Part shown: one piece after another, positions 1 to 64,000 of the stretch | How the letters are laid out: each line of letters begins with the position of its first letter | Numbering within the stretch: position 1 is the first letter of the stretch | Virus record (IMG/VR): IMGVR_UViG_3300024999_000004 | Location: 29,596-93,595 of that record | Length of the DNA stretch: 64,000 nt | Reading direction: 5' to 3' (one strand) | Origin: a virus | Position numbers and translations under genes: made by a program | Notes under the pieces: model-generated | What the model was told of the DNA's origin: nothing | The model's database searches: none | The model's input: the letters and a program-made list of their open reading frames with translations, nothing else

Positions 1-449
1 TGGTCATTCTCCCTCAGCTTGGCCTCCATGCGCTCGGCAAACCAGAGGACGGAAGGACGTGGCTTCCGGGAAAGCACAGGCTCAGGGGTCCAGTGCTTCC
101 ATTGGACGGGCGGGCCTGCGGAGGGGGTGCTTACATTGGGGCGAGGTAAATCAGGAGCAGGGGTCCATGGCATCGTGGGCTCGGGACTCAAGGAATCCAT
201 GGCTCTTGGCTCGCTGTCTACAAGTGAAGCAACCCATTTGCACAGCAACGCTTCCGTGCGTTGAATTGCTCCGTCGCTTTCTTCGAGAACATCTTCTACA
301 ATCTGCTCTGCAATTTCTCTTGGTGAACACGTTTCCACTTCCTTTGCATCCGTGGCTCGGGGCTCAAGGGTCTGGAGGTATTCGTCCATCTCGTCCTTTG
401 AATACACCGCTGTGGTTTCTCTTGCATAGAAGGGCTCGGGTCTCTTCAT
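1..449 (-). CDS. Partial phage hypothetical protein (runs off left edge), not in the ORF track
   Basis: ATG at 449 overlaps the stop of the upstream ORF (ATGA). Frame is open to base 1: MKRPEPFY...VYSKDEMDEYLQ...RPSVLWFAERMEAKLREND. Confidence 0.65.
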   Translation of the reverse strand, partial: MKRPEPFYARETTAVYSKDEMDEYLQTLEPRATDAKEVETCSPREIAEQIVEDVLEESDGAIQRTEALLCKWVASLVDSEPRAMDSLSPEPTMPWTPAPDLPRPNVSTPSAGPPVQWKHWTPEPVLSRKPRPSVLWFAERMEAKLREND

Positions 450-964
450 TCGGGGGCTCCTTGGGTCTTGAGTGAGGCGCGGGCTCTGACACGGATATCT
501 TCGAGTTGCACTAAATAGGACTCTTCTGCTTCGTGCGTTGTCATGCTCGGATTTGATGGGGCGTGGATGTGGGCAAAGTATTCCAGTGCCTCCCGCATCC
601 GATGAATCCGGGATTCAAGGGGCTCCCTTTTTTCCCTGTCCTGCCCCTCCATTCTCATCCGCAAATCCATCATTTCACGTAACCTGCGCACCTGCTCTTT
701 CAGATTCACAATTTCGAGGCTGGCTTCGTGGTACTGCGTTTCGAATGACGGGCAACCAATCCTGCCCTCCCTTTCGTCGTATAAGCACTTTACCGTCTCC
801 CCCGGAAGAATAAAACCCGGGCCGTAGTCTCCGTGGTGCTTGCATATCTCACGGCAATAAGCACTTCCAAGCATCACTGTCCCTGTCACTCCTTGGGCCT
901 TGTGCGGGCAGGGGACAAGGCATCTGCCGTTGAGCATGTCGTACGGAACTGGATATTCGTTCAT
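446..964 (-). CDS. Hypothetical protein, Cys/His N-terminus plus coiled coil
   Basis: ATG 964 is coupled to the stop of 961..1278; AAGGAAG SD. Confidence 0.7.
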   Translation of the reverse strand: MNEYPVPYDMLNGRCLVPCPHKAQGVTGTVMLGSAYCREICKHHGDYGPGFILPGETVKCLYDEREGRIGCPSFETQYHEASLEIVNLKEQVRRLREMMDLRMRMEGQDREKREPLESRIHRMREALEYFAHIHAPSNPSMTTHEAEESYLVQLEDIRVRARASLKTQGAPE

Positions 965-1278
965 ATTTTCTTCCTTTGTACGTTGCTCATACAACCACGC
1001 ATATTTGCTCTAACCCACCACCACACGCTTCTGCCGCTCGACTCTATCAGCTTCGCGTTCTGCAGTAGCCATTCCCCGCGTTCTGCTGAAATCTTTTTTA
1101 CTCTGCGGAAACCGTTCCCTCTGAATAGCTTGCCGTTTGAATCCACGATGTTATGGCGCGGGGGCTCATGGGCGGTCAAGGATTCGTAAAAGCCCACGGC
1201 CCAATGGTCCTGTGGGTCGCCATCGACGTACTTTGTGGCGAGGACGTAATCGCCTTTCTGGAGATTAGGCGCGTTCAT
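961..1278 (-). CDS. Phage hypothetical protein
   Basis: GGAG SD; ATGA coupling at both ends; GDYVLATKY-DGDPQD-W motif. Confidence 0.75.
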   Translation of the reverse strand: MNAPNLQKGDYVLATKYVDGDPQDHWAVGFYESLTAHEPPRHNIVDSNGKLFRGNGFRRVKKISAERGEWLLQNAKLIESSGRSVWWWVRANMRGCMSNVQRKKI

Positions 1279-1472
1279 CCGAGGGCTCCTTGGCTCTTGC
1301 TGGTCAATTCATCCACAATGAAAGAAAGTTTGTGCTGGGGCTCGGGGGGTCCTTGAGGCGGGGAATCCGTGGCCACGGATTCAAAGGCCCGTTGGAGGCA
1401 GTCATTAATAGTGCGGGACTTCCCGTTCCTTCTTCCGAGGCAGAAAATACGTGATTCATTGGCTCCGTGCAT
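1275..1472 (-). CDS. Hypothetical protein
   Basis: AAGGAGCCACAGATG start cassette; coupled to the next gene. Confidence 0.55.
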   Translation of the reverse strand: MHGANESRIFCLGRRNGKSRTINDCLQRAFESVATDSPPQGPPEPQHKLSFIVDELTSKSQGALG

Positions 1473-1519
1473 CTGTGGCTCCTTGTGGCGTTGGGTCGGA
1501 GAATCCGGGCTCGGGGGCT

Positions 1520-1678
1520 TTATACATTCCCATCAAGCACCTTTTGAATTGCCTCAAAAATGGCGTTGTATTGCCCGACGGTAAGATTTGGCTCTCTTCT
1601 TTCCTCCATATTCTTTTTTGCTTCTTCGAATATCACCCGAGTCATTACGCGAATCTTTCGATTCAGATTACCTTCCAT
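1520..1678 (-). CDS. 52-aa hypothetical protein, first gene of the leftward unit (not in ORF track)
   Basis: AGGAG SD, directly downstream of the promoter at 1707-1735; MEGNLNRKIRV...GQYNAIFEAIQKVLDGNV. Confidence 0.65.
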   Translation of the reverse strand: MEGNLNRKIRVMTRVIFEEAKKNMEERREPNLTVGQYNAIFEAIQKVLDGNV

Positions 1679-1706
1679 CCTGTTACTCCTTGTCCTACTT
1701 TACTAT

Positions 1707-1735
1707 ATATTACCACATAAACCATTGCCTGTCAA
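1707..1735 (-). promoter_or_regulatory. sigma70-type promoter
   Basis: TTGACA-17bp-TAATAT with TG extension on the minus strand. Confidence 0.75.
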
Positions 1736-1867
1736 GTCCCTTCTGTCAGGAAAAGTGCACATACTCCTGACAAACGAATAAGCGGCCTGTCCTCCGTCTT
1801 CACGTACATGAAGTGTATAAAATGCTCAGACTGTTCCTAACTACGGAGGGGATGAATCCGGCCCCAC

Positions 1868-2085
1868 CTATAGCGTCGGTCCATACCCCCTCCCCTCCTA
1901 CGCTATAGGTAGCGCCCCGAGCCCTTGAACCTTCGCACTACAACACCATAGCTAGCGTATACCTATGTATAGTATGACCCTACGCTACATGTAGCGTAGG
2001 CCCCAGGTTCACTGAACCCATTCACCTAAATATCGGTTACTGAACCCATTCATTGAACTAGACTCACTGAACCCATTCACCTAAA
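1868..2085. repeat. Palindrome and direct-repeat block (candidate genome end, packaging site or origin)
   Basis: IR CCTATAGCGT/ACGCTATAGG; perfect 22-bp palindrome CCTACGCTACATGTAGCGTAGG at 1979-2000; ACTGAACCCATTCA at 2011, 2039 and 2066. Confidence 0.8.
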
Positions 2086-2143
2086 CAGCCCCCATGCGTC
2101 GCTTGATCCTCTAATAAATCGAATCGAATTCTCCTTTATTTAC

Positions 2144-2171
2144 TTGCGCTTTTCGCGGTATCGTGTATAAT
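2144..2171 (+). promoter_or_regulatory. Candidate early promoter
   Basis: TTGCGC-16bp-TATAAT upstream of the first rightward ORF. Confidence 0.5.
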
Positions 2172-2208
2172 GATTATAGGTGATTAGAGCTTACTTGGGG
2201 GTGACGAG

Positions 2209-2382
2209 ATGAACCAAAATACAGAGTTGACTATATCGCAATTGCGTTTTTCGGAAACCTGGCTTGCGCAGTCTTTGCGCGCAGTAACTCCGGTATATTT
2301 CGAGCACGAAAAAGCCGCCTTTGAACGGTTGACGTGCGAGCTTGCGCAGGTACGTGCAGAGATTGCAACGCGGAGGGCGTAA
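2209..2382 (+). CDS. 57-aa early hypothetical protein (not in ORF track)
   Basis: GGGGGTG SD; MNQNTELTISQLRF...; abuts the next ORF. Confidence 0.55.
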   Translation: MNQNTELTISQLRFSETWLAQSLRAVTPVYFEHEKAAFERLTCELAQVRAEIATRRA

Positions 2383-2383
2383 A

Positions 2384-2572
2384 ATGCAACACACTAACCC
2401 GACCATAGCCCCCGCGATGCAATCCGCCATTGACCGCCTTCGTTCCGCTCTTGCACACGGTGCGAGCATGGACCGCGACTATGCGGACGAATGGGCGCGC
2501 ATGAGGCGAGCGAGCGCGCGGAATAACGGAATTGCGTACCGTAGTGCGCGCATAGCGCAAGAGGCGGACTAA
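2384..2572 (+). CDS. Early hypothetical protein
   Basis: GGAGG SD; tight packing. Confidence 0.6.
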   Translation: MQHTNPTIAPAMQSAIDRLRSALAHGASMDRDYADEWARMRRASARNNGIAYRSARIAQEAD

Positions 2573-2734
2573 ATGGAATACGCTATAAGCATGATCGAAT
2601 CGCACGGGTACCGCGTAGTGTCGCTAGATGCCTTGATATTCGCGGTACTCCATCGCGGACTATTCTATAATGCGATGGACCTTTATTCTGATTTATCCGC
2701 AAGCTTGCGCGATGGAATTATTGAAGAGAGCTAG
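2573..2734 (+). CDS. 53-aa early hypothetical protein (not in ORF track)
   Basis: Starts immediately after the previous stop; MEYAISMIESHGY... Confidence 0.5.
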   Translation: MEYAISMIESHGYRVVSLDALIFAVLHRGLFYNAMDLYSDLSASLRDGIIEES

Positions 2735-2789
2735 GGACCATGGGCGCGCCGTATGGCGTCGCCTTAGCTTGAGCATAGGAAGGCATAAA

Positions 2790-3074
2790 ATGACTTACTT
2801 TGTAGGCATGATGCAAACGCATAACAAACGGTGGAACAACTTGACGCGAGAACTTGAAACCGTTCCGGAATACCTTATCGATTGCATGGGCTCCGATAGC
2901 TATACAACGGTTGACGGGAGACTCTCCCGCGACCATGCGATCATGGAAGCGCATAGCGTAGCGGCGAAGCGCGGAAGGCCTGCCTTCTTTGTTATCAAGG
3001 CTTCCAGCTTCCATAATTTTCTTGACTTGCGGGATTCAGGGAAAGGGAAATTCATCCGGACGGTGACAAGATGA
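2790..3074 (+). CDS. Early hypothetical protein
   Basis: AGGAAGG SD; MGSDS...VDGRLS motif. Confidence 0.65.
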   Translation: MTYFVGMMQTHNKRWNNLTRELETVPEYLIDCMGSDSYTTVDGRLSRDHAIMEAHSVAAKRGRPAFFVIKASSFHNFLDLRDSGKGKFIRTVTR

Positions 3075-3313
3075 AACCGCTCATCCGAGATGGAATCTCC
3101 ATGATTCAATCGAATTCCGGCTTGATCAAAATCAAATTCCCCGATAACCGCGAAGCATCCCTCCTTTCCAACGGTCGCCGCCTCTCATGGGATACCTTCG
3201 ACGGCTTCCTCCGCGCGGCCCATCGTCCGGAAGGATCAAAGGGGAAAGTATTCGGGAAGAGCGAACGGTACGCGGAAAACGTGAGCGCAGGAATCAGGGA
3301 GGCGCGGAGATGA
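3071..3313 (+). CDS. Early hypothetical protein
   Basis: ATGA coupling at both ends. Confidence 0.6.
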   Translation: MKPLIRDGISMIQSNSGLIKIKFPDNREASLLSNGRRLSWDTFDGFLRAAHRPEGSKGKVFGKSERYAENVSAGIREARR

Positions 3314-3681
3314 TGAACCTTGAAGCAAAGGCCCTTTTCGATCAATTCGGACGCAAACTTGAAACAGGGAAGCGGGAATTTTACCGCAAGATCCGCGCCA
3401 TAAAGGAAGGCCATATCAACGCGGCAGACTTCCCCGCTACTTTCGCCTGGGAAAGGTCCTGCTATCGCGGACCGGCATATAATGAGGTAGCGATGCACGC
3501 ACTTTCCGAATTGCTTGAATGCTACGGCGTAGAATCCATAGACTCAAGCGAAACAAAAAACGGAGAGTATATTGACTACCTGAACGTAGGCGATCCTTAC
3601 ATACCGACCGTTGTAAGGTGTACCGCATGGACCCATGAATTCAGACTCGCAAAAGGAGGATACGCGGAATTCGTGAAATAG
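3310..3681 (+). CDS. Early hypothetical protein
   Basis: GGAGG SD; LLECYGVE...YLNVGDPY motif. Confidence 0.7.
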   Translation: MMNLEAKALFDQFGRKLETGKREFYRKIRAIKEGHINAADFPATFAWERSCYRGPAYNEVAMHALSELLECYGVESIDSSETKNGEYIDYLNVGDPYIPTVVRCTAWTHEFRLAKGGYAEFVK

Positions 3682-3779
3682 TGCGCTTGCGGGATTCTCT
3701 TTATGGTTTATACTATAAAGGGAATGATGCAATCGAACTATGAGCGATTGAAGTCTAAGCGAGAAGGAAGGTATTGAAT

Positions 3780-4154
3780 ATGAAGGCAAAAAGAGTCTAT
3801 GACTTCAGGGGCTTTGAAGGTCCGGACGCTTCGCTTGAAATATCACTTTTTGAGTATGGCCTCGCTTGGAAATGCACAAGCAAAACAAAGCAAGATTATT
3901 GCTTTGTATACGGCGTGCGCGCAAGCGATAAGGGAGAATATGACCGCTTCACCTATGCTACTCTTTCCCTTGACGACTGGAAGTCAATTGTCAATGAATC
4001 ATGGTTCAAGGCGGAATCGGTAGGAAATTACTTCGAACGTTCCGCCGAAACCTTGATAGAAGGATTCCCTGAATCTTTGCATGAGGGCGTGATATACCAT
4101 GGAACGGAGAATATTTTCGGTTCTTGCTACCATGAAGGGTTTGTAATAGTATGA
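3780..4154 (+). CDS. Early hypothetical protein
   Basis: GAAGG SD; DASLEISLFEYG motif. Confidence 0.7.
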   Translation: MKAKRVYDFRGFEGPDASLEISLFEYGLAWKCTSKTKQDYCFVYGVRASDKGEYDRFTYATLSLDDWKSIVNESWFKAESVGNYFERSAETLIEGFPESLHEGVIYHGTENIFGSCYHEGFVIV

Positions 4155-4330
4155 ACGCGCTGGCGAAATTCGAAGCGGAACCGTGTATCGGCGTACCGCT
4201 GGAATGGCTTCAACTGATAAAAGCCCACGCGCTTGAGCAAACACGGATTGCATTGATATCGCGCGAGCTGGACGATATGATCGATAGCGCGTGCCTTGAC
4301 AGCGACGAAGATTGAAAGGAGGGTAGAACC

Positions 4331-4624
4331 ATGAAAAGACAATTCAAGCCAGTACCTTGCAAGTATGGTGCACCTATGGGAAGGGATTCCTTCGGAGACC
4401 CGCGCAAAGTATCGGACAAGCGAATTTCACTTTTCCGCGTCCGTATGGTTGACGGAGACTATGACGACGGAGGCGCGTATTGGGGTGGATATCCTTCCTC
4501 TCCGCTCTACTGCGCAAGGACCGGCGACGGTTCAACCTATCGGGACTTCGCGCGCGCGAAAAGCCGGAAGGAAGCGGCGGAGATAATGGAAATTCCGGAC
4601 TCCAAGCTTAAAATAAGGGCATAG
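4331..4624 (+). CDS. Early hypothetical protein
   Basis: AGGAGG SD; YGAPMGR...GDYDDGGAYWG motif. Confidence 0.75.
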   Translation: MKRQFKPVPCKYGAPMGRDSFGDPRKVSDKRISLFRVRMVDGDYDDGGAYWGGYPSSPLYCARTGDGSTYRDFARAKSRKEAAEIMEIPDSKLKIRA

Positions 4625-4710
4625 AGGGCTTCCCTTTCCTTCCTTGTATAAAGGAAGGATGAGGAAACGCTTTATGCGCTTCATATCCATTTACTAAGGA
4701 AGGTACTATC

Positions 4711-4953
4711 ATGCGTTCCAAACGTTCCGACCTGATTCGCCGCGCCTTGCGCCTCCGATCCTCGGCCCTCCGCGCCTCCGACCCTCTCATGTGCGCGCTC
4801 CTGCTACGGCAAGCGAACGCATGTTTGCTTAAATCCGAGCGGCTTGACTCGATACTTCCGAGGAATCCGGTACGCGACTGCCGGGCGGCTATCATCGAAG
4901 GTCCCTATCGTGCCATGGCGCGGGCTTCAAGGTTCGCGGGAATAGAAGACTGA
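4711..4953 (+). CDS. Basic early hypothetical protein
   Basis: AAGGAAGG SD. Confidence 0.55.
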   Translation: MRSKRSDLIRRALRLRSSALRASDPLMCALLLRQANACLLKSERLDSILPRNPVRDCRAAIIEGPYRAMARASRFAGIED

Positions 4954-4969
4954 AGGAAAGGAAGGAAAC

Positions 4970-5362
4970 ATGAAAGCGGATATATCGAAGACTCAAGGAA
5001 TGGATAAGTTTTCCGTAGGAAACTATCGGGAAAAAGAATTGTACTACGGCTACAAATGCGTAGACAAGAAGGACGAGCGCGCAATCATCGATCTCCGCCT
5101 ATACGCTTCCCGGTCCGATAAGTACGGACGCAAATATGCGGTTATCTGGACGAAAGACGGAGCGGGGAAAGGATACGCGGGCGGTTACGGGTATGACAAG
5201 AAAAGCGCAGCCGTAAGCTCCGCGATAGAAGACGCGGGGATAAGCTTGAGCGAAAGGATCGACGGGGTAGGGGAAGATGCAATCCGCTCCGCGCTTTCCG
5301 CGATCATGGAAGCATACGGCTATACGCCGGAGGCTTGGATTCTCGTCGAATTCTACGCGTAG
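4970..5362 (+). CDS. Early hypothetical protein
   Basis: SD; GYAGGYGYDKKSAA motif. Confidence 0.75.
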   Translation: MKADISKTQGMDKFSVGNYREKELYYGYKCVDKKDERAIIDLRLYASRSDKYGRKYAVIWTKDGAGKGYAGGYGYDKKSAAVSSAIEDAGISLSERIDGVGEDAIRSALSAIMEAYGYTPEAWILVEFYA

Positions 5363-5449
5363 AACGCTTCGCCTGCCTTCCAGTACCTATTGGAAGGCGG
5401 ATCGAATCGCTTTATACACGATTCAATATATTCTCGCAAGGAGCGTACT

Positions 5450-5833
5450 ATGGAAGCAAGGAAAGCAATCGAACAGATCCGGAATGAAGCCTATCACAAG
5501 GAACAAAAGAAGGAAGCCCGCAAAGCCCTGAAGGCCAAAATCGGCTTCATCCCCAAAACCATCGATATTCAAGGCAAGGAATGGTTCGATAAAACGTACG
5601 GCAATTCTTACTTCTCCGCCGTCGTAACGCTCGATTATCTCCTTCCTACGCAAAAAACCATCGTCCTGCCCTTCCAGTACGGCTACGGGGATTCCTACAC
5701 GCAAGCGGCAGCCGAGGCCCTGGGGCTCAAGGCTCCCCTGTCATACTCCGCAAGGGAGGCGGGGATCATGCTGCGCGCGAATATCGAATGCGGATGCCTC
5801 CAGAGGGATGTCAAGAGGTGGGGGAGGGAATGA
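5450..5833 (+). CDS. Early hypothetical protein
   Basis: AAGGAG SD; EWFDKTYGNSYFS...PFQYGYG motif. Confidence 0.75.
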   Translation: MEARKAIEQIRNEAYHKEQKKEARKALKAKIGFIPKTIDIQGKEWFDKTYGNSYFSAVVTLDYLLPTQKTIVLPFQYGYGDSYTQAAAEALGLKAPLSYSAREAGIMLRANIECGCLQRDVKRWGRE

Positions 5834-6255
5834 AGGAAGATCCCCGCGCAAAATTCAAGGAAGAATTCGACAACGAATGGAAGGCCGAAATATTCTCTCC
5901 ATACGAGGATATCCCCCTCCTTTACTCTCCCGATAACCTGGAGCGCTTCAAGGAGCGTGTGAAAGTAGCTGCGCTCCTCCGCTATCGGCCTGACGATGAG
6001 GGAGTCCCGATCAACTGGTTCGCAGTCATTCAGGATTTAGGGATCGATTATACGTACATCATAAGGACACCGGAATTCATGGTCCAAAGGATCGAGGGCT
6101 ACATGGACCGGCTATATGAATCGGAAGGAGCCTTGATCCGGCTATACAACGGCGGGGCTATAGATATCATGGGGCTTGATTCCGTCAATGCTCGGATTCT
6201 CCCGGAGATTCTACGGGAGATAGCTTTGTACGAGGAAAGGAGCGTATCAAGATGA
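5830..6255 (+). CDS. Early hypothetical protein
   Basis: GGAGGG SD; ATGA coupling. Confidence 0.7.
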   Translation: MKEDPRAKFKEEFDNEWKAEIFSPYEDIPLLYSPDNLERFKERVKVAALLRYRPDDEGVPINWFAVIQDLGIDYTYIIRTPEFMVQRIEGYMDRLYESEGALIRLYNGGAIDIMGLDSVNARILPEILREIALYEERSVSR

Positions 6256-6467
6256 AGGAAGCCCGCTGGAAAACTGCAGTGAAGGAAGAGGCGAAGAAAG
6301 GAAAGGAGGGCTCTTTTATTCCGGCAATAAAGGAGCACAGAAAATTATGGGCAAGAATCCATGAATCCTGCCCCCTGATTCCTATGCCGCTACTATCAAA
6401 AAGCAAGGAAACCATAGAACGATACGCCCTGAAGCAAGGGCTTGTGTTTGTGCGGTTCAGGAGCTAG
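6252..6467 (+). CDS. Early hypothetical protein
   Basis: AGGAG SD; coupling. Confidence 0.55.
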   Translation: MKEARWKTAVKEEAKKGKEGSFIPAIKEHRKLWARIHESCPLIPMPLLSKSKETIERYALKQGLVFVRFRS

Positions 6468-6490
6468 ACCCTACTAAGGAGCACAAGGAA

Positions 6491-6604
6491 ATGAAGAATT
6501 CCATCGTAGTAGACGGGAAGAAGCGAGCTTGTCTTATGAAGCAAGGCAACAAATTCAAGGAACTATTCGACAAAGAATGGCAAGGAGAGTGCTATAATGA
6601 ATAA
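6491..6604 (+). CDS. 37-aa chimeric mini-ORF built from the starts of two neighbouring genes
   Basis: First 35 nt identical to 6907-6941; KFKELFDKEW resembles KFKEEFDNEW of the 5830 gene. Confidence 0.5.
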   Translation: MKNSIVVDGKKRACLMKQGNKFKELFDKEWQGECYNE

Positions 6605-6812
6605 GGCTTATGTTATTCGAAACAATAAAGGATATATACGTATCTACGAAGATGCGGGATGCTTTGAAGTAGTAGAGGATATCTCTGATGCTACATTCTA
6701 TGACTCCGAAACCTTTGCGTATGAGGGGCTGCTCAAACTAGGAAACGCCCTTCGCAGTTTTTCCGTTGAATTCTACCTAATACAATGCGTGGCTATAGTC
6801 TACGCGCGATAA
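6597..6812 (+). CDS. Early hypothetical protein
   Basis: AGGAG SD. Confidence 0.6.
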   Translation: MNKAYVIRNNKGYIRIYEDAGCFEVVEDISDATFYDSETFAYEGLLKLGNALRSFSVEFYLIQCVAIVYAR

Positions 6813-6906
6813 CCACAAGGAGGCCGCAGCGACAATATGCACAGTCATAAAATCAGCTTATAGGCGGCGAATTCACCCACAAGAATACAAGAAGGAGCAT
6901 ATCAAG

Positions 6907-7203
6907 ATGAAGAATTCCATCGTAGTAGACGGGAAGAAGCGGACATGCGTCATTTACGACAACGGAGGGCCGGACGCGCCCGACGGCTCCATAGACCGCT
7001 ATACCGTCATCCTCCGGGCCTATCGGGACAAGGGGCTAGGATGCATGGTATATCCCTACCTTGCGTGCTCGGAATCCCCCTTCCAGTCATTCGGGCAGAA
7101 TGGGGATTCATACGAATCAATCCGTGGTAAGCATCTAGGAAAGCGCGTCACCTTCGAAGACGCTCCAGAAGACGTGAAGGCGTTCATACTTCAGGAATTC
7201 TAG
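6907..7203 (+). CDS. Early hypothetical protein
   Basis: AAGGAG SD; YDNGG...DRYTV...HLGKRV motif. Confidence 0.75.
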   Translation: MKNSIVVDGKKRTCVIYDNGGPDAPDGSIDRYTVILRAYRDKGLGCMVYPYLACSESPFQSFGQNGDSYESIRGKHLGKRVTFEDAPEDVKAFILQEF

Positions 7204-7252
7204 CGCCCTCCCCTGCATAGGGAGGGAATCAAAGGATCAAGGAAGGAAAACG

Positions 7253-7564
7253 ATGGAAGCGACAAAACTAGCGGGAATACTCGCAGAACATGCAGCATGG
7301 TTGAAAGACCTCACGAAAGGAGAACGCGCGAACCTCCGGGGCGCGAACCTCCGGGGCGCGAACCTCCGGGGCGCGAACCTCGATTTTTCCTGTTTCCCCC
7401 TCTGGTGCGGGGGGACAAGATTCAAGGCGGGTGACAAGTTGATCATGCAGGTTCTGGCGCATCTTTGCTCCTGGGAAGTATCAGAGGAGGCGAAGGAAGA
7501 ACTCGACAAAGTAAGGGAGTATGCGAAAAAGTCGCATAGAGCGGAGGAATGCGGTATCCTCTAG
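7253..7564 (+). CDS. Pentapeptide-repeat protein
   Basis: (ANLRG)x3 encoded by the 15-bp tandem repeat GCGAACCTCCGGGGC, followed by LDFSCFPLWCG. Confidence 0.85.
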   Translation: MEATKLAGILAEHAAWLKDLTKGERANLRGANLRGANLRGANLDFSCFPLWCGGTRFKAGDKLIMQVLAHLCSWEVSEEAKEELDKVREYAKKSHRAEECGIL

Positions 7565-7595
7565 CCCGCGCGGCTTAATAAGGAGAAAACCTTAT

Positions 7596-8003
7596 ATGGA
7601 TCTAGCTATAGGCTACTTATTGTTCCTCGCATTCGTCCCGCAAACAGAAAACGCAACCTTCCATCCTGTCTACGGGGGCTTTGAACAAAGCATTACAGAA
7701 CCCGCGTTCGTAGCATCCATGGGCCTTAAGTTCACTCTAGGAAGATTCACGCTCTCCCCTACCATAGAAACGTACACAATGAAAAGCAAGGAATCTCCGT
7801 TTTTCAACCCCTTCCGCTCGGACTATGAAATCAGGGCGGAATTCCGGCTCTCCGATAAGGACGCGCCAACGCAAGTAACGGCGGGCGCATGGCATGAATG
7901 CGTGCATCCCGTGGACTCCGGGGACCTCCCCTCCGTTGTCAACAGATACGCGGGAGGGGAAACGCGATTTTATCTCAAGATTCAAGGGCTCACGGGTCCC
8001 TAG
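7596..8003 (+). CDS. Putative exported or beta-strand-rich envelope protein
   Basis: AAGGAG SD; hydrophobic N-terminus; alternating hydrophobic strands. Confidence 0.55.
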   Translation: MDLAIGYLLFLAFVPQTENATFHPVYGGFEQSITEPAFVASMGLKFTLGRFTLSPTIETYTMKSKESPFFNPFRSDYEIRAEFRLSDKDAPTQVTAGAWHECVHPVDSGDLPSVVNRYAGGETRFYLKIQGLTGP

Positions 8004-8100
8004 GAGGCCGCAGCGACAATATGCACAGTATATAGAAGGAAGTTGATCCAACTCACGCCTATAGGCCCGAAATTGCCTCCCTGGGCGGCGACTTCGCCCA

Positions 8101-8248
8101 TAAAAGACCCCGCGCATGGGGATAAAAGACCCCGCGCATGGGGATAAAAGACCCCGCGCATGGGGATAAAAGACCCCGCGCAAAGGGCAAAAGACCCCGC
8201 GCATGGGGATAAAAGACCCCGCGCAAAGGGCAAAAGACCCTATACGGG
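8101..8248. repeat. Tandem array of seven 21-22 bp hairpin units (T/C)AAAAGACCCCGCGCA(TGGGGA/AAGGG)
   Basis: Units start at 8101, 8123, 8145, 8167, 8188, 8210 and 8231; no spacers. Confidence 0.95.
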
Positions 8249-8271
8249 AGTACAAGAAGGAGCACAGACAA

Positions 8272-8790
8272 ATGAAATTCGAAGAAGGCAAGAGCTACAA
8301 AATAATAAAAAGTGCGACGAATCCCCCCGGCCCTCCTGTCAGTCTACACGACGGCTCACCTCATCTCTGCACCAAAGCCGTACCCGAAAGTGCGAACGTA
8401 CACGCAAGCTTCGATTGCGACGAATCCCCGGCCCTTATGACGATCTACACGCCGGAGGATATGGCGGACTTTCAGGAGGTGGCCACCGCCCGCAACGGAG
8501 TATTCATGGAAGCTTCCTACTTGGAAGCAGGCAACGAAAGCAACAAATTATTCGGGGTAGATGCGAACCACCTGAAGGACAAAACCATCGAAGTCCTCCG
8601 CATAGGGGAAGGAGAAAACACGGAAACGGCCGTCCTGATGGCCATAAGGAGCGGGGTCCTCACGTCCCGGGATCTTGCGGCCTTCACGGCGTATACGATC
8701 AGCGAAGCCTACGGAAAGGCTCAGATGAGGGAAGCCGCCCCGGATTCGCTCACGGCCCTCATGGAAGCCCTGAAGGGATATCGAGGATGA
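8272..8790 (+). CDS. Early hypothetical protein
   Basis: AAGGAG SD after the repeat array. Confidence 0.7.
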   Translation: MKFEEGKSYKIIKSATNPPGPPVSLHDGSPHLCTKAVPESANVHASFDCDESPALMTIYTPEDMADFQEVATARNGVFMEASYLEAGNESNKLFGVDANHLKDKTIEVLRIGEGENTETAVLMAIRSGVLTSRDLAAFTAYTISEAYGKAQMREAAPDSLTALMEALKGYRG

Positions 8791-9083
8791 AAACCACGGA
8801 AGCAAGGATATTCTGCGGCAGAGATGCCGAAGGCCCTATCATCATGGTCGGGGGGACGAAGGAAAAAATCTGCGGCATAGACGTGATTCAATACTTCCAG
8901 AAGCCTCCCTACAAGGAGGCTGCGAAGCATACAAAGTATGTATGCTGGGAAGGAAGAATCCGGACGGATATCGTCCCGGGAACCATGCTGGAGGAATCAA
9001 CGGAAGACTGCGCAGACCTGATCGAAAGGTTCTTCCCCTACGCCACAATAAAATACGTCACCTTGGAGGAGGTGCTGCAATAG
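8787..9083 (+). CDS. Early hypothetical protein, last of the cluster
   Basis: ATGA coupling. Confidence 0.65.
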   Translation: MKTTEARIFCGRDAEGPIIMVGGTKEKICGIDVIQYFQKPPYKEAAKHTKYVCWEGRIRTDIVPGTMLEESTEDCADLIERFFPYATIKYVTLEEVLQ

Positions 9084-9096
9084 GTACAGGGAATCA

Positions 9097-9143
9097 GAGG
9101 CCCCGGAGGCAAGGAATCCATGAATCCGGGGCCTCCATTTTAA
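9097..9143 (+). terminator. Terminator-like hairpin closing the early cluster
   Basis: GAGGCCCCGGA...TCCGGGGCCTC followed by CATTTTAA. Confidence 0.6.
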
Positions 9144-9323
9144 TACAAAATCAAGGATAACTTGGCATGAAAACCCTCGAACGAATTTTTACGATTTTTT
9201 ATTTTTTCTTCGCGTATAGAAGGTGTAAGTGTATGATTTTTCATACGCCTGACGATATTTCGACATTCATCGAAATCTAAATATAGAAAAATTCATCGGT
9301 ATGGACATTTTGGAGATAAAAGT

Positions 9324-10291
9324 TAAGTCCTTATATAGAAACAAGTTACGTGAGATTTTGGCGGAAAAATGCATAAAATGAGTTTATTTTAAAGTCATAC
9401 AGGGTAAGGAGTTACGCTAAGTTTTTCGTACATATAGAAAATAATATACTGTAAGTCCTTACTGGATAAGGAATTAAGAAAACATTACAATCATTATAAT
9501 TATAATGTTCACATACAGTGACGAAAAACGTAACTCTTTACTGGATAAGGAATTACGTTTTTCTTTGGTGAAAAAATAATTTACTTTTCTGGCAAGAGTG
9601 GTGTAACTCTTTACTATGCAAGGAATTATTTTACACCGGAATCTGGGTTTTTGGCGCATTTTGCGTGGACGCTAATTCCTTTCTATGTAAGGAGTTATGC
9701 ATAGGCACTAAAAATTCCTATCTTTTCCCCAAGATATGCGTAGTTTATACACCAAATTCGGAAACGACCTATGTAAATCCTTACAGGGAAAGGAAATATT
9801 CGTTTGTGTTTTATGCATAAAATATACAGAAAATAGGAAGGTTTGCACTGAATGAGCAAGAGTCAGGGGAGCATAAGAACTCGGGTTCAAAGTAAAGCTA
9901 CACCTAACAAGGAGTTATGAAAAAGAGAGTCCGGGGGTCCAGAGGCAGAAATTCAAAGAATACGGGAAAAACGCATACAATTATGCAGTGAGTGGAGATG
10001 AAGAAAAATAAAATTCGGGGCTCGGGGCTCGGGGGTAGCAAGAATCGTACCAAGCGGGAATCTTAGACAAGACTAACAATGAAATAACTCTTTATGTAGC
10101 AAGGATGTGGGGGCCCTATAGGGAGGGTTTTCAATTATTTTTCTTTTTATTTATATTTTATTACCAAATATGAACATTTCTGAAAAAAGCAAAACATTAT
10201 AATTGTAATGTTTTGAAAAAAGTTTTGATTTGGTGAAAAGATATAAATAAACATAATTTTTCGCTGTAATTCGTGGCTATGTATAGAGTTA
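9324..10291. repeat. Ten dispersed 25-bp imperfect palindromes TAAnTCCTT-N7-AAGGAnTTA
   Basis: Copies start at 9324, 9390, 9452, 9531, 9604, 9673, 9774, 9893, 10085 and 10267 in an AT-rich non-coding region. Confidence 0.9.
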
Positions 10292-10476
10292 AGGTGTTTT
10301 TCTGTTGTTTTTGTTTTCCCTTCTAATGCCTTTTGGCGGAAAAATAGACGTTTTGTCGTATGCATTTTGGAGCCCCGAGCCCCGAGCCCCGAGCCCCGAG
10401 CCCCGAGCCCCGCCAACCAGTAGTCAAGAGCCCCGAGCCCCGAGCCCCGCCCACCAGTATTCAAGAGCCCCCGAGC
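10016..10476. repeat. Divergent GAGCCCC heptamer arrays
   Basis: Minus-oriented copies at 10016-10034; plus-oriented 6+3+1 copies at 10370-10476 separated by a repeated GCC(A/C)ACCAGTA(G/T)TCAA linker. Confidence 0.95.
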
Positions 10477-10493
10477 TAAAAACTTAAAACTTC

Positions 10494-10522
10494 TTGACAA
10501 AAAATAAATTAAAGAGTATATT
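10494..10522 (+). promoter_or_regulatory. sigma70 promoter
   Basis: TTGACA-17-TATATT. Confidence 0.8.
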
Positions 10523-10549
10523 ATTTAAGTATTAATTACACCGCGTTTG

Positions 10550-10750
10550 ATGGAAGCCAAGATGCACGAAGGCAGAAAAGAAGTTAAGGTATTGAAAGTT
10601 CCGGAGGGCGATGATTTTGTTCTCGGCTTGCCGCGTTACTTCGTCCGGGACCTGCACAACCGGGGAGTGGAGTATGTACGTTTCACTGTGAAAGGGGCAG
10701 TCATAACCATCGAGCCAATGAACCCCGGATTCCTTGCTCCCTCTCATTGA
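10550..10750 (+). CDS. AbrB/MazE-like swapped-hairpin DNA-binding protein
   Basis: KVxKVPEG..FVLGLP...VRFTVKG.VITIEP pattern. Confidence 0.6.
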   Translation: MEAKMHEGRKEVKVLKVPEGDDFVLGLPRYFVRDLHNRGVEYVRFTVKGAVITIEPMNPGFLAPSH

Positions 10751-10762
10751 TGAGGGCATTAA

Positions 10763-10996
10763 ATGATCAATTTTCACAGTGACTCTCTGGGGGTAGACGG
10801 GACAGTAGACAAGACCGTCAAGATCCCGGAAGGCCGCAGCAAGCAGTTTGTCCTCTCCCTTCCCGTAGCTGCGGTAGACGCCATGAGAGACCTTGGAGCC
10901 AAGAAGGTCAGTGTTATTGTGCTGAAGGAAGGCGGCATACTCATTGTCCCCGTGAATCCTCCCATAAACCATAACCCCTATAAGTTTCCTTCCTAG
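10763..10996 (+). CDS. AbrB/MazE-like protein, paralog of the preceding gene
   Basis: KTVKIPEG...FVLSLP...GGILIVP. Confidence 0.6.
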   Translation: MINFHSDSLGVDGTVDKTVKIPEGRSKQFVLSLPVAAVDAMRDLGAKKVSVIVLKEGGILIVPVNPPINHNPYKFPS

Positions 10997-11011
10997 CACG
11001 ATAGATATTCC

Positions 11012-11040
11012 TTGACATAACATCTATTGTATGATAAGAT
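11012..11040 (+). promoter_or_regulatory. sigma70 promoter
   Basis: TTGACA-17-TAAGAT with TGn extension. Confidence 0.8.
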
Positions 11041-11077
11041 AGCCATATATTCCTTGTAAGCCCAGGAGGCTACTACA

Positions 11078-12253
11078 ATGAGCGTGCCCGCAACGAAAGA
11101 TATTTCTATTGTCAAGACAATCCTTTCCCACGGAGGGGACTGTGGATGTTTTCCTTGTGTTGAGTGTCCTTTGTCCCAACCAGAGGGCGAATGCCCCCGT
11201 GAAGGTGCTGATGACGACACTCTAAAGCTCGCGCAGGAGTGGCTGAAGAAGCACTCGCCCTCTTCCATTGTCGAGGTCGTAATCGCGCAGGAGGGGGAGT
11301 GCCTTGGGTTTTCTTGTTTCTCCTGCCCTTTGGAGGGCGAATGCGAACTAACTGACGCTTCCTCTTTCTCTGCGGCACTGAAGTGGATGGAGGAAAATTC
11401 GCCTTCCCCCCGCGCGGGCGTCAGCAGCTGGACGAACAACCAAGGCGAAGTCTTCCATATAGGAGACGAAGTTACAGGAGCGGCCTCCCCCGGAATCAGA
11501 GGGCGTATTCATTGTCAGAGCCACGCGCCGGATTTGGTTGTCGTTGTCCTCAGCGGGGATACTGCCCGGGGGTGGGGGAAAAGCCACAGCGACTTCCCGA
11601 AGGATCTCCCTCCTGAAGCAAAGTGCTGGAATGTCGCGGCGGAGTGTTTACGCAAAGCGCCTGCTGTTCTCTCCGGAGTAGAGGGATTCCGCGACAGCCT
11701 CGGAACTCCTATTGCTATCGGAGCCCGGATTCTCTGCTCCGATGCATCCGCTGCCTCCGCAAAGGCGGGGGTGGAAATCCATACCTTTGTGGGGATGCTT
11801 CCGGACGGAAGATACAAGGAAGATCGGGATTTTGGGTGGAGGTATTGCGTTGCAGTCTCCACCCCTCCGGTGGAGGGCGAGGGCTCAGAATTCAAGCCCG
11901 GGGATTTCGTGAGAAGCGAAGACTACCCTAACTTGAGGGGCTATATTCACTGTATGAAAGCAGACGGTGCTTATATTGTCATCCGCACCGACGGGGAGGG
12001 GTGGGACAAGAGCACGGAAGCCCTGACACAGGATCTCCCGGAGGGGACGAAATGCTGGAAGGTGAGTGCGGGGAGTTTAAGGAAAGCTCCTGCTTCGGAT
12101 TATACCTCCCGAGGAGTAGGAGGGTCGATGCACGCGCAACTGCTTGCCGGAGGGGAGCGAATAACTCTTGTTTGTCGCCCTTCTCCTACTCCTCTTCTTT
12201 CTACTACTCAGTCTTTTGACGAAATCCGGCTGCAGCTGCTCAGGGGGATGTAG
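11078..12253 (+). CDS. Modular protein: two Cys-rich repeats plus SH3/KOW-like GW-K...LPEGTKCW domains
   Basis: AGGAGG SD; internal repeats; C-terminus FDEIRLQLLRGM. Confidence 0.75.
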   Translation: MSVPATKDISIVKTILSHGGDCGCFPCVECPLSQPEGECPREGADDDTLKLAQEWLKKHSPSSIVEVVIAQEGECLGFSCFSCPLEGECELTDASSFSAALKWMEENSPSPRAGVSSWTNNQGEVFHIGDEVTGAASPGIRGRIHCQSHAPDLVVVVLSGDTARGWGKSHSDFPKDLPPEAKCWNVAAECLRKAPAVLSGVEGFRDSLGTPIAIGARILCSDASAASAKAGVEIHTFVGMLPDGRYKEDRDFGWRYCVAVSTPPVEGEGSEFKPGDFVRSEDYPNLRGYIHCMKADGAYIVIRTDGEGWDKSTEALTQDLPEGTKCWKVSAGSLRKAPASDYTSRGVGGSMHAQLLAGGERITLVCRPSPTPLLSTTQSFDEIRLQLLRGM

Positions 12254-12330
12254 AGCATTCTTGCCTGTGGGGTGTTTCCTGCTCGGTGGGGCGAAGTCGG
12301 TGACTACAGGCGAAAATTTGGAGGATTCAA

Positions 12331-12891
12331 ATGGGCTGGAAGAACACTTCAGGGTATTGTTTCAACATAGGCGATATTGTGGAGGACGCAGAAGATCCCT
12401 TGGTCAACGGGAAGGTTGTGGCTGTAGACTCCTCGGGGAATAATCTTGTCATCATTCGTTCCGATGGGAGGGGGTGGCCCAAGGAAGATCACGATTACAC
12501 GCAGCATCTCCCGGAGGGAACGAAGTGCTGGCATGTTTTGTTGGATGACTTGAGGCCACACAGTACGGAAGCTTCCGGATTCAAGGTCGGAGACTTCATC
12601 TGCGACAAGAGCAGCAATAATGTCATTGGGCGTATTCTCCTTGTCGATGAGGTCGGGGATTATCTGACAGAACGTGCCGAGCACCTGCCGAAAGGAACGA
12701 AGTGCTGGGGGGTACTGAAGAAGAACGCAGCCATGAGTACGCGGCCATGGCAGGAGATGTCCTTTGCAGGCCACGTCGGGAGCGAGCATATTATCCCCCT
12801 CCTGCGGCGTACCCAAGCAGAAATGAGAAGCGCCCGCGTAGTGGCGGACACCTTTGATAGCATCCGCCTGCAACTTCTCCGTGATTTGTAA
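12331..12891 (+). CDS. Paralog of the 11078 protein (LPxGTKCW domains)
   Basis: GGAGG SD; C-terminus FDSIRLQLLRDL. Confidence 0.75.
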   Translation: MGWKNTSGYCFNIGDIVEDAEDPLVNGKVVAVDSSGNNLVIIRSDGRGWPKEDHDYTQHLPEGTKCWHVLLDDLRPHSTEASGFKVGDFICDKSSNNVIGRILLVDEVGDYLTERAEHLPKGTKCWGVLKKNAAMSTRPWQEMSFAGHVGSEHIIPLLRRTQAEMRSARVVADTFDSIRLQLLRDL

Positions 12892-12918
12892 TAGCCTACC
12901 GTTCATTATAAATAGTAC

Positions 12919-12947
12919 TTGACATTACATACAATACATGGTATAGT
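12919..12947 (+). promoter_or_regulatory. sigma70 promoter
   Basis: TTGACA-17-TATAGT with TG extension. Confidence 0.85.
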
Positions 12948-13020
12948 GAATCCGGCATCCTGTATGGGCGTGCCTTAGTTTTGTACCGCCCCTGACCTAG
13001 GGTAGGGGCATGGAGCCAAC

Positions 13021-13341
13021 ATGAAAATGATCGAGTTCATCCGCAAGACCACCGCCGAAGTCATTGACGACATGAAAGCCCCGTTTCGCATGAGCATGAT
13101 CTCCCGGACCTTCGATTCCCTGATCGACAAGGCCGAGGAGACCCGCCTGGACGTGGAAACGAGCCTCTTGGACGAGCGGAAGGCGCTGTCGCTCTCCTCC
13201 GACGAGATCGAGGCGAAGGCGCACATCAAGCAGATCGTCGAGCTTCAGATGAGGCTCGCGGCTGCGGAGGCGAATGCCAAGGCCGTGGGGGCCGAGAAGG
13301 TCTTCGAGTTCGGGGATGCTCCCGCTGGCGGGCAGAAGTAG
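13021..13341 (+). CDS. Helical/coiled-coil hypothetical protein
   Basis: GGAG SD; strong GC3 codon bias. Confidence 0.75.
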   Translation: MKMIEFIRKTTAEVIDDMKAPFRMSMISRTFDSLIDKAEETRLDVETSLLDERKALSLSSDEIEAKAHIKQIVELQMRLAAAEANAKAVGAEKVFEFGDAPAGGQK

Positions 13342-13408
13342 GGGGCAATTCGGGGCTCCTGCCTGTTTTATTTCTTCCGCTGTATCTCTTGACTTGAAAG
13401 GAGTAAAA

Positions 13409-13816
13409 GTGAGCTATTTCAAGGAAGAATTCGAGGATGCTGTCGGTATCAAGTGGACCAAACGCATCATGGTTGCGGTGGCCGTCCTCGCGGTGTACAT
13501 TGCCATCTCTTTCTTTTCCGGCATCTGGCCCTTCTCTGTTGCGTCGGGCCTTGCCAAGGCCGTGGTGAACGAGAAGGCCATCATCCACAACTACGAATGG
13601 TTCTACGACCAATTCTCTTCCATTGTCGCGCAGGAGGCCAACGTCGCCGCCATGGAAGGAACCCCTGAGCAGCCGCCGATGATCATGGTCCTGAACAATG
13701 CAATTGCCGAGTACAACAGCAAATCGCGTATGGCTATGACGCGAACCCTTTGGAAGGCGGACGACCTTCCCTACCAGATCCCGTTCTATACCCGCACTAC
13801 AAGGAGCCCTGAATGA
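13409..13816 (+). CDS. Membrane-anchored hypothetical protein
   Basis: AAGGAG SD with GTG start; one TM; NYEWF...YN motif. Confidence 0.7.
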   Translation: MSYFKEEFEDAVGIKWTKRIMVAVAVLAVYIAISFFSGIWPFSVASGLAKAVVNEKAIIHNYEWFYDQFSSIVAQEANVAAMEGTPEQPPMIMVLNNAIAEYNSKSRMAMTRTLWKADDLPYQIPFYTRTTRSPE

Positions 13817-14367
13817 AGAAATTCTTCTCCCTCGTTTTGTTTGTCGTTTTCGCGCTTTCCCTCAACGTCTGCCCGGTTTTAGCCGAAGGCACCCCCGACG
13901 CCCGTTCTCAGGCTGTCACGCAATCACAGGCTACGGCACGTACTGCGAGGACAGCGGTACCCATTCCTCAGCTTTCCTACTTCCAGGAACTCAAGACGGC
14001 GGCGCGGTGGGCGGAAAGATGGGACAAGCCCTCGGTAGTCACCTTTGTCTACCTTGTGTCCTTCGGAAAGGTCTTGGGGTACTACGTTGCCGACGGAAAG
14101 CCTGCGTCCACGAGATCTTATATAACTCCGGAAAGCCACATTGGGGGCGGAGGTACGGCAGGGTACTATGAGGAATCCCTTCCTGATCTCGATGGCACCT
14201 ACGGAGAGAACAATGTCGGCATACGATTCTTCACCGCAGAGGGAGTTGCTTCCGAGTGGGGCGGAAACGGGATGTGTTATTTGTACACCGACGCTCCCGC
14301 AGACTTCGGGTACGAGGTTCCCCGGCTTTATAAGAAGGCAGGCGCAGGAGCTGCGGGGAAGAAGTAG
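13813..14367 (+). CDS. Secreted hypothetical protein
   Basis: Signal peptide; YVYL/GYY/GK.S/PD.DGTYG motifs; coupled to the upstream gene. Confidence 0.75.
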   Translation: MKKFFSLVLFVVFALSLNVCPVLAEGTPDARSQAVTQSQATARTARTAVPIPQLSYFQELKTAARWAERWDKPSVVTFVYLVSFGKVLGYYVADGKPASTRSYITPESHIGGGGTAGYYEESLPDLDGTYGENNVGIRFFTAEGVASEWGGNGMCYLYTDAPADFGYEVPRLYKKAGAGAAGKK

Positions 14368-14441
14368 AAAGGCAGGCCCCGGCAGGATATGTCGGGGCGA
14401 AGTCGGCGACTACAGGCGGATTTTTTGAAGGAGGCCTTCCT

Positions 14442-14708
14442 ATGTTGTTCGAAATATCCGATGAGGACATCAGGACCCTTGAGGAGGCTTCCTTTGAACT
14501 TGCTTGGGACACAGCCTACGGGAACGTGGGGGCACGCACAGCCATGAGGTCACTTGACGCCCTCGCACGAAGGATGCGTGAAGCCCAAAGAGAAACCGTT
14601 CGTGGCTCCTCCCGAGCCCGGATTCTTGGAGCCGTCGCATACTTGCTCCTTGCCATGGCCGGTATCCTCGGCGCTTGCTGGTTATATACTCTATCTCTTC
14701 CGAAGTAG
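14442..14708 (+). CDS. Hypothetical protein with C-terminal TM
   Basis: AGGAGG SD. Confidence 0.6.
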   Translation: MLFEISDEDIRTLEEASFELAWDTAYGNVGARTAMRSLDALARRMREAQRETVRGSSRARILGAVAYLLLAMAGILGACWLYTLSLPK

Positions 14709-14760
14709 CCGCCTGCCTCGCGGGTAGGGGCTGGTTATTTGCCTTCAGTAAAAGGAGCCT

Positions 14761-15345
14761 ATGATGCAGGATTCACAGATGCTTGACCCCCACGCCGTGT
14801 TTTGTTCCCTTTTTCGTGGAGGAAGCAAGGCTCACGGTCAGCTTCTTCGCGGTAAAGTTTACTCCACGATCTTTGGGCCGACGACCCCCGCCGACTACGC
14901 CTCTCATCTGGCGGGGCACATAAGCCTCGGGATCGTCCCTGTTCTTGACGACGGATCTTGCCGTTTCGGAGTCATCGACGTGGATTTGATTCCGTCCATT
15001 TCCTCGGGAGGGGAGGCGCATTTGATCCGCGAAGCGTGGAAGCTCGGGCTCCGCCCGTTCCGGTCAAAAAGCGGAGGGCTTCATTTGTACGCTTTCTTTC
15101 GTGTCACGGAAGCTGCGGAGGAAATTCGTGACTATCTTCTTGAACTTTGTCAGGAACTCAGTCTCCCGCAAAATACCGACATTTTCCCTCGGACATCAAG
15201 GGACTTCCTGTCATGGGTCAATCTCCCTTATTTCGGGGATACCCGACGCATGATTATGCAGGATGGGTGTGAGGTCTCTTTTCATGAGGCCATGGAATCT
15301 CTATCCCGATTTCTGCCTTCAGTAAAAGGAGCCACAGATGCTTGA
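14761..15345 (+). CDS. Stand-alone AEP (primase-polymerase) catalytic domain, paralog of the 40882 primase N-terminus
   Basis: HLxG..LGI.P...CxFGxIDVD, PFRSKSGGLH, IFP and WVNLPYFG motifs shared with 40882..42588. Confidence 0.8.
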   Translation: MMQDSQMLDPHAVFCSLFRGGSKAHGQLLRGKVYSTIFGPTTPADYASHLAGHISLGIVPVLDDGSCRFGVIDVDLIPSISSGGEAHLIREAWKLGLRPFRSKSGGLHLYAFFRVTEAAEEIRDYLLELCQELSLPQNTDIFPRTSRDFLSWVNLPYFGDTRRMIMQDGCEVSFHEAMESLSRFLPSVKGATDA

Positions 15346-15934
15346 ACTCCGTATCGTCACTTTCGTGTTTATCTTGTGGGGAGTCGCTTCCCTGTCCTTC
15401 TCGCTCGGGTTTATCTTGTGCTCTTTGTTCAAAATATCCCCGCCGGAGCCAGACTCCCCTGTAACCAGCGGGGAGATCGAAGTCGGCTCCCGTGTCTCTT
15501 TTAAGTCGGCTGGCGGCTACTGTTGGAGCGTTCCTCATCAGAATTTCTACGGGATCGTGGAAGAGTTGGGGGCAACTTCCTGCAATGTCGCCATCTACGA
15601 CAGGAGAACAGGGAAGAGAAGCCAGATTCTTGACTCCCGGCATCCCGAGCCATGGACCTTCCTGTTTTCGGAGATTGGGTTGGAGGAAAAGCCGAAACTC
15701 GATCCGAAATTCAAAGTCGGAGACAAAGTTGTTCCGATCAGCAAGTCAGTGGGGGATACTTTGGAAGGGTCCTTCGCGTGGAAAGAGGCCAAGGCAGGAA
15801 GAGGCTTCCTTGTTTTTGAGGGAATCGACATTGATATTCCTTGTCTCGTCTGCGACGGCGATTTCTTCCTCGAAGAGGATCTTGTTTTGTACGATCCTCC
15901 GGCCTCGGGGCCTGTGCATCTTCACGAAAACTGA
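15338..15934 (+). CDS. Hypothetical protein, N-terminal TM plus FKVGD SH3-like modules
   Basis: AAGGAG SD. Confidence 0.6.
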   Translation: MLELRIVTFVFILWGVASLSFSLGFILCSLFKISPPEPDSPVTSGEIEVGSRVSFKSAGGYCWSVPHQNFYGIVEELGATSCNVAIYDRRTGKRSQILDSRHPEPWTFLFSEIGLEEKPKLDPKFKVGDKVVPISKSVGDTLEGSFAWKEAKAGRGFLVFEGIDIDIPCLVCDGDFFLEEDLVLYDPPASGPVHLHEN

Positions 15935-15987
15935 TTTTCAAGTTTTTCTTTGTTTGAAGTCGCCGCGTAAGAACGAAGATAATTGTA

Positions 15988-16016
15988 TTGACATAACATC
16001 TACTACATGATACAAT
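15988..16016 (+). promoter_or_regulatory. sigma70 promoter
   Basis: TTGACA-17-TACAAT with TG; spacer nearly identical to the 11012 promoter. Confidence 0.85.
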
Positions 16017-16042
16017 AGAGTCTAAGATTCAGGAGGCCCTAG

Positions 16043-16420
16043 ATGGATAATTTGTTCGAGAAAGCGCTGCGCATGAAACTCCGGTTCCCGCTCCTGGGAA
16101 GTCTCACCTGCGAGGACCTGTGGGATGTCGGCGTGGAGCAGCTTGACGCCTGCTTCCAGCTCCTTAGTCCTAAAGGGGTAGCCGGGGTATCTTTGCTCAA
16201 ACCCGAGGGCTACAAGGACGAGAAGCTTGAGCTTCAGCTTGAAATCCTCCGCCGTGTCGTGGAGGTAAAGCTGGCGGAAGCACAGGCCAAGACCGAAGCC
16301 AAGGCCCGCAAGGCCAAGCGGCAGAAACTCATGGAAGTCCTCGAATCCAAGAAGGAAGGGGAACTCCTCGGGAAGACGACCGAGGAACTCCAGAAGATGC
16401 TGGACGATCTCGAAGGCTGA
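16043..16420 (+). CDS. Conserved phage protein (LRF...EDLWD family)
   Basis: AGGAGG SD; LFEKAxRxKLRF...EDLWD and a C-terminal coiled coil. Confidence 0.8.
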   Translation: MDNLFEKALRMKLRFPLLGSLTCEDLWDVGVEQLDACFQLLSPKGVAGVSLLKPEGYKDEKLELQLEILRRVVEVKLAEAQAKTEAKARKAKRQKLMEVLESKKEGELLGKTTEELQKMLDDLEG

Positions 16421-16432
16421 GGAAAAGGCCGG

Positions 16433-16470
16433 AGCGCCCCTTCCGAGCAAACGGCGGGGGCGCTATTTTT
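16433..16470 (+). terminator. Terminator/attenuator-like hairpin
   Basis: AGCGCCCC...GGGGCGCT followed by ATTTTT. Confidence 0.55.
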
Positions 16471-16486
16471 GCAAAGGAGTAAATCA

Positions 16487-18682
16487 ATGGAATTCAAGCA
16501 GTTCAAGAAGGCTCTTCAGGACCACGTTGCGGTTATGTTGTCAGGAGGGGATCAGCTCTTCCTTGTCAATATCCCCGACTTTCCCCCTGTGCCGGGGAAC
16601 ACCGCACCCGGGGCCAATTCTCGCCTGTGGAACACCTACCTCAACACCTTCCCCGCAGGCACCAACGAAATCTTCCGCGAGCGAAGGGAGTACGATTGCA
16701 GTGCCTGCAGATCCTTCATCAAGGAGCACAACGGCACCGGGCTCTCCTCCGGGGGTATCGGCAACGTAGTCACGATCAAGGAAGGGAAGATAACTTCCAT
16801 TTGGGACTTCTGGGATTCCTTGCCCGAAGACAGCGAGTACAAGCCCTCGGTAAAAGCAATGTCCGCTATCGTGCGTCATGCTGCCATGGCCGAGGACGGG
16901 ATCTCCGATGTCTTTGTCTATCAGTCCCCCTCCTTCGGCATCGACAAGAACAGGGAGGAGGCCACAGACGGGAGTATCCTCACTTGGGAGCACCTGCACG
17001 TGAAGCTCCCTCCCGCCTACGCTTCCAAATGCTCCTCTTCCGTCGCCCCCGCGACAGCGGCCTTCCGCGACGCCCGCAACGTCTTCAAGCGTTCCCTGGA
17101 CGAGATCACCATCGATTCCACAGAGACCGTGCTCGAACTCATCGCATCCAATTCCCTGTACAAAGGAGAGGAAAATACCGGCCTTCTTCAGGCCTTCCTT
17201 GCCCTCCAGAAGGAGTACAACAACCTTCATGCGGATGGTCCTGCGCGTTCCCTGTACGCTTGGGAGAAATCCGTCCTCATAGGACCCGCGCTCGCCAAGA
17301 TCCGGAATCACGCCATCGGGACGCTCCTGACCGACATATCCTGCGGAGTAGACTTGGACGAAGCCGTCCGCAAGTTCGAGGCCATGGTCGCCCCCGCCAA
17401 CTACAAGCGGCCCAAGGCCATCTATACACAGGCGATGCTCAAAGCTGCCGAGGAGACCGTCTCCTCCCTCGGGTATTTTCCTTCCCTGAAGCGCCGCCAT
17501 GCGAAGCTGGACGACATCTCGGTCGGCAACGTTTTGTTTGCCGACCGAGATGCCGCGCCCTTGATAGCAGGGGACGTATTTTCCTCCATGAAGGAAGAAG
17601 CCGCTGCGGTAAACCCCAAGAACTTCTCCAAGGTGGAGGAAGTGGGCATCGATACCTTCGTATCCGACATCCTGCCGTCCTCGGCTTCCTGTTCCCTGCT
17701 TCTCGAAGCCCGCCATTGCGGCAACCTCGTCTCCCTCATCGCCCCCGAGGATAAGGACGCGCCTTCCATGTTCAAATGGCCCAACGGCTTCTCCTGGGCC
17801 TACGCGGGCAACATGGCCGATTCCATGAAGCAAAGGGTCAAGGAAGCCGGAGGGAAAGTGGACGGGGACCTCCGATTCTCGATCCAGTGGAACGATGACC
17901 CACAGAATCCTTTGGCTGACCAGAATGATCTGGACGCGCACTGCATCGAACCCGGAGGCAATGAAATCTACTACGGCACGGCGAAGGGCAGAGCCATTCA
18001 TCGCTCGGGAGGAGAGCTGGACGTGGATATCCGCGTTCCCGGAATGTCTGTCGCCGTGGAGAACATCACGTGGCCGGACAGGGACCGGATGCCCGAGGGT
18101 GTCTACAAGTTGTTCGTCCGTAATTTCGACCATCGCGGAGGCAGGACCGGCTTCAAGGCCGAGGTCGAATTCGACGGCCAGATTCATTCCTTTGTCTACG
18201 GGAAGGAAGTGAAGCAAGCCCAGAACGTTCAGGTAGCCGAGGTGATGTACAGCAGATTGGGGGGTTTTGATATCGTCGAGAAGATTCCCTCCGAACTGGG
18301 GGCGGGCTCTTCCCGCAAGGTGTGGGGCGTCAACACCAATACCTTTGTTCCCGTGGTCGCGGCCATGCACAGCCCGAATTTCTGGCTTGATTTCTCCAGT
18401 GATGAAGCAGAGCGGGCCTTACGAACGGGAGTCGGCAACAAGCACTTCTTCTTCATGCTCAAAGGTTGCGTCAATCCCGAGCAGCCCAACGGCTTCTTCA
18501 ACGAGTACCTGAAGGAAGAGTTGATGCAGCACAAGCGGGTCTTCGAGGCCCTGGGCGCGAGGATGAAGGTGGCGGAGAGTCCTGATCAGCTCTCGGGAGT
18601 TGGATTCAGCTCCACGCAGAGGAACCATTTCTTTGCGAAAGTAGAGGGTCGGGTGGCTCGGGTTCTCAAGGTCATGGTTTGA
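16487..18682 (+). CDS. Large conserved phage protein with a YfaP/DUF2135-like C-terminal domain
   Basis: YDCSACRSFIK; DLDAH..EP.G.EIYY...GGELDVD...VENITW motif. Confidence 0.75.
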   Translation: MEFKQFKKALQDHVAVMLSGGDQLFLVNIPDFPPVPGNTAPGANSRLWNTYLNTFPAGTNEIFRERREYDCSACRSFIKEHNGTGLSSGGIGNVVTIKEGKITSIWDFWDSLPEDSEYKPSVKAMSAIVRHAAMAEDGISDVFVYQSPSFGIDKNREEATDGSILTWEHLHVKLPPAYASKCSSSVAPATAAFRDARNVFKRSLDEITIDSTETVLELIASNSLYKGEENTGLLQAFLALQKEYNNLHADGPARSLYAWEKSVLIGPALAKIRNHAIGTLLTDISCGVDLDEAVRKFEAMVAPANYKRPKAIYTQAMLKAAEETVSSLGYFPSLKRRHAKLDDISVGNVLFADRDAAPLIAGDVFSSMKEEAAAVNPKNFSKVEEVGIDTFVSDILPSSASCSLLLEARHCGNLVSLIAPEDKDAPSMFKWPNGFSWAYAGNMADSMKQRVKEAGGKVDGDLRFSIQWNDDPQNPLADQNDLDAHCIEPGGNEIYYGTAKGRAIHRSGGELDVDIRVPGMSVAVENITWPDRDRMPEGVYKLFVRNFDHRGGRTGFKAEVEFDGQIHSFVYGKEVKQAQNVQVAEVMYSRLGGFDIVEKIPSELGAGSSRKVWGVNTNTFVPVVAAMHSPNFWLDFSSDEAERALRTGVGNKHFFFMLKGCVNPEQPNGFFNEYLKEELMQHKRVFEALGARMKVAESPDQLSGVGFSSTQRNHFFAKVEGRVARVLKVMV

Positions 18683-18777
18683 GAGTAGTGGTGTGAAGGG
18701 AGGGAGGAGATTGTTTTGTGGTCTCCTCCCTTTGTTTGAAGTCGCCAAATAGTAGCAGATTTTTCAGGAGGAAACTC

Positions 18778-19107
18778 ATGTTGTACTTTGTTTTCGGAAT
18801 CGTTGCGGCTATCGTTTTGCTCGCCCTGCTTGTGTGGTTGGCAAACGATGCTTGCGAATGGTACAATATCATGGCGGGTGTGCTGGCATTCGTCCTCGGC
18901 GCGTTCATGTTTATCATCCTCGTATGTTACTGCGTCTTCCTGAAAGACTGGATCGGCTCCGAGTACAAAGCCACCGTCTTGAATAGGGAGTATGGGGCCT
19001 CCTACACCCGGGAGGAGATATTCTACGCCTCCGATGTCATTGATACCATTCGGCAGCTTGACCGGACGCGGATGGAGATAAATGGGGATCTGATGAAGAA
19101 AGAGTAA
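18778..19107 (+). CDS. Two-TM membrane protein
   Basis: AGGAGG SD; two hydrophobic helices. Confidence 0.7.
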   Translation: MLYFVFGIVAAIVLLALLVWLANDACEWYNIMAGVLAFVLGAFMFIILVCYCVFLKDWIGSEYKATVLNREYGASYTREEIFYASDVIDTIRQLDRTRMEINGDLMKKE

Positions 19108-19188
19108 GGCGGGATTCCCCGCGCAGGATCTTGAAGGGAGTGTGCGGAGAATTCTTTGCTTGAGGTTGTCGTCTGAGAAAGAATCTTA

Positions 19189-19217
19189 TTGACATCCAAT
19201 CTCTGATGTGATACACT
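19189..19217 (+). promoter_or_regulatory. sigma70 promoter
   Basis: TTGACA-17-TACACT with TG. Confidence 0.8.
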
Positions 19218-19239
19218 ATCTCTATATGGAGGCCCTAAG

Positions 19240-19632
19240 ATGAAGCACCAGCTCTACAAGAAACAACCGAAGTCGAAGAAAACAAAGAAAGGCACCTACC
19301 CCAAGCTTTACCTCGAAGCGGAAGGCCCCGGCAGGAAGGAAACCCGGAAGCGTTGGAGCATGGCCGGACGCATGTCCTCTACGGGAAAGTTCTTCGGCGG
19401 AGTCAAACCCAAAGCGCTCGCGGGCGAGTTCCTCATGAACAGGTACCTCTCAGGGCGGAACATGGCCTCCTTCCCCTCGTGGTTCGGGTGGAAGAAGAGT
19501 TCCACGATATCCGCCGCCTCCGGGGGGAAGGATGAATACAGGGAGCGGATGAAGGCGGCGCGGGGGCGGTCGTGGTGGTACGATAAAAGGACGGTGCGGC
19601 ATCCTGCTCCGGTGCGGAAGGCTTCAGTCTAG
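19240..19632 (+). CDS. Very basic hypothetical protein
   Basis: GGAGG SD; K/R-rich. Confidence 0.6.
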   Translation: MKHQLYKKQPKSKKTKKGTYPKLYLEAEGPGRKETRKRWSMAGRMSSTGKFFGGVKPKALAGEFLMNRYLSGRNMASFPSWFGWKKSSTISAASGGKDEYRERMKAARGRSWWYDKRTVRHPAPVRKASV

Positions 19633-19673
19633 GAGCCCGGATTCTTTGCACCACGAAGGAAGGAGACCTGAAG

Positions 19674-20672
19674 ATGCTCGCAGCCAAAGCCATACTTGCA
19701 GCAAAGAAACCTGAAGACATCTTCTCTTCTCCTGCCTCTGAAGATTCCTTGAAGAAGGAATTCCGGGCTTTGGCGAAGAAGTGGCATCCTGATGCTTCCG
19801 CCTCACCCCACGTCTCCTTAAACGGTGAAGTGTTCTCCCACATTGCCTCATTGTACGGAAAGGGCCTTGACAAGATTGCTTCAGGCACTTGGGGCGCGGA
19901 GGGGTTGCTCGTATTGGCGGGCAAGAAATACCCCTACCTGTCTAGTTCCCCCACGGATTCCGGAGATGTCTTTGTCGGTGATTCTTTCCTCGCTTACTTT
20001 GTGAAGAAGGAGTATTTCTCTCTCCTGAAGAACATCCCTATGTTGAAGTACAAGGATTCTTCCATGGAAAAGGAGATGAGTCGTTTCTTTGGGAGGGAAA
20101 TATCCGCAACCGCCATAGCGAGGGCCTCCGCACCTGACGGCACCTACCTCCTTTACGAGAAACAGAAGGGTGAGTTTCTTCTCTCCGACGTTGTAAAAGC
20201 AGGCACCATTCCCCCCAAACAAGCGGCATGGATTCTCAGTCGCTTGTACAACATCTCCTGCTATCTTCAATGGAGCGGCCTCGTTCATTGCGACATCAAT
20301 AGCGGCACGATCTTGATTGACCCCGCGAACCACGGACTCCGGCTTGTAGGTGGCTGGTGGAACTGCCACAAGGAAGGAGAGCACCTCTCTTCCTTGCCTT
20401 CCAAGACGTACTCCGTGCTCCCGCAGCGGCTTCTTGAAAAGAAGGAAGCTGTTCACGTTTTCGTGCAGGAGCAGATAAAGGCGGCGGGGAGGGAGATATT
20501 TACCGGGTCGGATGTTCCTGCGGCAATCAGGAATTTCCTCGAACTACCATGTGCCTCGGACAAGTCAGCGCAGTTTTATTTCTCGAAGTGGTATGAGGAT
20601 ATTCTTGGCAAGGCCTTCGGCCCGAAGAAATTCGTGCCCTGGGATCTTTCGGACAAGGATGTGTACAAGTAA
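19674..20672 (+). CDS. J-domain (HPD) fused to a protein-kinase-like domain
   Basis: LKKEFRALAKKWHPD; kinase-like LVHCDIN..TILID; LVGGW at the DFG position. Confidence 0.8.
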   Translation: MLAAKAILAAKKPEDIFSSPASEDSLKKEFRALAKKWHPDASASPHVSLNGEVFSHIASLYGKGLDKIASGTWGAEGLLVLAGKKYPYLSSSPTDSGDVFVGDSFLAYFVKKEYFSLLKNIPMLKYKDSSMEKEMSRFFGREISATAIARASAPDGTYLLYEKQKGEFLLSDVVKAGTIPPKQAAWILSRLYNISCYLQWSGLVHCDINSGTILIDPANHGLRLVGGWWNCHKEGEHLSSLPSKTYSVLPQRLLEKKEAVHVFVQEQIKAAGREIFTGSDVPAAIRNFLELPCASDKSAQFYFSKWYEDILGKAFGPKKFVPWDLSDKDVYK

Positions 20673-20725
20673 GTACTCCCGTACGGGGGTGCTGAGTTTT
20701 CTGATCAGTGAGAAGGAGTAACATT

Positions 20726-20854
20726 ATGGGTTTGGGAATTGACGAGGGATTCAAGGATTACGGCAGTGCCGAAGCGTCCGTGCAGGCTGCCCCGGTAGCC
20801 ACAGAAACCGCCGCAGAAGAAGCCACAGAAACCGCCGTGGAAGGGGAGGCCTGA
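20726..20854 (+). CDS. 42-aa acidic Ala/Glu/Thr-rich peptide (not in ORF track)
   Basis: AAGGAG SD; MGLGIDEGFKDYGSAEASVQAAPVATETAAEEATETAVEGEA; stop 1 nt before the vWA start. Confidence 0.65.
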   Translation: MGLGIDEGFKDYGSAEASVQAAPVATETAAEEATETAVEGEA

Positions 20855-20855
20855 T

Positions 20856-21782
20856 ATGGGAGGAGGAAGCTGGAGCCCGAGTTCATGGGCCACTCACGCA
20901 ACCGCTACCGCGTCGATGTCGCGCTCGGCATTGTACTCAAGCCGGGGCATCAAGAAGGAACTTGACCCCAAGGGCGTTGCCGTCAGGGAATCCCGGGACT
21001 CCACGGAGCACCCTGAATCGACGGCCATTGCCGTGTTCCTCGATGTCACCGGGTCCATGGGGTTCATCGCGGAGAAGATCGCCAAGGAGGGCCTCGGAAC
21101 CTTGTTCCAGGAAATCCTGGACCGCAAGCCCGTGCCCGATCCGCAGCTCCTGTTCGGGGCCATCGGCGACGTAAGGTGCGACAGCGCCCCGCTTCAGGTG
21201 TCCCAGTTCGAGTCCGACAACAGGATCGTGGAACAGCTCACCGGCATCTACCTCGAAAGCGGCGGCGGCGGAAACGACACGGAAAGCTACGATTTCCCTT
21301 GGTACTTCGCGGCAAAGCACATGGCCGCAGATTGCTTCGAGAAGCGTGGCAAGAAGGGTTATTTGTTTACCGTCGGCGACGAGTCCACCCCCGCAGGAAT
21401 CTCCCCGGAGCATCTGAAGGAGTTCCTCGGCAGCGCAGAAGAAATCACCGAGGAACTTTCCGCCGAGGAGCTTCTGGCCATGGCGGAGAAGAAGTGGAAC
21501 TGCTATCACATCATCGTCGAGGAAGGGAACTATTGCAGCTTGCGCGGGCGTGATGCCGTCCTCCGCAAGTGGCAGGATCTCATGGGCCAGCGGGCCGTTC
21601 CCCTTTCTGACTACACCAAGCTTCCTGAAGTCATCATCTCCCTGATCCAGCTTTCCGAAGGAGCTGACAAGAAGAAGGTGGTGGATTCGTGGGACGGTTC
21701 AACGTCGGTAGCGGTCGCCGCTGCTTTGGACGGGATAGTAGCCCGCTCGGGCGGCTCGGGCGCGGGCATGGTCGCCCTTTAG
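20856..21782 (+). CDS. vWA-domain protein
   Basis: MIDAS DVTGSM; GGGGN..ESY; FTVGDE. Confidence 0.88.
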   Translation: MGGGSWSPSSWATHATATASMSRSALYSSRGIKKELDPKGVAVRESRDSTEHPESTAIAVFLDVTGSMGFIAEKIAKEGLGTLFQEILDRKPVPDPQLLFGAIGDVRCDSAPLQVSQFESDNRIVEQLTGIYLESGGGGNDTESYDFPWYFAAKHMAADCFEKRGKKGYLFTVGDESTPAGISPEHLKEFLGSAEEITEELSAEELLAMAEKKWNCYHIIVEEGNYCSLRGRDAVLRKWQDLMGQRAVPLSDYTKLPEVIISLIQLSEGADKKKVVDSWDGSTSVAVAAALDGIVARSGGSGAGMVAL

Positions 21783-21799
21783 GACATAAGGAGAATCGA

Positions 21800-22969
21800 A
21801 TGAAAGGAATCGCCGTCATAGGAGCCAACTACGGAGACGAGGGGAAGGGTCTTATGACGGACTTCCTTTGTGCAAGGGAAGCCAAAGCAGGAAAGCAGGT
21901 ATTCGTTGTCCGGCACAACGGAGGCGCACAGGCGGGGCATACTGTGGTGGCTCCTGCCTCAGAGGGGGGCTTCCGGCATGTCTTCCATCACTTTGGTAGT
22001 GGAACCCTGCAAAGCATCCCCACAATCCTCGCCAAGGATTTCATTCTCAACCCCATATTGTTCCGGAAGGAATACGAGGAGCTTGAAGCTGCGGGGTACG
22101 CTCCCGAGGTTTTCGTAGACGTAAGATGCCGGATAACAACTCCGTGGGACATGGTGTACAACCAAGCACAGGAGGAAGCTAGGTCCCCCGCTGTGGCGGG
22201 AGGAGAGCGGCACGGAAGCTGTGGCGTCGGAATCAACGCCACGGTGGACAGGAATGAGGTGATTCCTTTCACTCGTGAGTCGGGTTGCCTGAGTTCGTTG
22301 GAGAGGATATCCGGGCACTACAAAAACAAGATGTTCCCTGCAGGGGTGCCATCAGAAGCCGAGAATTCTCGATTTTTTATGTCTCCGGGACTGGAAGAGG
22401 TGGGCCACGCATTCAGCTCTGATCTGTACTTCCTGATTAGGCACACTTCCGTCATGGATTATCCTCTTTGTCAACACCCCAATGCGGACAGCTTCACCTT
22501 CATCTTCGAAGGAGCCCAGGGCCTCGGACTCGATGAATATATGGGCTCCTACCCCCATGTCACGAGGTCCAATACGGGCCTGCGGAACGTCGTCGATTTC
22601 TGCCGGGAGCACAAGATAGACCTTGACGAGATTGTCTACGTGACCCGGAGCTACCTCACGAGGCACGGGAATGGGCCCATGGAAGGAACCCTATATTCTG
22701 AAGAAGCGTATTTCGAGGACAAGACGAATGTTCCGAACCCGTGGCAAGGGACTCTTCGTCAGAGTGCCATGGATGAGGAAGCCTACTTCAATATGGCGGA
22801 AAGAGTTGCATGGGATACTCAGTCAGTGGGAATGGGAAGCAAGCCGATATCTTTGGCTATCACTCACAATGACCAATTAACGTCCGAAGATTGGGAGTAC
22901 TCACTTATTCCTGTCAAGTACAAAAGCTTCGGGGAGACGAGGGAAGATGTGAAGGAGACCAAAAAATGA
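21800..22969 (+). CDS. purA: Adenylosuccinate synthetase-like protein (divergent PurA clade)
   Basis: GANYGDEGKG, GGAQAGHT, EGAQG, PHVTRS and TRHGNGP motifs. Confidence 0.88.
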   Translation: MKGIAVIGANYGDEGKGLMTDFLCAREAKAGKQVFVVRHNGGAQAGHTVVAPASEGGFRHVFHHFGSGTLQSIPTILAKDFILNPILFRKEYEELEAAGYAPEVFVDVRCRITTPWDMVYNQAQEEARSPAVAGGERHGSCGVGINATVDRNEVIPFTRESGCLSSLERISGHYKNKMFPAGVPSEAENSRFFMSPGLEEVGHAFSSDLYFLIRHTSVMDYPLCQHPNADSFTFIFEGAQGLGLDEYMGSYPHVTRSNTGLRNVVDFCREHKIDLDEIVYVTRSYLTRHGNGPMEGTLYSEEAYFEDKTNVPNPWQGTLRQSAMDEEAYFNMAERVAWDTQSVGMGSKPISLAITHNDQLTSEDWEYSLIPVKYKSFGETREDVKETKK

Positions 22970-23241
22970 ACAAAACGCCTGTTACTGAACAGGAAATAAA
23001 AGAAATATTCCACTCTTTCCTTCGAAGTAGAATTTCTGCAGGTGGATGGGAAGGCTATGCTTATACTGAATTCTGGAAATACCGAAGCGCATGCAACGAA
23101 TTTCTCGAAGAACATGGTTATAAAGCCAGTTGGGCGTACTTTGAACAAACCCTGTGGGGTAATGGTGGGTGGGGGTACAAGGACAAGATGGCTTGCTACT
23201 TGCGGGTAGTCCCTGCCCACAGTCACTGTGAGACCAAGTAA
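22966..23241 (+). CDS. Hypothetical protein
   Basis: AAGGAG SD; coupling. Confidence 0.6.
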   Translation: MNKTPVTEQEIKEIFHSFLRSRISAGGWEGYAYTEFWKYRSACNEFLEEHGYKASWAYFEQTLWGNGGWGYKDKMACYLRVVPAHSHCETK

Positions 23242-23278
23242 GCCTCTCCTCCGTCCGCCTTCATAAAGGAGCCCACAA

Positions 23279-23773
23279 ATGTCTGATACCGAAGAAAAGA
23301 AACTGATCTGGGTCCCCGCATCATGGGCCACCGAATTCGAGGCCGCTGCTAACGAGGCTGCCCAGCGTAAAGTGATCGACGATATCCTTGCAAACACCAA
23401 GACCTCCATGCGCGGAGACCTCGAACAACTGGAAGAAGATGCCCTCCGATTCAGGGGCCTGCTCCTGGGGTACAAGGAAGCATACTCCAAGGCCCTTCAG
23501 GAACACTTCGACGCCAGCTACAAGGTATGGGAGGATCTGGATTCCAAGATGCCTTCCATGAAGGCGAGTGCGGACAAGCTGTTGCGCGAGTTTTCGGAGG
23601 TCAAGCCTGCGGTGGAGGAGGTTGCCTCCCGAATAGCGATTATTGCAAGGGGAATGGAGAGCGTCAACACGTATCATCTGACCAGGATGATCGATCTTAT
23701 CAAGGCCATCGAAGGCTGCGACGAGAAGACAAAGGATGTCCTGCGGAGGGTGCTTTCGCAGCCTTCTGTTTGA
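23279..23773 (+). CDS. Helical/coiled-coil hypothetical protein
   Basis: AAGGAG SD. Confidence 0.7.
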   Translation: MSDTEEKKLIWVPASWATEFEAAANEAAQRKVIDDILANTKTSMRGDLEQLEEDALRFRGLLLGYKEAYSKALQEHFDASYKVWEDLDSKMPSMKASADKLLREFSEVKPAVEEVASRIAIIARGMESVNTYHLTRMIDLIKAIEGCDEKTKDVLRRVLSQPSV

Positions 23774-23811
23774 AGTCGCAGACTATAGACGGGATTTTTA
23801 AGGAGCCTATC

Positions 23812-24243
23812 ATGGGAACAAACTACTACTGGTACCCCGAGCCCCCGTGCCCTTGCTGCGGGAGGAGACCTGAGCCCGTGCATATCGGGAAATCGAGCGG
23901 AGGCTGGTGCTTTGCTTTGCACGTGTATCCCTTCTCGGAGGACAGCGAACCGGGAACTTTCTCTGTTGATTCTCTCGAAGCATGGAAGAACAGGTTCGAA
24001 ACGGAAGGCTCTTTCATCGAAGATGAATACGGAGATCTTGTATCTGTGGAGACCCTGCTGCAGGCTATAACAGAAAGGAGCGCAAGGACTCCCGATTCTG
24101 CGTATCCGTATTCTTGGTACGAGCAAAACCACGCCGTTCCCGGACCCAACGGCCTTGCGCGTCGTCAGATAGACGGGGACTTCTGCATCGGCCATGCGCC
24201 GGATGACGGGACCTGGGATATTTGCATCGGGGAGTTCTCGTGA
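23812..24243 (+). CDS. Conserved phage protein (MGTNYY...HIGKSS.GW)
   Basis: AAGGAG SD; motif; IEDEYG; ends EFS. Confidence 0.8.
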   Translation: MGTNYYWYPEPPCPCCGRRPEPVHIGKSSGGWCFALHVYPFSEDSEPGTFSVDSLEAWKNRFETEGSFIEDEYGDLVSVETLLQAITERSARTPDSAYPYSWYEQNHAVPGPNGLARRQIDGDFCIGHAPDDGTWDICIGEFS

Positions 24244-24664
24244 TTCTGAGGTTTCCTTTGGATAGCTTTTACTCGGCGCTCAATCCGGGGGATGTGGTTG
24301 ATTACTACGGAGTTTTTCATAAGGTAGTCAGCAATTGCTTGGAAGAAGATGAGGAAGGCATGCTTGTTTGTGCGTTTCAGATGGAGGAAACGTTTCCTGT
24401 CCCGACTCCTCTTTTGAGGGTAAGCAAGAGAGAAATCACTTTTGATATCTGAAGAAGGAGCAAACCATGATCTATAGCGTCGTGATCGGAAGGGCCACAC
24501 GAAAAGGGTCCGAACCCCTTGTTACCAAGTCATGACGGCGCACTACGAGCAGGAACTTGTGAAGGAAGTGAAGAAGATGGCGGACGAGCTGAAGTCACGG
24601 ATTCCCGCAACTATTGCCGAAGAGATATCCAAGACGGTGGTGAAGTATCTCAAGTAGGAGGAGC

Positions 24665-25228
24665 ATGAAATCAAAACGTATGGCTTTATTTCTGGCAGTG
24701 GTATTAATGGCCTCCCGGGCATTCGCCTCCCCTCCCGAGCTTCCGCAGCACCCTCAACCTTTGTCAGAGCCCTATTACTCTTTCGTGATCGATCTCTGCA
24801 CCAAAAATCATCTGGCTTCCACCTACACCCTGAACCTGATATGGGCCGAGAGCCTTAACAACCCGAAAGCCGAGAACTGGAACTACCGGTGGATCAATAC
24901 TTCCAACACAGGAAAAGACGGGAAAACAAAATGGATATGGCGCTATCTCCCCGTATCTTGGGATCGTGGATTCTTCCAGCTCAATCAGGACTCCCTCCCC
25001 GATTTCTCTGTCCGATACAATGGAGGGAAGCCCATAGATCCTTTTGACTGGAAGACCAACCTGAGAGTGGGGATAGCCCATCTCGCATATTGCAGGAAAA
25101 TGACGGGATCGATGTTCGGAGCCGTGGCATCCATGAACATGGGGGAGAGGGGGTATGCCGAGTGGCTGGAAGGGAAGAGGGAGATGAGGTACTCGACCAA
25201 GAGGTTGTTGGAACTGGTGTTTCAGTAA
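24665..25228 (+). CDS. Exported lytic transglycosylase (SLT-like)
   Basis: Signal peptide; catalytic AES; DRGFFQLN; ASMNMG. Confidence 0.75.
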   Translation: MKSKRMALFLAVVLMASRAFASPPELPQHPQPLSEPYYSFVIDLCTKNHLASTYTLNLIWAESLNNPKAENWNYRWINTSNTGKDGKTKWIWRYLPVSWDRGFFQLNQDSLPDFSVRYNGGKPIDPFDWKTNLRVGIAHLAYCRKMTGSMFGAVASMNMGERGYAEWLEGKREMRYSTKRLLELVFQ

Positions 25229-25255
25229 TGCCACTATTTTGAGAGGGAGGACTAG

Positions 25256-26326
25256 GTGGAAAAGATAAGAACTGAAGTAAGACATTCACAGACAAAAGAT
25301 GCTTGGAATGTTATAGGAACCCAAGTCGGTGGAAAATACAAAATTGCCAGAGTTCCCTATCAGGTTGTCCCGGGCAGTGAGATATGCACGACTCGCAACA
25401 AGCACGAGGCGATGGAGCACGCACTTTTTATAAGCAAATGTTTCAATGAATATACCGACACCTAACAACTACCACAACATGATGGAGCCCTGAATGGACG
25501 AACACGGATACCCCGAGGCCCAAGACATTGCGCATCTGAAAGAAGAGCTTTCGCACATGGATTTCCACCGGGGAGCAAACGCCATAGCGCAGCTTATCGA
25601 AGCAACAGGCTACGGCACCGCGTCCCTGCTGGGGGCCAGTGGAACAAACCCCGGAAGACTCGAAGTTTCTACCGGAGGCTGGTCGGGATGCGAAGAGATT
25701 CTTTCCGCAACACACAATACCTTGTGGAGGATGGCGTTTTGGGAATCCGTGCATCGTGGAGGCCTTGAGGTTTTCGTAGACGCTCACGGCATAGGGGGCA
25801 GCCAATGAAATCCTTCCTTAAACTCCTCGCAGAAAAAGGCGTAACGGAAATCCGGAACACCCTGACTTCCTTGTATGCCAGGTACAATGATGTTTATGTG
25901 GATATAACAAAAACACCTTCACAGTCAGCTGCTTCTTCATGGCACATGGAGGTTGTGGACTTTGCAGGACCGAATTTGATGCGCAGGCGCAAATGGGACG
26001 GCTCCGTGAAAGAGCTTCTCGTTGTTCTGCAGCGTATTGATTTTGATTAAGGTATTCAGGAGGCCCTGATGGACGATATGCGAATGGACTGCATGGTGCG
26101 GATATGCAAAGCCTACTACGACATGCCCGAGCACGGAACCGGAGGAAGTCTTCATATTGTACTGGACGACGACAACGTAGACCATGGCAGTGTTCTCTCT
26201 TGCATCAAGTTTGCGGAAGAAGAGGGGGATATTATCGGGCAGGGAATAGGGCTCATGCTCTCCCGGATGACGCGGATAGAACGCTCACGGTTGGTGTCCC
26301 GCTACAAAGAATATGCACTCTCGTAA
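25256..26326 (+). CDS. Four small hypothetical proteins (25256..25465, 25494..25808, 25805..26050, 26069..26326)
   Basis: Each has an SD. Motifs include AWNVIG...GGKYKIARVPY; STGGWSG.E...W...RGG; GGSLHIVLDD.N. Confidence 0.7.
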
Positions 26327-26333
26327 GTTTTGA

Positions 26334-26362
26334 TTGACACCAGAGAGTATACGTGATATAAT
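26334..26362 (+). promoter_or_regulatory. Consensus sigma70 promoter
   Basis: TTGACA-17-TATAAT with TG. Confidence 0.9.
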
Positions 26363-26387
26363 TGCGCGTTAACAGGAGAACAACAGA

Positions 26388-26603
26388 ATGCTTTGTTTCC
26401 AAGACCGCACCTTCTGCCCTTTTTATGAGACCTGCACCAAGGGCGTTACTTGCAGGGCCGCTCTGACTGAAGAGATTGTGGCGGCTGCGGAGGAGTGGTT
26501 CGCCTCCTGGGTCAAAGACAGAAGGCCGGGGGAGCAGGCTCCGGTGATGGTTCATTCTTCGGAGCCTTCTTGTTTTGTGCCTGCTGCGGGGGAGGACCAA
26601 TGA
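26388..26603 (+). CDS. Small Cys-containing protein
   Basis: AGGAG SD; CFQDRTFC...C...C. Confidence 0.7.
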   Translation: MLCFQDRTFCPFYETCTKGVTCRAALTEEIVAAAEEWFASWVKDRRPGEQAPVMVHSSEPSCFVPAAGEDQ

Positions 26604-27562
26604 AACTTGAAGATATTGGATTCTACTCCCTGTCTGATGCCCGCGCCGCTTCCGTGACGTGGGAGAGTGATCTTCAAAGGTGTGAGTTGATCCTGACCGA
26701 TAGATGCAATTTTCGCTGTACTTATTGCAGGGGCATCGGGGAGGATCTTCGCGGCGACCTCCCCCTTGAACAAGCGAAAGAGGTGATCGATATTTGGGCA
26801 TCAGGGAACCTCCGCAACGTAAGGTTTTCGGGAGGAGAACCTGCTGTGTGGAAAGACCTTCTTGCCCTCGTGAAGTACACCCGAAGCTTCCCTTGTTTCG
26901 AGCATATTGCCTTATCCACCAACGGCAGCTTCCCTATCGCATACTACCATGAACTTCTTCTTGCGGGGATCAATGACTTTTCCATCTCCTTGGACGCTTG
27001 CTGTTCCAAGACTTCCGATGCCATGGCAGGAGTAAACTCTCACTTTGATCACATCTCCGAAGTAATCCGTTATTTGTCAAAGCTGACCTACGTCACTGTA
27101 GGGGTCGTGCTTGACCGGCAGAACAAGGAAGAATTGAAGGATATCGTAGAGTACGCTTCCAGTCTGGGCGTCTCGGATATCCGCATAATCCCTTCAGCTC
27201 AATCAAACCATTTTCTCGACATTGATATTGAGACAGACCTTCCTATATTGAGGTATCGAATAACTCACCTGAAGCAAGGACGGCATGTTCGCGGACTTTC
27301 CGAATCAGATTGTCACAAGTGCCATCTGGTGAAAGATGACATGGTGGTCCTTCACGGAAAGCATTTTCCTTGTGTTGTCTACATGAGGGAGCAGGGGCCT
27401 GCCATAGGGGATGTGTACGGAAAGACTCTTGCTCAAATAAGGCAGGAGAGGAAAGAGTGGTTCGAGCGGACGGATACACATAAGGAAACGATATGCAAGA
27501 GGAATTGTCTTGATGTGTGCATTGACCATAATAAGTGTGCGGAGAAGGAGGAGATGCAATGA
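26600..27562 (+). CDS. Radical SAM enzyme (MoaA/NifB/PqqE-like) with a C-terminal Cys cluster
   Basis: CNFRCTYC; SGGEP; STNG; ISLD; CxxC and C-terminal CKRNCLDVC. Confidence 0.9.
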   Translation: MKLEDIGFYSLSDARAASVTWESDLQRCELILTDRCNFRCTYCRGIGEDLRGDLPLEQAKEVIDIWASGNLRNVRFSGGEPAVWKDLLALVKYTRSFPCFEHIALSTNGSFPIAYYHELLLAGINDFSISLDACCSKTSDAMAGVNSHFDHISEVIRYLSKLTYVTVGVVLDRQNKEELKDIVEYASSLGVSDIRIIPSAQSNHFLDIDIETDLPILRYRITHLKQGRHVRGLSESDCHKCHLVKDDMVVLHGKHFPCVVYMREQGPAIGDVYGKTLAQIRQERKEWFERTDTHKETICKRNCLDVCIDHNKCAEKEEMQ

Positions 27563-27753
27563 AAGCCTTTTTCAATTCCATGGGTGCTCTCGTCCTTGCT
27601 CCGGAAGACAATACGGAAAAGTATGCTTTAGGTAAATGGGTCAATGAAAACAGCTCGGGGAATTCCTGCGGCCACGGTGTATTTCTTTTCACCGGCAGAA
27701 TTCTTTCAGCGGAAGAGCTGAAGGTGGAAAAGGGGGAGACTTCATGTTCATAA
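27559..27753 (+). CDS. Small protein, paralog of 29416..29601
   Basis: KAFFN...PEDNTE.Y.L..W shared. Confidence 0.65.
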   Translation: MKAFFNSMGALVLAPEDNTEKYALGKWVNENSSGNSCGHGVFLFTGRILSAEELKVEKGETSCS

Positions 27754-28898
27754 TGCAAGGAAAGCACAATATCGCCCGCGTGATGCTGAAGGACGAATCT
27801 TTTCTTGACGGGCCCTCCCGAGCCCAGATTCAGGGATTCCTGAATTCCCCTGCCTTTGCAGGAAAGCCCATAACAATCATGCCCGACGTGCACTACGGGA
27901 AAGGCTCCTGCGTGGGCTTCACGATGCCTCTGTCTTCGCATATCCTGCCAGCTCAAATTGGGGTAGATATTTCCTGTGGCGTACTCGCAGCAAATTTCGG
28001 CCAAATCAGCGTCTCCGTGGAAGCTTTCGATTCTTTTGTCAGGGAAAACATTCCCTCCGGGCACAAGATAAATACCGACCCCGTGTACATGCACAAGGTA
28101 TTTGACAGCTTTCCCGGAGCGCTCGTGGATCTGATTGATTTGGCTGGAGCAAACCACGACAAGGCAGCGGGCGCTGTAGCCTCCTTCGGCTCAGGCAACC
28201 ATTTTTTGGAATTGGACCGCGACGAAGACGGGAACCTTTGGTGCGTCCTGCACTCAGGAAGCCGGAATCTCGGGCTCCGCGTAGCCGAGCACTTCATGAC
28301 CAAGGCACAGGAAAATCTTGCAAGGTATTTTATTGAAGTTCCCAAGGACGAGGCATGGATTCCCCTCGAAGACCCTTTGGCTGTAGCTTATCTTGAGGCG
28401 GTCAAGCTGATGCAGGGGTATGCGGAGCGCAACAGGAATGAGATGATGTGGAGGGTAGCTTCTTTCGTTCGCAGAGGTCCTCTTGAAACAGTACAATCTA
28501 TCCATAACTATATTGATTTCTCCGGAGTAGGGGGCTCCGCAATCATCCGAAAAGGAGCGATCTCCGCAAAGAAGGGCGAACGCTGCATCATCCCTTTCAA
28601 CATGGCCGAGGGCTCTGCAATCTGTATCGGAAAAGGAAACCCCGAGTGGAACTTCTCCGCTCCTCACGGAGCCGGGAGACTTCTGAGCAGGACCAAGGCG
28701 AAGGCAAGCCTCAATGTAGAGTCTTTTGTCTCCCAGATGGCGGAAGCCGGGGTCTACAGTACTTCGGTAGGAGCAAGCACCTTGGACGAAGCCCCGGGGG
28801 CCTACAAGGACAAGCAGATGATCCTCGACGCCATCGCGCCCACGGTATCCGTGGTTTCGTGGCTCAAGCCGTTCTATAATTTCAAGGCTTCTTCTTAG
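27744..28898 (+). CDS. rtcB: RNA ligase RtcB
   Basis: MPDVH, GVDISCG, GSGNHF, HSGSR, HNY, RKGA, SAPHGAGR and DEAPGAYK motifs. Confidence 0.95.
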   Translation: MFIMQGKHNIARVMLKDESFLDGPSRAQIQGFLNSPAFAGKPITIMPDVHYGKGSCVGFTMPLSSHILPAQIGVDISCGVLAANFGQISVSVEAFDSFVRENIPSGHKINTDPVYMHKVFDSFPGALVDLIDLAGANHDKAAGAVASFGSGNHFLELDRDEDGNLWCVLHSGSRNLGLRVAEHFMTKAQENLARYFIEVPKDEAWIPLEDPLAVAYLEAVKLMQGYAERNRNEMMWRVASFVRRGPLETVQSIHNYIDFSGVGGSAIIRKGAISAKKGERCIIPFNMAEGSAICIGKGNPEWNFSAPHGAGRLLSRTKAKASLNVESFVSQMAEAGVYSTSVGASTLDEAPGAYKDKQMILDAIAPTVSVVSWLKPFYNFKASS

Positions 28899-28917
28899 AG
28901 AGGAGAAAAGGAGTATC

Positions 28918-30731
28918 ATGCACACCGTATACGGAATGCTCGCTTCAGGATCTTGGGCTTTTGCCGTGGGTGATGATGGAGCAATTTTTCATCGTCTGTT
29001 TGCAGGAGAAGCACCACCTTATGGCCTTGATTTCCCTGAGTCCGTTGAAAGGTTTGATTCCCGGTACGGAAAGGGCTGCTGGAAGCTGGTCTTCGTGGAA
29101 GACGAGGACGCTTCGTATGACAAAGTTCTGCAAGACCTTGTGGAAGGGTCTTTTATATGGGAAGAGGGAAAATGACCCTCACAGATGCTTCCTTATGGGA
29201 CTTCTCAGAACCCCTGACCCCGGATTCTTCGGTCCAATGCCCCGAGTGCCATGAGTGGTCCCCGATCGCAGATTGGAGGGAAGGATCGGTTTACTGTGAA
29301 ATTTGCAGCGAGCATACAGCAATTGTTTGCCCGAAGTGCTTGGAGCAGTTTGATTGGCTGGATGAGGATATTGTTTTTGAGGTGCGTAGCAGGTCAACAG
29401 AGAAGGAGGTGTAACTTGAAAGCATTTTTCAATAGAGACAAGGTGTTGGTGATAGTTCCTGAAGACAACACGGAAAGGTATGTCTTGCATCAATGGAGCA
29501 ATCCTCGTACTTATCATGGTGGACCTTCTCACGGGCCTCTTTTTGTTACGGATGTCATTCTTTCAGAAGATGAAATTTTGGCTGAGATGAAGGAGACATA
29601 GAGTTATGATAATCACAAGACTCCGTTGCTGGACCACGAATCCCGGAGAGAGCGAAAGAATAGAAGAGGAGTCCCTCTCCGCCCTCGGGCGCAGGATCGG
29701 ACTCCCCTCCCTCTCCAAAGCCCGCAAGGGCCGCTCCGTATTTGACCATCAGGGATTCAGGATTCACGTGATCTCCTCCCCCACCGGAGGAAGAGGAGCC
29801 GAAGCCGACCTCGGACCCACGGAAGCACAGATGCGGAAGCTGGCGCAAGAGGCGGAGCTGAAGAGGAAGGTTGCGAGGAATCTGGCGGCTTCGTGCAGGA
29901 AGTATAATAAAGAGGGAGAGAGCAACGCACGAAAAGATGGCCCACTTTTGAGGGGGCTCGTGACTCATGGGCTCGGGCAGCTTTGGCGATATTGAATGAG
30001 AGCCATACTACGAGCATTCCTGATTTTGTCTCTTTCGTTTGCTGTTATTTACGGGGAGTACCAGATATTTGTCAAAGGACCCGAATATGCAAAACCGCAT
30101 AGCGGCACCGTGCTATCTTCCTATGAATCAAAAGGCAGGGGCTCTTGCTGGTTTTCTGTGGTTGACTTTGATAACGGCGACGTGCAGGAGGTCAACACAG
30201 GCCACACAGAGTATAGAGCAGGAAGCCGCTTTACCGGAAAACTCTCGTGGAATCCTTTGCTCGGAGTTTCCGGAACCGCGTATAGCTGGAATCCGGGAGA
30301 CTGGCTCATATTTGTGTCCATGCCCGCTATAGTATTCAATGTAATGCTGTTCGTTGGCGGGATAACAGCAATCTTTGTTTTTGCTTTCGGAAAACAAGGA
30401 AAGAAGGAGGAAGCATGAATTATTCCTTGTCTCTGCTGGCTTACTTCTGTATTTTGGCTCAGGTTCTTACGCTCTTCCTAGGCAAGTTGGAAGTCACAAA
30501 CGCAACTTTGTTTACGACCGTCGTTCTAGGCATCGTGGCAATTATGTGCAAACTTGGGCACATGATGGAAAAGAAGGAGTCGAAATGAAAATGGTATTGT
30601 TCTTCGTCTCTTACGGAGGTCTTATCCTCTTCCTTATTGTGGCGGCGGTAGAAAAAACAGAGGTGACAAACCTGCATCTCCTTGCTGCTATGGTCGCTGG
30701 AGTCACCACAATTCTCTACAAACCCGAGTAA
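28918..30731 (+). CDS. Run of small hypothetical and membrane proteins (28918..29175, 29172..29414 Zn-ribbon, 29416..29601, 29606..29995, 29996..30418 two-TM, 30585..30731)
   Basis: SD motifs and tight coupling; three CxxC pairs in 29172..29414. Confidence 0.6.
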
Positions 30732-30742
30732 GGAGGCACGAA

Positions 30743-31018
30743 TTGAGTGGATGCTACGGCGATAGCGAAGAAGACAGAGGCAGAGCTGCTCAGCTCGATC
30801 GTCATTTACTGGAAGAGTTCCGAGAAGTTCCTTGTGCCGGATGCCACTACTTGTTCGAGGCATCCGAGCTTGACGAGGACGACTTCTGCAAAGACTGCGC
30901 GGAGCAGGATGACGAGCTGGATGATATTGAAGAAGATCAGGATTCCTCGGATGAGTTTGGCTTTGATCCTGATTTGAAGCAGAAAGATTTTGCGCCCAGT
31001 ACGGAGGAACTGAAATGA
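30743..31018 (+). CDS. Highly acidic Zn-finger-like protein
   Basis: AGGAGG SD with TTG start; CxxC...CxxC; D/E-rich tail. Confidence 0.65.
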   Translation: MSGCYGDSEEDRGRAAQLDRHLLEEFREVPCAGCHYLFEASELDEDDFCKDCAEQDDELDDIEEDQDSSDEFGFDPDLKQKDFAPSTEELK

Positions 31019-34000
31019 CACCAAAAGAAATCGCGCACGGAATAATTGACTCAGGGGGCTGTTGCCCGACTCCCAAAGGCGACACAGTTTCCTGTAGGAC
31101 ATGCCCAGCTACCAACGCTACGAGCTGGGGAGGTTGCGGAAGCGATGACCGTGATGAAGACCGTCAACGTCGTGTCGAGGTATGCCGGAGTTTTCTGAAG
31201 GTCTTGGGAGTGGACAAACCCAAGAAGAATCCCCGCCCCACAGTCAGGCAGTTGTACAAGATGGCAGTAATCTCCTCCGGAAGATTTGAGGGTGGGGATT
31301 CCGATGAGGTTGCGATCTGGGTCGGAAGGGTGGCGGACTCGCTGTTGCAAGAGGACAAGGAATGAACCTCGCCCCCTCCTACCTTCACTGCAACGAACCC
31401 AAGCCCGGCGTCCTCCTTGTGTGCGACATACGGAACGAACTCACGTTCGAGGAATCTTTGGAAGCTGTCGCGCAGTTCAAGCGGGAGATTCTTGAAGAGC
31501 AGCAAATAGGAGCGAGCATGTACACCGAAGACGAACTTCTCGACAAAGCAAGCGACCTGTTCAGAAGGCTCGGAGGGATCGGAAACTCCGACGCCCGTAT
31601 TGTCCGGGGCCTCATCGAGAGAACGGAGCGCAAACCCTGTATTGGTGGTTATCTATCCCCCTCCGGAACTCCTCCGATGTGGATCAACTTCGAAAACGAG
31701 GACTTCACGTGGGACGAGTTGGCGGAGGTCCTTGCGAAGAGGTTCGGGAAATCCGACATCGAAGAACTTATTCGCTTATTGGGGGAGAGGCTGAATCCTG
31801 ATACTGAAGTTTCCTGCCGAACATGCGAGCATGACGGGCAACAACATTTGTACCGCGTCGCTTGTACAGGCTGCGGTACGGAAGAGGAATCCCGGAACTA
31901 TTCCCGAAAGGTACTATTTCTTGACCCTCTACATAAGACCTGACCCCCGGACCTTCGATTCCCCGTCCATGGGCTCTGTGGAGTGGAAGATCCTCACGCC
32001 GTCGAGAAGGATTGCTTCGGGGCTCCGCGCGGATCTTGCGAAGGCTTTGAATGATTCGCACGATGTGTATGTGCGGAGGGAAGAGGTGGAAGAAGCAGAG
32101 GATATTTTGGAGGAAGACGAATGAGCACCTACTATGCCCAAAAAGAAATCACAGGTCGCGTGAAATCCGTGGCCTTTGATTCCGGACGCATTGATCTTGC
32201 GGACAAGGAAAAGACGGTTCTTTTCTGCCCTTCGAGTTTGTTGTTGTCCTTATGCAAGGAGATCATGGACCGACCCATTCTTACCTTTGTCATTGACGGG
32301 AAAATTGTGGTATCTTTCAGGCAGCATAGCTATGAGGAGATAAACCGATGGAAAAGCCTGAACCACTCACCCTTACGCGAACAGGGTTGATCGAGACCAG
32401 TTGGGAGGTTGACTCGGAGTTTTCGTATTACTCGGTCAATGAGATGGACGCCTACCTCGCCGACCTTGAGGCAAAGGTTATTCGCGCTGAAGCTGCGGCA
32501 AAGCGCGAGGCAGGTGACTGCGAGAAGGTACAAGAGGAAAACAAACGAATGCGGAACGCGCTGGCGTACGTAATTTGCTGCGACGTAGACCCGCGCACAA
32601 GCACTCTTACTGCAACTTCCCGCTTGAGGTTGGCGGCAGAAAGAGCCCGCGCCGTATTGAAAGGAGCCTGAATAACATGCCTCCCTCCCTCCTTCCCCCC
32701 ATGCTCCGCGCCCTCACGCTAGCCCGGGACTCCGCGATCCTCCTCCCCCCGAGAACCGCTGTCCTGAAAGAAAGGTTCATGGACCTCCACTACAAGTGCG
32801 GCAAACATTCCGATGTCCAGACCAGCGAAAACATCCCCATAGAGAGGCACCTGAAAACCATTGACAGGATCAGCAGGAGCGGGAAGGGCCTCCGGGAGGA
32901 TATCATGGAGTACATGAAAGGCCACCACCTTCTCCCGGGAGAGGCCCAGACATATAATATGAGGCTATGGGCAAGATATGAGCTGGAAGAGGATGAGGGG
33001 GATGATGGATTCGGAACCTCTGTATATCCCAGTTTCGGCTCCCTCATCATGGCCTACGCCCATAAGAAGATTGGAACGGAAGGCACGGAGCGTATCCGTC
33101 TGAAGGCCACGAATCTGTGGTATCTCTATGGGCTTCCGAATGAGGGGGCCGAAGATGGGCTCTCATCAGGAGATCCTGTCTTCATTGACAACGTGAATGA
33201 GTGGAGCGCAAGGAACCCAGGAGTCTTGCCGTATGACAGGGCATGGACAAAACGGCCAACGAGGATGTCTTTTGTTTTGTATCAGGGACTCATTCCCTTG
33301 AACGAAGAACACCCCGAGAGGAGGGTGGCCACAAGAAAAGGGCATTCGGGGTTCAGGGCTCCGGATGGTGGGGTATTTTCTCTTGATGAATTCCAGGTCT
33401 CGGGGTTGTTCCGGGGGAAGCACAAGAGGTGACATAAGGTAGGGAGCAAAGATGAAAAAGCAATCACGTATTTTTGACTGGGAGTTTATCCGGCACGATA
33501 GCTGGGTACAACTCGTCGGAACTTCTTGGGGGGACCCAAGATTCCCTGACGGAGAACGCATCAAGACCTCCATGGTGGAGAGGGTGGACTTCGTTGCGGG
33601 TTTTGCAGAGACAAAGAACACGATCTATTCACTGGAATGGGGGCACGGATGCTGATCAACCTGACCTATTTCAAGAAAAGCGGAAAGTACTACGGAGAGG
33701 GGGCATACGAGTCGAACTTCGAGCAGATGTTTGAGGTATTCGATGAAGTACGAATTTTGCCGTTTCACCCGGGTCTTTCCGGAAGATGGGATGGTCCCAT
33801 CCTTGTGACATGCGACAGTGAAACAGGCTGCCCGGGGCTGGTGAATCTGGGCTCGGTGCGTAGCAATACAGCGAAGTAGGGAGACAAAATGAAACAGGCA
33901 ACACCAACAGTTCGTGCCAACGGGTTATGGAATCATTTTACAGGGAAAAAGAGATGGGTAATCACTTGTGGGGAATGCGCGCACACATGGGCGGAGAAGG

Positions 34001-34513
34001 TATTCATTGTCGAGCCTTCCTCCGCAATTTGTCCTTGCTGCCATACACAGAATGTGTGGTCTGCGGCTGCGTTTGAACGGGCGTATGAGGAGACAAAATG
34101 ACAGATGATGAGAAAGCCGAGAAACTTCAGCTAACTCGCTTGTGCGAAGACAGGGCGAAAAAACTCCTGAAAGAGGGAGATCGCGTAGGATGTACAAAAT
34201 GCCCGGGAACAAAACGCATATTTACTTTTGTTGGTTGGGCAGGTCATTGGATGTTGTCGAAATCAGGCATTGATGATCTTCATCCTTGGAACGTATACTC
34301 GGTCAATGGAGTCCCGATGGATTTCAAAGAGGGGCCACAATGACCAAGAAACCCCAAGATATTTCCTTCCTCGAAGCCGCCCGAATCCTCGAAGAGTACG
34401 CAATGAAAGTCACGACCCGGGAGTGCAGGCTCCGCGCCGCCGCCCGCGTCGTGCTTCAGGAGGCTTTGAGGCAGGAGCCTCCCTGCTGCGGTCAGGAGGC
34501 GGCATCTCCTTGA
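31015..34513 (+). CDS. Run of hypothetical proteins (31015..31365, 31362..31943, 32121..32390, 32348..32671, 32677..33432, 33452..33655, 33649..33879, 33889..34101, 34098..34343, 34340..34513)
   Basis: Co-oriented, SD-preceded, mostly ATGA-coupled ORFs. Confidence 0.6.
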
Positions 34514-34538
34514 CACCACAGACAATATGTGCTAATAT
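34510..34538 (+). promoter_or_regulatory. sigma70 promoter of the replication module
   Basis: TTGACA-17-TAATAT with TG. Confidence 0.8.
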
Positions 34539-34568
34539 ATCCGTATTCTGAACGCAAAAGGACATACC

Positions 34569-34916
34569 ATGGGAGAAGAGAAACAAGCAACCGCCTCAGC
34601 GGCAACAGAGAGCATAGACGGAATTCCGTGCTTCACTGTCACAGCCTTCGCATCCGCGACCGACAGGACCCCGCATTCGGTGTACCAGATGATCAGCGGC
34701 AAGAGCGCAGGGCTCCGTCCCCTGAAGGTTATCAAGAAGGGAACGCAGTATTTCATTCCGGTGGAAGAGATGAGAAATTATCCCTTCATCCGGTCTGGGC
34801 GATACGGGGCGGATCATCCGTACAGGTATTCGGCCCCCGGAGTCAAGGAACCCTATCCTCTTGATGAGTTGCAGAAGGATCTGAGACAAAGCGGGAAAAC
34901 AGGAGAAAACAATTGA
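34569..34916 (+). CDS. Putative winged-HTH (excisionase/MerR-like) DNA-binding protein
   Basis: TVTAFA..TDRTPHSVYQMI...GTQYFIP pattern. Confidence 0.55.
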   Translation: MGEEKQATASAATESIDGIPCFTVTAFASATDRTPHSVYQMISGKSAGLRPLKVIKKGTQYFIPVEEMRNYPFIRSGRYGADHPYRYSAPGVKEPYPLDELQKDLRQSGKTGENN

Positions 34917-35695
34917 GCAAAGCAAAAGCGCCCGCCGCAACTACCCCAACTATCGTAGACAAATCCCTCCTCATCACCTCCTCGATCCTCGACGCCTACG
35001 ACTGGTACAAGTCAGCTCCTCCCTCTACCAAGAAGGGAACTTCAATTACATGGCAGGAATCCGCAGCCACGGATTTCCGGAATGCCCTATTCAAGACGCC
35101 ATACGAAATCGATCCCGCAGCCAAGCGCGGAATAGACTTCGAAGCCAGGATCTGCCGGGACCTGTACATGCAGAGGAGCACCTTCCTTGCCCGTCACGGG
35201 GACCTGCTGACTACCGAGTTCTACGACAAGTGCGCAGGTGGCCTGCAACAAGAAGTCGTGAAGTACGTCTACAAGATCGATGGGCAACTGTATTGCCTGT
35301 ACGGAAAGAAAGACATCTCTTTCCCTGTAGGAAGCGCGAAGCACCCGAAGGGAAAGACCATCGACATCAAGACGACAAAGGAATGGAAGGGCCACAGCAA
35401 GTACACCGGAAGAAGCCAGCACCCCCTGTACATCGCGGCGGGAGGGATCGAGGAATTCGAGTACCTTGTGGCGGTGGGGGAAGATCGGGAGATAGCTCCG
35501 GCCTGCGTCAGCGAAACCGGCGTGCGTACTGCCGCAAAGGTTGAATGGACCGTGGATTCCGTGATTCCGGTGGTCGCTACGCTCAGTCGTGATGATGCCT
35601 TTGCGATCATTGAGAGTAAAATAAGGGCCTTCGTGGCTTTCTTGAGTACGGAGCCGGAGCTGGAGAAGGCGTATCGGACGATTTTCACAAAATAA
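34913..35695 (+). CDS. PD-(D/E)XK (Cas4/RecB-like) exonuclease
   Basis: RGIDFE, GKKDI, IDIKTT and QHPLY motifs. Confidence 0.7.
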   Translation: MSKAKAPAATTPTIVDKSLLITSSILDAYDWYKSAPPSTKKGTSITWQESAATDFRNALFKTPYEIDPAAKRGIDFEARICRDLYMQRSTFLARHGDLLTTEFYDKCAGGLQQEVVKYVYKIDGQLYCLYGKKDISFPVGSAKHPKGKTIDIKTTKEWKGHSKYTGRSQHPLYIAAGGIEEFEYLVAVGEDREIAPACVSETGVRTAAKVEWTVDSVIPVVATLSRDDAFAIIESKIRAFVAFLSTEPELEKAYRTIFTK

Positions 35696-35750
35696 GTAGA
35701 CTCTCCCGGCCTCTAGAAGATAAGGGGCCGGGGCACGAAGGAGCAAATAA

Positions 35751-37415
35751 TTGCCTGAACAAAGTAGCACCCCCCTTATCTTGCCTCCCTACATGAAAAC
35801 AACCCCCTTCAAGCACCAGGAAGAAGGCATCGGCTTCGCGGAAGGGAAGAACTTCTTTGCCTACTTCCTTGAGCAGGGGTTGGGGAAGACTAAGCTGATC
35901 ATTGATCAGGCAACAAAACTCTTTCAAGAAGGCAAGATTGATGCCGTGCTGTACATAGGACCCTCCACCATTTGCTCCCAGTTCATTAACGAGCAGCTCC
36001 CTCTCCACTCTGCGATCCCTTACGACGTGCTCATGTTCAAGAAGGGAGGAACGAAGAAGTTCGACAACGCCTTCAGGTTGTTCCTCGAAGCTGATTCCAG
36101 ATCAGAAGGCAAGCTGAAGTGGCTTGTCACCAACACGGAAGGCTTCTCACGGGATACCTATATTCCGTACATGCGCTTCTTTCTGAAAGGTAACACATCA
36201 CTTGTGATCATCGATGAGGCGCACGGTGTGAAATGTCCCTCCGCACAGCGCACAAAAAACATAATTCAGGGCCTCTCCACCATCACGAAGCTCGGAAACA
36301 GGGTAACAAAGGTAGCCCCTCTCTCGGCCTACCGCGCCGTCCTGACGGGTACTCCCGTTGCCAATACTCCTTTTGATCTGTATTCGGTATTTGAATTCCT
36401 GCAACCCGGATTCTGGGGAATGCCGTTCTCCTCATTCAAGAGCCGCTATGGCCTTGAACGCACGGATACTGTGCCGGGCGGAGCTAAAATCTTCAGGCGC
36501 AAACTTTCCTTGAAGGAAATGAAGTTCATCCGCTCCGCAGCGGCCCGCAACGTCCCCCTCGACAAGATATCCATGATGTACATGGTAAGTTCACAGGATG
36601 TCGCCTACTTGTTGCAGCACCCCGATGTTCAGACCCCGTTCAAGAACCTTCCCGAGCTGAAGGCAAGGATTGCGCCGTATGCCTTCATCAGGAAAAAGAT
36701 TGATTGCCTCGACCTCCCTGAGAAACTGTACGAGAAAGTCTACGTTGAAATGAACGCGGAACAAATTTCATTGTATGCCAAGATGGTGGACGACCTTGAG
36801 GCGGAATACGAGGGCGTGGAGATGACGGCCTTGAATTCCCTTACCCTCCTCGTCAGGTTGGCGCAGATAACCAGCGGGTTCATGCCGCGTAGTGCTACGG
36901 CTGTAGGGGACGAACCCACGGTTCAGATAGGCAAGTCCAACCCCAAGATCGACGCCCTTCTTGAACAGATGGAGGAGTACGCGGAATTCCCGGCTATCGT
37001 TGTCGGGCATTTTGTCGCGGAGATACATCTTGCGGCGGAACAAATAAAAGCCAGATTCCCCGATCTTGTCGTGGAAGTCATGACCGGAACCGTCTCCCAG
37101 GAAGACAGGACGGACATCCTTGAACGGTTCAAGGAGGGGGACGTGGATGTTCTGTGCGGGACGCAACGGGTCATTGGAACAGGCTTGAACCTGCAACGAA
37201 GCTCCATAGAGTATACCCTCTCCAATTCCTATTCCTTCATCGACCGCGCTCAGACTGAAGACCGCATCCACAGGCCAGGGCAAGAGCATGCCTGCACCTA
37301 CGTTGACTTCATAGCAGAGGGAACCGTTGACGAGAGGATCTACGAAGTCCTGCTCCAGAAAAAAGACCTTCTTGACTACATGCGGGGGAAGTCGTTTGCG
37401 GAGTTCTTGCGGTAG
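35751..37415 (+). CDS. SNF2-family (SF2) helicase
   Basis: EQGLGKT, DEAH, LTGTP, GTGLNL and QTEDRIHRPGQ motifs. Confidence 0.93.
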   Translation: MPEQSSTPLILPPYMKTTPFKHQEEGIGFAEGKNFFAYFLEQGLGKTKLIIDQATKLFQEGKIDAVLYIGPSTICSQFINEQLPLHSAIPYDVLMFKKGGTKKFDNAFRLFLEADSRSEGKLKWLVTNTEGFSRDTYIPYMRFFLKGNTSLVIIDEAHGVKCPSAQRTKNIIQGLSTITKLGNRVTKVAPLSAYRAVLTGTPVANTPFDLYSVFEFLQPGFWGMPFSSFKSRYGLERTDTVPGGAKIFRRKLSLKEMKFIRSAAARNVPLDKISMMYMVSSQDVAYLLQHPDVQTPFKNLPELKARIAPYAFIRKKIDCLDLPEKLYEKVYVEMNAEQISLYAKMVDDLEAEYEGVEMTALNSLTLLVRLAQITSGFMPRSATAVGDEPTVQIGKSNPKIDALLEQMEEYAEFPAIVVGHFVAEIHLAAEQIKARFPDLVVEVMTGTVSQEDRTDILERFKEGDVDVLCGTQRVIGTGLNLQRSSIEYTLSNSYSFIDRAQTEDRIHRPGQEHACTYVDFIAEGTVDERIYEVLLQKKDLLDYMRGKSFAEFLR

Positions 37416-37437
37416 TGCGGATTCGGAGGCAAGGGTA

Positions 37438-37466
37438 TTGACTTTACTGACAATACATGATACTAT
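37438..37466 (+). promoter_or_regulatory. sigma70 promoter
   Basis: TTGACT-17-TACTAT with TG. Confidence 0.75.
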
Positions 37467-37487
37467 AGCAACGGATAGGAGACCGAC

Positions 37488-37748
37488 ATGAAAGAAGATC
37501 GGAGCATGGGTGGCGTGTGCATCATGGAGCCCCCGGACTGGGATGGAACCTTCTATCTTGAAGGCATTTCAAAAGTGAAGAAAGGCGACGTATTTTTTGT
37601 TGTGGAGCCTGGATACCCTGAAGGATACATGAGTACGCTTCGAAGGGCGGAGGAAGACGCAAGAGAGGTCGAAACCATATTGAGAGACGGAACAAGGGTG
37701 TCTTCATGGCACGTCAAGACAGACCCTAATTTCCAGTCAAACTTTTAA
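37488..37748 (+). CDS. Hypothetical protein
   Basis: AGGAG SD. Confidence 0.6.
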   Translation: MKEDRSMGGVCIMEPPDWDGTFYLEGISKVKKGDVFFVVEPGYPEGYMSTLRRAEEDAREVETILRDGTRVSSWHVKTDPNFQSNF

Positions 37749-37758
37749 GGAGATCAAT

Positions 37759-38364
37759 ATGAACAAGACAAAGCCGAGTACAAAGAAACCCCGAGCAGCA
37801 AGAAAAGCCAAGAAAACCGTAGCCCCCGACCTCTCCTTCCTCGACGATTCCGCCCAAACCCTGACCGCCAAGGACGAGCTTCTCGATTACGTCCACGCCC
37901 TTGAGAAGATGGACGCGGAAGTCCTCCTTGCCTCCGATCGCTTATCCGAAATCAAAGCAAGACGCGAGAACTTCGTAAGAAATGTACTCCCCCTTGCCAT
38001 GCAGGGATTCGACGAGATCAAGCTGGAAGGCGGAAAATCCCTGACAATCAAGGAAAAGCTGTATGCGAAGGTCCCCGAGGACCCGTTCAAGAAGCAGGCG
38101 GTGTTCAAGTGGCTGCGCAAGAACGGCGGCGGACCCAAGATCCAGAAGGAACTGGTGGTTGACGATCCGTCCGAAGATACGATAAAGTTGCTCTTCGAGA
38201 GCGGCGTGGGATTCACGCCCAAGGAATTCGTGCATCCGGCGTCCTTGACGGCCTTCCTGAAGGAAGTCCTGGGGCTGAAGAAGAACTCGATAGCTACGGT
38301 AGCCATTGCGGATGTTCCGAAGGAACTCAATCTGTTCATTGTAAGGGAGGCGGAGCTTGGGTGA
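37759..38364 (+). CDS. Conserved replication-module protein that typically precedes the phage SSB
   Basis: LP.AM...KLEGG; FKWLR.NG; VHP.SL.AF.KE motifs. Confidence 0.7.
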   Translation: MNKTKPSTKKPRAARKAKKTVAPDLSFLDDSAQTLTAKDELLDYVHALEKMDAEVLLASDRLSEIKARRENFVRNVLPLAMQGFDEIKLEGGKSLTIKEKLYAKVPEDPFKKQAVFKWLRKNGGGPKIQKELVVDDPSEDTIKLLFESGVGFTPKEFVHPASLTAFLKEVLGLKKNSIATVAIADVPKELNLFIVREAELG

Positions 38365-38620
38365 CTCAAGTACGGGAGGAGGTGTGTTGGTGGTTGTTTT
38401 GGTGGCTCTTGGCGGTATTGCTCTGGTAGGGGCGTTATCACTTTTCTCTGGAACGTTTGTCTGGCTTCTGTGGCCTGTGGCAATACCCGCAGCCTTCCCT
38501 GCTCTCGTGGAAAGCGGAGTCCTTGCGGCCAAGCTGTCTTGGTGGGCGAGCGTTTGTTTGTCGTGGATATTTGGGCTGCTTGTGAAGGCAAGTCAATCAG
38601 TCAGCGCCAAGACAAAGTAA
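38357..38620 (+). CDS. Small membrane protein
   Basis: Two to three hydrophobic segments. Confidence 0.6.
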   Translation: MGDSSTGGGVLVVVLVALGGIALVGALSLFSGTFVWLLWPVAIPAAFPALVESGVLAAKLSWWASVCLSWIFGLLVKASQSVSAKTK

Positions 38621-38627
38621 GGTACCT

Positions 38628-38699
38628 GCGGCCATAGGCAAGCGGTCAAGCCGGGTGTCTGCAAAACACCTATCCCCGGTTCGACTCCGGGTGGTCGTT
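38628..38699 (+). tRNA. tRNA-Cys(GCA)
   Basis: Cloverleaf: GCGGCCA/TGGTCGT acceptor; GGTGT-CTGCAAA-ACACC; CCCGG-TTCGACT-CCGGG; no encoded CCA. Confidence 0.9.
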
Positions 38700-38704
38700 A
38701 TCTT

Positions 38705-38786
38705 GCTCCGGTATCCCGTAATCGGAAGCGGACCTGACTGTAAATCAGGCGCAATCGCTCAGGGGGTTCGACTCCCTCACGGAGCA
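38705..38786 (+). tRNA. tRNA-Tyr(GTA)
   Basis: CCTGA-CTGTAAA-TCAGG anticodon arm; long variable arm; GGGGG-TTCGACT-CCCTC; one acceptor mismatch. Confidence 0.85.
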
Positions 38787-38799
38787 TCCCTATTTTATT

Positions 38800-39044
38800 C
38801 GGAGGACAAGCGGCGGGCCGGGCGGTTCCGTGGGCTTGTGGTGGCTCAGACCCACCGTCTTCCAGAGCCTGCGTATGCATGGAACAAGTGACTTGTTGAA
38901 GGCAAGCCGCCCATGTATCAAGGGCACCGTGGCACCGGGCAGACGGTGCATACATTCTCAAGGGAACTAGGTGTTGCGGCGCACACACGGAAACGATACT
39001 AGTTGACGCTCGTGAGGAGAAGGGTTCGACTCCCTTCATTCCCA
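38800..39044 (+). ncRNA. Candidate structured ncRNA ending in a tRNA-like T-arm and acceptor
   Basis: Stems GGGCGG/CCGCCC, GGTGG/CCACC, AACAAGT/ACTTGTT, GCACCGT/ACGGTGC, AACTAG/CTAGTT; AAGGG-TTCGACT-CCCTT-CATTCCCA. Confidence 0.55.
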
Positions 39045-39065
39045 TAGGCCTAGGAGGGCCACTAT

Positions 39066-39314
39066 ATGCACTACAGGAACGGAAGAGAAGCCAAAAACGG
39101 AGACAAGATCGTATCATTGGGTTTCAACGGAGGGAACGTCACGGCATTCGGTGTGCTATACGACGCGGTACCGGGAAACGATTTCTGCAACGGGAACATC
39201 GCCCCCGCGCAGGCGTCGAAGGAAGGAGCGTGCATGTGTGACTGTCTGCACGTAGACGACATTTCCGCCATGCTTGCTGAAAAGGGACTCGATAAGCGTC
39301 CGGAAGGAAAATAG
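39066..39314 (+). CDS. Conserved small phage protein (MHYRNGREAKNGD)
   Basis: AGGAGG SD; DFCNG...CMCDCLHVDD. Confidence 0.8.
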   Translation: MHYRNGREAKNGDKIVSLGFNGGNVTAFGVLYDAVPGNDFCNGNIAPAQASKEGACMCDCLHVDDISAMLAEKGLDKRPEGK

Positions 39315-39354
39315 ACTTGTGTTGCCCCGGTAATACGGGGCGTTAATGAAGATT

Positions 39355-39426
39355 GCGGAATTAGTTCAGAGGCAGAACACTGGCCTTCCAAGTCAGTTGT
39401 CATCGGTTCGATCCCGATATTCCGCT
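39355..39426 (+). tRNA. tRNA-Gly(TCC)
   Basis: GCGGAAT/ATTCCGC acceptor; CTGGC-CTTCCAA-GTCAG; ATCGG-TTCGATC-CCGAT. Confidence 0.92.
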
Positions 39427-39510
39427 TCTACAAAGGAGGTCGCCCTTCAGAATTTCCGGTTCCTCCCCTAGAGGAGGAAATAAGCCCTAATTTGTTACAA
39501 AGGAACCAGA

Positions 39511-40392
39511 ATGGCAAAAGCCAAAGCTACCAACACGCAAGAACCCAAAGCAACCACGGAAGACCAGAAATTCGCCGACGCCCTCGCCAAAGAAGCCGCC
39601 GCTGCGGCTGCAGACTCCGATTTCCTCGACGACAGCGCGGGACAGGGATACGAGGATGTCAGGTCCAAGACTCCGATGCTCAAGATCCTCATCGCCACTT
39701 CCCCGCAGGTCAATGAGGAGGACAAAGAAGAGTACATTCCGGGAGCCAAGCCCGGATACTTTTTCAACACCGTGACGAAGAAGGTGTACAAGGAACTTAC
39801 CTGCTCCATTGTCCTTGCCAAGAGAGCGTGGACCCTCTGGGTCCCGAAAGAAGACGGCGGAGGATTCAAGGGTCGCGTGGCTCCGGATTCCATCCGTGTT
39901 ACCGGAAGTTTCTACAAGAAGGATAAGGAAGGCGCTTTTTCCGATGAGGGATACGAGGTTCACGACACCATAGAAATCTACGTTCTCGTCAAAGGCGAGG
40001 AGAAGGATGGCCCTGTCCTGTTCCCCTTCACCAAGGGGCATATCCCCCATGCGGATAGGTGGCTCCAAGCAAATCGCCTCGTAAAGACACCCAAGGGCAA
40101 CGTACCTCCGCTCTGGGGATCGTACTGGAGAATCTGGGCTTCCTTGAACAAAGCAAACATAAAAGGCACGGGTCCGACCCAGTGGTACCACATCGGAAAC
40201 GATGAGGCCAAGACCACGAACTGCGAGTGGGTGCGCTTCATCAGCAAAACCGAGAATCTGGAGTTCGTGCAGCCCAACCTCAAGTTCCTTGAGTCGGCGG
40301 CGAAGTTCCAGATGCGGGGGGCGGGGGCTCCGAGGCTTCTTACGGACAGCACGCCCGAGGATGGCGCGGATGGGGAGAACGTTCCGTTCTAG
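39511..40392 (+). CDS. Putative phage single-stranded DNA-binding protein
   Basis: P.LKIL...SPQV...YIPGAKPG.FFN; W.PK..GGGF; acidic tail ending DGENVPF; replication context. Confidence 0.7.
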   Translation: MAKAKATNTQEPKATTEDQKFADALAKEAAAAAADSDFLDDSAGQGYEDVRSKTPMLKILIATSPQVNEEDKEEYIPGAKPGYFFNTVTKKVYKELTCSIVLAKRAWTLWVPKEDGGGFKGRVAPDSIRVTGSFYKKDKEGAFSDEGYEVHDTIEIYVLVKGEEKDGPVLFPFTKGHIPHADRWLQANRLVKTPKGNVPPLWGSYWRIWASLNKANIKGTGPTQWYHIGNDEAKTTNCEWVRFISKTENLEFVQPNLKFLESAAKFQMRGAGAPRLLTDSTPEDGADGENVPF

Positions 40393-40455
40393 TTTGTAGC
40401 CTTTCCGGAGGCTTCCTTCTTTGCAAGGAGTCTCCGGATTTCCGAAGGAGGAAAA

Positions 40456-40740
40456 ATGTACTACCCCCGAAGCTATCTTGAATTCTTCCTTTTGTTCCAC
40501 AAACAGAAAAAGTATCTTGTGTTTCGTAGGGAGGCAGCAAGCCACGACATTCCTTTGGTGTTCTGGTTTGAGCAAACGTCAACAGCACAGCGGAGGGAGC
40601 TGGAGTGGGTCATGGACCGTGTTGTTTCTGCGGAAGGAATTTTTGTAGGACATTTTGTTCCGGAAGGCTACGAGGAAGTGCATAGTTTGTCCGAAGAAGC
40701 CATAAAGCTTCTGACTTCCGAGCCTTCCCTTGACGACTAA
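40456..40740 (+). CDS. Hypothetical protein
   Basis: AGGAGG SD. Confidence 0.6.
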   Translation: MYYPRSYLEFFLLFHKQKKYLVFRREAASHDIPLVFWFEQTSTAQRRELEWVMDRVVSAEGIFVGHFVPEGYEEVHSLSEEAIKLLTSEPSLDD

Positions 40741-40881
40741 TATGTGCTAAACTGAAGATCGTTCCCGAAGGCAGGAGTTTCTTGCCTGAGTTTCCCAAAG
40801 GTGGGGCTCCTGCCTTCTCGTCTCCAAAGGAGTGATTTCAAGTTATGCGCACCCTAATATTGACCCAAAGGCCCCTATAAC

Positions 40882-42588
40882 ATGCCCGCAGCATCCCCCA
40901 TAGAAGTAGATTCGTTCATGCGCCTGTTCCACGGAAGGGAGTCCGCCTACGGCGTCCACGTACCTTCCGGGGAGATTGACGCGAACGGAAAACAGAAAGG
41001 CCTGAACAAAACCGTGACGGCATGGGTCAGTCCGGAGATGTACTCCAAGCACCTGTACGGACTCGCTGGCATAGGCATCATCCCCATAAATGAGCAGGAC
41101 CAATGCTTCTTCGGAGCCATCGATGTGGACGAGGAGCAGTATTCAGAGTCTCCCCAGCAGGCTGCGGAGGTAAAAAAGCCGAAAGGGAGGCCTAAAGCTG
41201 TACAAGAGGCTCCTCCTGCCGAAGCGATTCAGTCCTCCCCCGCAACTTCGGCAGGCCTCAACGCAAAACAAATGAAGGTCGTGGACATCCTCTATCGAAC
41301 GGGTATGCCCCTTCTCCCCTTCAGGTCAAAATCGGGGGGCCTGCATCTTTTCATGTTCTTTGCGGAGGCTACCCCCGCTTCAGTTGTCATTCCGATATTG
41401 CAGGAATTCCGGGATCTCCTGGGTCTTCCGGTCAAGACAGAGATATTTCCCAAACAACGCTCGGTCAACGGAGGCACAGGCAACTGGATCAACCTACCTT
41501 ATTTCGGGGAATCCAACAGGAAAATGATAGATTCCGAAGGGAATTTGGTGGAGTCTTTCCATGATGCATTGGCTTTGATGGAGCAGAACCGGACGAGCGA
41601 GGAGATCCTCACCCGCTTTATGAGGGAGCTTCCGTTTTCCGACGGGCCTCCGTGTCTTCAAATCCTGACCCTGCAGCAGTCCATGGAAAACTGGAATAAT
41701 TTTTTGTTCTCCGTTGCCCGTTATTACAAATCAAAAACAGGGACCTTCGAAGAACAGGTACGGGAGATGAACGCGGCTATCCCCGTACCGATCCCGGATC
41801 ACACTCTTGAGGCAACCATATTTTCTTCCCATAGGAAGAGGGATTATTCCTATAAATGCAAGGACGCACCCCTTTTCGCCGTATGCAACAAAAGCAAGTG
41901 CAAGGAGAGGATGTACGGAATCGGTGGCTCGGAGGTAAGTGATCTGAGCTTCGGGGCCATGACGCAACATCTCACGGAAGATGTGCCTGTATACACATGG
42001 ATAATCAACGGCAAGGAGTTCAAATTCTTCTCCGAAAGCGAGATCATCAAGCAGGATTCGTTCATCGAGCAAAGCTTCCGTCAGCTTCACAAGAAGCCTC
42101 CGAAACTCAAGAGCTTCCAGTGGGACAAGATCATGCAGACTGCGCTTGACAATTGCGAGGTCGTGGCTTCCGATCCCACGAATACCTTTGACGACGTATC
42201 GACTTTGCGCGAGTATATTGCCGAATACTTGATGGAACTTCCCTCGGGAGTGAGCAAGAAGCATCTGCGGGTGGGAAGGACATGGCGCGAGTACAGCGAA
42301 GAGTACAAGGACAATATCTACATATTCAGCCCCAAGGAGCTGAAGAAGTTCATATTCACGGACAAGCAATTCCGTGCGTACACACCCACTCAATTGGCAG
42401 CAAAACTCGTGGAGATGGGAGCAACGCACCGCAAGATGTTCATAGATGAAGAGGCACCGAACTTGACGGTGTGGATAATGCCGGAGAGGTCGCTGGAGAA
42501 CTACAACGTGAAGAAGATCAAGATGGGAGAGGATGAAGTGGATTTCTCGTATCTTGATAAAGAGGGAGAGGGGAAGACGGAGTTCTAA
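40882..42588 (+). CDS. AEP-family DNA primase with a PriL-like Cys region
   Basis: FGAIDVD, RSKSGGLH, EIFPKQ, GNWINLPYF, GPPCL and YKC...C...C motifs. Confidence 0.85.
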   Translation: MPAASPIEVDSFMRLFHGRESAYGVHVPSGEIDANGKQKGLNKTVTAWVSPEMYSKHLYGLAGIGIIPINEQDQCFFGAIDVDEEQYSESPQQAAEVKKPKGRPKAVQEAPPAEAIQSSPATSAGLNAKQMKVVDILYRTGMPLLPFRSKSGGLHLFMFFAEATPASVVIPILQEFRDLLGLPVKTEIFPKQRSVNGGTGNWINLPYFGESNRKMIDSEGNLVESFHDALALMEQNRTSEEILTRFMRELPFSDGPPCLQILTLQQSMENWNNFLFSVARYYKSKTGTFEEQVREMNAAIPVPIPDHTLEATIFSSHRKRDYSYKCKDAPLFAVCNKSKCKERMYGIGGSEVSDLSFGAMTQHLTEDVPVYTWIINGKEFKFFSESEIIKQDSFIEQSFRQLHKKPPKLKSFQWDKIMQTALDNCEVVASDPTNTFDDVSTLREYIAEYLMELPSGVSKKHLRVGRTWREYSEEYKDNIYIFSPKELKKFIFTDKQFRAYTPTQLAAKLVEMGATHRKMFIDEEAPNLTVWIMPERSLENYNVKKIKMGEDEVDFSYLDKEGEGKTEF

Positions 42589-42610
42589 GCCCTGCGGGGG
42601 AGGAGAAGAC

Positions 42611-43495
42611 ATGATAAAGTACAAAGCAAGCTACTACTGGCAACCAAAAATAGAAAAAGTTCTTGTGGAAAGAGAAACAGTAAATTCCGTATGGGTAAAA
42701 GGCAGGAGGGAGGCCAAAGCAACCCAGAGCCATATCTTCTTGGCCACTTTCGAAGAAGCTAAAGACTTTTTGGAAGGCGTGTTTGCAGAGAAAGCGGAGA
42801 CTGCACGAAGAAGGCTGCACGAAGCAAACGACACATTAGGGAGAGCAAAGGCACTTAAAGAAGAGGGGGAGGAGAAGTCATGACCGACAAAGAACAGCAG
42901 GCAAAAGATAATTATGACTTGGCGTGGAAAGATTGGTACTACTGGTCTATGTTCGACGAGGAAGGACAAAAAGAAGCAAAGAAGAGGCTAGACGAAGCGG
43001 GCAAAGAACTCATGCGCATCAAAGGAACCCTGGCATGAAATCCTGCAATAACTGCCCAAGTAAACCTGCGGACAATCTGTGTGTTCAGTACCTTGGAGAA
43101 GCCTGCGGATGGAAGTGGATGAACAGGACCGATGAGTCGGCAGACAATTGTCATTATAATTACACGGAAGAGAGCGAAAATGATCCTTATGCGTATATAC
43201 GAAAGAAAGGAGACTTAAAATGAAGAGCATCTGGAAGTTCCCTATAGACCTCCTCGATAGACAAGAAATATCACTCCCCTCAGACGCACGGATTCTTTGC
43301 GTCCAGACTCAGAGCGGCCTTCCCTTCATGTGGGCTAAGGTTGATACGGAAGCACAAAAGGAGAAGCGGACGTTTCGTTTGATCGGGACCGGGCACCCTA
43401 TTGAAGATGATTCCCTGTCTTATATCGGAACGTTTCAAATATATAATGGCTCTTTGGTGTTTCATTTGTTCGAAGAAACGTCGCCTTTTGGTTGA
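42611..43495 (+). CDS. Small hypothetical proteins (42611..42883, 43035..43223, 43220..43495)
   Basis: SDs; the last has the common phage motif IWKFP...GTGH...YIGTFQ...VFHLFE. Confidence 0.65.
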
Positions 43496-43520
43496 CATTA
43501 CGCACAATATATGATAGACT
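43492..43520 (+). promoter_or_regulatory. sigma70 promoter
   Basis: TTGACA-17-TAGACT with TG. Confidence 0.8.
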
Positions 43521-43540
43521 AGCGCGCAAAGGAATACAAC

Positions 43541-44122
43541 TTGTATGCAGGGATAGGCGGAAACCGGAAGCTGTGGACTGATTGTGAGGTGACGGCTGTG
43601 GAGCTGGACCCCGCTATTGCGGAAGTCTATTCCAAGCTATACCCTCAAGATGAAGTGATCGTTGCAGACGCCCACGAGTTTTTGGAGAAACATTTCTCAG
43701 AATACGCTTTCATCTGGGCTTCCCCTCCTTGTCCTTCCCCTGGGCAATATCGCCACAACGTAGGGGTGCTCGGGAAAGGCTTCGACCCCATCATGCCCGA
43801 TATGAAGCTGTATGCGGAGATTGTGTTCCTTTCCACATATCACAAAGGATTCTTTGTTGTCGAGAACGTCAAGCCTTATTACGAGCCTTTGATCCCTCCG
43901 TCCTTCGAGCTTCAGCGCCATCTTTTCTGGTCCAATTTCAAGGTAGGTCACGCTGATTTTGAGGGAAGCAAGATACGCAGCAAGAACAAAATCTCCGATT
44001 TCGATGGTTACGAAATCGTCAGGGACAGCAAGATCGGGAACAAACGACAGGTGCTGCGCAATTGCGTGGACCCTCTTGTGGGGAAGCACATCTTCGATGA
44101 GCTGGGCAAGGCACGGTTTTAG
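43541..44122 (+). CDS. Short C5-cytosine DNA methyltransferase (N-terminus possibly truncated)
   Basis: YAGIGG (motif I), WASPPC (IV), VVENV (VI), QRH and RNCV. Confidence 0.8.
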   Translation: MYAGIGGNRKLWTDCEVTAVELDPAIAEVYSKLYPQDEVIVADAHEFLEKHFSEYAFIWASPPCPSPGQYRHNVGVLGKGFDPIMPDMKLYAEIVFLSTYHKGFFVVENVKPYYEPLIPPSFELQRHLFWSNFKVGHADFEGSKIRSKNKISDFDGYEIVRDSKIGNKRQVLRNCVDPLVGKHIFDELGKARF

Positions 44123-44353
44123 GTATGAAACAACCACTCCTCCCCGGACATCACTACCAAACCCTTCCCGGTCTCGAAGCCGCCATAGGCAAAGACCTCC
44201 CCTCCCATAGCGTCTCAATAGACCGCGTGAAATTCTACGCTCTCGACGTATTTCCTTCCTACGTCCTCGCCGACATTCCCTTCATCCCTGTTCCCGTGAA
44301 GATCCCGAACGCCTTCGTATCCCAATTGAATCCCTCCACAAGGAGTCAAAATC

Positions 44354-45502
44354 TTGAGGAAGCCTGACACCCCCGAAGCTCCTCCCGAGCGCCGAAATTC
44401 CGTACTGACAAAAATCTTCGCCTTCTGCCTCGTGGCCCTCGGAACCCCCCTTGAGGCGTACTATTATTGGTACTCCCTGACGAAAGAAGGGGCTCCGACG
44501 CCAGTGGCGTTGATGTCTGCCTGTGCCCTCATCCTGCTTCTTTCTGTTGCTGTGTATTGCTCCAAGTACTCCTCAAAGTGGTACCTTCTTGCCTTCTTTG
44601 TCGCAATCTACAGCGTATCCGCCACTTCGACGGGTCAAGGAATTGCCTTTGTAGAGTCCTCCGTAGGCAAGAAGAACGCAGCAACGAGTATCTCTTACGC
44701 GGAAGCTGATATTGCGGCTCTGCAGAGGGACAAGGAACGGGTAGAGACAGAATATGAAAGGCTGGACGAACAGTGGAAGTTCAACGAAGAGGAAATCACC
44801 GACAAGAGATTGTCGATAAAATCTCTTGATGTAGTCTATCCTGCCCTAACGGATACGGCGGAAGGAATAAGCCGAAAGCCTGAGCGCGACTCCAACCGTC
44901 TGCAAAGACGTGACCTTGACAGAAGCGTTCTTGCTTTGGAGAAAACAAATAAAACATTGCTTGCGCAGAAGGAACAAAGAATCCTTGAAATAGAAGCAAT
45001 CAAAGAAAGGGAAGACGCCAAACGTGCTGAGTTGGCCTCAAGCAATATAGAGGAGTCCTACGATATCTACGGCTACTATTCCGATATTCTCAGCGGAAAA
45101 CTTCCGCCAGAGGAGTTATTGCGTTTGGTGCGCCACCTTTTCCTCAGCCTTCTGCTCATGCTTCTCTCGCCTGTGGGAGTCAAGTTGTGGGAGAGCGGGC
45201 AAGGAGGGGCTCCTGCTATGGTCACAAAGGAAAAAAGGAAATTCTTTTGGCAAAATAAAAAAGAGGACAAGATTACAAAGAAGGAGCCTCGGGCAAGCAG
45301 CACAATAGTGCTGAATCGAGCGGACCTCTGGGCCATGCTCCCCGATCCCGCGCCTCTTCGGGCGGCGGCGAAAGCGGTGGGGGTTTCGCACACGTTGTTG
45401 TATGATTCAGCCGCTGTGGGGGCTCTTCGCATTGTGGGGAATCCGAAGAAGGTGGAGAAGAAGGAGTTGCTGAGGTTCATGGAGGGGAGGAAAAGGAGTT
45501 AA
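44354..45502 (+). CDS. Multi-TM coiled-coil protein with a C-terminal HTH-like segment
   Basis: Three N-terminal TMs; coiled coil; a further TM; LRAAAKAVGVSHTLLY. Confidence 0.65.
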   Translation: MRKPDTPEAPPERRNSVLTKIFAFCLVALGTPLEAYYYWYSLTKEGAPTPVALMSACALILLLSVAVYCSKYSSKWYLLAFFVAIYSVSATSTGQGIAFVESSVGKKNAATSISYAEADIAALQRDKERVETEYERLDEQWKFNEEEITDKRLSIKSLDVVYPALTDTAEGISRKPERDSNRLQRRDLDRSVLALEKTNKTLLAQKEQRILEIEAIKEREDAKRAELASSNIEESYDIYGYYSDILSGKLPPEELLRLVRHLFLSLLLMLLSPVGVKLWESGQGGAPAMVTKEKRKFFWQNKKEDKITKKEPRASSTIVLNRADLWAMLPDPAPLRAAAKAVGVSHTLLYDSAAVGALRIVGNPKKVEKKELLRFMEGRKRS

Positions 45503-45503
45503 T

Positions 45504-46119
45504 ATGCTTGGACTACCAACAGAAGAGTTGTATCGTTATGGGGAATGGGCAGGAAACCCGAAAGGGCAGAAAGAAGATGTCACCTGTTGTAGGTATGAAG
45601 TTTGGCCGAACGAAAGAGGACCTATTCCACACCAATGTAGAAGAAAAAGAGGGCATGGGTATAAGGGATGGTTTTGCACGCAACACGCAAAACTTTATCC
45701 TGTAGATTACAAAGAGAAATAGAGAAGATTCAGGAGGGGAGGAAAGCAAAATGAAGGAATACGTAATAGCGGCTTTTAGACATACCGGATCTGGACATTA
45801 TGCTATTTGCCTTTGGGGCCCAAATAATTGCGGGTATACCCCAAACTTGGATGAGGCCGGAGTATACGACGAATCGGTTCTTGAACGATTCAAGAATAAT
45901 CTTCAAGATAATTTTCCGATAGAGTTGAATATGGCAAGAAGCATGTCCGTTGAACGGGAGTACAATTACTCAGGATGGAAGTCTGGTCATTTTATCCAGA
46001 ATGACGAGCTTTTTAGAAATACTTTCAACCTAAGCAAGAAAATATTCTATAAGAGCCCTTCGGACAGGCAGTACTACAGGTTCAAGAAAAACGCTGGGGA
46101 GACAAGTAGATGTCAATGA
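45504..46119 (+). CDS. Two hypothetical proteins (45504..45722 C3H Zn-finger-like; 45751..46119)
   Basis: SDs; C..QC.RK.GHG...FCTQH; W.PN.CGYT..L..AG.Y. Confidence 0.65.
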
Positions 46120-46820
46120 ATAGGATGGACGCAGAAGGCAGATATATTCCCATGACTGAGCAGGAAAGGGAAGAGTCTTCCGTAAAGGACATTGCCCTAC
46201 ACAAGGAGCCAAAGCCCACAATGAACAACGTCATGCTCGACCTTGAGACGATGGGCAACACCAAGCAGGCGGCGATCATTGCCATCGGGGCGGTAAGGTT
46301 CGATGAAAATGGCTTGGGTGATTCCTTCTACCGGAAGGTCTCGCTTCAGTCGTCAGTTGACGCGGGGATGAAGATGGATGCCTCCACGGTGCTGTGGTGG
46401 TTGGGGCAGGAGGATGCTGCGCGATTACCGATGGCACATGAGTATGATGCGATAAACGGAAGGGAGTCAGTAGCCTTGCCTGATGCGCTGTCCCACTTTG
46501 CTTCGTGGCTGCATCGTTCGGAGGGAGGCCCTCTCCCTGAACCAGTGGTCTGGGGCAATGGTTCCGACTTCGACAACGCCATTCTTTCCGAAGCGTATAT
46601 GCTTTGTGGGAACGAGGCTCCGTGGGCCTTTTGGAACAACAGGTGCTACCGGACCATGAAGTCATTGTTTCCTTCCGTCAAGAAGCCCGATCCTGATTCG
46701 GTCGAGGGCGTTAAGCACAACGCACTGTATGACGCGAAGTTTCAGGCGATGCATTTGATTGATATACTGAAACACCTGAGAGGCACGGGATTATCTTTGT
46801 ACAAAGTGAAGGAGACCTGA
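46110..46820 (+). CDS. DEDDh 3'-5' exonuclease (Rv2179c-like)
   Basis: MLDLETMG, WGNGSDFDN, RCYRT and HNALYDA motifs. Confidence 0.9.
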   Translation: MSMNRMDAEGRYIPMTEQEREESSVKDIALHKEPKPTMNNVMLDLETMGNTKQAAIIAIGAVRFDENGLGDSFYRKVSLQSSVDAGMKMDASTVLWWLGQEDAARLPMAHEYDAINGRESVALPDALSHFASWLHRSEGGPLPEPVVWGNGSDFDNAILSEAYMLCGNEAPWAFWNNRCYRTMKSLFPSVKKPDPDSVEGVKHNALYDAKFQAMHLIDILKHLRGTGLSLYKVKET

Positions 46821-47105
46821 ATGGACATGGAAAACTTCGGCTTAGGTATTGAACAGAACGGTGACATTTTCATCTCCCGCTTCCGCGAAGGCAAGTGGCA
46901 CGGAGCCAGGAAACAAGTCAACAACGAATTCCTGACCCTCATGCTCTTGAAGTTCGAGCCCGATGTCGAGTATTCGCTGGACATTGGAGGGAAGCCAGCG
47001 TTCTCTCTTCTCATACAAAAGATCGCGCAAGTCCCGGAGGAGCACCCGGCGCAGATCAATCTGTTCAAGGAAGATGGCGTTCTTGACGCGGAGGTAGTTT
47101 CTTGA
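46821..47105 (+). CDS. Hypothetical protein with a QINLF clamp-binding-like motif
   Basis: AGGAG SD; QINLF near the C-terminus. Confidence 0.6.
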   Translation: MDMENFGLGIEQNGDIFISRFREGKWHGARKQVNNEFLTLMLLKFEPDVEYSLDIGGKPAFSLLIQKIAQVPEEHPAQINLFKEDGVLDAEVVS

Positions 47106-47147
47106 GTTTTTCCTCTATTGCGCTACTTCATACAAAGGAGCTTCCCG

Positions 47148-47621
47148 TTGAGCAAACAACTACAGCCACCGAAGCGCGTATCCCAAACAACGATAGCTCC
47201 TCCCGTGAGGCCAAAGTTGCCCCCTAAGAGCAAGAAGCGTTCCTCCTACGCACGGAAGGAGGCGGCACGGCTTCACGCGACCCGGAGGGCCTTCGAGCGA
47301 TGGGGCGTAACACTGACCCGGGCCGATATAGATAGAATAGTGGCTCTTATACAGAAGGGGCCTCAGAAAGATGGTGGAGCGGAGCTTCTCGTGAAGCAGA
47401 GTTGCAGCAGGACGCTGTTCAATATTCCTTGGAAGGATGGGGCCGGGGAGGGGATACTACTTCCATGCGTTTTTCATACGAAGTGCAAAATGTTGTGTAC
47501 GGTGTTGCCTCGTAATTGGAGGGATAACTATGACTCCTTTGTCCTTGACGGTCAGGGGAACTCTTGGTTGCATGGGGAGAGAAGTGATTTGTCTGACGAG
47601 AATCTGAGCGACGGAGATTAG
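47148..47621 (+). CDS. Putative RelE/BrnT-like fold protein
   Basis: HATRRAFERWG (HAxxRxxER) motif and TVLP. Confidence 0.5.
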   Translation: MSKQLQPPKRVSQTTIAPPVRPKLPPKSKKRSSYARKEAARLHATRRAFERWGVTLTRADIDRIVALIQKGPQKDGGAELLVKQSCSRTLFNIPWKDGAGEGILLPCVFHTKCKMLCTVLPRNWRDNYDSFVLDGQGNSWLHGERSDLSDENLSDGD

Positions 47622-47847
47622 GGGATACGCAAATGAAAAGAAACACAAGACGCAGGATAAGGTATTGGTACCTCACTTTTCAGGCGGATGATGCTGTATG
47701 GTCGGGGCTGTCCTGCTGTGAAGGAGATGCTTCGGACGCCCTGAGTTCTCTCCATAAAGAGCCCCTCCTTGAAGGGAAGAAGTTAGCATTGAAGTACATA
47801 AAAGAACTTACCCACAGGGAGTACAACAGGCTTCAAGCAGGAACTAT

Positions 47848-48360
47848 TTGATGCCCCGCACCACCGGAATGGGAGGCCACCAATCCTCCGCAATGAAGAA
47901 CGATGAATGGCTTACCCCTCCTGAAATTATCCGCGCTCTCGGGCCTTTCGACCTTGATCCCTGCGCCCCCATAGTCCGCCCGTGGGACACCGCAAAACAG
48001 CACTTCACCAAAGAGGATGACGGCCTTGCTCTTCCGTGGCAAGGAAGGGTATGGTGCAATCCTCCTTATGGCAAGGAAGCGAGGGCGTGGCTTGAAAAGC
48101 TGGCGGACCATGGGAATGGAATAGCTTTGGTATTCGCCAGGACGGAAACGGAAATGTTCTTTTCGCAAGTTTGGAACAGGGCCGACTCAATCTTGTTTAT
48201 AGAAGGAAGGCTGTACTTCTACAATGTACTTGGGGTGCAGGCGTCGGCGAACAGCGGTGCGCCATCGTGTCTTGTGGCCTATGGAGAGGCAAATACGGAA
48301 GCTCTTAGGCGCTGTGGGATAGGCGGGAAGTTGGTTGTACTGAAGGAGGGAATGATATGA
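47848..48360 (+). CDS. Phage N6-adenine DNA methyltransferase (Dam-like, PF05869-type)
   Basis: DEWLTP, FDLDPC, DGL..W, WCNPPY, ARTET and GRL.F motifs. Confidence 0.9.
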   Translation: MMPRTTGMGGHQSSAMKNDEWLTPPEIIRALGPFDLDPCAPIVRPWDTAKQHFTKEDDGLALPWQGRVWCNPPYGKEARAWLEKLADHGNGIALVFARTETEMFFSQVWNRADSILFIEGRLYFYNVLGVQASANSGAPSCLVAYGEANTEALRRCGIGGKLVVLKEGMI

Positions 48361-49142
48361 AGAAGTATACCAGTGTGGACCAGATAGTTATAAGAGCCAA
48401 GGATTCTAGGTTGACGGGGCTTTCGATAGTGAGAGAAAAAGGCAAAGAAGTTATGGTTGTGTGTAGATGCACGTGTGGAAACGTGAAGACTATTCGGTTA
48501 GCACACGTTATCAGCGGACGCGTAAGATCCTGTGGTTGTCTTTATAAAGAAGGACCTGTACACCATGGGTATGCAAGACGCGATAAATCAAACGCTACGT
48601 ATCATTGTTGGGTAGACATGAGAGCTAGATGCTACAACGAAAGAAGGGAGCAGTATAGAAATTACGGTGCGAGAGGAATAAGTATCTGCACGGAATGGGA
48701 TGTATTCGAAAACTTCTTACGGGATATGGGAGAACGACCATCAAATACATCCTTAGATAGAATAGATGTTGATGGAAACTACCAGAAGAACAATTGCAGA
48801 TGGGCATCCCAGAAGCAGCAGTGCAGGAACAAGAGAAACAACGTACTGGTTACTTTTGAGGGAGTGAAGTTACCCCTCGCGGAGGTGGCAGAGAGGGTAG
48901 GAATGCCTTACGGGAGGTTTTATAACAGGATAGTTAGATTTGGGTGGAGCGTGGAAAAAGCAGCCACCCAAGCGAAGCCAAAAGAACACGGGTTGATTAC
49001 GTATGAAGGGGAAAAGATTACCGTTAAAGAATTATCAAGGAGAATAGGAGTACCTTATCCGAGACTTTGGGCTAGAATATTTATTTGTGGCTGGAGTGTA
49101 GAAGACGCAGTACAGAAACCTTCCCAACGCGGACATGTGTAG
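48357..49142 (+). CDS. Free-standing HNH homing endonuclease with C-terminal DNA-binding repeats
   Basis: CRCTCG, SCGC, YGARGI and SLDRIDVDGNY..NNCRWA motifs. Confidence 0.85.
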   Translation: MKKYTSVDQIVIRAKDSRLTGLSIVREKGKEVMVVCRCTCGNVKTIRLAHVISGRVRSCGCLYKEGPVHHGYARRDKSNATYHCWVDMRARCYNERREQYRNYGARGISICTEWDVFENFLRDMGERPSNTSLDRIDVDGNYQKNNCRWASQKQQCRNKRNNVLVTFEGVKLPLAEVAERVGMPYGRFYNRIVRFGWSVEKAATQAKPKEHGLITYEGEKITVKELSRRIGVPYPRLWARIFICGWSVEDAVQKPSQRGHV

Positions 49143-50790
49143 TATGCCGCCTAAAATTTCCCGAATTTATGGTCCGCCCGGTTGTGGTAAGACCTACGAA
49201 ATACTTACGAAAATAGAAGCACTTTTGGAATCCGGCGTCCCAAAGTCAAGAATTGCTTTTGTCACCTTCACGGTGGCGGGAGCCGAGGAAGGTGTTCTCC
49301 GCGCGCAAAAGAAATTTGGGGGAGAGCTGTCTGACTACCCGTTTTTCTCCACGTTGCACGCTCTGGCGTTTAAGCAATTGAAACTGAGTCGCGCCAACGT
49401 CATGGACCAACGAAAATTTCGGCTCTTTGCGAAATGCCCTCAGCTCAACAAAAAATTCCTCGGATACACCACGGATGAGTATGTAGCAGGTGGGGACAAA
49501 TTACTTTTTTTCGATCAGCTATACAGGAATAATCGTCGGGCTGCTCAAAAAAAAGTATGGGAGCATAAGCTCCCTCCTGCGGAGCTTCACGAAGTCCGCA
49601 AAATCTACGAGGCTTTTAAACGACACATAAATGCCTATGACTTCACGGATATGCTCGAACAATTCGTAGCGAGGGGAGAGCCCGTCCCTGTTGACTACGC
49701 CTTCGTAGACGAAGCACAAGACCTTTCAAGTCTGCAGTGGGAGGTTGTTCGCGTAGCGTTCTCTTCCGCCAAGATTCTTGTAGTTGGAGGCGACGACGAT
49801 CAGGCTGTATTTTCCTGGTCCGGGGCCGACATCCACAAATTCCTGCATCTGAAGTCCGATCTTCCCCCGATCTATTTGAAGCACTCCTTCCGGCTACCAG
49901 AAGCCGTGCTTCAAGTTGCCCGTAGTGTGACCGACCAGATGTCCGACCGCATAGACAAACCCTACGAAGGCACAGGGAAGGAAGGCTCCGTTGCTTTCGT
50001 GAATGATGTGGAGGACGTGGTATTCGACCCAACCAAGACCTACTATTTCCTTGCCCGCAACAATATCTTCCTTGCCGCAGCAGAGGCATATCTTAAAAAG
50101 CGCGGCATTATTTATGAGGATCGTAACAAAGCCTCCGTGTCCCTCTCCGACTTCAAACTTATCCGGCAGTGGGAGCAACTACGCACGGCAGGAGGAGAAC
50201 TCCCCTCATGGATGTCCCCCATGGGCCAGAACCTCGTTGAAGGCGCGGAAACCAGGCAGCCGTGGTACGAAGCCTTCAGCTGGGAAGAGGACGACATAGT
50301 TTACTACAAGGACCTGATCGACAAATATACAGACAGCGCCGGAGTTATTGCGTGGGACGCGCTGGAAGCACGGATACGCGAGCCCCCGAAGGTCAAGCTG
50401 AGTTCAATTCACCGCGCAAAAGGTAAGGAAGCCGATGTTGTCGTCCTGTTCCTTGCCATGTCCCGCAAGACGTGGAGCACCTACCGGAAAAATCCTGATA
50501 GCGAACTCAGGGTCCTGTACGTTGGCGTCACTCGGGCCAAGGAAAGCCTGATCATGGTCCACAGCAAGACGAAGTATGAGTACTCGCTTTTGAAGGATGG
50601 TATTGGAAGGGACGGGAGGAAGAGGTCGCCTTTTGATGCGCCGGATAAAGCGAAGCCTCCACGCAAGAAGAAGCCTGCGGACGCTAGGCCGGGGGCGCGA
50701 GAAATGATCTGGAATAGTGAAAACAACGAGGATGCGAAAGCAATGATTCTTGGGAGCAGTGGAAGCAGGATTCCGAAGGGAGGGAAGTGA
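49135..50790 (+). CDS. UvrD/Rep-like SF1 helicase
   Basis: GPPGCGKT, STLH, VDEAQD, GDDDQA, SIHRAKG.E and YVGVTRAK motifs. Confidence 0.93.
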   Translation: MCSMPPKISRIYGPPGCGKTYEILTKIEALLESGVPKSRIAFVTFTVAGAEEGVLRAQKKFGGELSDYPFFSTLHALAFKQLKLSRANVMDQRKFRLFAKCPQLNKKFLGYTTDEYVAGGDKLLFFDQLYRNNRRAAQKKVWEHKLPPAELHEVRKIYEAFKRHINAYDFTDMLEQFVARGEPVPVDYAFVDEAQDLSSLQWEVVRVAFSSAKILVVGGDDDQAVFSWSGADIHKFLHLKSDLPPIYLKHSFRLPEAVLQVARSVTDQMSDRIDKPYEGTGKEGSVAFVNDVEDVVFDPTKTYYFLARNNIFLAAAEAYLKKRGIIYEDRNKASVSLSDFKLIRQWEQLRTAGGELPSWMSPMGQNLVEGAETRQPWYEAFSWEEDDIVYYKDLIDKYTDSAGVIAWDALEARIREPPKVKLSSIHRAKGKEADVVVLFLAMSRKTWSTYRKNPDSELRVLYVGVTRAKESLIMVHSKTKYEYSLLKDGIGRDGRKRSPFDAPDKAKPPRKKKPADARPGAREMIWNSENNEDAKAMILGSSGSRIPKGGK

Positions 50791-51533
50791 TGGGCATTAC
50801 TATGACGCTGTGGCACGGAGACTGTCTTGATCGGATGAAAGATATCCCTGACGGAAGCGTGGACATGGCTTTGGCGGATCTCCCTTACGCAACCACCCGA
50901 AATAAATGGGACTCCGCAATTGATCTCCCCGCCCTTTGGGCTCAATACAAAAGAATCATCAAAGCCAACGGAACTATTTGTTTGTTTGCCCAGACGCCTT
51001 TCGACAAAGTGTTGGGAGCATCAAATTTAGCTATGTTGAGGTATGAGTGGATATGGGAGAAGACTACTGCCACAGGACACCTGAATGCGAAGAAGATGCC
51101 GATGAAGGCGCACGAGAACATCCTTGTATTCTACCAGAAACTTCCTTGCTACACCCCACAGAAGACTCAAGGGCACGAGCGCAAAGTATCCACAGCACAG
51201 CATAAAATAAATTGCGTGAAGACAACCAACTGGGGAGAGCACGGGCTGACTTCGTACGACTCTACTGAAAGGTATCCCAGGGACGTGTTGAAGTTCTCTA
51301 CAGACAAACAAAAAACATGCTTTCACCCTACCCAAAAACCTGTGGCCCTCCTTGAATATCTTATTCGTACCTATACTCTTGAAGGAGAGACGGTTCTTGA
51401 CAACACCATGGGCTCCGGCAGTACGGGAGTTGCCTGTCTGAACACAAACAGGAACTTCATTGGTATTGAAAAAGATGAGAAGTATTTCGATATAGCGAAG
51501 AAACGTATAGTAGATGCGGGAGGGAGCAGGTAA
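50787..51533 (+). CDS. Beta-class N4C/N6A DNA methyltransferase
   Basis: GDCL, DLPY, HPTQKP and LDNTMGSGST motifs. Confidence 0.92.
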   Translation: MMGITMTLWHGDCLDRMKDIPDGSVDMALADLPYATTRNKWDSAIDLPALWAQYKRIIKANGTICLFAQTPFDKVLGASNLAMLRYEWIWEKTTATGHLNAKKMPMKAHENILVFYQKLPCYTPQKTQGHERKVSTAQHKINCVKTTNWGEHGLTSYDSTERYPRDVLKFSTDKQKTCFHPTQKPVALLEYLIRTYTLEGETVLDNTMGSGSTGVACLNTNRNFIGIEKDEKYFDIAKKRIVDAGGSR

Positions 51534-52138
51534 TGGGAAAGAACTACTCCGGAAACACCGGAAGGGTGAACGGAACCCGTAAAGATAGCGACGCATACCC
51601 TACGCCCTACAGCCTCACGAGGCTCCTGCTTCAGAAGGAAAGTTTCTTCTCTCCAATCTACGAGCCCGCGTGCGGGGAAGACAAAGCAATCGTAAAGGTG
51701 CTGGAGGAACATGGGTACGACACGGAATTCTCTGACCTGCTCTATGGGGATGACTTTCTTCAAGCAAGCGACAAAAATCCCGTGGCCTCCCTCGTGACAA
51801 ATCCGCCGTACAGTCTCGCTTTTGAGTTCATCCAAAAGGCAAAACAAATAGCACAGCGTCAGATAGCCATGCTTCTTCCCCTCTCGTACCTGCACGGACA
51901 GCAGAGGTATGAACAAATATGGCAGGATACGGTGTTTCCCTTAGCAAGGATTTGGGTGTTCACGAGATATCCGATGCTCGGGGATGCTCTCAGGGAAGAC
52001 GGGAAAGTGCGAACGGGGATGCAAGTATATGCGTGGATGATTTGGGAGAAGGGGCATGTCGGACCAGCTACTCTTGGGTGGCTGGACTTGCAGCCGTATA
52101 TTCTGGGGAAGAAGGATTCAAAGGAAGGCACAAAATGA
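51533..52138 (+). CDS. Short amino-DNA methyltransferase
   Basis: D.YPTP, EPACG, DFL and TNPPY motifs. Confidence 0.85.
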   Translation: MGKNYSGNTGRVNGTRKDSDAYPTPYSLTRLLLQKESFFSPIYEPACGEDKAIVKVLEEHGYDTEFSDLLYGDDFLQASDKNPVASLVTNPPYSLAFEFIQKAKQIAQRQIAMLLPLSYLHGQQRYEQIWQDTVFPLARIWVFTRYPMLGDALREDGKVRTGMQVYAWMIWEKGHVGPATLGWLDLQPYILGKKDSKEGTK

Positions 52139-52530
52139 AGTTACCCTTCTTTCGTCTTGTGTACCAACACGAGGAAACAGGTGTGATCTGTTTCAAATAT
52201 ATCTACCTCGGGGATTCTTTGAAGGTTCTCGACGGATATTCGTTTATCGCTGTGGACCAACAAATATATGGGGTCAAGGACGAGCTGAAAGACAACCTGT
52301 TCGAGAACGATATTCTTCTTGTTCCGCGCGGATTTTCGGGAGACTACAACGTTCCCGAGCATTACGATACGATAGGAAGTCTCTCCTCCGACGTGTACCC
52401 TGAGCAGGTAGGTGTTTCCGGAGGAGATGGCCTCCAGTTCAAAGACTGCCTGAAGATAGGCAATGAATACGAGGACAGGCATAGGTTGGACTACGAAGAG
52501 GCGTTGGAGGAATTGGGGAAGCAGAAATGA
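52135..52530 (+). CDS. YopX-like protein
   Basis: G.KD....LFENDIL...IGNEYE pattern. Confidence 0.55.
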   Translation: MKLPFFRLVYQHEETGVICFKYIYLGDSLKVLDGYSFIAVDQQIYGVKDELKDNLFENDILLVPRGFSGDYNVPEHYDTIGSLSSDVYPEQVGVSGGDGLQFKDCLKIGNEYEDRHRLDYEEALEELGKQK

Positions 52531-53062
52531 AAGGCCGAAAAACTCCCTACACGTCAAAAGGCATTACCAGAATAAAATGCTTCCGCTGCGGAAAGCCTGC
52601 GTCAGAGCAGTGGCAGATATGCTCGGACGACAATGTGTATAGGGGCATTTGTACGGAGTGCGATGTCGCGCTGAATGAGGTGGTTCTTCGATGGTTTGGT
52701 TTTGAGGATTGGAAGGAGAAAATTCGCGCCTATAGGGAGAGGATGGGAATATGACAAAGGAAGAATTCGCACAGAAGATCAAAGAGATAGAGGCATTCAA
52801 CGCCGAGCTGGACTTGCTGAATGAGCACCTTGGGGCTTTGTGCCCTGGGGGGATATGCTCCTTCGGGGGAAAGTTCATGGATGATTATATCAGGCTTTTG
52901 TCTCAAACGGTTGGCGACGAGGATGGGTGGGTTGCGTATTACGTCTGGGACTGTGAATTCGGTCGAAAAGGGCTTGAGGCGGGGTATAAAAGGAAACTGT
53001 CACAAATTGACAGTATCGATAAGCTGTGGGATTTGATAGAACAGGGAAAAGAAAGGGTGTGA
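52527..53062 (+). CDS. Two hypothetical proteins (52527..52754 Zn-finger; 52751..53062)
   Basis: CFRCG...QWQIC...C..CD; W..YY.WDCEFG. Confidence 0.7.
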
Positions 53063-53078
53063 TCTTAGTGAAGGTCTA

Positions 53079-53107
53079 TTGACAACGAAGCCTGATTATG
53101 GTATGCT
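53079..53107 (+). promoter_or_regulatory. sigma70 promoter
   Basis: TTGACA-17-TATGCT with TG. Confidence 0.75.
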
Positions 53108-53122
53108 CTACGGGAGGAACAA

Positions 53123-53353
53123 ATGATATCGATGATTAAGGATGCCAGGATAGACAGGGGACTCACTCAGCGGCAAGCAGCCAAACTTATTGGCATAACT
53201 CCAGAATATTTTTCAAACTTGGAATGCTCACGATACGTCCCCTCGATAAGTAGCGTCGGTGACAGGATTGCAGAGGTGCTTGGGCTGGACAAGGACGAGC
53301 TGGCGCTTGAGTTCTTCAAACTAGGAAGAGAGAAGAAACGAAAGAAGGAGTGA
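53123..53353 (+). CDS. XRE-family HTH regulator
   Basis: RIDRGLTQRQAAKLIGIT..Y.S.LE. Confidence 0.85.
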   Translation: MISMIKDARIDRGLTQRQAAKLIGITPEYFSNLECSRYVPSISSVGDRIAEVLGLDKDELALEFFKLGREKKRKKE

Positions 53354-53356
53354 GGG

Positions 53357-54175
53357 ATGGCTACGATCAAGATATCAGGGTACGACGTACTTGTAGATGA
53401 AGAGGACGTTCAGAGAATAACTGACGCAGGGCCTTGGTTCATAAACGCCTACTCGGATGCACAAAAGAGAAACGCCAGCGCTAGATTCGTAAATGCCAAT
53501 AACGAGTACCTTCATATCTTTATTTTTGATGGGTACACTAAGCCCAAAGCAAAAACAAAATTTCTTAATGCGAATAGATTTGACTGTCGAAAAGAAAACC
53601 TTTCAAGAAAGCCAATTAAAATTGCGCGCGTGGTAACGTCCCTGAAATTGGACCCAGTAGGTTCTTGTAGAATATTTCTGGACCCGGATGAAGTTTTAGT
53701 GGATACGGAAGACTGTGAGCGAATACTGAGTAGTGGCCCTTGGTTTCTTTTGACGGATGGAAGACTACTAGAAGGTAACTTAAGATACTACTTTAGGCAC
53801 GTGCGTGTAGGTGGAGTACACACGACAGAAAGATTGCATAGGTTCCTTATTGGTGCGAAGAGAGGGGACGTGGTGGACCATATAGTTCCAAGCAACACCT
53901 TGGACAACAGAAAATCAAATCTGCGAATAGTTACGCCGAGAATTAATAGTTACAATTCGAAGATGAGCAAGAACAACACAAGTGGCTTTAAGGGTGTGAC
54001 ATGGTCCTGCAGAGACAAAAAATGGGCGGCGCAACTAATGGTTACTAGAGTAAACATGCAAAGAAAAAGTTTTCAGGAAAAAGAGGATGCTGTGGCGTAT
54101 AGGGCCTACTTGGAACAAAAGTACGCTCCTGGTGTACTGATGGGCGTCACCGGGCGTGAGGCAGAAATTGACTAG
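53357..54175 (+). CDS. HNH-AP2 homing endonuclease (degenerate duplicated N-terminal HNH)
   Basis: LHRF...VDHI..NTLDNRKSNLR; NTSGFKGV.W...KW.A. Confidence 0.85.
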   Translation: MATIKISGYDVLVDEEDVQRITDAGPWFINAYSDAQKRNASARFVNANNEYLHIFIFDGYTKPKAKTKFLNANRFDCRKENLSRKPIKIARVVTSLKLDPVGSCRIFLDPDEVLVDTEDCERILSSGPWFLLTDGRLLEGNLRYYFRHVRVGGVHTTERLHRFLIGAKRGDVVDHIVPSNTLDNRKSNLRIVTPRINSYNSKMSKNNTSGFKGVTWSCRDKKWAAQLMVTRVNMQRKSFQEKEDAVAYRAYLEQKYAPGVLMGVTGREAEID

Positions 54176-56153
54176 AAAGTGGTTATCATGGGACACCGAA
54201 ACCTACGAAGAGGATATCAAGACATGGGGTGCGGGATTCCATCTGGGAAAGGGCCACCTGATCGGCATATCCTTTGCCGATGATACGGGATGGTCCACAT
54301 ACCTTCCCCTCGCTCATCCCGAAACTACGCCTCAAGAGCGGGCAAAGAACATAGCAATAGCCAAGGAGATATACGAGGAAGACTGCCTTCACCTTGCCCA
54401 TAATTCCTTGTACGACCTCGTATACATGACCAACGAGCTTGGGTTCAAGATACCCAAGAAGATCCACGATACCCAGTATACGGAAGCGCTTCTTGACGAG
54501 TACCGTGGGCGTTATGGCGGGCCAGGGTATACCCTTGATGCGGTATCCTTTGACTACACAGGAAACAAGAAGGAGAAAACGGCAATCGAGGAGTATTGTG
54601 AGGCAAGAGGCTGGAAGGGAGATCCAAGATCCCATTTATGGAAAATGCCCGCTTCCGTAGTAGCCCCGTATGCACGAATGGATACGGAACTTCTCATGCC
54701 TATTTGTGAAAAGCAGATGGTCAGGATTCACAAAGAAGAACTCGATGACATCTACAGTGTGGAGAGCAGACTCATCCCTGTCCTGAACAAGATGAACAAA
54801 ACAGGCATGAGGGTAAGCTCCAAGAGAAGGCAGGAAGTATCCGAGCTGTTGCACAGAAGAGCAGGGGAGCTGAAAGCACAGCTCCACGAGGAACTCGGGG
54901 AGTGCAACTACAACAGTTCCGCCCAACTTGCCAAACTTCTCTCCAAGAAAGGCATAGAGATACCCAAAACCCTCAAGGGCAACGATAGTGTAAATAACGA
55001 ATTTGTGGAGAGCCTCGCCCACCAAGGGTATTCTTTCGCTCATAAATTGGTACAATGGCGCAAAACCACAAAGGTACTGGACACATTCATTGACGGTGCT
55101 TTTGTGGAGTTCCAAGGAGCGGATGGAAAGATCCACGGAACGCTGCTTCCTGTGGCGATGGACGACTCCGGAACGGTGAGCGGACGCACGGCTTTCGTGA
55201 AACCGAACTTGCAACAGGTCCCTTCCAAAGATGGGGATACCTTACAGGGGGACCTGCCTCTGGGCTCCTTGTCACGGGATATATTCATTCCTGAAGAGGG
55301 CTGTTTCTTGGGGAGTTCGGATCTGTCACAGATAGAGCTGCGCTGCTTGGTTCACCTTGGAGTGCCTCCGGGGAAAACACAAGTACGGAACAGGTATTCT
55401 CAACTTCGAATGATGGGTAAAAGTCATGAGATGGCGGAGAAGCTGGCTGTGGAGGAGAGAGACTACGTAGCCAGAGTGCTTGGAGAGATACGGGAAGAAT
55501 TCCGGGCGAACCCTTACCTTGACTATCATGAGATGGTATCGGGAATGACTGGACTGACTAGAGGTGATTCGAAGGCTATTACGTTCGGTCTAGCTTTCTC
55601 GATGGGGAAGGCGAAGATGATGAAAAAATACGGATGGTCCGACGAGAAGGCCACCGGAATTCTGGACACATACTTCGAGAAGCTCCCCTTCATCAAATCG
55701 ACGAGAGAGCGAATAATTGAAGTTGCGGTGGAGAGAGGGTACATAAAAACAGTCGGGGGACGACACGCACATCTGGCTCCCTACATGAAGACAGGCCCCG
55801 TAAGAGACCGAAAATTGTACCGTATGAATAACAGGGCTCCGCAAGGATCAGCTGCGGACATAGGAAAGAAGGCAATGGTAGACGCGGACGAGAAGGGGCT
55901 GTGGGAAATTCTTTCTCTTGGATTATTTTTGCACGACGAGCTTGTGATGTCAGTTCCAAAAACAAGAGAGGCCGTGGATGCCTTTGAGGAAGTGCAACAT
56001 TGCATGGAGAACGCCTATCAATTGAATATTCCTGTGATGAGCGAGTCAGAGTTCGGAAGTTCATGGGGAAGTACAAAAGGTAGATTGAAAAGGGAAGACG
56101 GGAGCAAGGAAACTTCAAAAGAGTTCTTTGACCGGCTTCGTAGCCTGTGCTAA
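54156..56153 (+). CDS. polA: Family A DNA polymerase with 3'-5' exonuclease
   Basis: DTET, HN..YD, YARMD; SGR...PNLQQ; DLSQIELR; K.ITFG; QGSAAD; HDEL. Confidence 0.95.
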   Translation: MRQKLTRKWLSWDTETYEEDIKTWGAGFHLGKGHLIGISFADDTGWSTYLPLAHPETTPQERAKNIAIAKEIYEEDCLHLAHNSLYDLVYMTNELGFKIPKKIHDTQYTEALLDEYRGRYGGPGYTLDAVSFDYTGNKKEKTAIEEYCEARGWKGDPRSHLWKMPASVVAPYARMDTELLMPICEKQMVRIHKEELDDIYSVESRLIPVLNKMNKTGMRVSSKRRQEVSELLHRRAGELKAQLHEELGECNYNSSAQLAKLLSKKGIEIPKTLKGNDSVNNEFVESLAHQGYSFAHKLVQWRKTTKVLDTFIDGAFVEFQGADGKIHGTLLPVAMDDSGTVSGRTAFVKPNLQQVPSKDGDTLQGDLPLGSLSRDIFIPEEGCFLGSSDLSQIELRCLVHLGVPPGKTQVRNRYSQLRMMGKSHEMAEKLAVEERDYVARVLGEIREEFRANPYLDYHEMVSGMTGLTRGDSKAITFGLAFSMGKAKMMKKYGWSDEKATGILDTYFEKLPFIKSTRERIIEVAVERGYIKTVGGRHAHLAPYMKTGPVRDRKLYRMNNRAPQGSAADIGKKAMVDADEKGLWEILSLGLFLHDELVMSVPKTREAVDAFEEVQHCMENAYQLNIPVMSESEFGSSWGSTKGRLKREDGSKETSKEFFDRLRSLC

Positions 56154-56169
56154 AAGGAGCGCAAACATA

Positions 56170-56565
56170 ATGTCCCTGCAGAAACTTCTTGAAGATCAGA
56201 TCCTATGGTCCATGAAAACGTTCGGACCGGCTTACCGCACGGAGGGCATCCTCCGCCATATCGAGAAAGAATGTAACGAAGCGCGTGCGGCCCCCTTCGA
56301 CCTCTCAGAATACGTAGATATCATAATCCTGGCAATGGATTTGTACTGGAGACACGGGGGGATGCCGGATGAACTGGAAGAGGCAATAGCAAAGAAGCAG
56401 GAAATCAACAGAGGCCGAACATATAGAGTGACGGATGACGAGACTCCGAGTGAGCATGTGAGGGAGGAACCTGAGCATTCTTGTGATACGTGCATAAACA
56501 GAGAGGTTAACCCCGATGCTTGCTTTCCTTGCCAGAACGGGGAAGACCAGTGGAGCCTTACTTAA
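56170..56565 (+). CDS. DUF550 (MazG-like dATP/dGTP pyrophosphohydrolase) protein
   Basis: WS.KTFGP..R..G...HIEKE..E....P.DLSEYVD..ILA.D...K..IN..R. Confidence 0.8.
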   Translation: MSLQKLLEDQILWSMKTFGPAYRTEGILRHIEKECNEARAAPFDLSEYVDIIILAMDLYWRHGGMPDELEEAIAKKQEINRGRTYRVTDDETPSEHVREEPEHSCDTCINREVNPDACFPCQNGEDQWSLT

Positions 56566-56994
56566 ATGCCCAAGCCCGAAAACACCTTCCGCGCCTCCTG
56601 CAACAAGGGCTACCGGCTCTTGGGAGCCAAGGTCCAATCAATCGAATCCGCTGCGGTCGGCTTGGGAATCCCCGATTCCTACCTCGCCCACAGCTACCAA
56701 ACTGGCCTCCCCCTCCTCGCATGGATCGAGTACAAGGTAGACCCGAAAGCGGACTGGCCCTGCGACCACAAGATCACGTTCCGCCCGGGGCAGCACGCAT
56801 GGCTGAAGGACAATTGGAAGAAAGGAGGGCCTTCGTTTGTTTGCGTCAAGTACACTAACGGCGTACTTTTGACGCATATCGAGGATGTTGACGTAAATAC
56901 GAAGAGACCGGAGAAGGGCTCTGGTCTGTTTATGAAGAGGTTCGACGCGGGACTGGCGTTGAAGTGGATGCATACGTTTGTAAAAGGAGTTTAG
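56566..56994 (+). CDS. PD-(D/E)XK resolvase / VRR-NUC-like nuclease
   Basis: IES....GIPD...WIEYK...FRPGQ.AW...GG. Confidence 0.75.
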   Translation: MPKPENTFRASCNKGYRLLGAKVQSIESAAVGLGIPDSYLAHSYQTGLPLLAWIEYKVDPKADWPCDHKITFRPGQHAWLKDNWKKGGPSFVCVKYTNGVLLTHIEDVDVNTKRPEKGSGLFMKRFDAGLALKWMHTFVKGV

Positions 56995-56995
56995 G

Positions 56996-58728
56996 ATGTT
57001 GATCGCAAAATGGTCGGCTGGTGGGGACAGGGAATTGCGGGTAAAAAGGATAGGGGAGGTCAATACATTCTATGTTGCGTCTTTCCGGCAGAGGGTAGAT
57101 TACGCATATCCAGACAATTTTGTTTTTAGCCCAAACAAAACATACAGGATTGAGCTGAAAGAGGATGCTTTCGAGTTGTATGAATATACAAAGGGAGGAA
57201 AAGATATGACATGTCTTGTCTGTGGCAATGAATTATCCTCGGCTGACACGAGCAGCATCTGTCGTATTTGCCAACGCAAGATGGTGGAACCGAAGCCGAC
57301 ATACTACCAGACAGGGTGGGTATGTCCAAAGTGCGGGTCTGTCTACGGACCGATGACGACGGAATGCTCGCGGTGCTGCCCTCCCCTGAAGATAACATGC
57401 GGAGGCACGACATAAGTTGAAGTTAGTTATTGACATAGAAACAGTAACCTCGTTCCCGGACAACGACGAGACAATAGCTCGTGTTTTTTATCCTGACGAA
57501 GGCAGCAGAATCTACATCACAAAAGGGCTGTCAAAGACGTATGTGGAGGACTCCATATTCCACGAAATAGGCCACGTAATTGACTGGTATTTAAGTGAAG
57601 GGAAGCAAGCAGAAGACACAGGAATAAGGGAGAAGTTGGCTGACGAGATAGGCGACGGCCTACACAAGTGTTTTAATGGGGAGGCACGACGTAAAATGGA
57701 ATTCTTCCAGCAACTGACCATCGACGGAGACACAAGTTTATCCGAACTCCTGCACCAAGCCTACAGCAGGGGATGGTGCGACGGGTACAAAGAGAAAGGC
57801 GTGGAGTTTGATTGGATCGACGAGGGCTTCGCTGCTTTTGTCGCGGAACGGTTTCAGAAGGAGAAGGAGAAGGAGAAGGAGAAGGAAGCATGACCATTAT
57901 TTGTTTGTTCGCCCAAATGAAAGAACGCTACGCCGGGGAGTACGCTCCGGACCTGCGAGGAGCAATTGACAGTTACGGAAATGACGATAACCCTGATTAC
58001 TTGAACAACTTGGAGAAGGATCTTTCAAAGGACTCCTCCATCGCTTTCGTCCGCCGTATGGTGATAAACGTTCCGGACAAGGAGTTCGACCATGTGTTCT
58101 ATGGGGAAGAGCTGGAAGGGAAGGTGGAGGAGAAAGAAGCATGAAAATAAGTCTGCCTTACATGTTATTTTTTGATGTTGCGTGGGATGCAGCAACCGAA
58201 ACGCACAAGCAATGGTCTGAAATAGCGGAAAAGTACGGATTTACTGTTGACGAACCGTCTGTGTATGATATAGGAGTAATCGAAAACATACGTTCCGTTT
58301 TCGTTACACGAGATAGAAAGGAGACCTGAATGGAAGTTGACCTCGCGGAACTCAAACATTGCGTGGAATACATACGCGGCATAAACAAAGAAGATTTCTC
58401 GTCTATCAAATGGACGCTGAATGGCGTGGAGCAACTCCCTCAGACAGAGGACCTTCAGGAGGTGCAAGGAAAGTTTGAGTTCTTGGGTCTGTGCAACACA
58501 GACTATGGCAAAATGTTGCTCGGGATATTCTAAAGGAGGCACTTCTTGGACATTACTTTTTCCGTGAATCTGCACGACTCCGACGGAGACGTTTATGACG
58601 AGTGTTTGTTACTCCATATCGGGGATACTGCAATTATCCGTCTTGAAAGAGATGGCCTACCGCAGTTTATAAAACAACTGAAGAGGATAGACAAAGAAAT
58701 AAAGGAACTTCCCATGGAAAACTATTAG
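56996..58728 (+). CDS. Terminal run of hypothetical proteins (56996..57415 Zn-ribbon, 57417..57893 HExxH, 57890..58144, 58141..58329, 58330..58533, 58546..58728)
   Basis: SDs and coupling; GWVCPKCG; FHEIGH. Confidence 0.6.
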
Positions 58729-58770
58729 CCTCCTAGGGTATAGACTCAAGCTATACCCTATAGGCACTTT
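58728..58770. terminator. Hairpin at the convergence of the two transcription units
   Basis: TAGGGTATAG-7nt-CTATACCCTA between convergent stops. Confidence 0.7.
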
Positions 58771-58771
58771 C

Positions 58772-59203
58772 CTATCGATCCGGCCCCGCTCCCCCCGAAG
58801 CCCTCCGATCCAGTTCCTTCTCGACAATCACTGCCGCCTTCTGAAGATGCGGAATCCCTGATCTCCCGTCCTCCAGCTCCGCCAGCCACAGTTCAAACAA
58901 AGCGTCCCCCTGATACTTGGGGGAAGCCTCGGATACCCTGACCGCCTTCGCCGTGATCTTGTCGAGCGCCTCTTTTTCTTCCCTGTGCGCTATCTCGATC
59001 CTGATATATTGAAGGGCCTTTCGGAGGTCAAGGAAAGGGTCGGAGTGCTTCTCTTCATTTCTAAAGAGATACTTGTATGCATTGCCCACCGAATAGCCCA
59101 TGTGCTTGTTCACATCAAGGCACTCGACCCCGGACGGGTGTACATTGTAGTGTTTGGGCTTGTTGACCTGATCGTACCCTACCGAATCCCTTCCCTCACT
59201 CAT
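58772..59203 (-). CDS. DUF3310 (SaV-like) protein
   Basis: DQVN.P.HY...ECLD...GNAYKYLFR...DLRKA..Y. Confidence 0.85.
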   Translation of the reverse strand: MSEGRDSVGYDQVNKPKHYNVHPSGVECLDVNKHMGYSVGNAYKYLFRNEEKHSDPFLDLRKALQYIRIEIAHREEKEALDKITAKAVRVSEASPKYQGDALFELWLAELEDGRSGIPHLQKAAVIVEKELDRRASGGAGPDR

Positions 59204-59441
59204 CGCTCTTCCCTCCCTTATTCTCCGTCAAATATCGATACCTCGCATTCAAGGTATCTTTAGAACATCCGATTTCCTTTGTCAGCACGTAGCGCGGCGT
59301 CACGTTGTACGCAAGCAATATTTTCTGGTCCATGAGAGGAGTGAAGTGGAAGCAGCGCGTGCCCACCCTCTTCTTCGGCAAGGACGCAAGCCAAGCCTTC
59401 AGCTCTTCCGAGGCCTCTTCTACTACAATATCATCGGCCAT
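59196..59441 (-). CDS. Small HTH-like protein
   Basis: FTP.MDQ.IL...LTKEIGCS..TL..RY. Confidence 0.55.
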   Translation of the reverse strand: MADDIVVEEASEELKAWLASLPKKRVGTRCFHFTPLMDQKILLAYNVTPRYVLTKEIGCSKDTLNARYRYLTENKGGKSDE

Positions 59442-59916
59442 TTGAGAACTCCTTTTCATTGTCAAACACATCCGACCGAAGAGACCAATACCGCATAAGC
59501 CCTAATCTGGATAATTGATACCTCTCTTCTTCGGTGAATTTGCGGGAGGCTTGGCGTAGTTTTGCCTGTCGCAATATCTTACATCTTCTTGACTTTCCTT
59601 TGAATGAGTTCTCACAAACACACAAAACCCCTATATCTGCCTCTATGTGAGTAAGAGCAAAATCCCCGAGCGTGTCGGGAACAGCAAACCACAACGCTTT
59701 TATTTTGTTGCTGTGATGTTTATGATACTTGTCCGAGTCTCGAAGAAGATCGCTTTTACTTACTTTTATTTCCACTTCCGAAGCATAGCCTGCATCTGAG
59801 AGTATAAGCAAGTCACATTCGTGCAAGTTGAGTCCCCATGACACCCTCGGCACAATCAGGTTTCTGCGGTAGTCGAAATGATTGGCCACAGCAACCTCTA
59901 CGTCCCTAGTTTTCAT
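59431..59916 (-). CDS. MmcB-like PD-(D/E)XK nuclease
   Basis: HECDLL...EVEIKVSKSD..RD..K...WFAVP. Confidence 0.75.
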   Translation of the reverse strand: MKTRDVEVAVANHFDYRRNLIVPRVSWGLNLHECDLLILSDAGYASEVEIKVSKSDLLRDSDKYHKHHSNKIKALWFAVPDTLGDFALTHIEADIGVLCVCENSFKGKSRRCKILRQAKLRQASRKFTEEERYQLSRLGLMRYWSLRSDVFDNEKEFSNGR

Positions 59917-60716
59917 TTGCTCCCCTCCGCACTTGAGAACTCCTCCCCACTGCATATTTCCTTGTATTCTCTTCGTTTCACGACTTTAAGCGGCATGAGT
60001 ATGGGCTGATATTCCCAATCCGTGCTACTGCGAACCACCAGCTTCCCGATTCCCATGTCGTAGTACATCCCCCGGCACGTCCTTCCGAATACAGAGTCAG
60101 GGTACTCCATGCACGGAGCCGAGATTGCCGTCCGCTTTCCGATTGTCATCCTGCAGGAATAATGGACGTGCCCCCGGATCACGATATCAGCGGGCTCCTG
60201 ATCCGAAAGTGTGGCGTCCACCAGATCCCGTATGCTCTCGCGGAACAGAGGCGTTCCCTGCCCGTAGGCGGTATCACTTCTTCCAAGGGCATGACGGAGA
60301 TGCAATTTGAGGCCGAGAATGGAAACTAGTTGTTCGTTTTCGATGGATGCCCCGAGAGCTTTGGCAAGAGGATCTTCGTAGTTGTAGGTGCCGGAACTGT
60401 GGAAGGGGGTGCCTCTGACAAAGTACATGTTTTGTTTTTCTATTCCGGGGGCGGCGTATATTTCCTCTTGGGAAGCGGCTTGCTCTAAAGTGTCGGGGAT
60501 CACGGTATCCATGGTTCCCTTCTTCCCCTCGCCATCTGTTGCGTCTCCGGTGAACAATCCAACATCCCAAGGCCCGAATTCCGTAATTGCTTCAAGCCAC
60601 CATCCGTAGGCCAAAGATTGCATCACCTTCAGTTGCTCGGACCAATATGAAGGCGGCAACAGACCTCCCGCCGCGCCCCCATGCGTGTCTCCCATGATCA
60701 GTACGTTGACTGCCAT
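59913..60716 (-). CDS. Calcineurin-like metallophosphoesterase
   Basis: GDTH, GDATDG, GTPFH, H and GHVH motifs. Confidence 0.85.
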   Translation of the reverse strand: MAVNVLIMGDTHGGAAGGLLPPSYWSEQLKVMQSLAYGWWLEAITEFGPWDVGLFTGDATDGEGKKGTMDTVIPDTLEQAASQEEIYAAPGIEKQNMYFVRGTPFHSSGTYNYEDPLAKALGASIENEQLVSILGLKLHLRHALGRSDTAYGQGTPLFRESIRDLVDATLSDQEPADIVIRGHVHYSCRMTIGKRTAISAPCMEYPDSVFGRTCRGMYYDMGIGKLVVRSSTDWEYQPILMPLKVVKRREYKEICSGEEFSSAEGSK

Positions 60717-60743
60717 TAGTTGTACTCCTCTATAAGGGCTGCA

Positions 60744-61337
60744 TCAGAAGATAACTGCCACGATGCTGATCGCGGAAAGAACGACAATTACAACGGCTTC
60801 CGCGCCCGCGACAAACTGCCAGAATTCAATGTCCCTTTTCAGTTTCTTGATAGAGCCTTCTAATTTTCGAAAGTTCGATGCCAAGGTCATGTATGATCTC
60901 TCCGTTTCTTCCAGTTTCTCCAAGAGATTCCGTGATTGCTCCATCGAGAGCTTCCCGGATTCTGTCGCTTTCCGCAAGTCCTCTTTCAAGAGCAGTAATT
61001 GTGTCTCTATCCTTTGCTTCTCTTTCACGGCTTCGTCGTAACTGTTCTTCAATTGAAGCAACTCTTCCCTCTGCGCGCTCAAGCTCTCTTTGTTTTGCGC
61101 CAAGAGTTTCAAGGAGTCCTGAAGCCATGACTCTTGCTTCTTGTTCGAGTCGTCCAAGCTCTGCAAGAGCGCGTTTACTTTCGCCCATCTCAGCAGTAAT
61201 TGCTCGGAGGTTTCTTGAGGATTGGATATATTTGTAGCCGAGGATGCTTCCTGCGGCCACAAGGGAGATAAGGATGACAACAACAAAAGCAGCATTACGG
61301 ATAGTGCCAAAGGAAGAAGCGTTCGGTTTTCCCACAT
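60744..61337 (-). CDS. Spanin-like protein A: signal peptide, coiled coil, C-terminal TM
   Basis: ATG at 61337; hydrophobic N- and C-termini; heptad core; no Cys. Confidence 0.7.
   Translation of the reverse strand: MWENRTLLPLALSVMLLLLLSSLSPLWPQEASSATNISNPQETSEQLLLRWAKVNALLQSLDDSNKKQESWLQDSLKLLAQNKESLSAQREELLQLKNSYDEAVKEKQRIETQLLLLKEDLRKATESGKLSMEQSRNLLEKLEETERSYMTLASNFRKLEGSIKKLKRDIEFWQFVAGAEAVVIVVLSAISIVAVIF
60826..61335 (-). CDS. Spanin-like protein B in the overlapping frame: N-terminal TM plus coiled coil
   Basis: GTG at 61335 shares the GGGAG SD; 169 codons open inside protein A. Confidence 0.6.
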   Translation of the reverse strand: MGKPNASSFGTIRNAAFVVVILISLVAAGSILGYKYIQSSRNLRAITAEMGESKRALAELGRLEQEARVMASGLLETLGAKQRELERAEGRVASIEEQLRRSREREAKDRDTITALERGLAESDRIREALDGAITESLGETGRNGEIIHDLGIELSKIRRLYQETEKGH

Positions 61338-61339
61338 TG

Positions 61340-61651
61340 TCACTCCCCGGGTTTGGTCTCAGGTTTCGTCTCAGGTTTCGTATCTTTGATGAACATACCC
61401 AGCTCTCCCCAAGTAGTGAAGAACAGGAGAACAAGGACTGCGGCAACAGGTACCACAAGGAGCCCGCCGAGGACAAGGGAGAGAATTACCCAGCTTTCGA
61501 CCGAGAGGAAATAGGAGAGTTTGCAGAGCACTCCAATTGAAGACCCTATGAAGTTGAGCGTGAACACGGCAGCAAGGACCCTGCGGATGGAAAAAGGAGT
61601 GTCGGAAAGACCTTCGCGCAGGCAAGTAGAGAAATCAAGCAACGCCTTCAT
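61340..61651 (-). CDS. Holin-like two-TM protein
   Basis: Two hydrophobic segments; charged C-terminus; lysis context. Confidence 0.6.
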   Translation of the reverse strand: MKALLDFSTCLREGLSDTPFSIRRVLAAVFTLNFIGSSIGVLCKLSYFLSVESWVILSLVLGGLLVVPVAAVLVLLFFTTWGELGMFIKDTKPETKPETKPGE

Positions 61652-61864
61652 CTAGTCCTCCCCAAAGAATTCCGCGTCGTCCATTTCATCGCTGAGTTCC
61701 ATCATTTCCCACCAAGGCATATCGTGACCCGGAAGCTCTACACACTTGCCTGTCGCAAGATCGTCAATAATGGATTCGAAGTGGTCGGGCATGGAGTTGG
61801 CAGGATCAAAGATCGCATATCTTCCTGACATAATCAGCCTCCCGTGAGCTGTCGCGCTATTCAA
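61652..61864 (-). CDS. Small acidic hypothetical protein
   Basis: ORF packed between lysis genes. Confidence 0.5.
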   Translation of the reverse strand: MNSATAHGRLIMSGRYAIFDPANSMPDHFESIIDDLATGKCVELPGHDMPWWEMMELSDEMDDAEFFGED

Positions 61865-61890
61865 AAACGCCGCCGTTCCTAAGCAGGGAC

Positions 61891-62424
61891 TTACTCATCC
61901 TTGACCACAAGACTTATCTTTCTCCCTGCAGCAGTCTCCTGCTCCACAAGAGCAGCCAGCGCGAGCGCGTCTTTCTCCGACCTCAGCCGACCGCACCCTT
62001 GCGTGGTTTTGGAGTCCCTTGCAAAGTGGAATCCGTACCCGACATCTTTGACGATTCCGAAAGTCTCGGCTTCATAGCCTCCGGTTTTGTCGAGTTTCCA
62101 GATGGGTAGCATAAGCTCAGCATCGGTCTGGATGAAGGCAGGTCCAAGATACCCATATTCAGGATCAGTAGCCTCTCTTCGTCTGACTCCGAGGATTTCC
62201 CACTCCCTGCTACCGTCGGTGACAGGAAACGGACGGGGCATATAAGGATAGGCTCCGGGAATCGTGCGCACGACCTCACGGGGCTCGTGGAGCTTCCGTC
62301 TCCCGTTCAGCTCATTCCGGACATCCGAGGTACAATGAAAAACAAGAACCTGCGGAATTCCGTTGTAGACGGTTCCGGTATCCACTATCAACTCTTCCGT
62401 TTTTCTCAGGAATGTCCATTTCAT
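61891..62424 (-). CDS. L,D-transpeptidase (YkuD)-fold enzyme, candidate endolysin
   Basis: GYGFH......TTQGCGR (H...TxGC catalytic motif); GGAG SD before MKWTF. Confidence 0.6.
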   Translation of the reverse strand: MKWTFLRKTEELIVDTGTVYNGIPQVLVFHCTSDVRNELNGRRKLHEPREVVRTIPGAYPYMPRPFPVTDGSREWEILGVRRREATDPEYGYLGPAFIQTDAELMLPIWKLDKTGGYEAETFGIVKDVGYGFHFARDSKTTQGCGRLRSEKDALALAALVEQETAAGRKISLVVKDE

Positions 62425-62495
62425 TTTACGTAGGGCTCCTTTGTTCCTCAGATAGTCTGATATCAGGGCTTTTACTGAAAGAAAAGGCTGTAGGC

Positions 62496-63149
62496 TCACT
62501 CAAGGTACTCCCTGTACTTCGCATGATTGGCTGCGGAGGGAAGTGATAAGGGACCTATCCTAGCCGTCCTTCCTTCGGTAACGTAGCCAAATATTGCCGG
62601 AGGTACTTTCGTCACAATATCTCCTTGCACAGCAATATTATATACCTGCAGGAAACGTTTGTCAATTTCTCTGTTCAGTCTGAAGGGATTCCATACAACA
62701 CGCGGACTGCCGAAGGTAACAGTATTCGGGCGGATGCCTCTGAAGTACAGATCCTCGTGAGCAAGGGTAGCGAGAGCGCCGCCTTGGGAATACCCTGCAA
62801 CGATGGAGGGGGTGGAGCCCGAGAGGGCGGACATGATTTCGTCTTGTACGGACTTCCACAGGCGGAGGAAGCCCTCGTGGGCGTACCAGCGGGAACCTTT
62901 GTACGCGCGTACCGCCTTCGGGCAGAACAGGAAATTGTGTTTCCAGTCGGAATGGCTGGCGGAGCATTGGAAATAGAGTCCATTGTCGGAATCCAGACGC
63001 CACTGGACATCAAGAGGAGATGTCCTCCATGGCCCATGGGTGCATTTGTTGTAGAGATCGAGGTACGTTGCGCCCCATGTGGACGTTGTGGTTTTTGCGC
63101 TCACGGTGCTCACGGTGCTCACGGTGCTTACGGCGCTCACGGCGCTCAC
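62496..63149 (-). CDS. Class 3 lipase (alpha/beta hydrolase)
   Basis: AHEGF, GYSQGG nucleophile elbow, TFGSPR, DIVTKVP and C-terminal His. Confidence 0.88.
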   Translation of the reverse strand: MSAVSAVSTVSTVSTVSAKTTTSTWGATYLDLYNKCTHGPWRTSPLDVQWRLDSDNGLYFQCSASHSDWKHNFLFCPKAVRAYKGSRWYAHEGFLRLWKSVQDEIMSALSGSTPSIVAGYSQGGALATLAHEDLYFRGIRPNTVTFGSPRVVWNPFRLNREIDKRFLQVYNIAVQGDIVTKVPPAIFGYVTEGRTARIGPLSLPSAANHAKYREYLE

Positions 63150-63151
63150 GG
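63098..63151. repeat. 9-bp tandem repeat x6 at the lipase start (VSA/VST)
   Basis: GCTCACGG(T/C) units; most carry GTGA on the minus strand. Confidence 0.9.
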
Positions 63152-63556
63152 CGCGGCCTTGGGGAACAGATTCCCGACCAAAGCGAAAACCCCGCCTCCG
63201 ATGGCAGCGGCGAAGGCGAAAACAACGGCATCCCACATCTTCGATGGCCTGCTTTCTATGGTTCCGATGCGCTCCGACAATACACGGAACGCCTCTTTCA
63301 TCTCGTCCGTGTAGGTCTTCAGCATTTCCTTGATCTCGGCAAGAACCCTGTCGATGTTCTTGTCCCTCTCTTCGCGGGCGGAAAGGTCATTCTCTATGGC
63401 GCTGACTTGCCCTTCGAGACAGGAAACCGAAGTCTGAAGGGACTGAATGGCGGGGGGAAGATGCACAAGAACCAGTTCAAGTTCCCGTATCTTCTTGTCG
63501 AGGCTTTCCGCGAGTCTTTCGAGGGACTCGAATCGCATCAGCTCTGTTGCATCCAT
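63146..63556 (-). CDS. Coiled-coil protein with C-terminal TM (XhlA/holin-like)
   Basis: GGAGG SD; heptads then a hydrophobic C-terminus. Confidence 0.7.
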   Translation of the reverse strand: MDATELMRFESLERLAESLDKKIRELELVLVHLPPAIQSLQTSVSCLEGQVSAIENDLSAREERDKNIDRVLAEIKEMLKTYTDEMKEAFRVLSERIGTIESRPSKMWDAVVFAFAAAIGGGVFALVGNLFPKAAP

Positions 63557-63605
63557 TCTTGGGCCTCCGGATTAAGGGGGTGTCTATAGGCGGTACCTAG
63601 GGGAG

Positions 63606-63646
63606 AGTATAGCACAGGAGAGGGGGGATGTCCACCTCCTGTGCTA
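63606..63646 (-). promoter_or_regulatory. Hairpin overlapping an extended -10 element upstream of the lysis genes
   Basis: TAGCACAGGAG/CTCCTGTGCTA IR; minus-strand TGcTATACT. Confidence 0.45.
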
Positions 63647-63664
63647 ATTCAATGGGGGGAGGAT

Positions 63665-64000
63665 CTATCCTGTCAGGGTCCGGGAGTAGGGTTTAGAGAG
63701 AGCGAAGGCGAAGCGGTAGAGGCGGAGGTCTTCGTCTGTGTCATCGATGAAAGCAACATCTGTGCCGTTCAGGGCAGCGAGGGCGGGGAAACCTCCGCCT
63801 ATATTAGTACTTCCAGCAGAGGCTAAGTGAGCCCACACGGTACCGTTCCAACGATACATGCGGAGATCATCGTTAGTCGCATCAATAAATGCCACATCTG
63901 TTCCGTTCATGGCCGCAAGAGCGGGGGCACCTATCCCTGGAATATTGAGTTCACTGCCCGCAACATAAGCCCACACGGTACCGTTCCAACGATACATGCG
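63665..64000 (-). CDS. C-terminal part of a repeat (beta-propeller-like) virion/tail protein
   Basis: About 46-aa repeats ALAA.NGTDVAFID.T..DLR.YRW.GT.W; 32-bp DNA repeat at 63831 and 63969. Confidence 0.65.
   Translation of the reverse strand, partial: RMYRWNGTVWAYVAGSELNIPGIGAPALAAMNGTDVAFIDATNDDLRMYRWNGTVWAHLASAGSTNIGGGFPALAALNGTDVAFIDDTDEDLRLYRFAFALSKPYSRTLTG

Follow-up and report, generated by a model that had tools for sequence, protein, structure and literature searches.

Two overlapping reading frames close the lysis cassette

The window, a 64,000-nucleotide stretch of a viral genome, carries a phage lysis cassette with two open reading frames, A and B, at its 3' end, the place where spanins are found (Table 1). 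The two overlapping frames behind one ribosome-binding site that the first-pass annotation described are confirmed. The pair directly follows a holin-like gene, and the remaining cassette upstream of that gene spans 61652..63556 on the minus strand, with lipase, XhlA-like and enzyme-like genes. Frames A and B, their Shine-Dalgarno (SD) sequence and the holin-like gene all lie on this strand. Frame B is wholly contained within frame A, in its +2 frame, A being in turn the +1 frame of B. The start codons are 2 bases apart and overlap behind one SD, as is read directly from the sequence: GGGGAG (61348-61343) is followed by TGA (61342-61340), CA and the ATG of A (61337-61335), whose G is also the first base of the GTG of B (61335-61333). 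The TGA between the SD and the paired starts is the stop codon of the holin-like gene. The stop of B (60828-60826) lies directly upstream of the C-terminal transmembrane (TM) segment of A, the only portion of A outside the overlap.

Table 1 Features of the A/B locus and of the lysis cassette.
Feature	Position	Strand	Description
Gene A	60744..61337	-	197 aa; signal-like N-terminus, disordered Ser/Thr/Pro/Gln linker, long helix broken at SGKLS, C-terminal TM
A, hydrophobic signal-like segment (aa 6-24)	61266..61322	-	Kyte-Doolittle (KD) window 2.13; AlphaFold2 (AF2) helix 7-22
A, candidate hinge between its two helices (aa 126-131, ESGKLS)	60945..60962	-	DSSP break at 127-131
A, C-terminal TM (aa 173-197)	60747..60821	-	KD 2.73 (aa 179-197)
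Gene B	60826..61335	-	169 aa, 510 nt including stop; N-terminal TM, then one continuous helix
B, transmembrane segment (aa 15-33)	61237..61293	-	KD window 2.59
Overlapping starts, ATGTG	61333..61337	-	ATG of A and GTG of B, one G common to both
SD, GGGGAG	61343..61348	-	5 nt before A ATG, 7 nt before B GTG
Holin-like gene	61340..61651	-	103 aa, multi-TM; weak Holin_9 match, E = 0.0087
Acidic ORF	61652-61864	-	70 aa; lysis cassette
Enzyme-like ORF	61891-62499	-	202 aa; lysis cassette
Class-3 lipase	62496-63236	-	Lipase_3, E = 6.5e-16
XhlA-like ORF	63146-63556	-	136 aa; phrog_937 'hemolysin', E = 1.7e-7

Both proteins are predicted to be membrane-anchored helices, in agreement with the architectures first assigned to them. 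For A, Kyte-Doolittle windows are hydrophobic at aa 6-24 and 179-197, and the AlphaFold2 model places helices at 7-22, 44-126 and 132-196, the stretch 25-41 being a linker modelled with low confidence. Few alignment columns are invariant across the A-like proteins; S127 and the Leu residues on either side of it are among these, and the C-terminal TM is invariant in 10 proteins. In most lineages a Gln comes directly after the signal of the A-like protein. For B, the model is a single helix from 6 to 168 (pLDDT 84) that includes the N-terminal TM segment, a prediction consistent with a type II, i-spanin-like topology. Fold searches with these models would be meaningless because the monomers are long helices.

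Neither A nor B contains any Cys, and hence neither has a lipobox Cys, as had been noted from the letters. A regular-expression scan of all frames finds no lipobox ORF near the cassette and two in the 93.6-kb genome, both implausible; judged by sequence, the genome appears to encode no credible lipoprotein and no canonical spanin. The possibility that A is a lipoprotein with a relaxed lipobox of the spirochaete type was considered and rejected: the window lineage and the homologue P0012 have no Cys, and elsewhere it lies inside the hydrophobic core. The Cys residues of distant A-like proteins are not conserved and have no lipobox context. A lipobox-like FSGC in one B-like protein (locus L009) is likewise not conserved and is attributed to chance.

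The pair recurs in four lineages

At least four deep lineages of uncultured phages carry the A/B pair. Nine called protein clusters correspond to A at 86-100% identity, and two distant homologues, P0011 and P0012 (38% and 36% identical), have the same architecture. Three distant loci were located through the neighbouring phosphoesterase gene (L009, L015 and L016; 58%, 38% and 36% identity). Each has, in the same place, an A-like ORF with a signal, a helix and a hydrophobic C-terminal end, and a B-like ORF with an N-terminal TM and a helix. The B-like ORF lies in the +2 frame of the A-like ORF and ends 64-82 nt before the A stop, just ahead of the TM of A. L009 also repeats the gene order of the cassette. 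The B-like ORF has a strong TM in all four lineages, and frame B is open in the close relatives, L001 and L002, as well as at the corresponding positions of the three distant loci. Stops in frame B, named by the first-pass annotation as an observation that would tell against it, are thus found neither in close relatives nor in the distant lineages. At two further loci, L013 and L014, the phosphoesterase is present and no such pair lies at that place.

The arrangement of the starts is largely kept as well. Two starts 2-5 nt apart behind a single SD recur in the relatives: SDs GGGGAG, AAGGAG, GGGAG and AGGAGG precede them in L001, L002, L015 and L009; the starts read ATGTGG in L001, L002 and L015, GTGAGTG in L009 and ATGACATGG in L016. 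P0011 and P0012 also begin M-W and, since TGG is the only Trp codon, would carry ATGTGG if they start with ATG. In L001, L009 and L016 the stop of the holin-like gene overlaps one of the paired starts or directly adjoins it (TAATG, GTGAGTG and ATGA); in L002 and L015 it lies 8-16 nt upstream of the pair. The proposal of paired starts behind one SD therefore holds in L001, L002, L015, L009 and L016, but some members of the L016 lineage have the start of B about 85 nt further upstream, and the shared start is accordingly not universal. The longer B proteins of that lineage carry an N-terminal extension outside the overlap with a Cys4 zinc ribbon (CxxC...CxxC), a feature that suggests a cytoplasmic N-terminus.

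A B-like family of 25 called proteins was found; B-like proteins of 121, 126 and 148 aa are known. The L016-type set keeps 38 positions invariant down to 53% identity, and the L015 and L016 types are homologous (hhalign 88%, E = 2.8e-6). Five of 16 B-like proteins, all of other lineages than that of the window, match phrog_739 'Rz-like spanin' (best E = 1.1e-5), and three other Rz-like PHROGs match one B-like protein each; A-like proteins have no match to Rz-like PHROGs at E <= 0.01. For B of the window, PHROG and Pfam searches give no match at E <= 0.01 (best phrog_1009, of unknown function, E = 0.026), and homology to the L015 and L016 B-like proteins is not detectable. Because of this, and because the similarity of A to distant A-like proteins is weak, the link across lineages rests on position and architecture.

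Searches beyond these loci added none. The cassette has no blastn match among GenBank phages, tblastn of the L016 B-like protein gives no matches, and tblastn of the phosphoesterase gives a single 27% match, in a Methanomicrobiales virus. Metagenome contigs yielded the window lineage only (L003/L004, duplicates of L001/L002; L005/L006, partial copies), two scans of genome contigs found nothing, and scans of viral sequences with two alignments, L016-type B and holin-like, gave no contigs beyond those known.

Both frames behave as genes

The openness of each frame was compared with shuffled sequences. When A's own synonymous codons are shuffled in the window, the +2 frame reaches its observed open length in 7 of 3000 cases, and in 1 of 20000 when codons are drawn with phage usage. 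Across the four lineages, frame B is open as far as observed in 7, 230, 8 and 8 per 3000 shuffles (Fisher combined P = 2.1e-6), and the reverse test, of the openness of A, gives a combined P of 6.6e-4. The other frames behave differently: the +1 frame holds 13 stops in the window against 11.5 expected and is at chance level in all four lineages, and the antisense frames are chance-like except for one with P = 0.03, in the window only. A 119-aa antisense ORF (60878-61237), open in close relatives, is absent from the other lineages and is regarded as a chance ORF.

T at the third position of A would create stops in B and is scarce in the overlap (16 of 170, against 19.2% in phage genes; p = 3.6e-4), a pattern of stop avoidance; in the tail of A it occurs in 6 of 27 codons. 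The codon-usage log-odds are 0.115 for A, 0.026 for B and -0.363 for the +1 frame, against 0.173 +/- 0.080 for frame 0 and -0.218 +/- 0.041 (maximum -0.150) for the +2 frame of control genes, which places B 6 SD above ordinary +2 frames.

Substitutions among close relatives are less informative about B. Variable sites peak at the third codon position of A, four of the five downstream of the B stop being third-position changes of A, and the majority of single changes are silent in A but alter a residue of B. Pairwise NG86 ratios (A 0.24-0.46, B 0.56-1.0, +1 frame 1.3-8.6) are confounded because the second position of A is the third position of B, and they were replaced by a four-category Poisson model. 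On 44 substitutions the model gives wA = 0.40 (p = 0.009) and wB = 0.68 (p = 0.32), that is, no significant constraint on B, for which this number of substitutions has too little power. In the overlap A has a pS of 0.085-0.13, compared with 0.24-0.36 for the neighbouring phosphoesterase gene, a difference for which phage mosaicism could account. Of the dual-frame conservation and synonymous constraint proposed as a check, the first is thus seen, both frames being open in four lineages, but the substitutions show no significant selection on B.

These substitutions would also fit selection on A alone, with B an untranslated frame kept open by composition, the gene for the coiled coil being rich in purines and poor in codons that end in T. 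Gene callers picked A in nine clusters and B in one within the window lineage, and the lack of a family match for B of the window points the same way. Composition accounts poorly, however, for a frame without stops in four lineages between which the A proteins can hardly be aligned, even with the codon usage of the individual genes retained (P = 2e-6), or for the codon usage of B. Nor does it account for the strong N-terminal TM and the stop just before the TM of A in every lineage, for the B-only zinc-ribbon extension and well-conserved B family of the L016 lineage, or for the fact that the +1 frame has no excess openness in any lineage, the one antisense exception being confined to the window. 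A as the only gene is hence improbable.

One called protein, P0031 (172 aa), is chimeric, with about 107 B-like residues followed by an A-like C-terminus with its TM. It is exactly the product expected if ribosomal frameshifting joined the N-terminus of B to the C-terminus of A, the reverse junction being the other form of this explanation. P0031 comes, though, from one contig of 1.45 kb, for which an indel or a sequencing error is the simplest explanation, and in every lineage each frame has kept its own start codon, its distance from the SD and its N-terminal membrane signal; a single frameshifted product is very improbable. By these sequence criteria, A and B are very probably both real genes that share their DNA.

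A spanin-like reading of the pair

The pair is read here as a non-lipoprotein, overlapped spanin-like module. That it is a conserved, almost fully overlapped pair of real genes at the spanin position, acting in this way, is given a probability of about 0.5 as an overall explanation. Some role in lysis is likely; that this role is a spanin-like disruption of the envelope is slightly less likely than not. More tentatively, the two proteins would be coiled coils of the inner membrane, one of type I and one of type II, made from the same DNA behind one ribosome-binding site, and would do the job of a spanin or a fusogen without a lipoprotein, possibly in spirochaete hosts.

In this scheme, ribosomes loading at the single SD, or terminating on the holin-like gene, would start either at the ATG, giving A, or at the GTG, giving B. 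B would present an N-in/C-out inner-membrane anchor and a periplasmic helix of about 130 residues, as i-spanins do. A would begin with a Sec-type signal and end in a membrane anchor, with a flexible Ser/Thr/Pro/Gln tail and a hinged coiled coil between them, and would stand in for the outer-membrane lipoprotein (o-spanin), though it has no Cys for lipid attachment. The helical ectodomains of A and B, equal in length because the same DNA encodes them, may associate. After the cell wall is cut, the two would attack the outer layer of the host, taken to be a diderm, alongside the cassette lipase. The host is possibly a diderm, perhaps a spirochaete, to which the pointers are indirect. Atlas look-alikes of A fall in Spirochaetota and viruses and those of B in Verrucomicrobiota; they are leads only. 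Borrelia cp32 plasmids carry DUF261, and in the one cp32 region inspected no A/B-like pair is annotated beside it.

A different function for two real proteins would be the regulation or assistance of the holin at the inner membrane, as a timing factor, an anti-holin or an XhlA-like accessory, or a task such as superinfection exclusion. The predicted topology anchors both A and B in the inner membrane, and neither is seen to extend to the outer one. By its layout the pair would be translationally coupled to the holin-like gene, the cassette already holds an XhlA-like coiled coil with a C-terminal TM, P0011 and the L015 A-like protein faintly match 'hemolysin' PHROG 1193 (E = 0.04-0.13), and the cassette lipase could by itself handle the outer layer. 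Against these points, Rz-like spanin is the only recurring annotated match of the B-like proteins, and the long periplasmic helices, about 13-20 nm, fit the need of a spanin and are atypical of anti-holins. The 3' cassette position with an overlapped +1 gene is, moreover, a spanin hallmark (PMC6139136). A function of this other kind is somewhat unlikely.

The spanin-like reading would, if true, describe a new class of phage envelope-breaching device in which shared DNA forces equal ectodomain lengths and paired starts fix the ratio of the two proteins. How the outer membrane is breached has been raised explicitly as an open question (PMC6139136), and the pair is a concrete, testable candidate for a breach without the usual lipoprotein. 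That four lineages keep the layout suggests that a two-membrane envelope can be breached in this way. The locus also provides a clean natural example of almost complete dual coding on one strand, with starts 2-5 bases apart behind one SD, useful for the study of start-site choice and overprinting. Such pairs are probably under-annotated in viromes, since gene callers report just one of the two frames.

Comparison with known systems

In two-component spanins, a complex spans the periplasm and is required for outer-membrane disruption, and the two genes lie in the lysis cluster one inside the other, partly overlapping or side by side, the partner being read in the +1 or -1 frame (PMC6139136). 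At the present loci the genes overlap within the lysis cassette, and A lies in the +1 frame of B in all four lineages. The N-terminal TMD and helical domain by which an i-spanin is recognised (Kongari et al. 2018, PMC6139136) are present in B; the outer-membrane lipoprotein signal with lipobox Cys that marks an o-spanin in the same study is found in neither protein. Type I proteins with a C-terminal TMD are named there as possible unrecognised spanin parts. Intermolecular disulfide links have been proposed as general for two-component spanins (PMC6139136), but A and B of the window have no periplasmic Cys to form them, and the sole periplasmic Cys of the L015 B-like protein is replaced in its relatives P0027 and P0032.

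Like Rz/Rz1 of lambda, LysB/LysC of P2 and Rz/Rz1 of Shewanella LambdaSo, A and B are the last genes of the lysis cassette and encode two membrane-targeted proteins from shared DNA. The second protein is in the +1 frame of the i-spanin, B is type II with a long helical periplasmic domain, and B-like relatives match Rz-like PHROGs. The differences lie in the partner: A is no lipoprotein, exceeds the i-spanin-like gene in length and contains all of it, and is itself a coiled coil ending in a TM. The starts of A and B nearly coincide behind one SD, whereas the known systems have an internal SD at about 0.4-0.5 of the i-spanin length. The inner ORF B is the canonical i-spanin-like partner and the outer ORF A the odd one, the reverse of Rz/Rz1 nesting. 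The first-pass proposal of a new type of two-component system stands as regards two gene-like frames, B inside A, the missing lipoprotein and the spanin position; a spanin or fusogen function, a heterodimer and a stoichiometry set by the shared ribosome-binding site are proposals.

A also resembles gp11 of phage T1, a unimolecular spanin, in its N-terminal export signal, C-terminal TM and place in a lysis cassette (PMC6139136). The same study reports that the secondary structure predicted for unimolecular spanins is significantly different from that of two-component ones. The signal of gp11 is a lipoprotein signal, whereas A has a C-terminal TMD but no lipobox, which leaves it outside the unimolecular class, and A is obligatorily co-encoded with a second protein. 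Periplasmic domains of unimolecular spanins are mostly β-strand, and A is helical.

Outside the spanins, XhlA of the Bacillus prophage PBSX (PF10779; PHROG 937/1193 'hemolysin') is likewise a short coiled coil with a C-terminal TM, encoded beside a holin. A differs in its N-terminal signal and has no significant XhlA match, and XhlA is not dual-coded. The paired starts recall the S105/S107 holin and antiholin of lambda, in which a single ribosome-binding region serves two start codons only a few bases from each other and two lysis proteins are made in a set ratio. The lambda starts lie in the same frame and yield near-identical proteins, whereas those of A and B lie in different frames and yield unrelated sequences.

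Architecture of the paired genes

Two start codons in different frames follow a single Shine-Dalgarno (SD) sequence on the minus strand. The outer gene A begins at ATG and the inner gene B at GTG, B being the +2 frame of A (equivalently, A is the +1 frame of B). The first-pass annotation proved correct in all details checked. Both window proteins lack Cys. Its proposal of paired starts behind one SD also extends beyond the window: from the start sequences tabulated below, two out-of-frame starts within 2-5 nt recur in four of four lineages. The shared site may set the A:B ratio.

Features of the window, its close relatives (L001, L002) and distant phage contigs with a similar pair (L009, L015, L016)
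Feature	Contig	Position	Strand	Remarks
XhlA-like coiled-coil protein with C-terminal TM	window	63146-63556	-	phrog_937, E = 1.7e-7
Class-3 lipase	window	in cassette 61891-63556	-	Pfam, E = 6.5e-16
70-aa acidic ORF	window		-	between 202-aa and holin-like ORFs
Holin-like ORF, 103 aa, multi-TM	window	61340-61651	-	Holin_9, E = 0.0087, weak
SD, GGGGAG	window	61348-61343	-	read 5' to 3'
TGA, holin-like stop	window	61342-61340	-	then CA
ATG, A start	window	61337-61335	-	GGGGAG-tgaca-ATGTGG
GTG, B start	window	61335-61333	-	first G common with ATG
Frame A	window	61337-60744	-	197 aa
Frame B	window	61335-60826	-	169 aa, 510 nt including stop
Paired starts	L001			GGGGAG-cgata-ATGTGG; stop TAA overlaps ATG
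Paired starts	L002			AAGGAG-caaca-ATGTGG
B-like; A-like	L009	2555-2899; 2559-2975		AGGAGG-ggaa-GTGAGTG; B first, A 4 nt later, upstream TGA in between; phosphoesterase 58% identical
A-like; B-like	L015	2940-3398; 2942-3322		GGGAG-tagca-ATGTGG; phosphoesterase 38% identical
B-like; A-like	L016	2965-3420; 3050-3484		GGGGGA-aata-ATGACATGG; A, then internal ATG of B 5 nt later; phosphoesterase 36% identical

In L001, L009 and L016 the stop codon of the preceding gene overlaps or adjoins a start; the gap between stop and starts is 2 nt in the window and 8-16 nt in L002 and L015. Many L016 relatives are called as 121-aa proteins, from the internal ATG. Because Trp has one codon, the A-like proteins with a Met-Trp start (window, L015 and the distant homologues P0011 and P0012) would, given an ATG start, be expected to have a GTG in the +2 frame.

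Hydropathy windows place hydrophobic segments at residues 6-24 and 179-197 of A and 15-33 of B. AlphaFold2 models, built on small alignments, predict B as one helix (6 to 168, pLDDT 84), and A as a helix (7-22), a low-confidence linker (25-41), a helix (44-126), a break (127-131, SGKLS) and a helix (132-196).

Gene A and its variation

A is a gene. Nine called protein clusters match it at 86-100% identity, and an exhaustive profile search recovers P0011 (204 aa, E = 1.8e-15, 38% identity) and P0012 (166 aa, 36% identity), both built like A, from a Met-Trp start through a signal-like segment and a helix to a C-terminal TM. In the close relatives L001, L002, L005 and L006, variable sites are commonest at third codon positions of A (33 versus 15 and 19); within the 82 nt not common to B, third-position changes account for 4 of 5 variable sites, and 10 proteins show no change in the C-terminal TM. 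A Poisson model fitted to 44 substitutions among close relatives, with sites sorted into four classes by whether a change is synonymous in each frame, gives wA = 0.40 (p = 0.009).

Variation in A among close relatives is clustered as multi-nucleotide changes at codons 80, 87-88, 112-115, 147 and 161, separated by long stretches of identical DNA. Codon 161 encodes G, I, S or R and codon 80 A, V, E or Q; at codon 80, three of the four variants leave the B residue unchanged, with GGC, GGT or, by inference, GGA in that frame.

The predicted signal should direct the export of A, with the C-terminal TM holding it as a type I protein. A Gln follows the hydrophobic N-terminal segment in five lineages (window, P0011, P0012, L015 and L016; WPQ, FSQ, HGQ, SGQ and FSQ), with small residues ahead of it in four. 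It resembles the Gln directly after the cleavage site that is habitual in Bacteroidota signal peptides; these A-like genes nevertheless have clear SD sites.

Evidence for a second coding frame

The evidence on balance favours B as a gene, although the tests are not unanimous, and dual coding of A and B is very likely (probability about 0.9). Loci were found by aligning the neighbouring phosphoesterase and then scanning viral contigs. Three distant phages carry A-like and B-like ORFs at the equivalent place, after a holin-like gene, while contigs L013 and L014 have the phosphoesterase and no such pair there. The expected dual-frame conservation is borne out: in L009, L015 and L016 B is open in the +2 frame of A and ends 64-82 nt before the A stop, just ahead of the hydrophobic C-terminus.

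When each A protein is fixed and its own synonymous codons are shuffled (3000 shuffles per locus), the +2 frame is open to the observed extent 7, 230, 8 and 8 times in the window, L009, L015 and L016, respectively (Fisher combined P = 2.1e-6). This null is conservative, since the codon usage of the gene already carries any constraint; under phage-wide usage the window +2 frame is open in 1 of 20000 shuffles. In the reverse shuffle, which fixes B and asks whether the A frame is open, the combined P is 6.6e-4; the +1 frame holds 11-21 stops, matching expectation. On the antisense strand the overlap contains a 119-aa ORF (60878-61237, plus strand), intact in the window, L001 and L002. Its shuffle P reaches 0.03 in the window alone, and L009, L015 and L016 show no equivalent excess of openness. 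As no antisense frame is consistently long across the four lineages in the shuffle tests, this ORF is probably a product of chance rather than a gene.

T-ending A codons, which create B-frame stops when the next codon begins AA, AG or GA, are rarer in the overlap (16/170, versus a phage-gene frequency of 19.2%, p = 3.6e-4) and number 6 of 27 in the unshared tail. Leave-one-out codon log-odds from 27 control genes average 0.173 ± 0.080 in frame 0 and -0.218 ± 0.041 in frame +2 (maximum -0.150). The overlap scores 0.115 for A, 0.026 for B and -0.363 for the +1 frame, so that B exceeds the mean of ordinary +2 frames by about 6 SD.

B-like proteins form a family. Their profile matched 25 called proteins ranging from 90 to 172 aa, most of them 114, 121, 126 or 148-151 aa long; the L016-type set has 53-91% identity, with 38 positions invariant and most replacements conservative, and homology between B of the L015 and L016 types begins at the first Met (hhalign 88%, E = 2.8e-6). 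B of L016 and several relatives bears an N-terminal CxxC...CxxC extension outside A, whose start overlaps the end of the holin-like gene in an ATGA. Such an extension is hard to explain if the frame is untranslated.

P0031, a 172-aa called protein of the L016 lineage (JGI contig), has about 107 B-like residues (zinc ribbon, TM, helix) followed by an A-like C-terminus with TM, a frame switch inside the overlap. It is most likely a chimera from an indel or sequencing error, and less probably a natural fusion or frameshift product.

At short range, the same Poisson model gives a non-significant constraint on B (wB = 0.68, p = 0.32). Isolated single changes in close relatives are synonymous in A in 9 of 11 cases, and several exchange Lys/Glu or Thr/Ala in B. 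As to the synonymous constraint proposed as a check, A diverges less at synonymous sites in the overlap (0.085-0.13) than the neighbouring gene does (0.24-0.36). Dual coding predicts such a difference, but phage mosaicism could give the same. Selection on B residues is thus not demonstrated at short range; what supports B is that the frame and its signals are conserved across deep lineages, together with its codon usage.

Lysis cassette and host hints

The virus record measures 93.6 kb, and the window is its final 64 kb. Its minus-strand gene order is XhlA-like, class-3 lipase, 202-aa ORF at the endolysin position (no Pfam or PHROG match), 70-aa acidic ORF, holin-like ORF, A/B pair and metallophosphoesterase-like gene. 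This set is a lysis cassette, in which A/B occupies the position expected of Rz/Rz1.

The order is the same in L009. The listed lipase and XhlA-like ORFs overlap by about 90 nt, so the real lipase start is probably further downstream. Just upstream of the cassette, at the end of the record (63665-64000, minus strand), lie repeat units of about 50 aa, 'LRMYRWNGTVW...NGTDVAFID'; the equivalent place in L009 (1-855) has a different repeat, YLVERVQTAGVWG. The repeat-bearing protein is likely a tail-fibre or receptor-binding protein. The L002 holin-like gene (2714-2986) is unrelated to that of the window and 64% identical to that of distant L015, a replacement upstream of a pair still 84-86% identical; the mosaic junction falls at the paired starts.

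At the endolysin position, L016 encodes a DUF261 protein (2322-2720, E = 2e-19), with weaker matches, below the Pfam cut-off, in L015 (2211-2678) and L014 (2997-3479). By tblastn against PLSDB plasmids, the L016 protein matches Borrelia and Borreliella only (145 records; plasmid sizes about 25-31 kb; one that was examined bears the name cp32-1), and the nearest Atlas cluster of A lists Spirochaetota. These findings suggest, as a lead only, a possible role of DUF261 as a lysis enzyme of phages, and spirochaetes as possible hosts of these phages.

Proposed mechanism

A role of the pair in lysis is likely, and a spanin-like mechanism is plausible but unproven, at slightly less than even odds. Encoded by shared DNA, the two ectodomains are of equal length, about 130 residues (about 19 nm as helix) in the window and about 85-100 in other lineages. 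In an antiparallel A-B bundle, the N-terminal TM of B and the C-terminal TM of A would place both anchors at one end, and the flexible Ser/Thr/Pro/Gln tail of A and the B C-terminus would occupy the far end. After the wall is cut, the stalk could act on the outer layer, perhaps with the lipase. The main weakness of this proposal is that no outer-membrane attachment is visible in A or B.

Comparison with known spanins

B shares the defining topology of i-spanins. Five of 16 B-like proteins match phrog_739 'Rz-like spanin' (best E = 1.1e-5), the only annotated match recurring among them, and the Rz-like phrog_89, 312 and 2975 match one member each; A-like proteins have no Rz-like spanin match at E <= 0.01. 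O-spanins by definition have a lipobox and Cys, and A, with neither, falls outside that definition. No lipobox ORF lies near the cassette in a regex scan across every frame, and the whole genome yields only two, both implausible. U-spanins, whose periplasmic domain is beta-rich, are single proteins with a lipoprotein signal, whereas A/B comprises two proteins without lipobox. The dual start of lambda S differs in having both starts in one frame.

A type I protein with a C-terminal TM is a kind named as a possible unrecognised spanin component (Kongari et al., PMC6139136), and A is predicted to be exactly such a protein. The 'overlapped' spanin architecture (LambdaSo; PMC6139136) likewise has the second gene in the +1 frame of the first and running past it, as A does with B. 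The pair works like overlapped two-component spanins in position, architecture and one partner, but is not one by definition, since a lipoprotein was sought and not found. GenBank phages hold no relative and the literature searched holds no description of such a pair.
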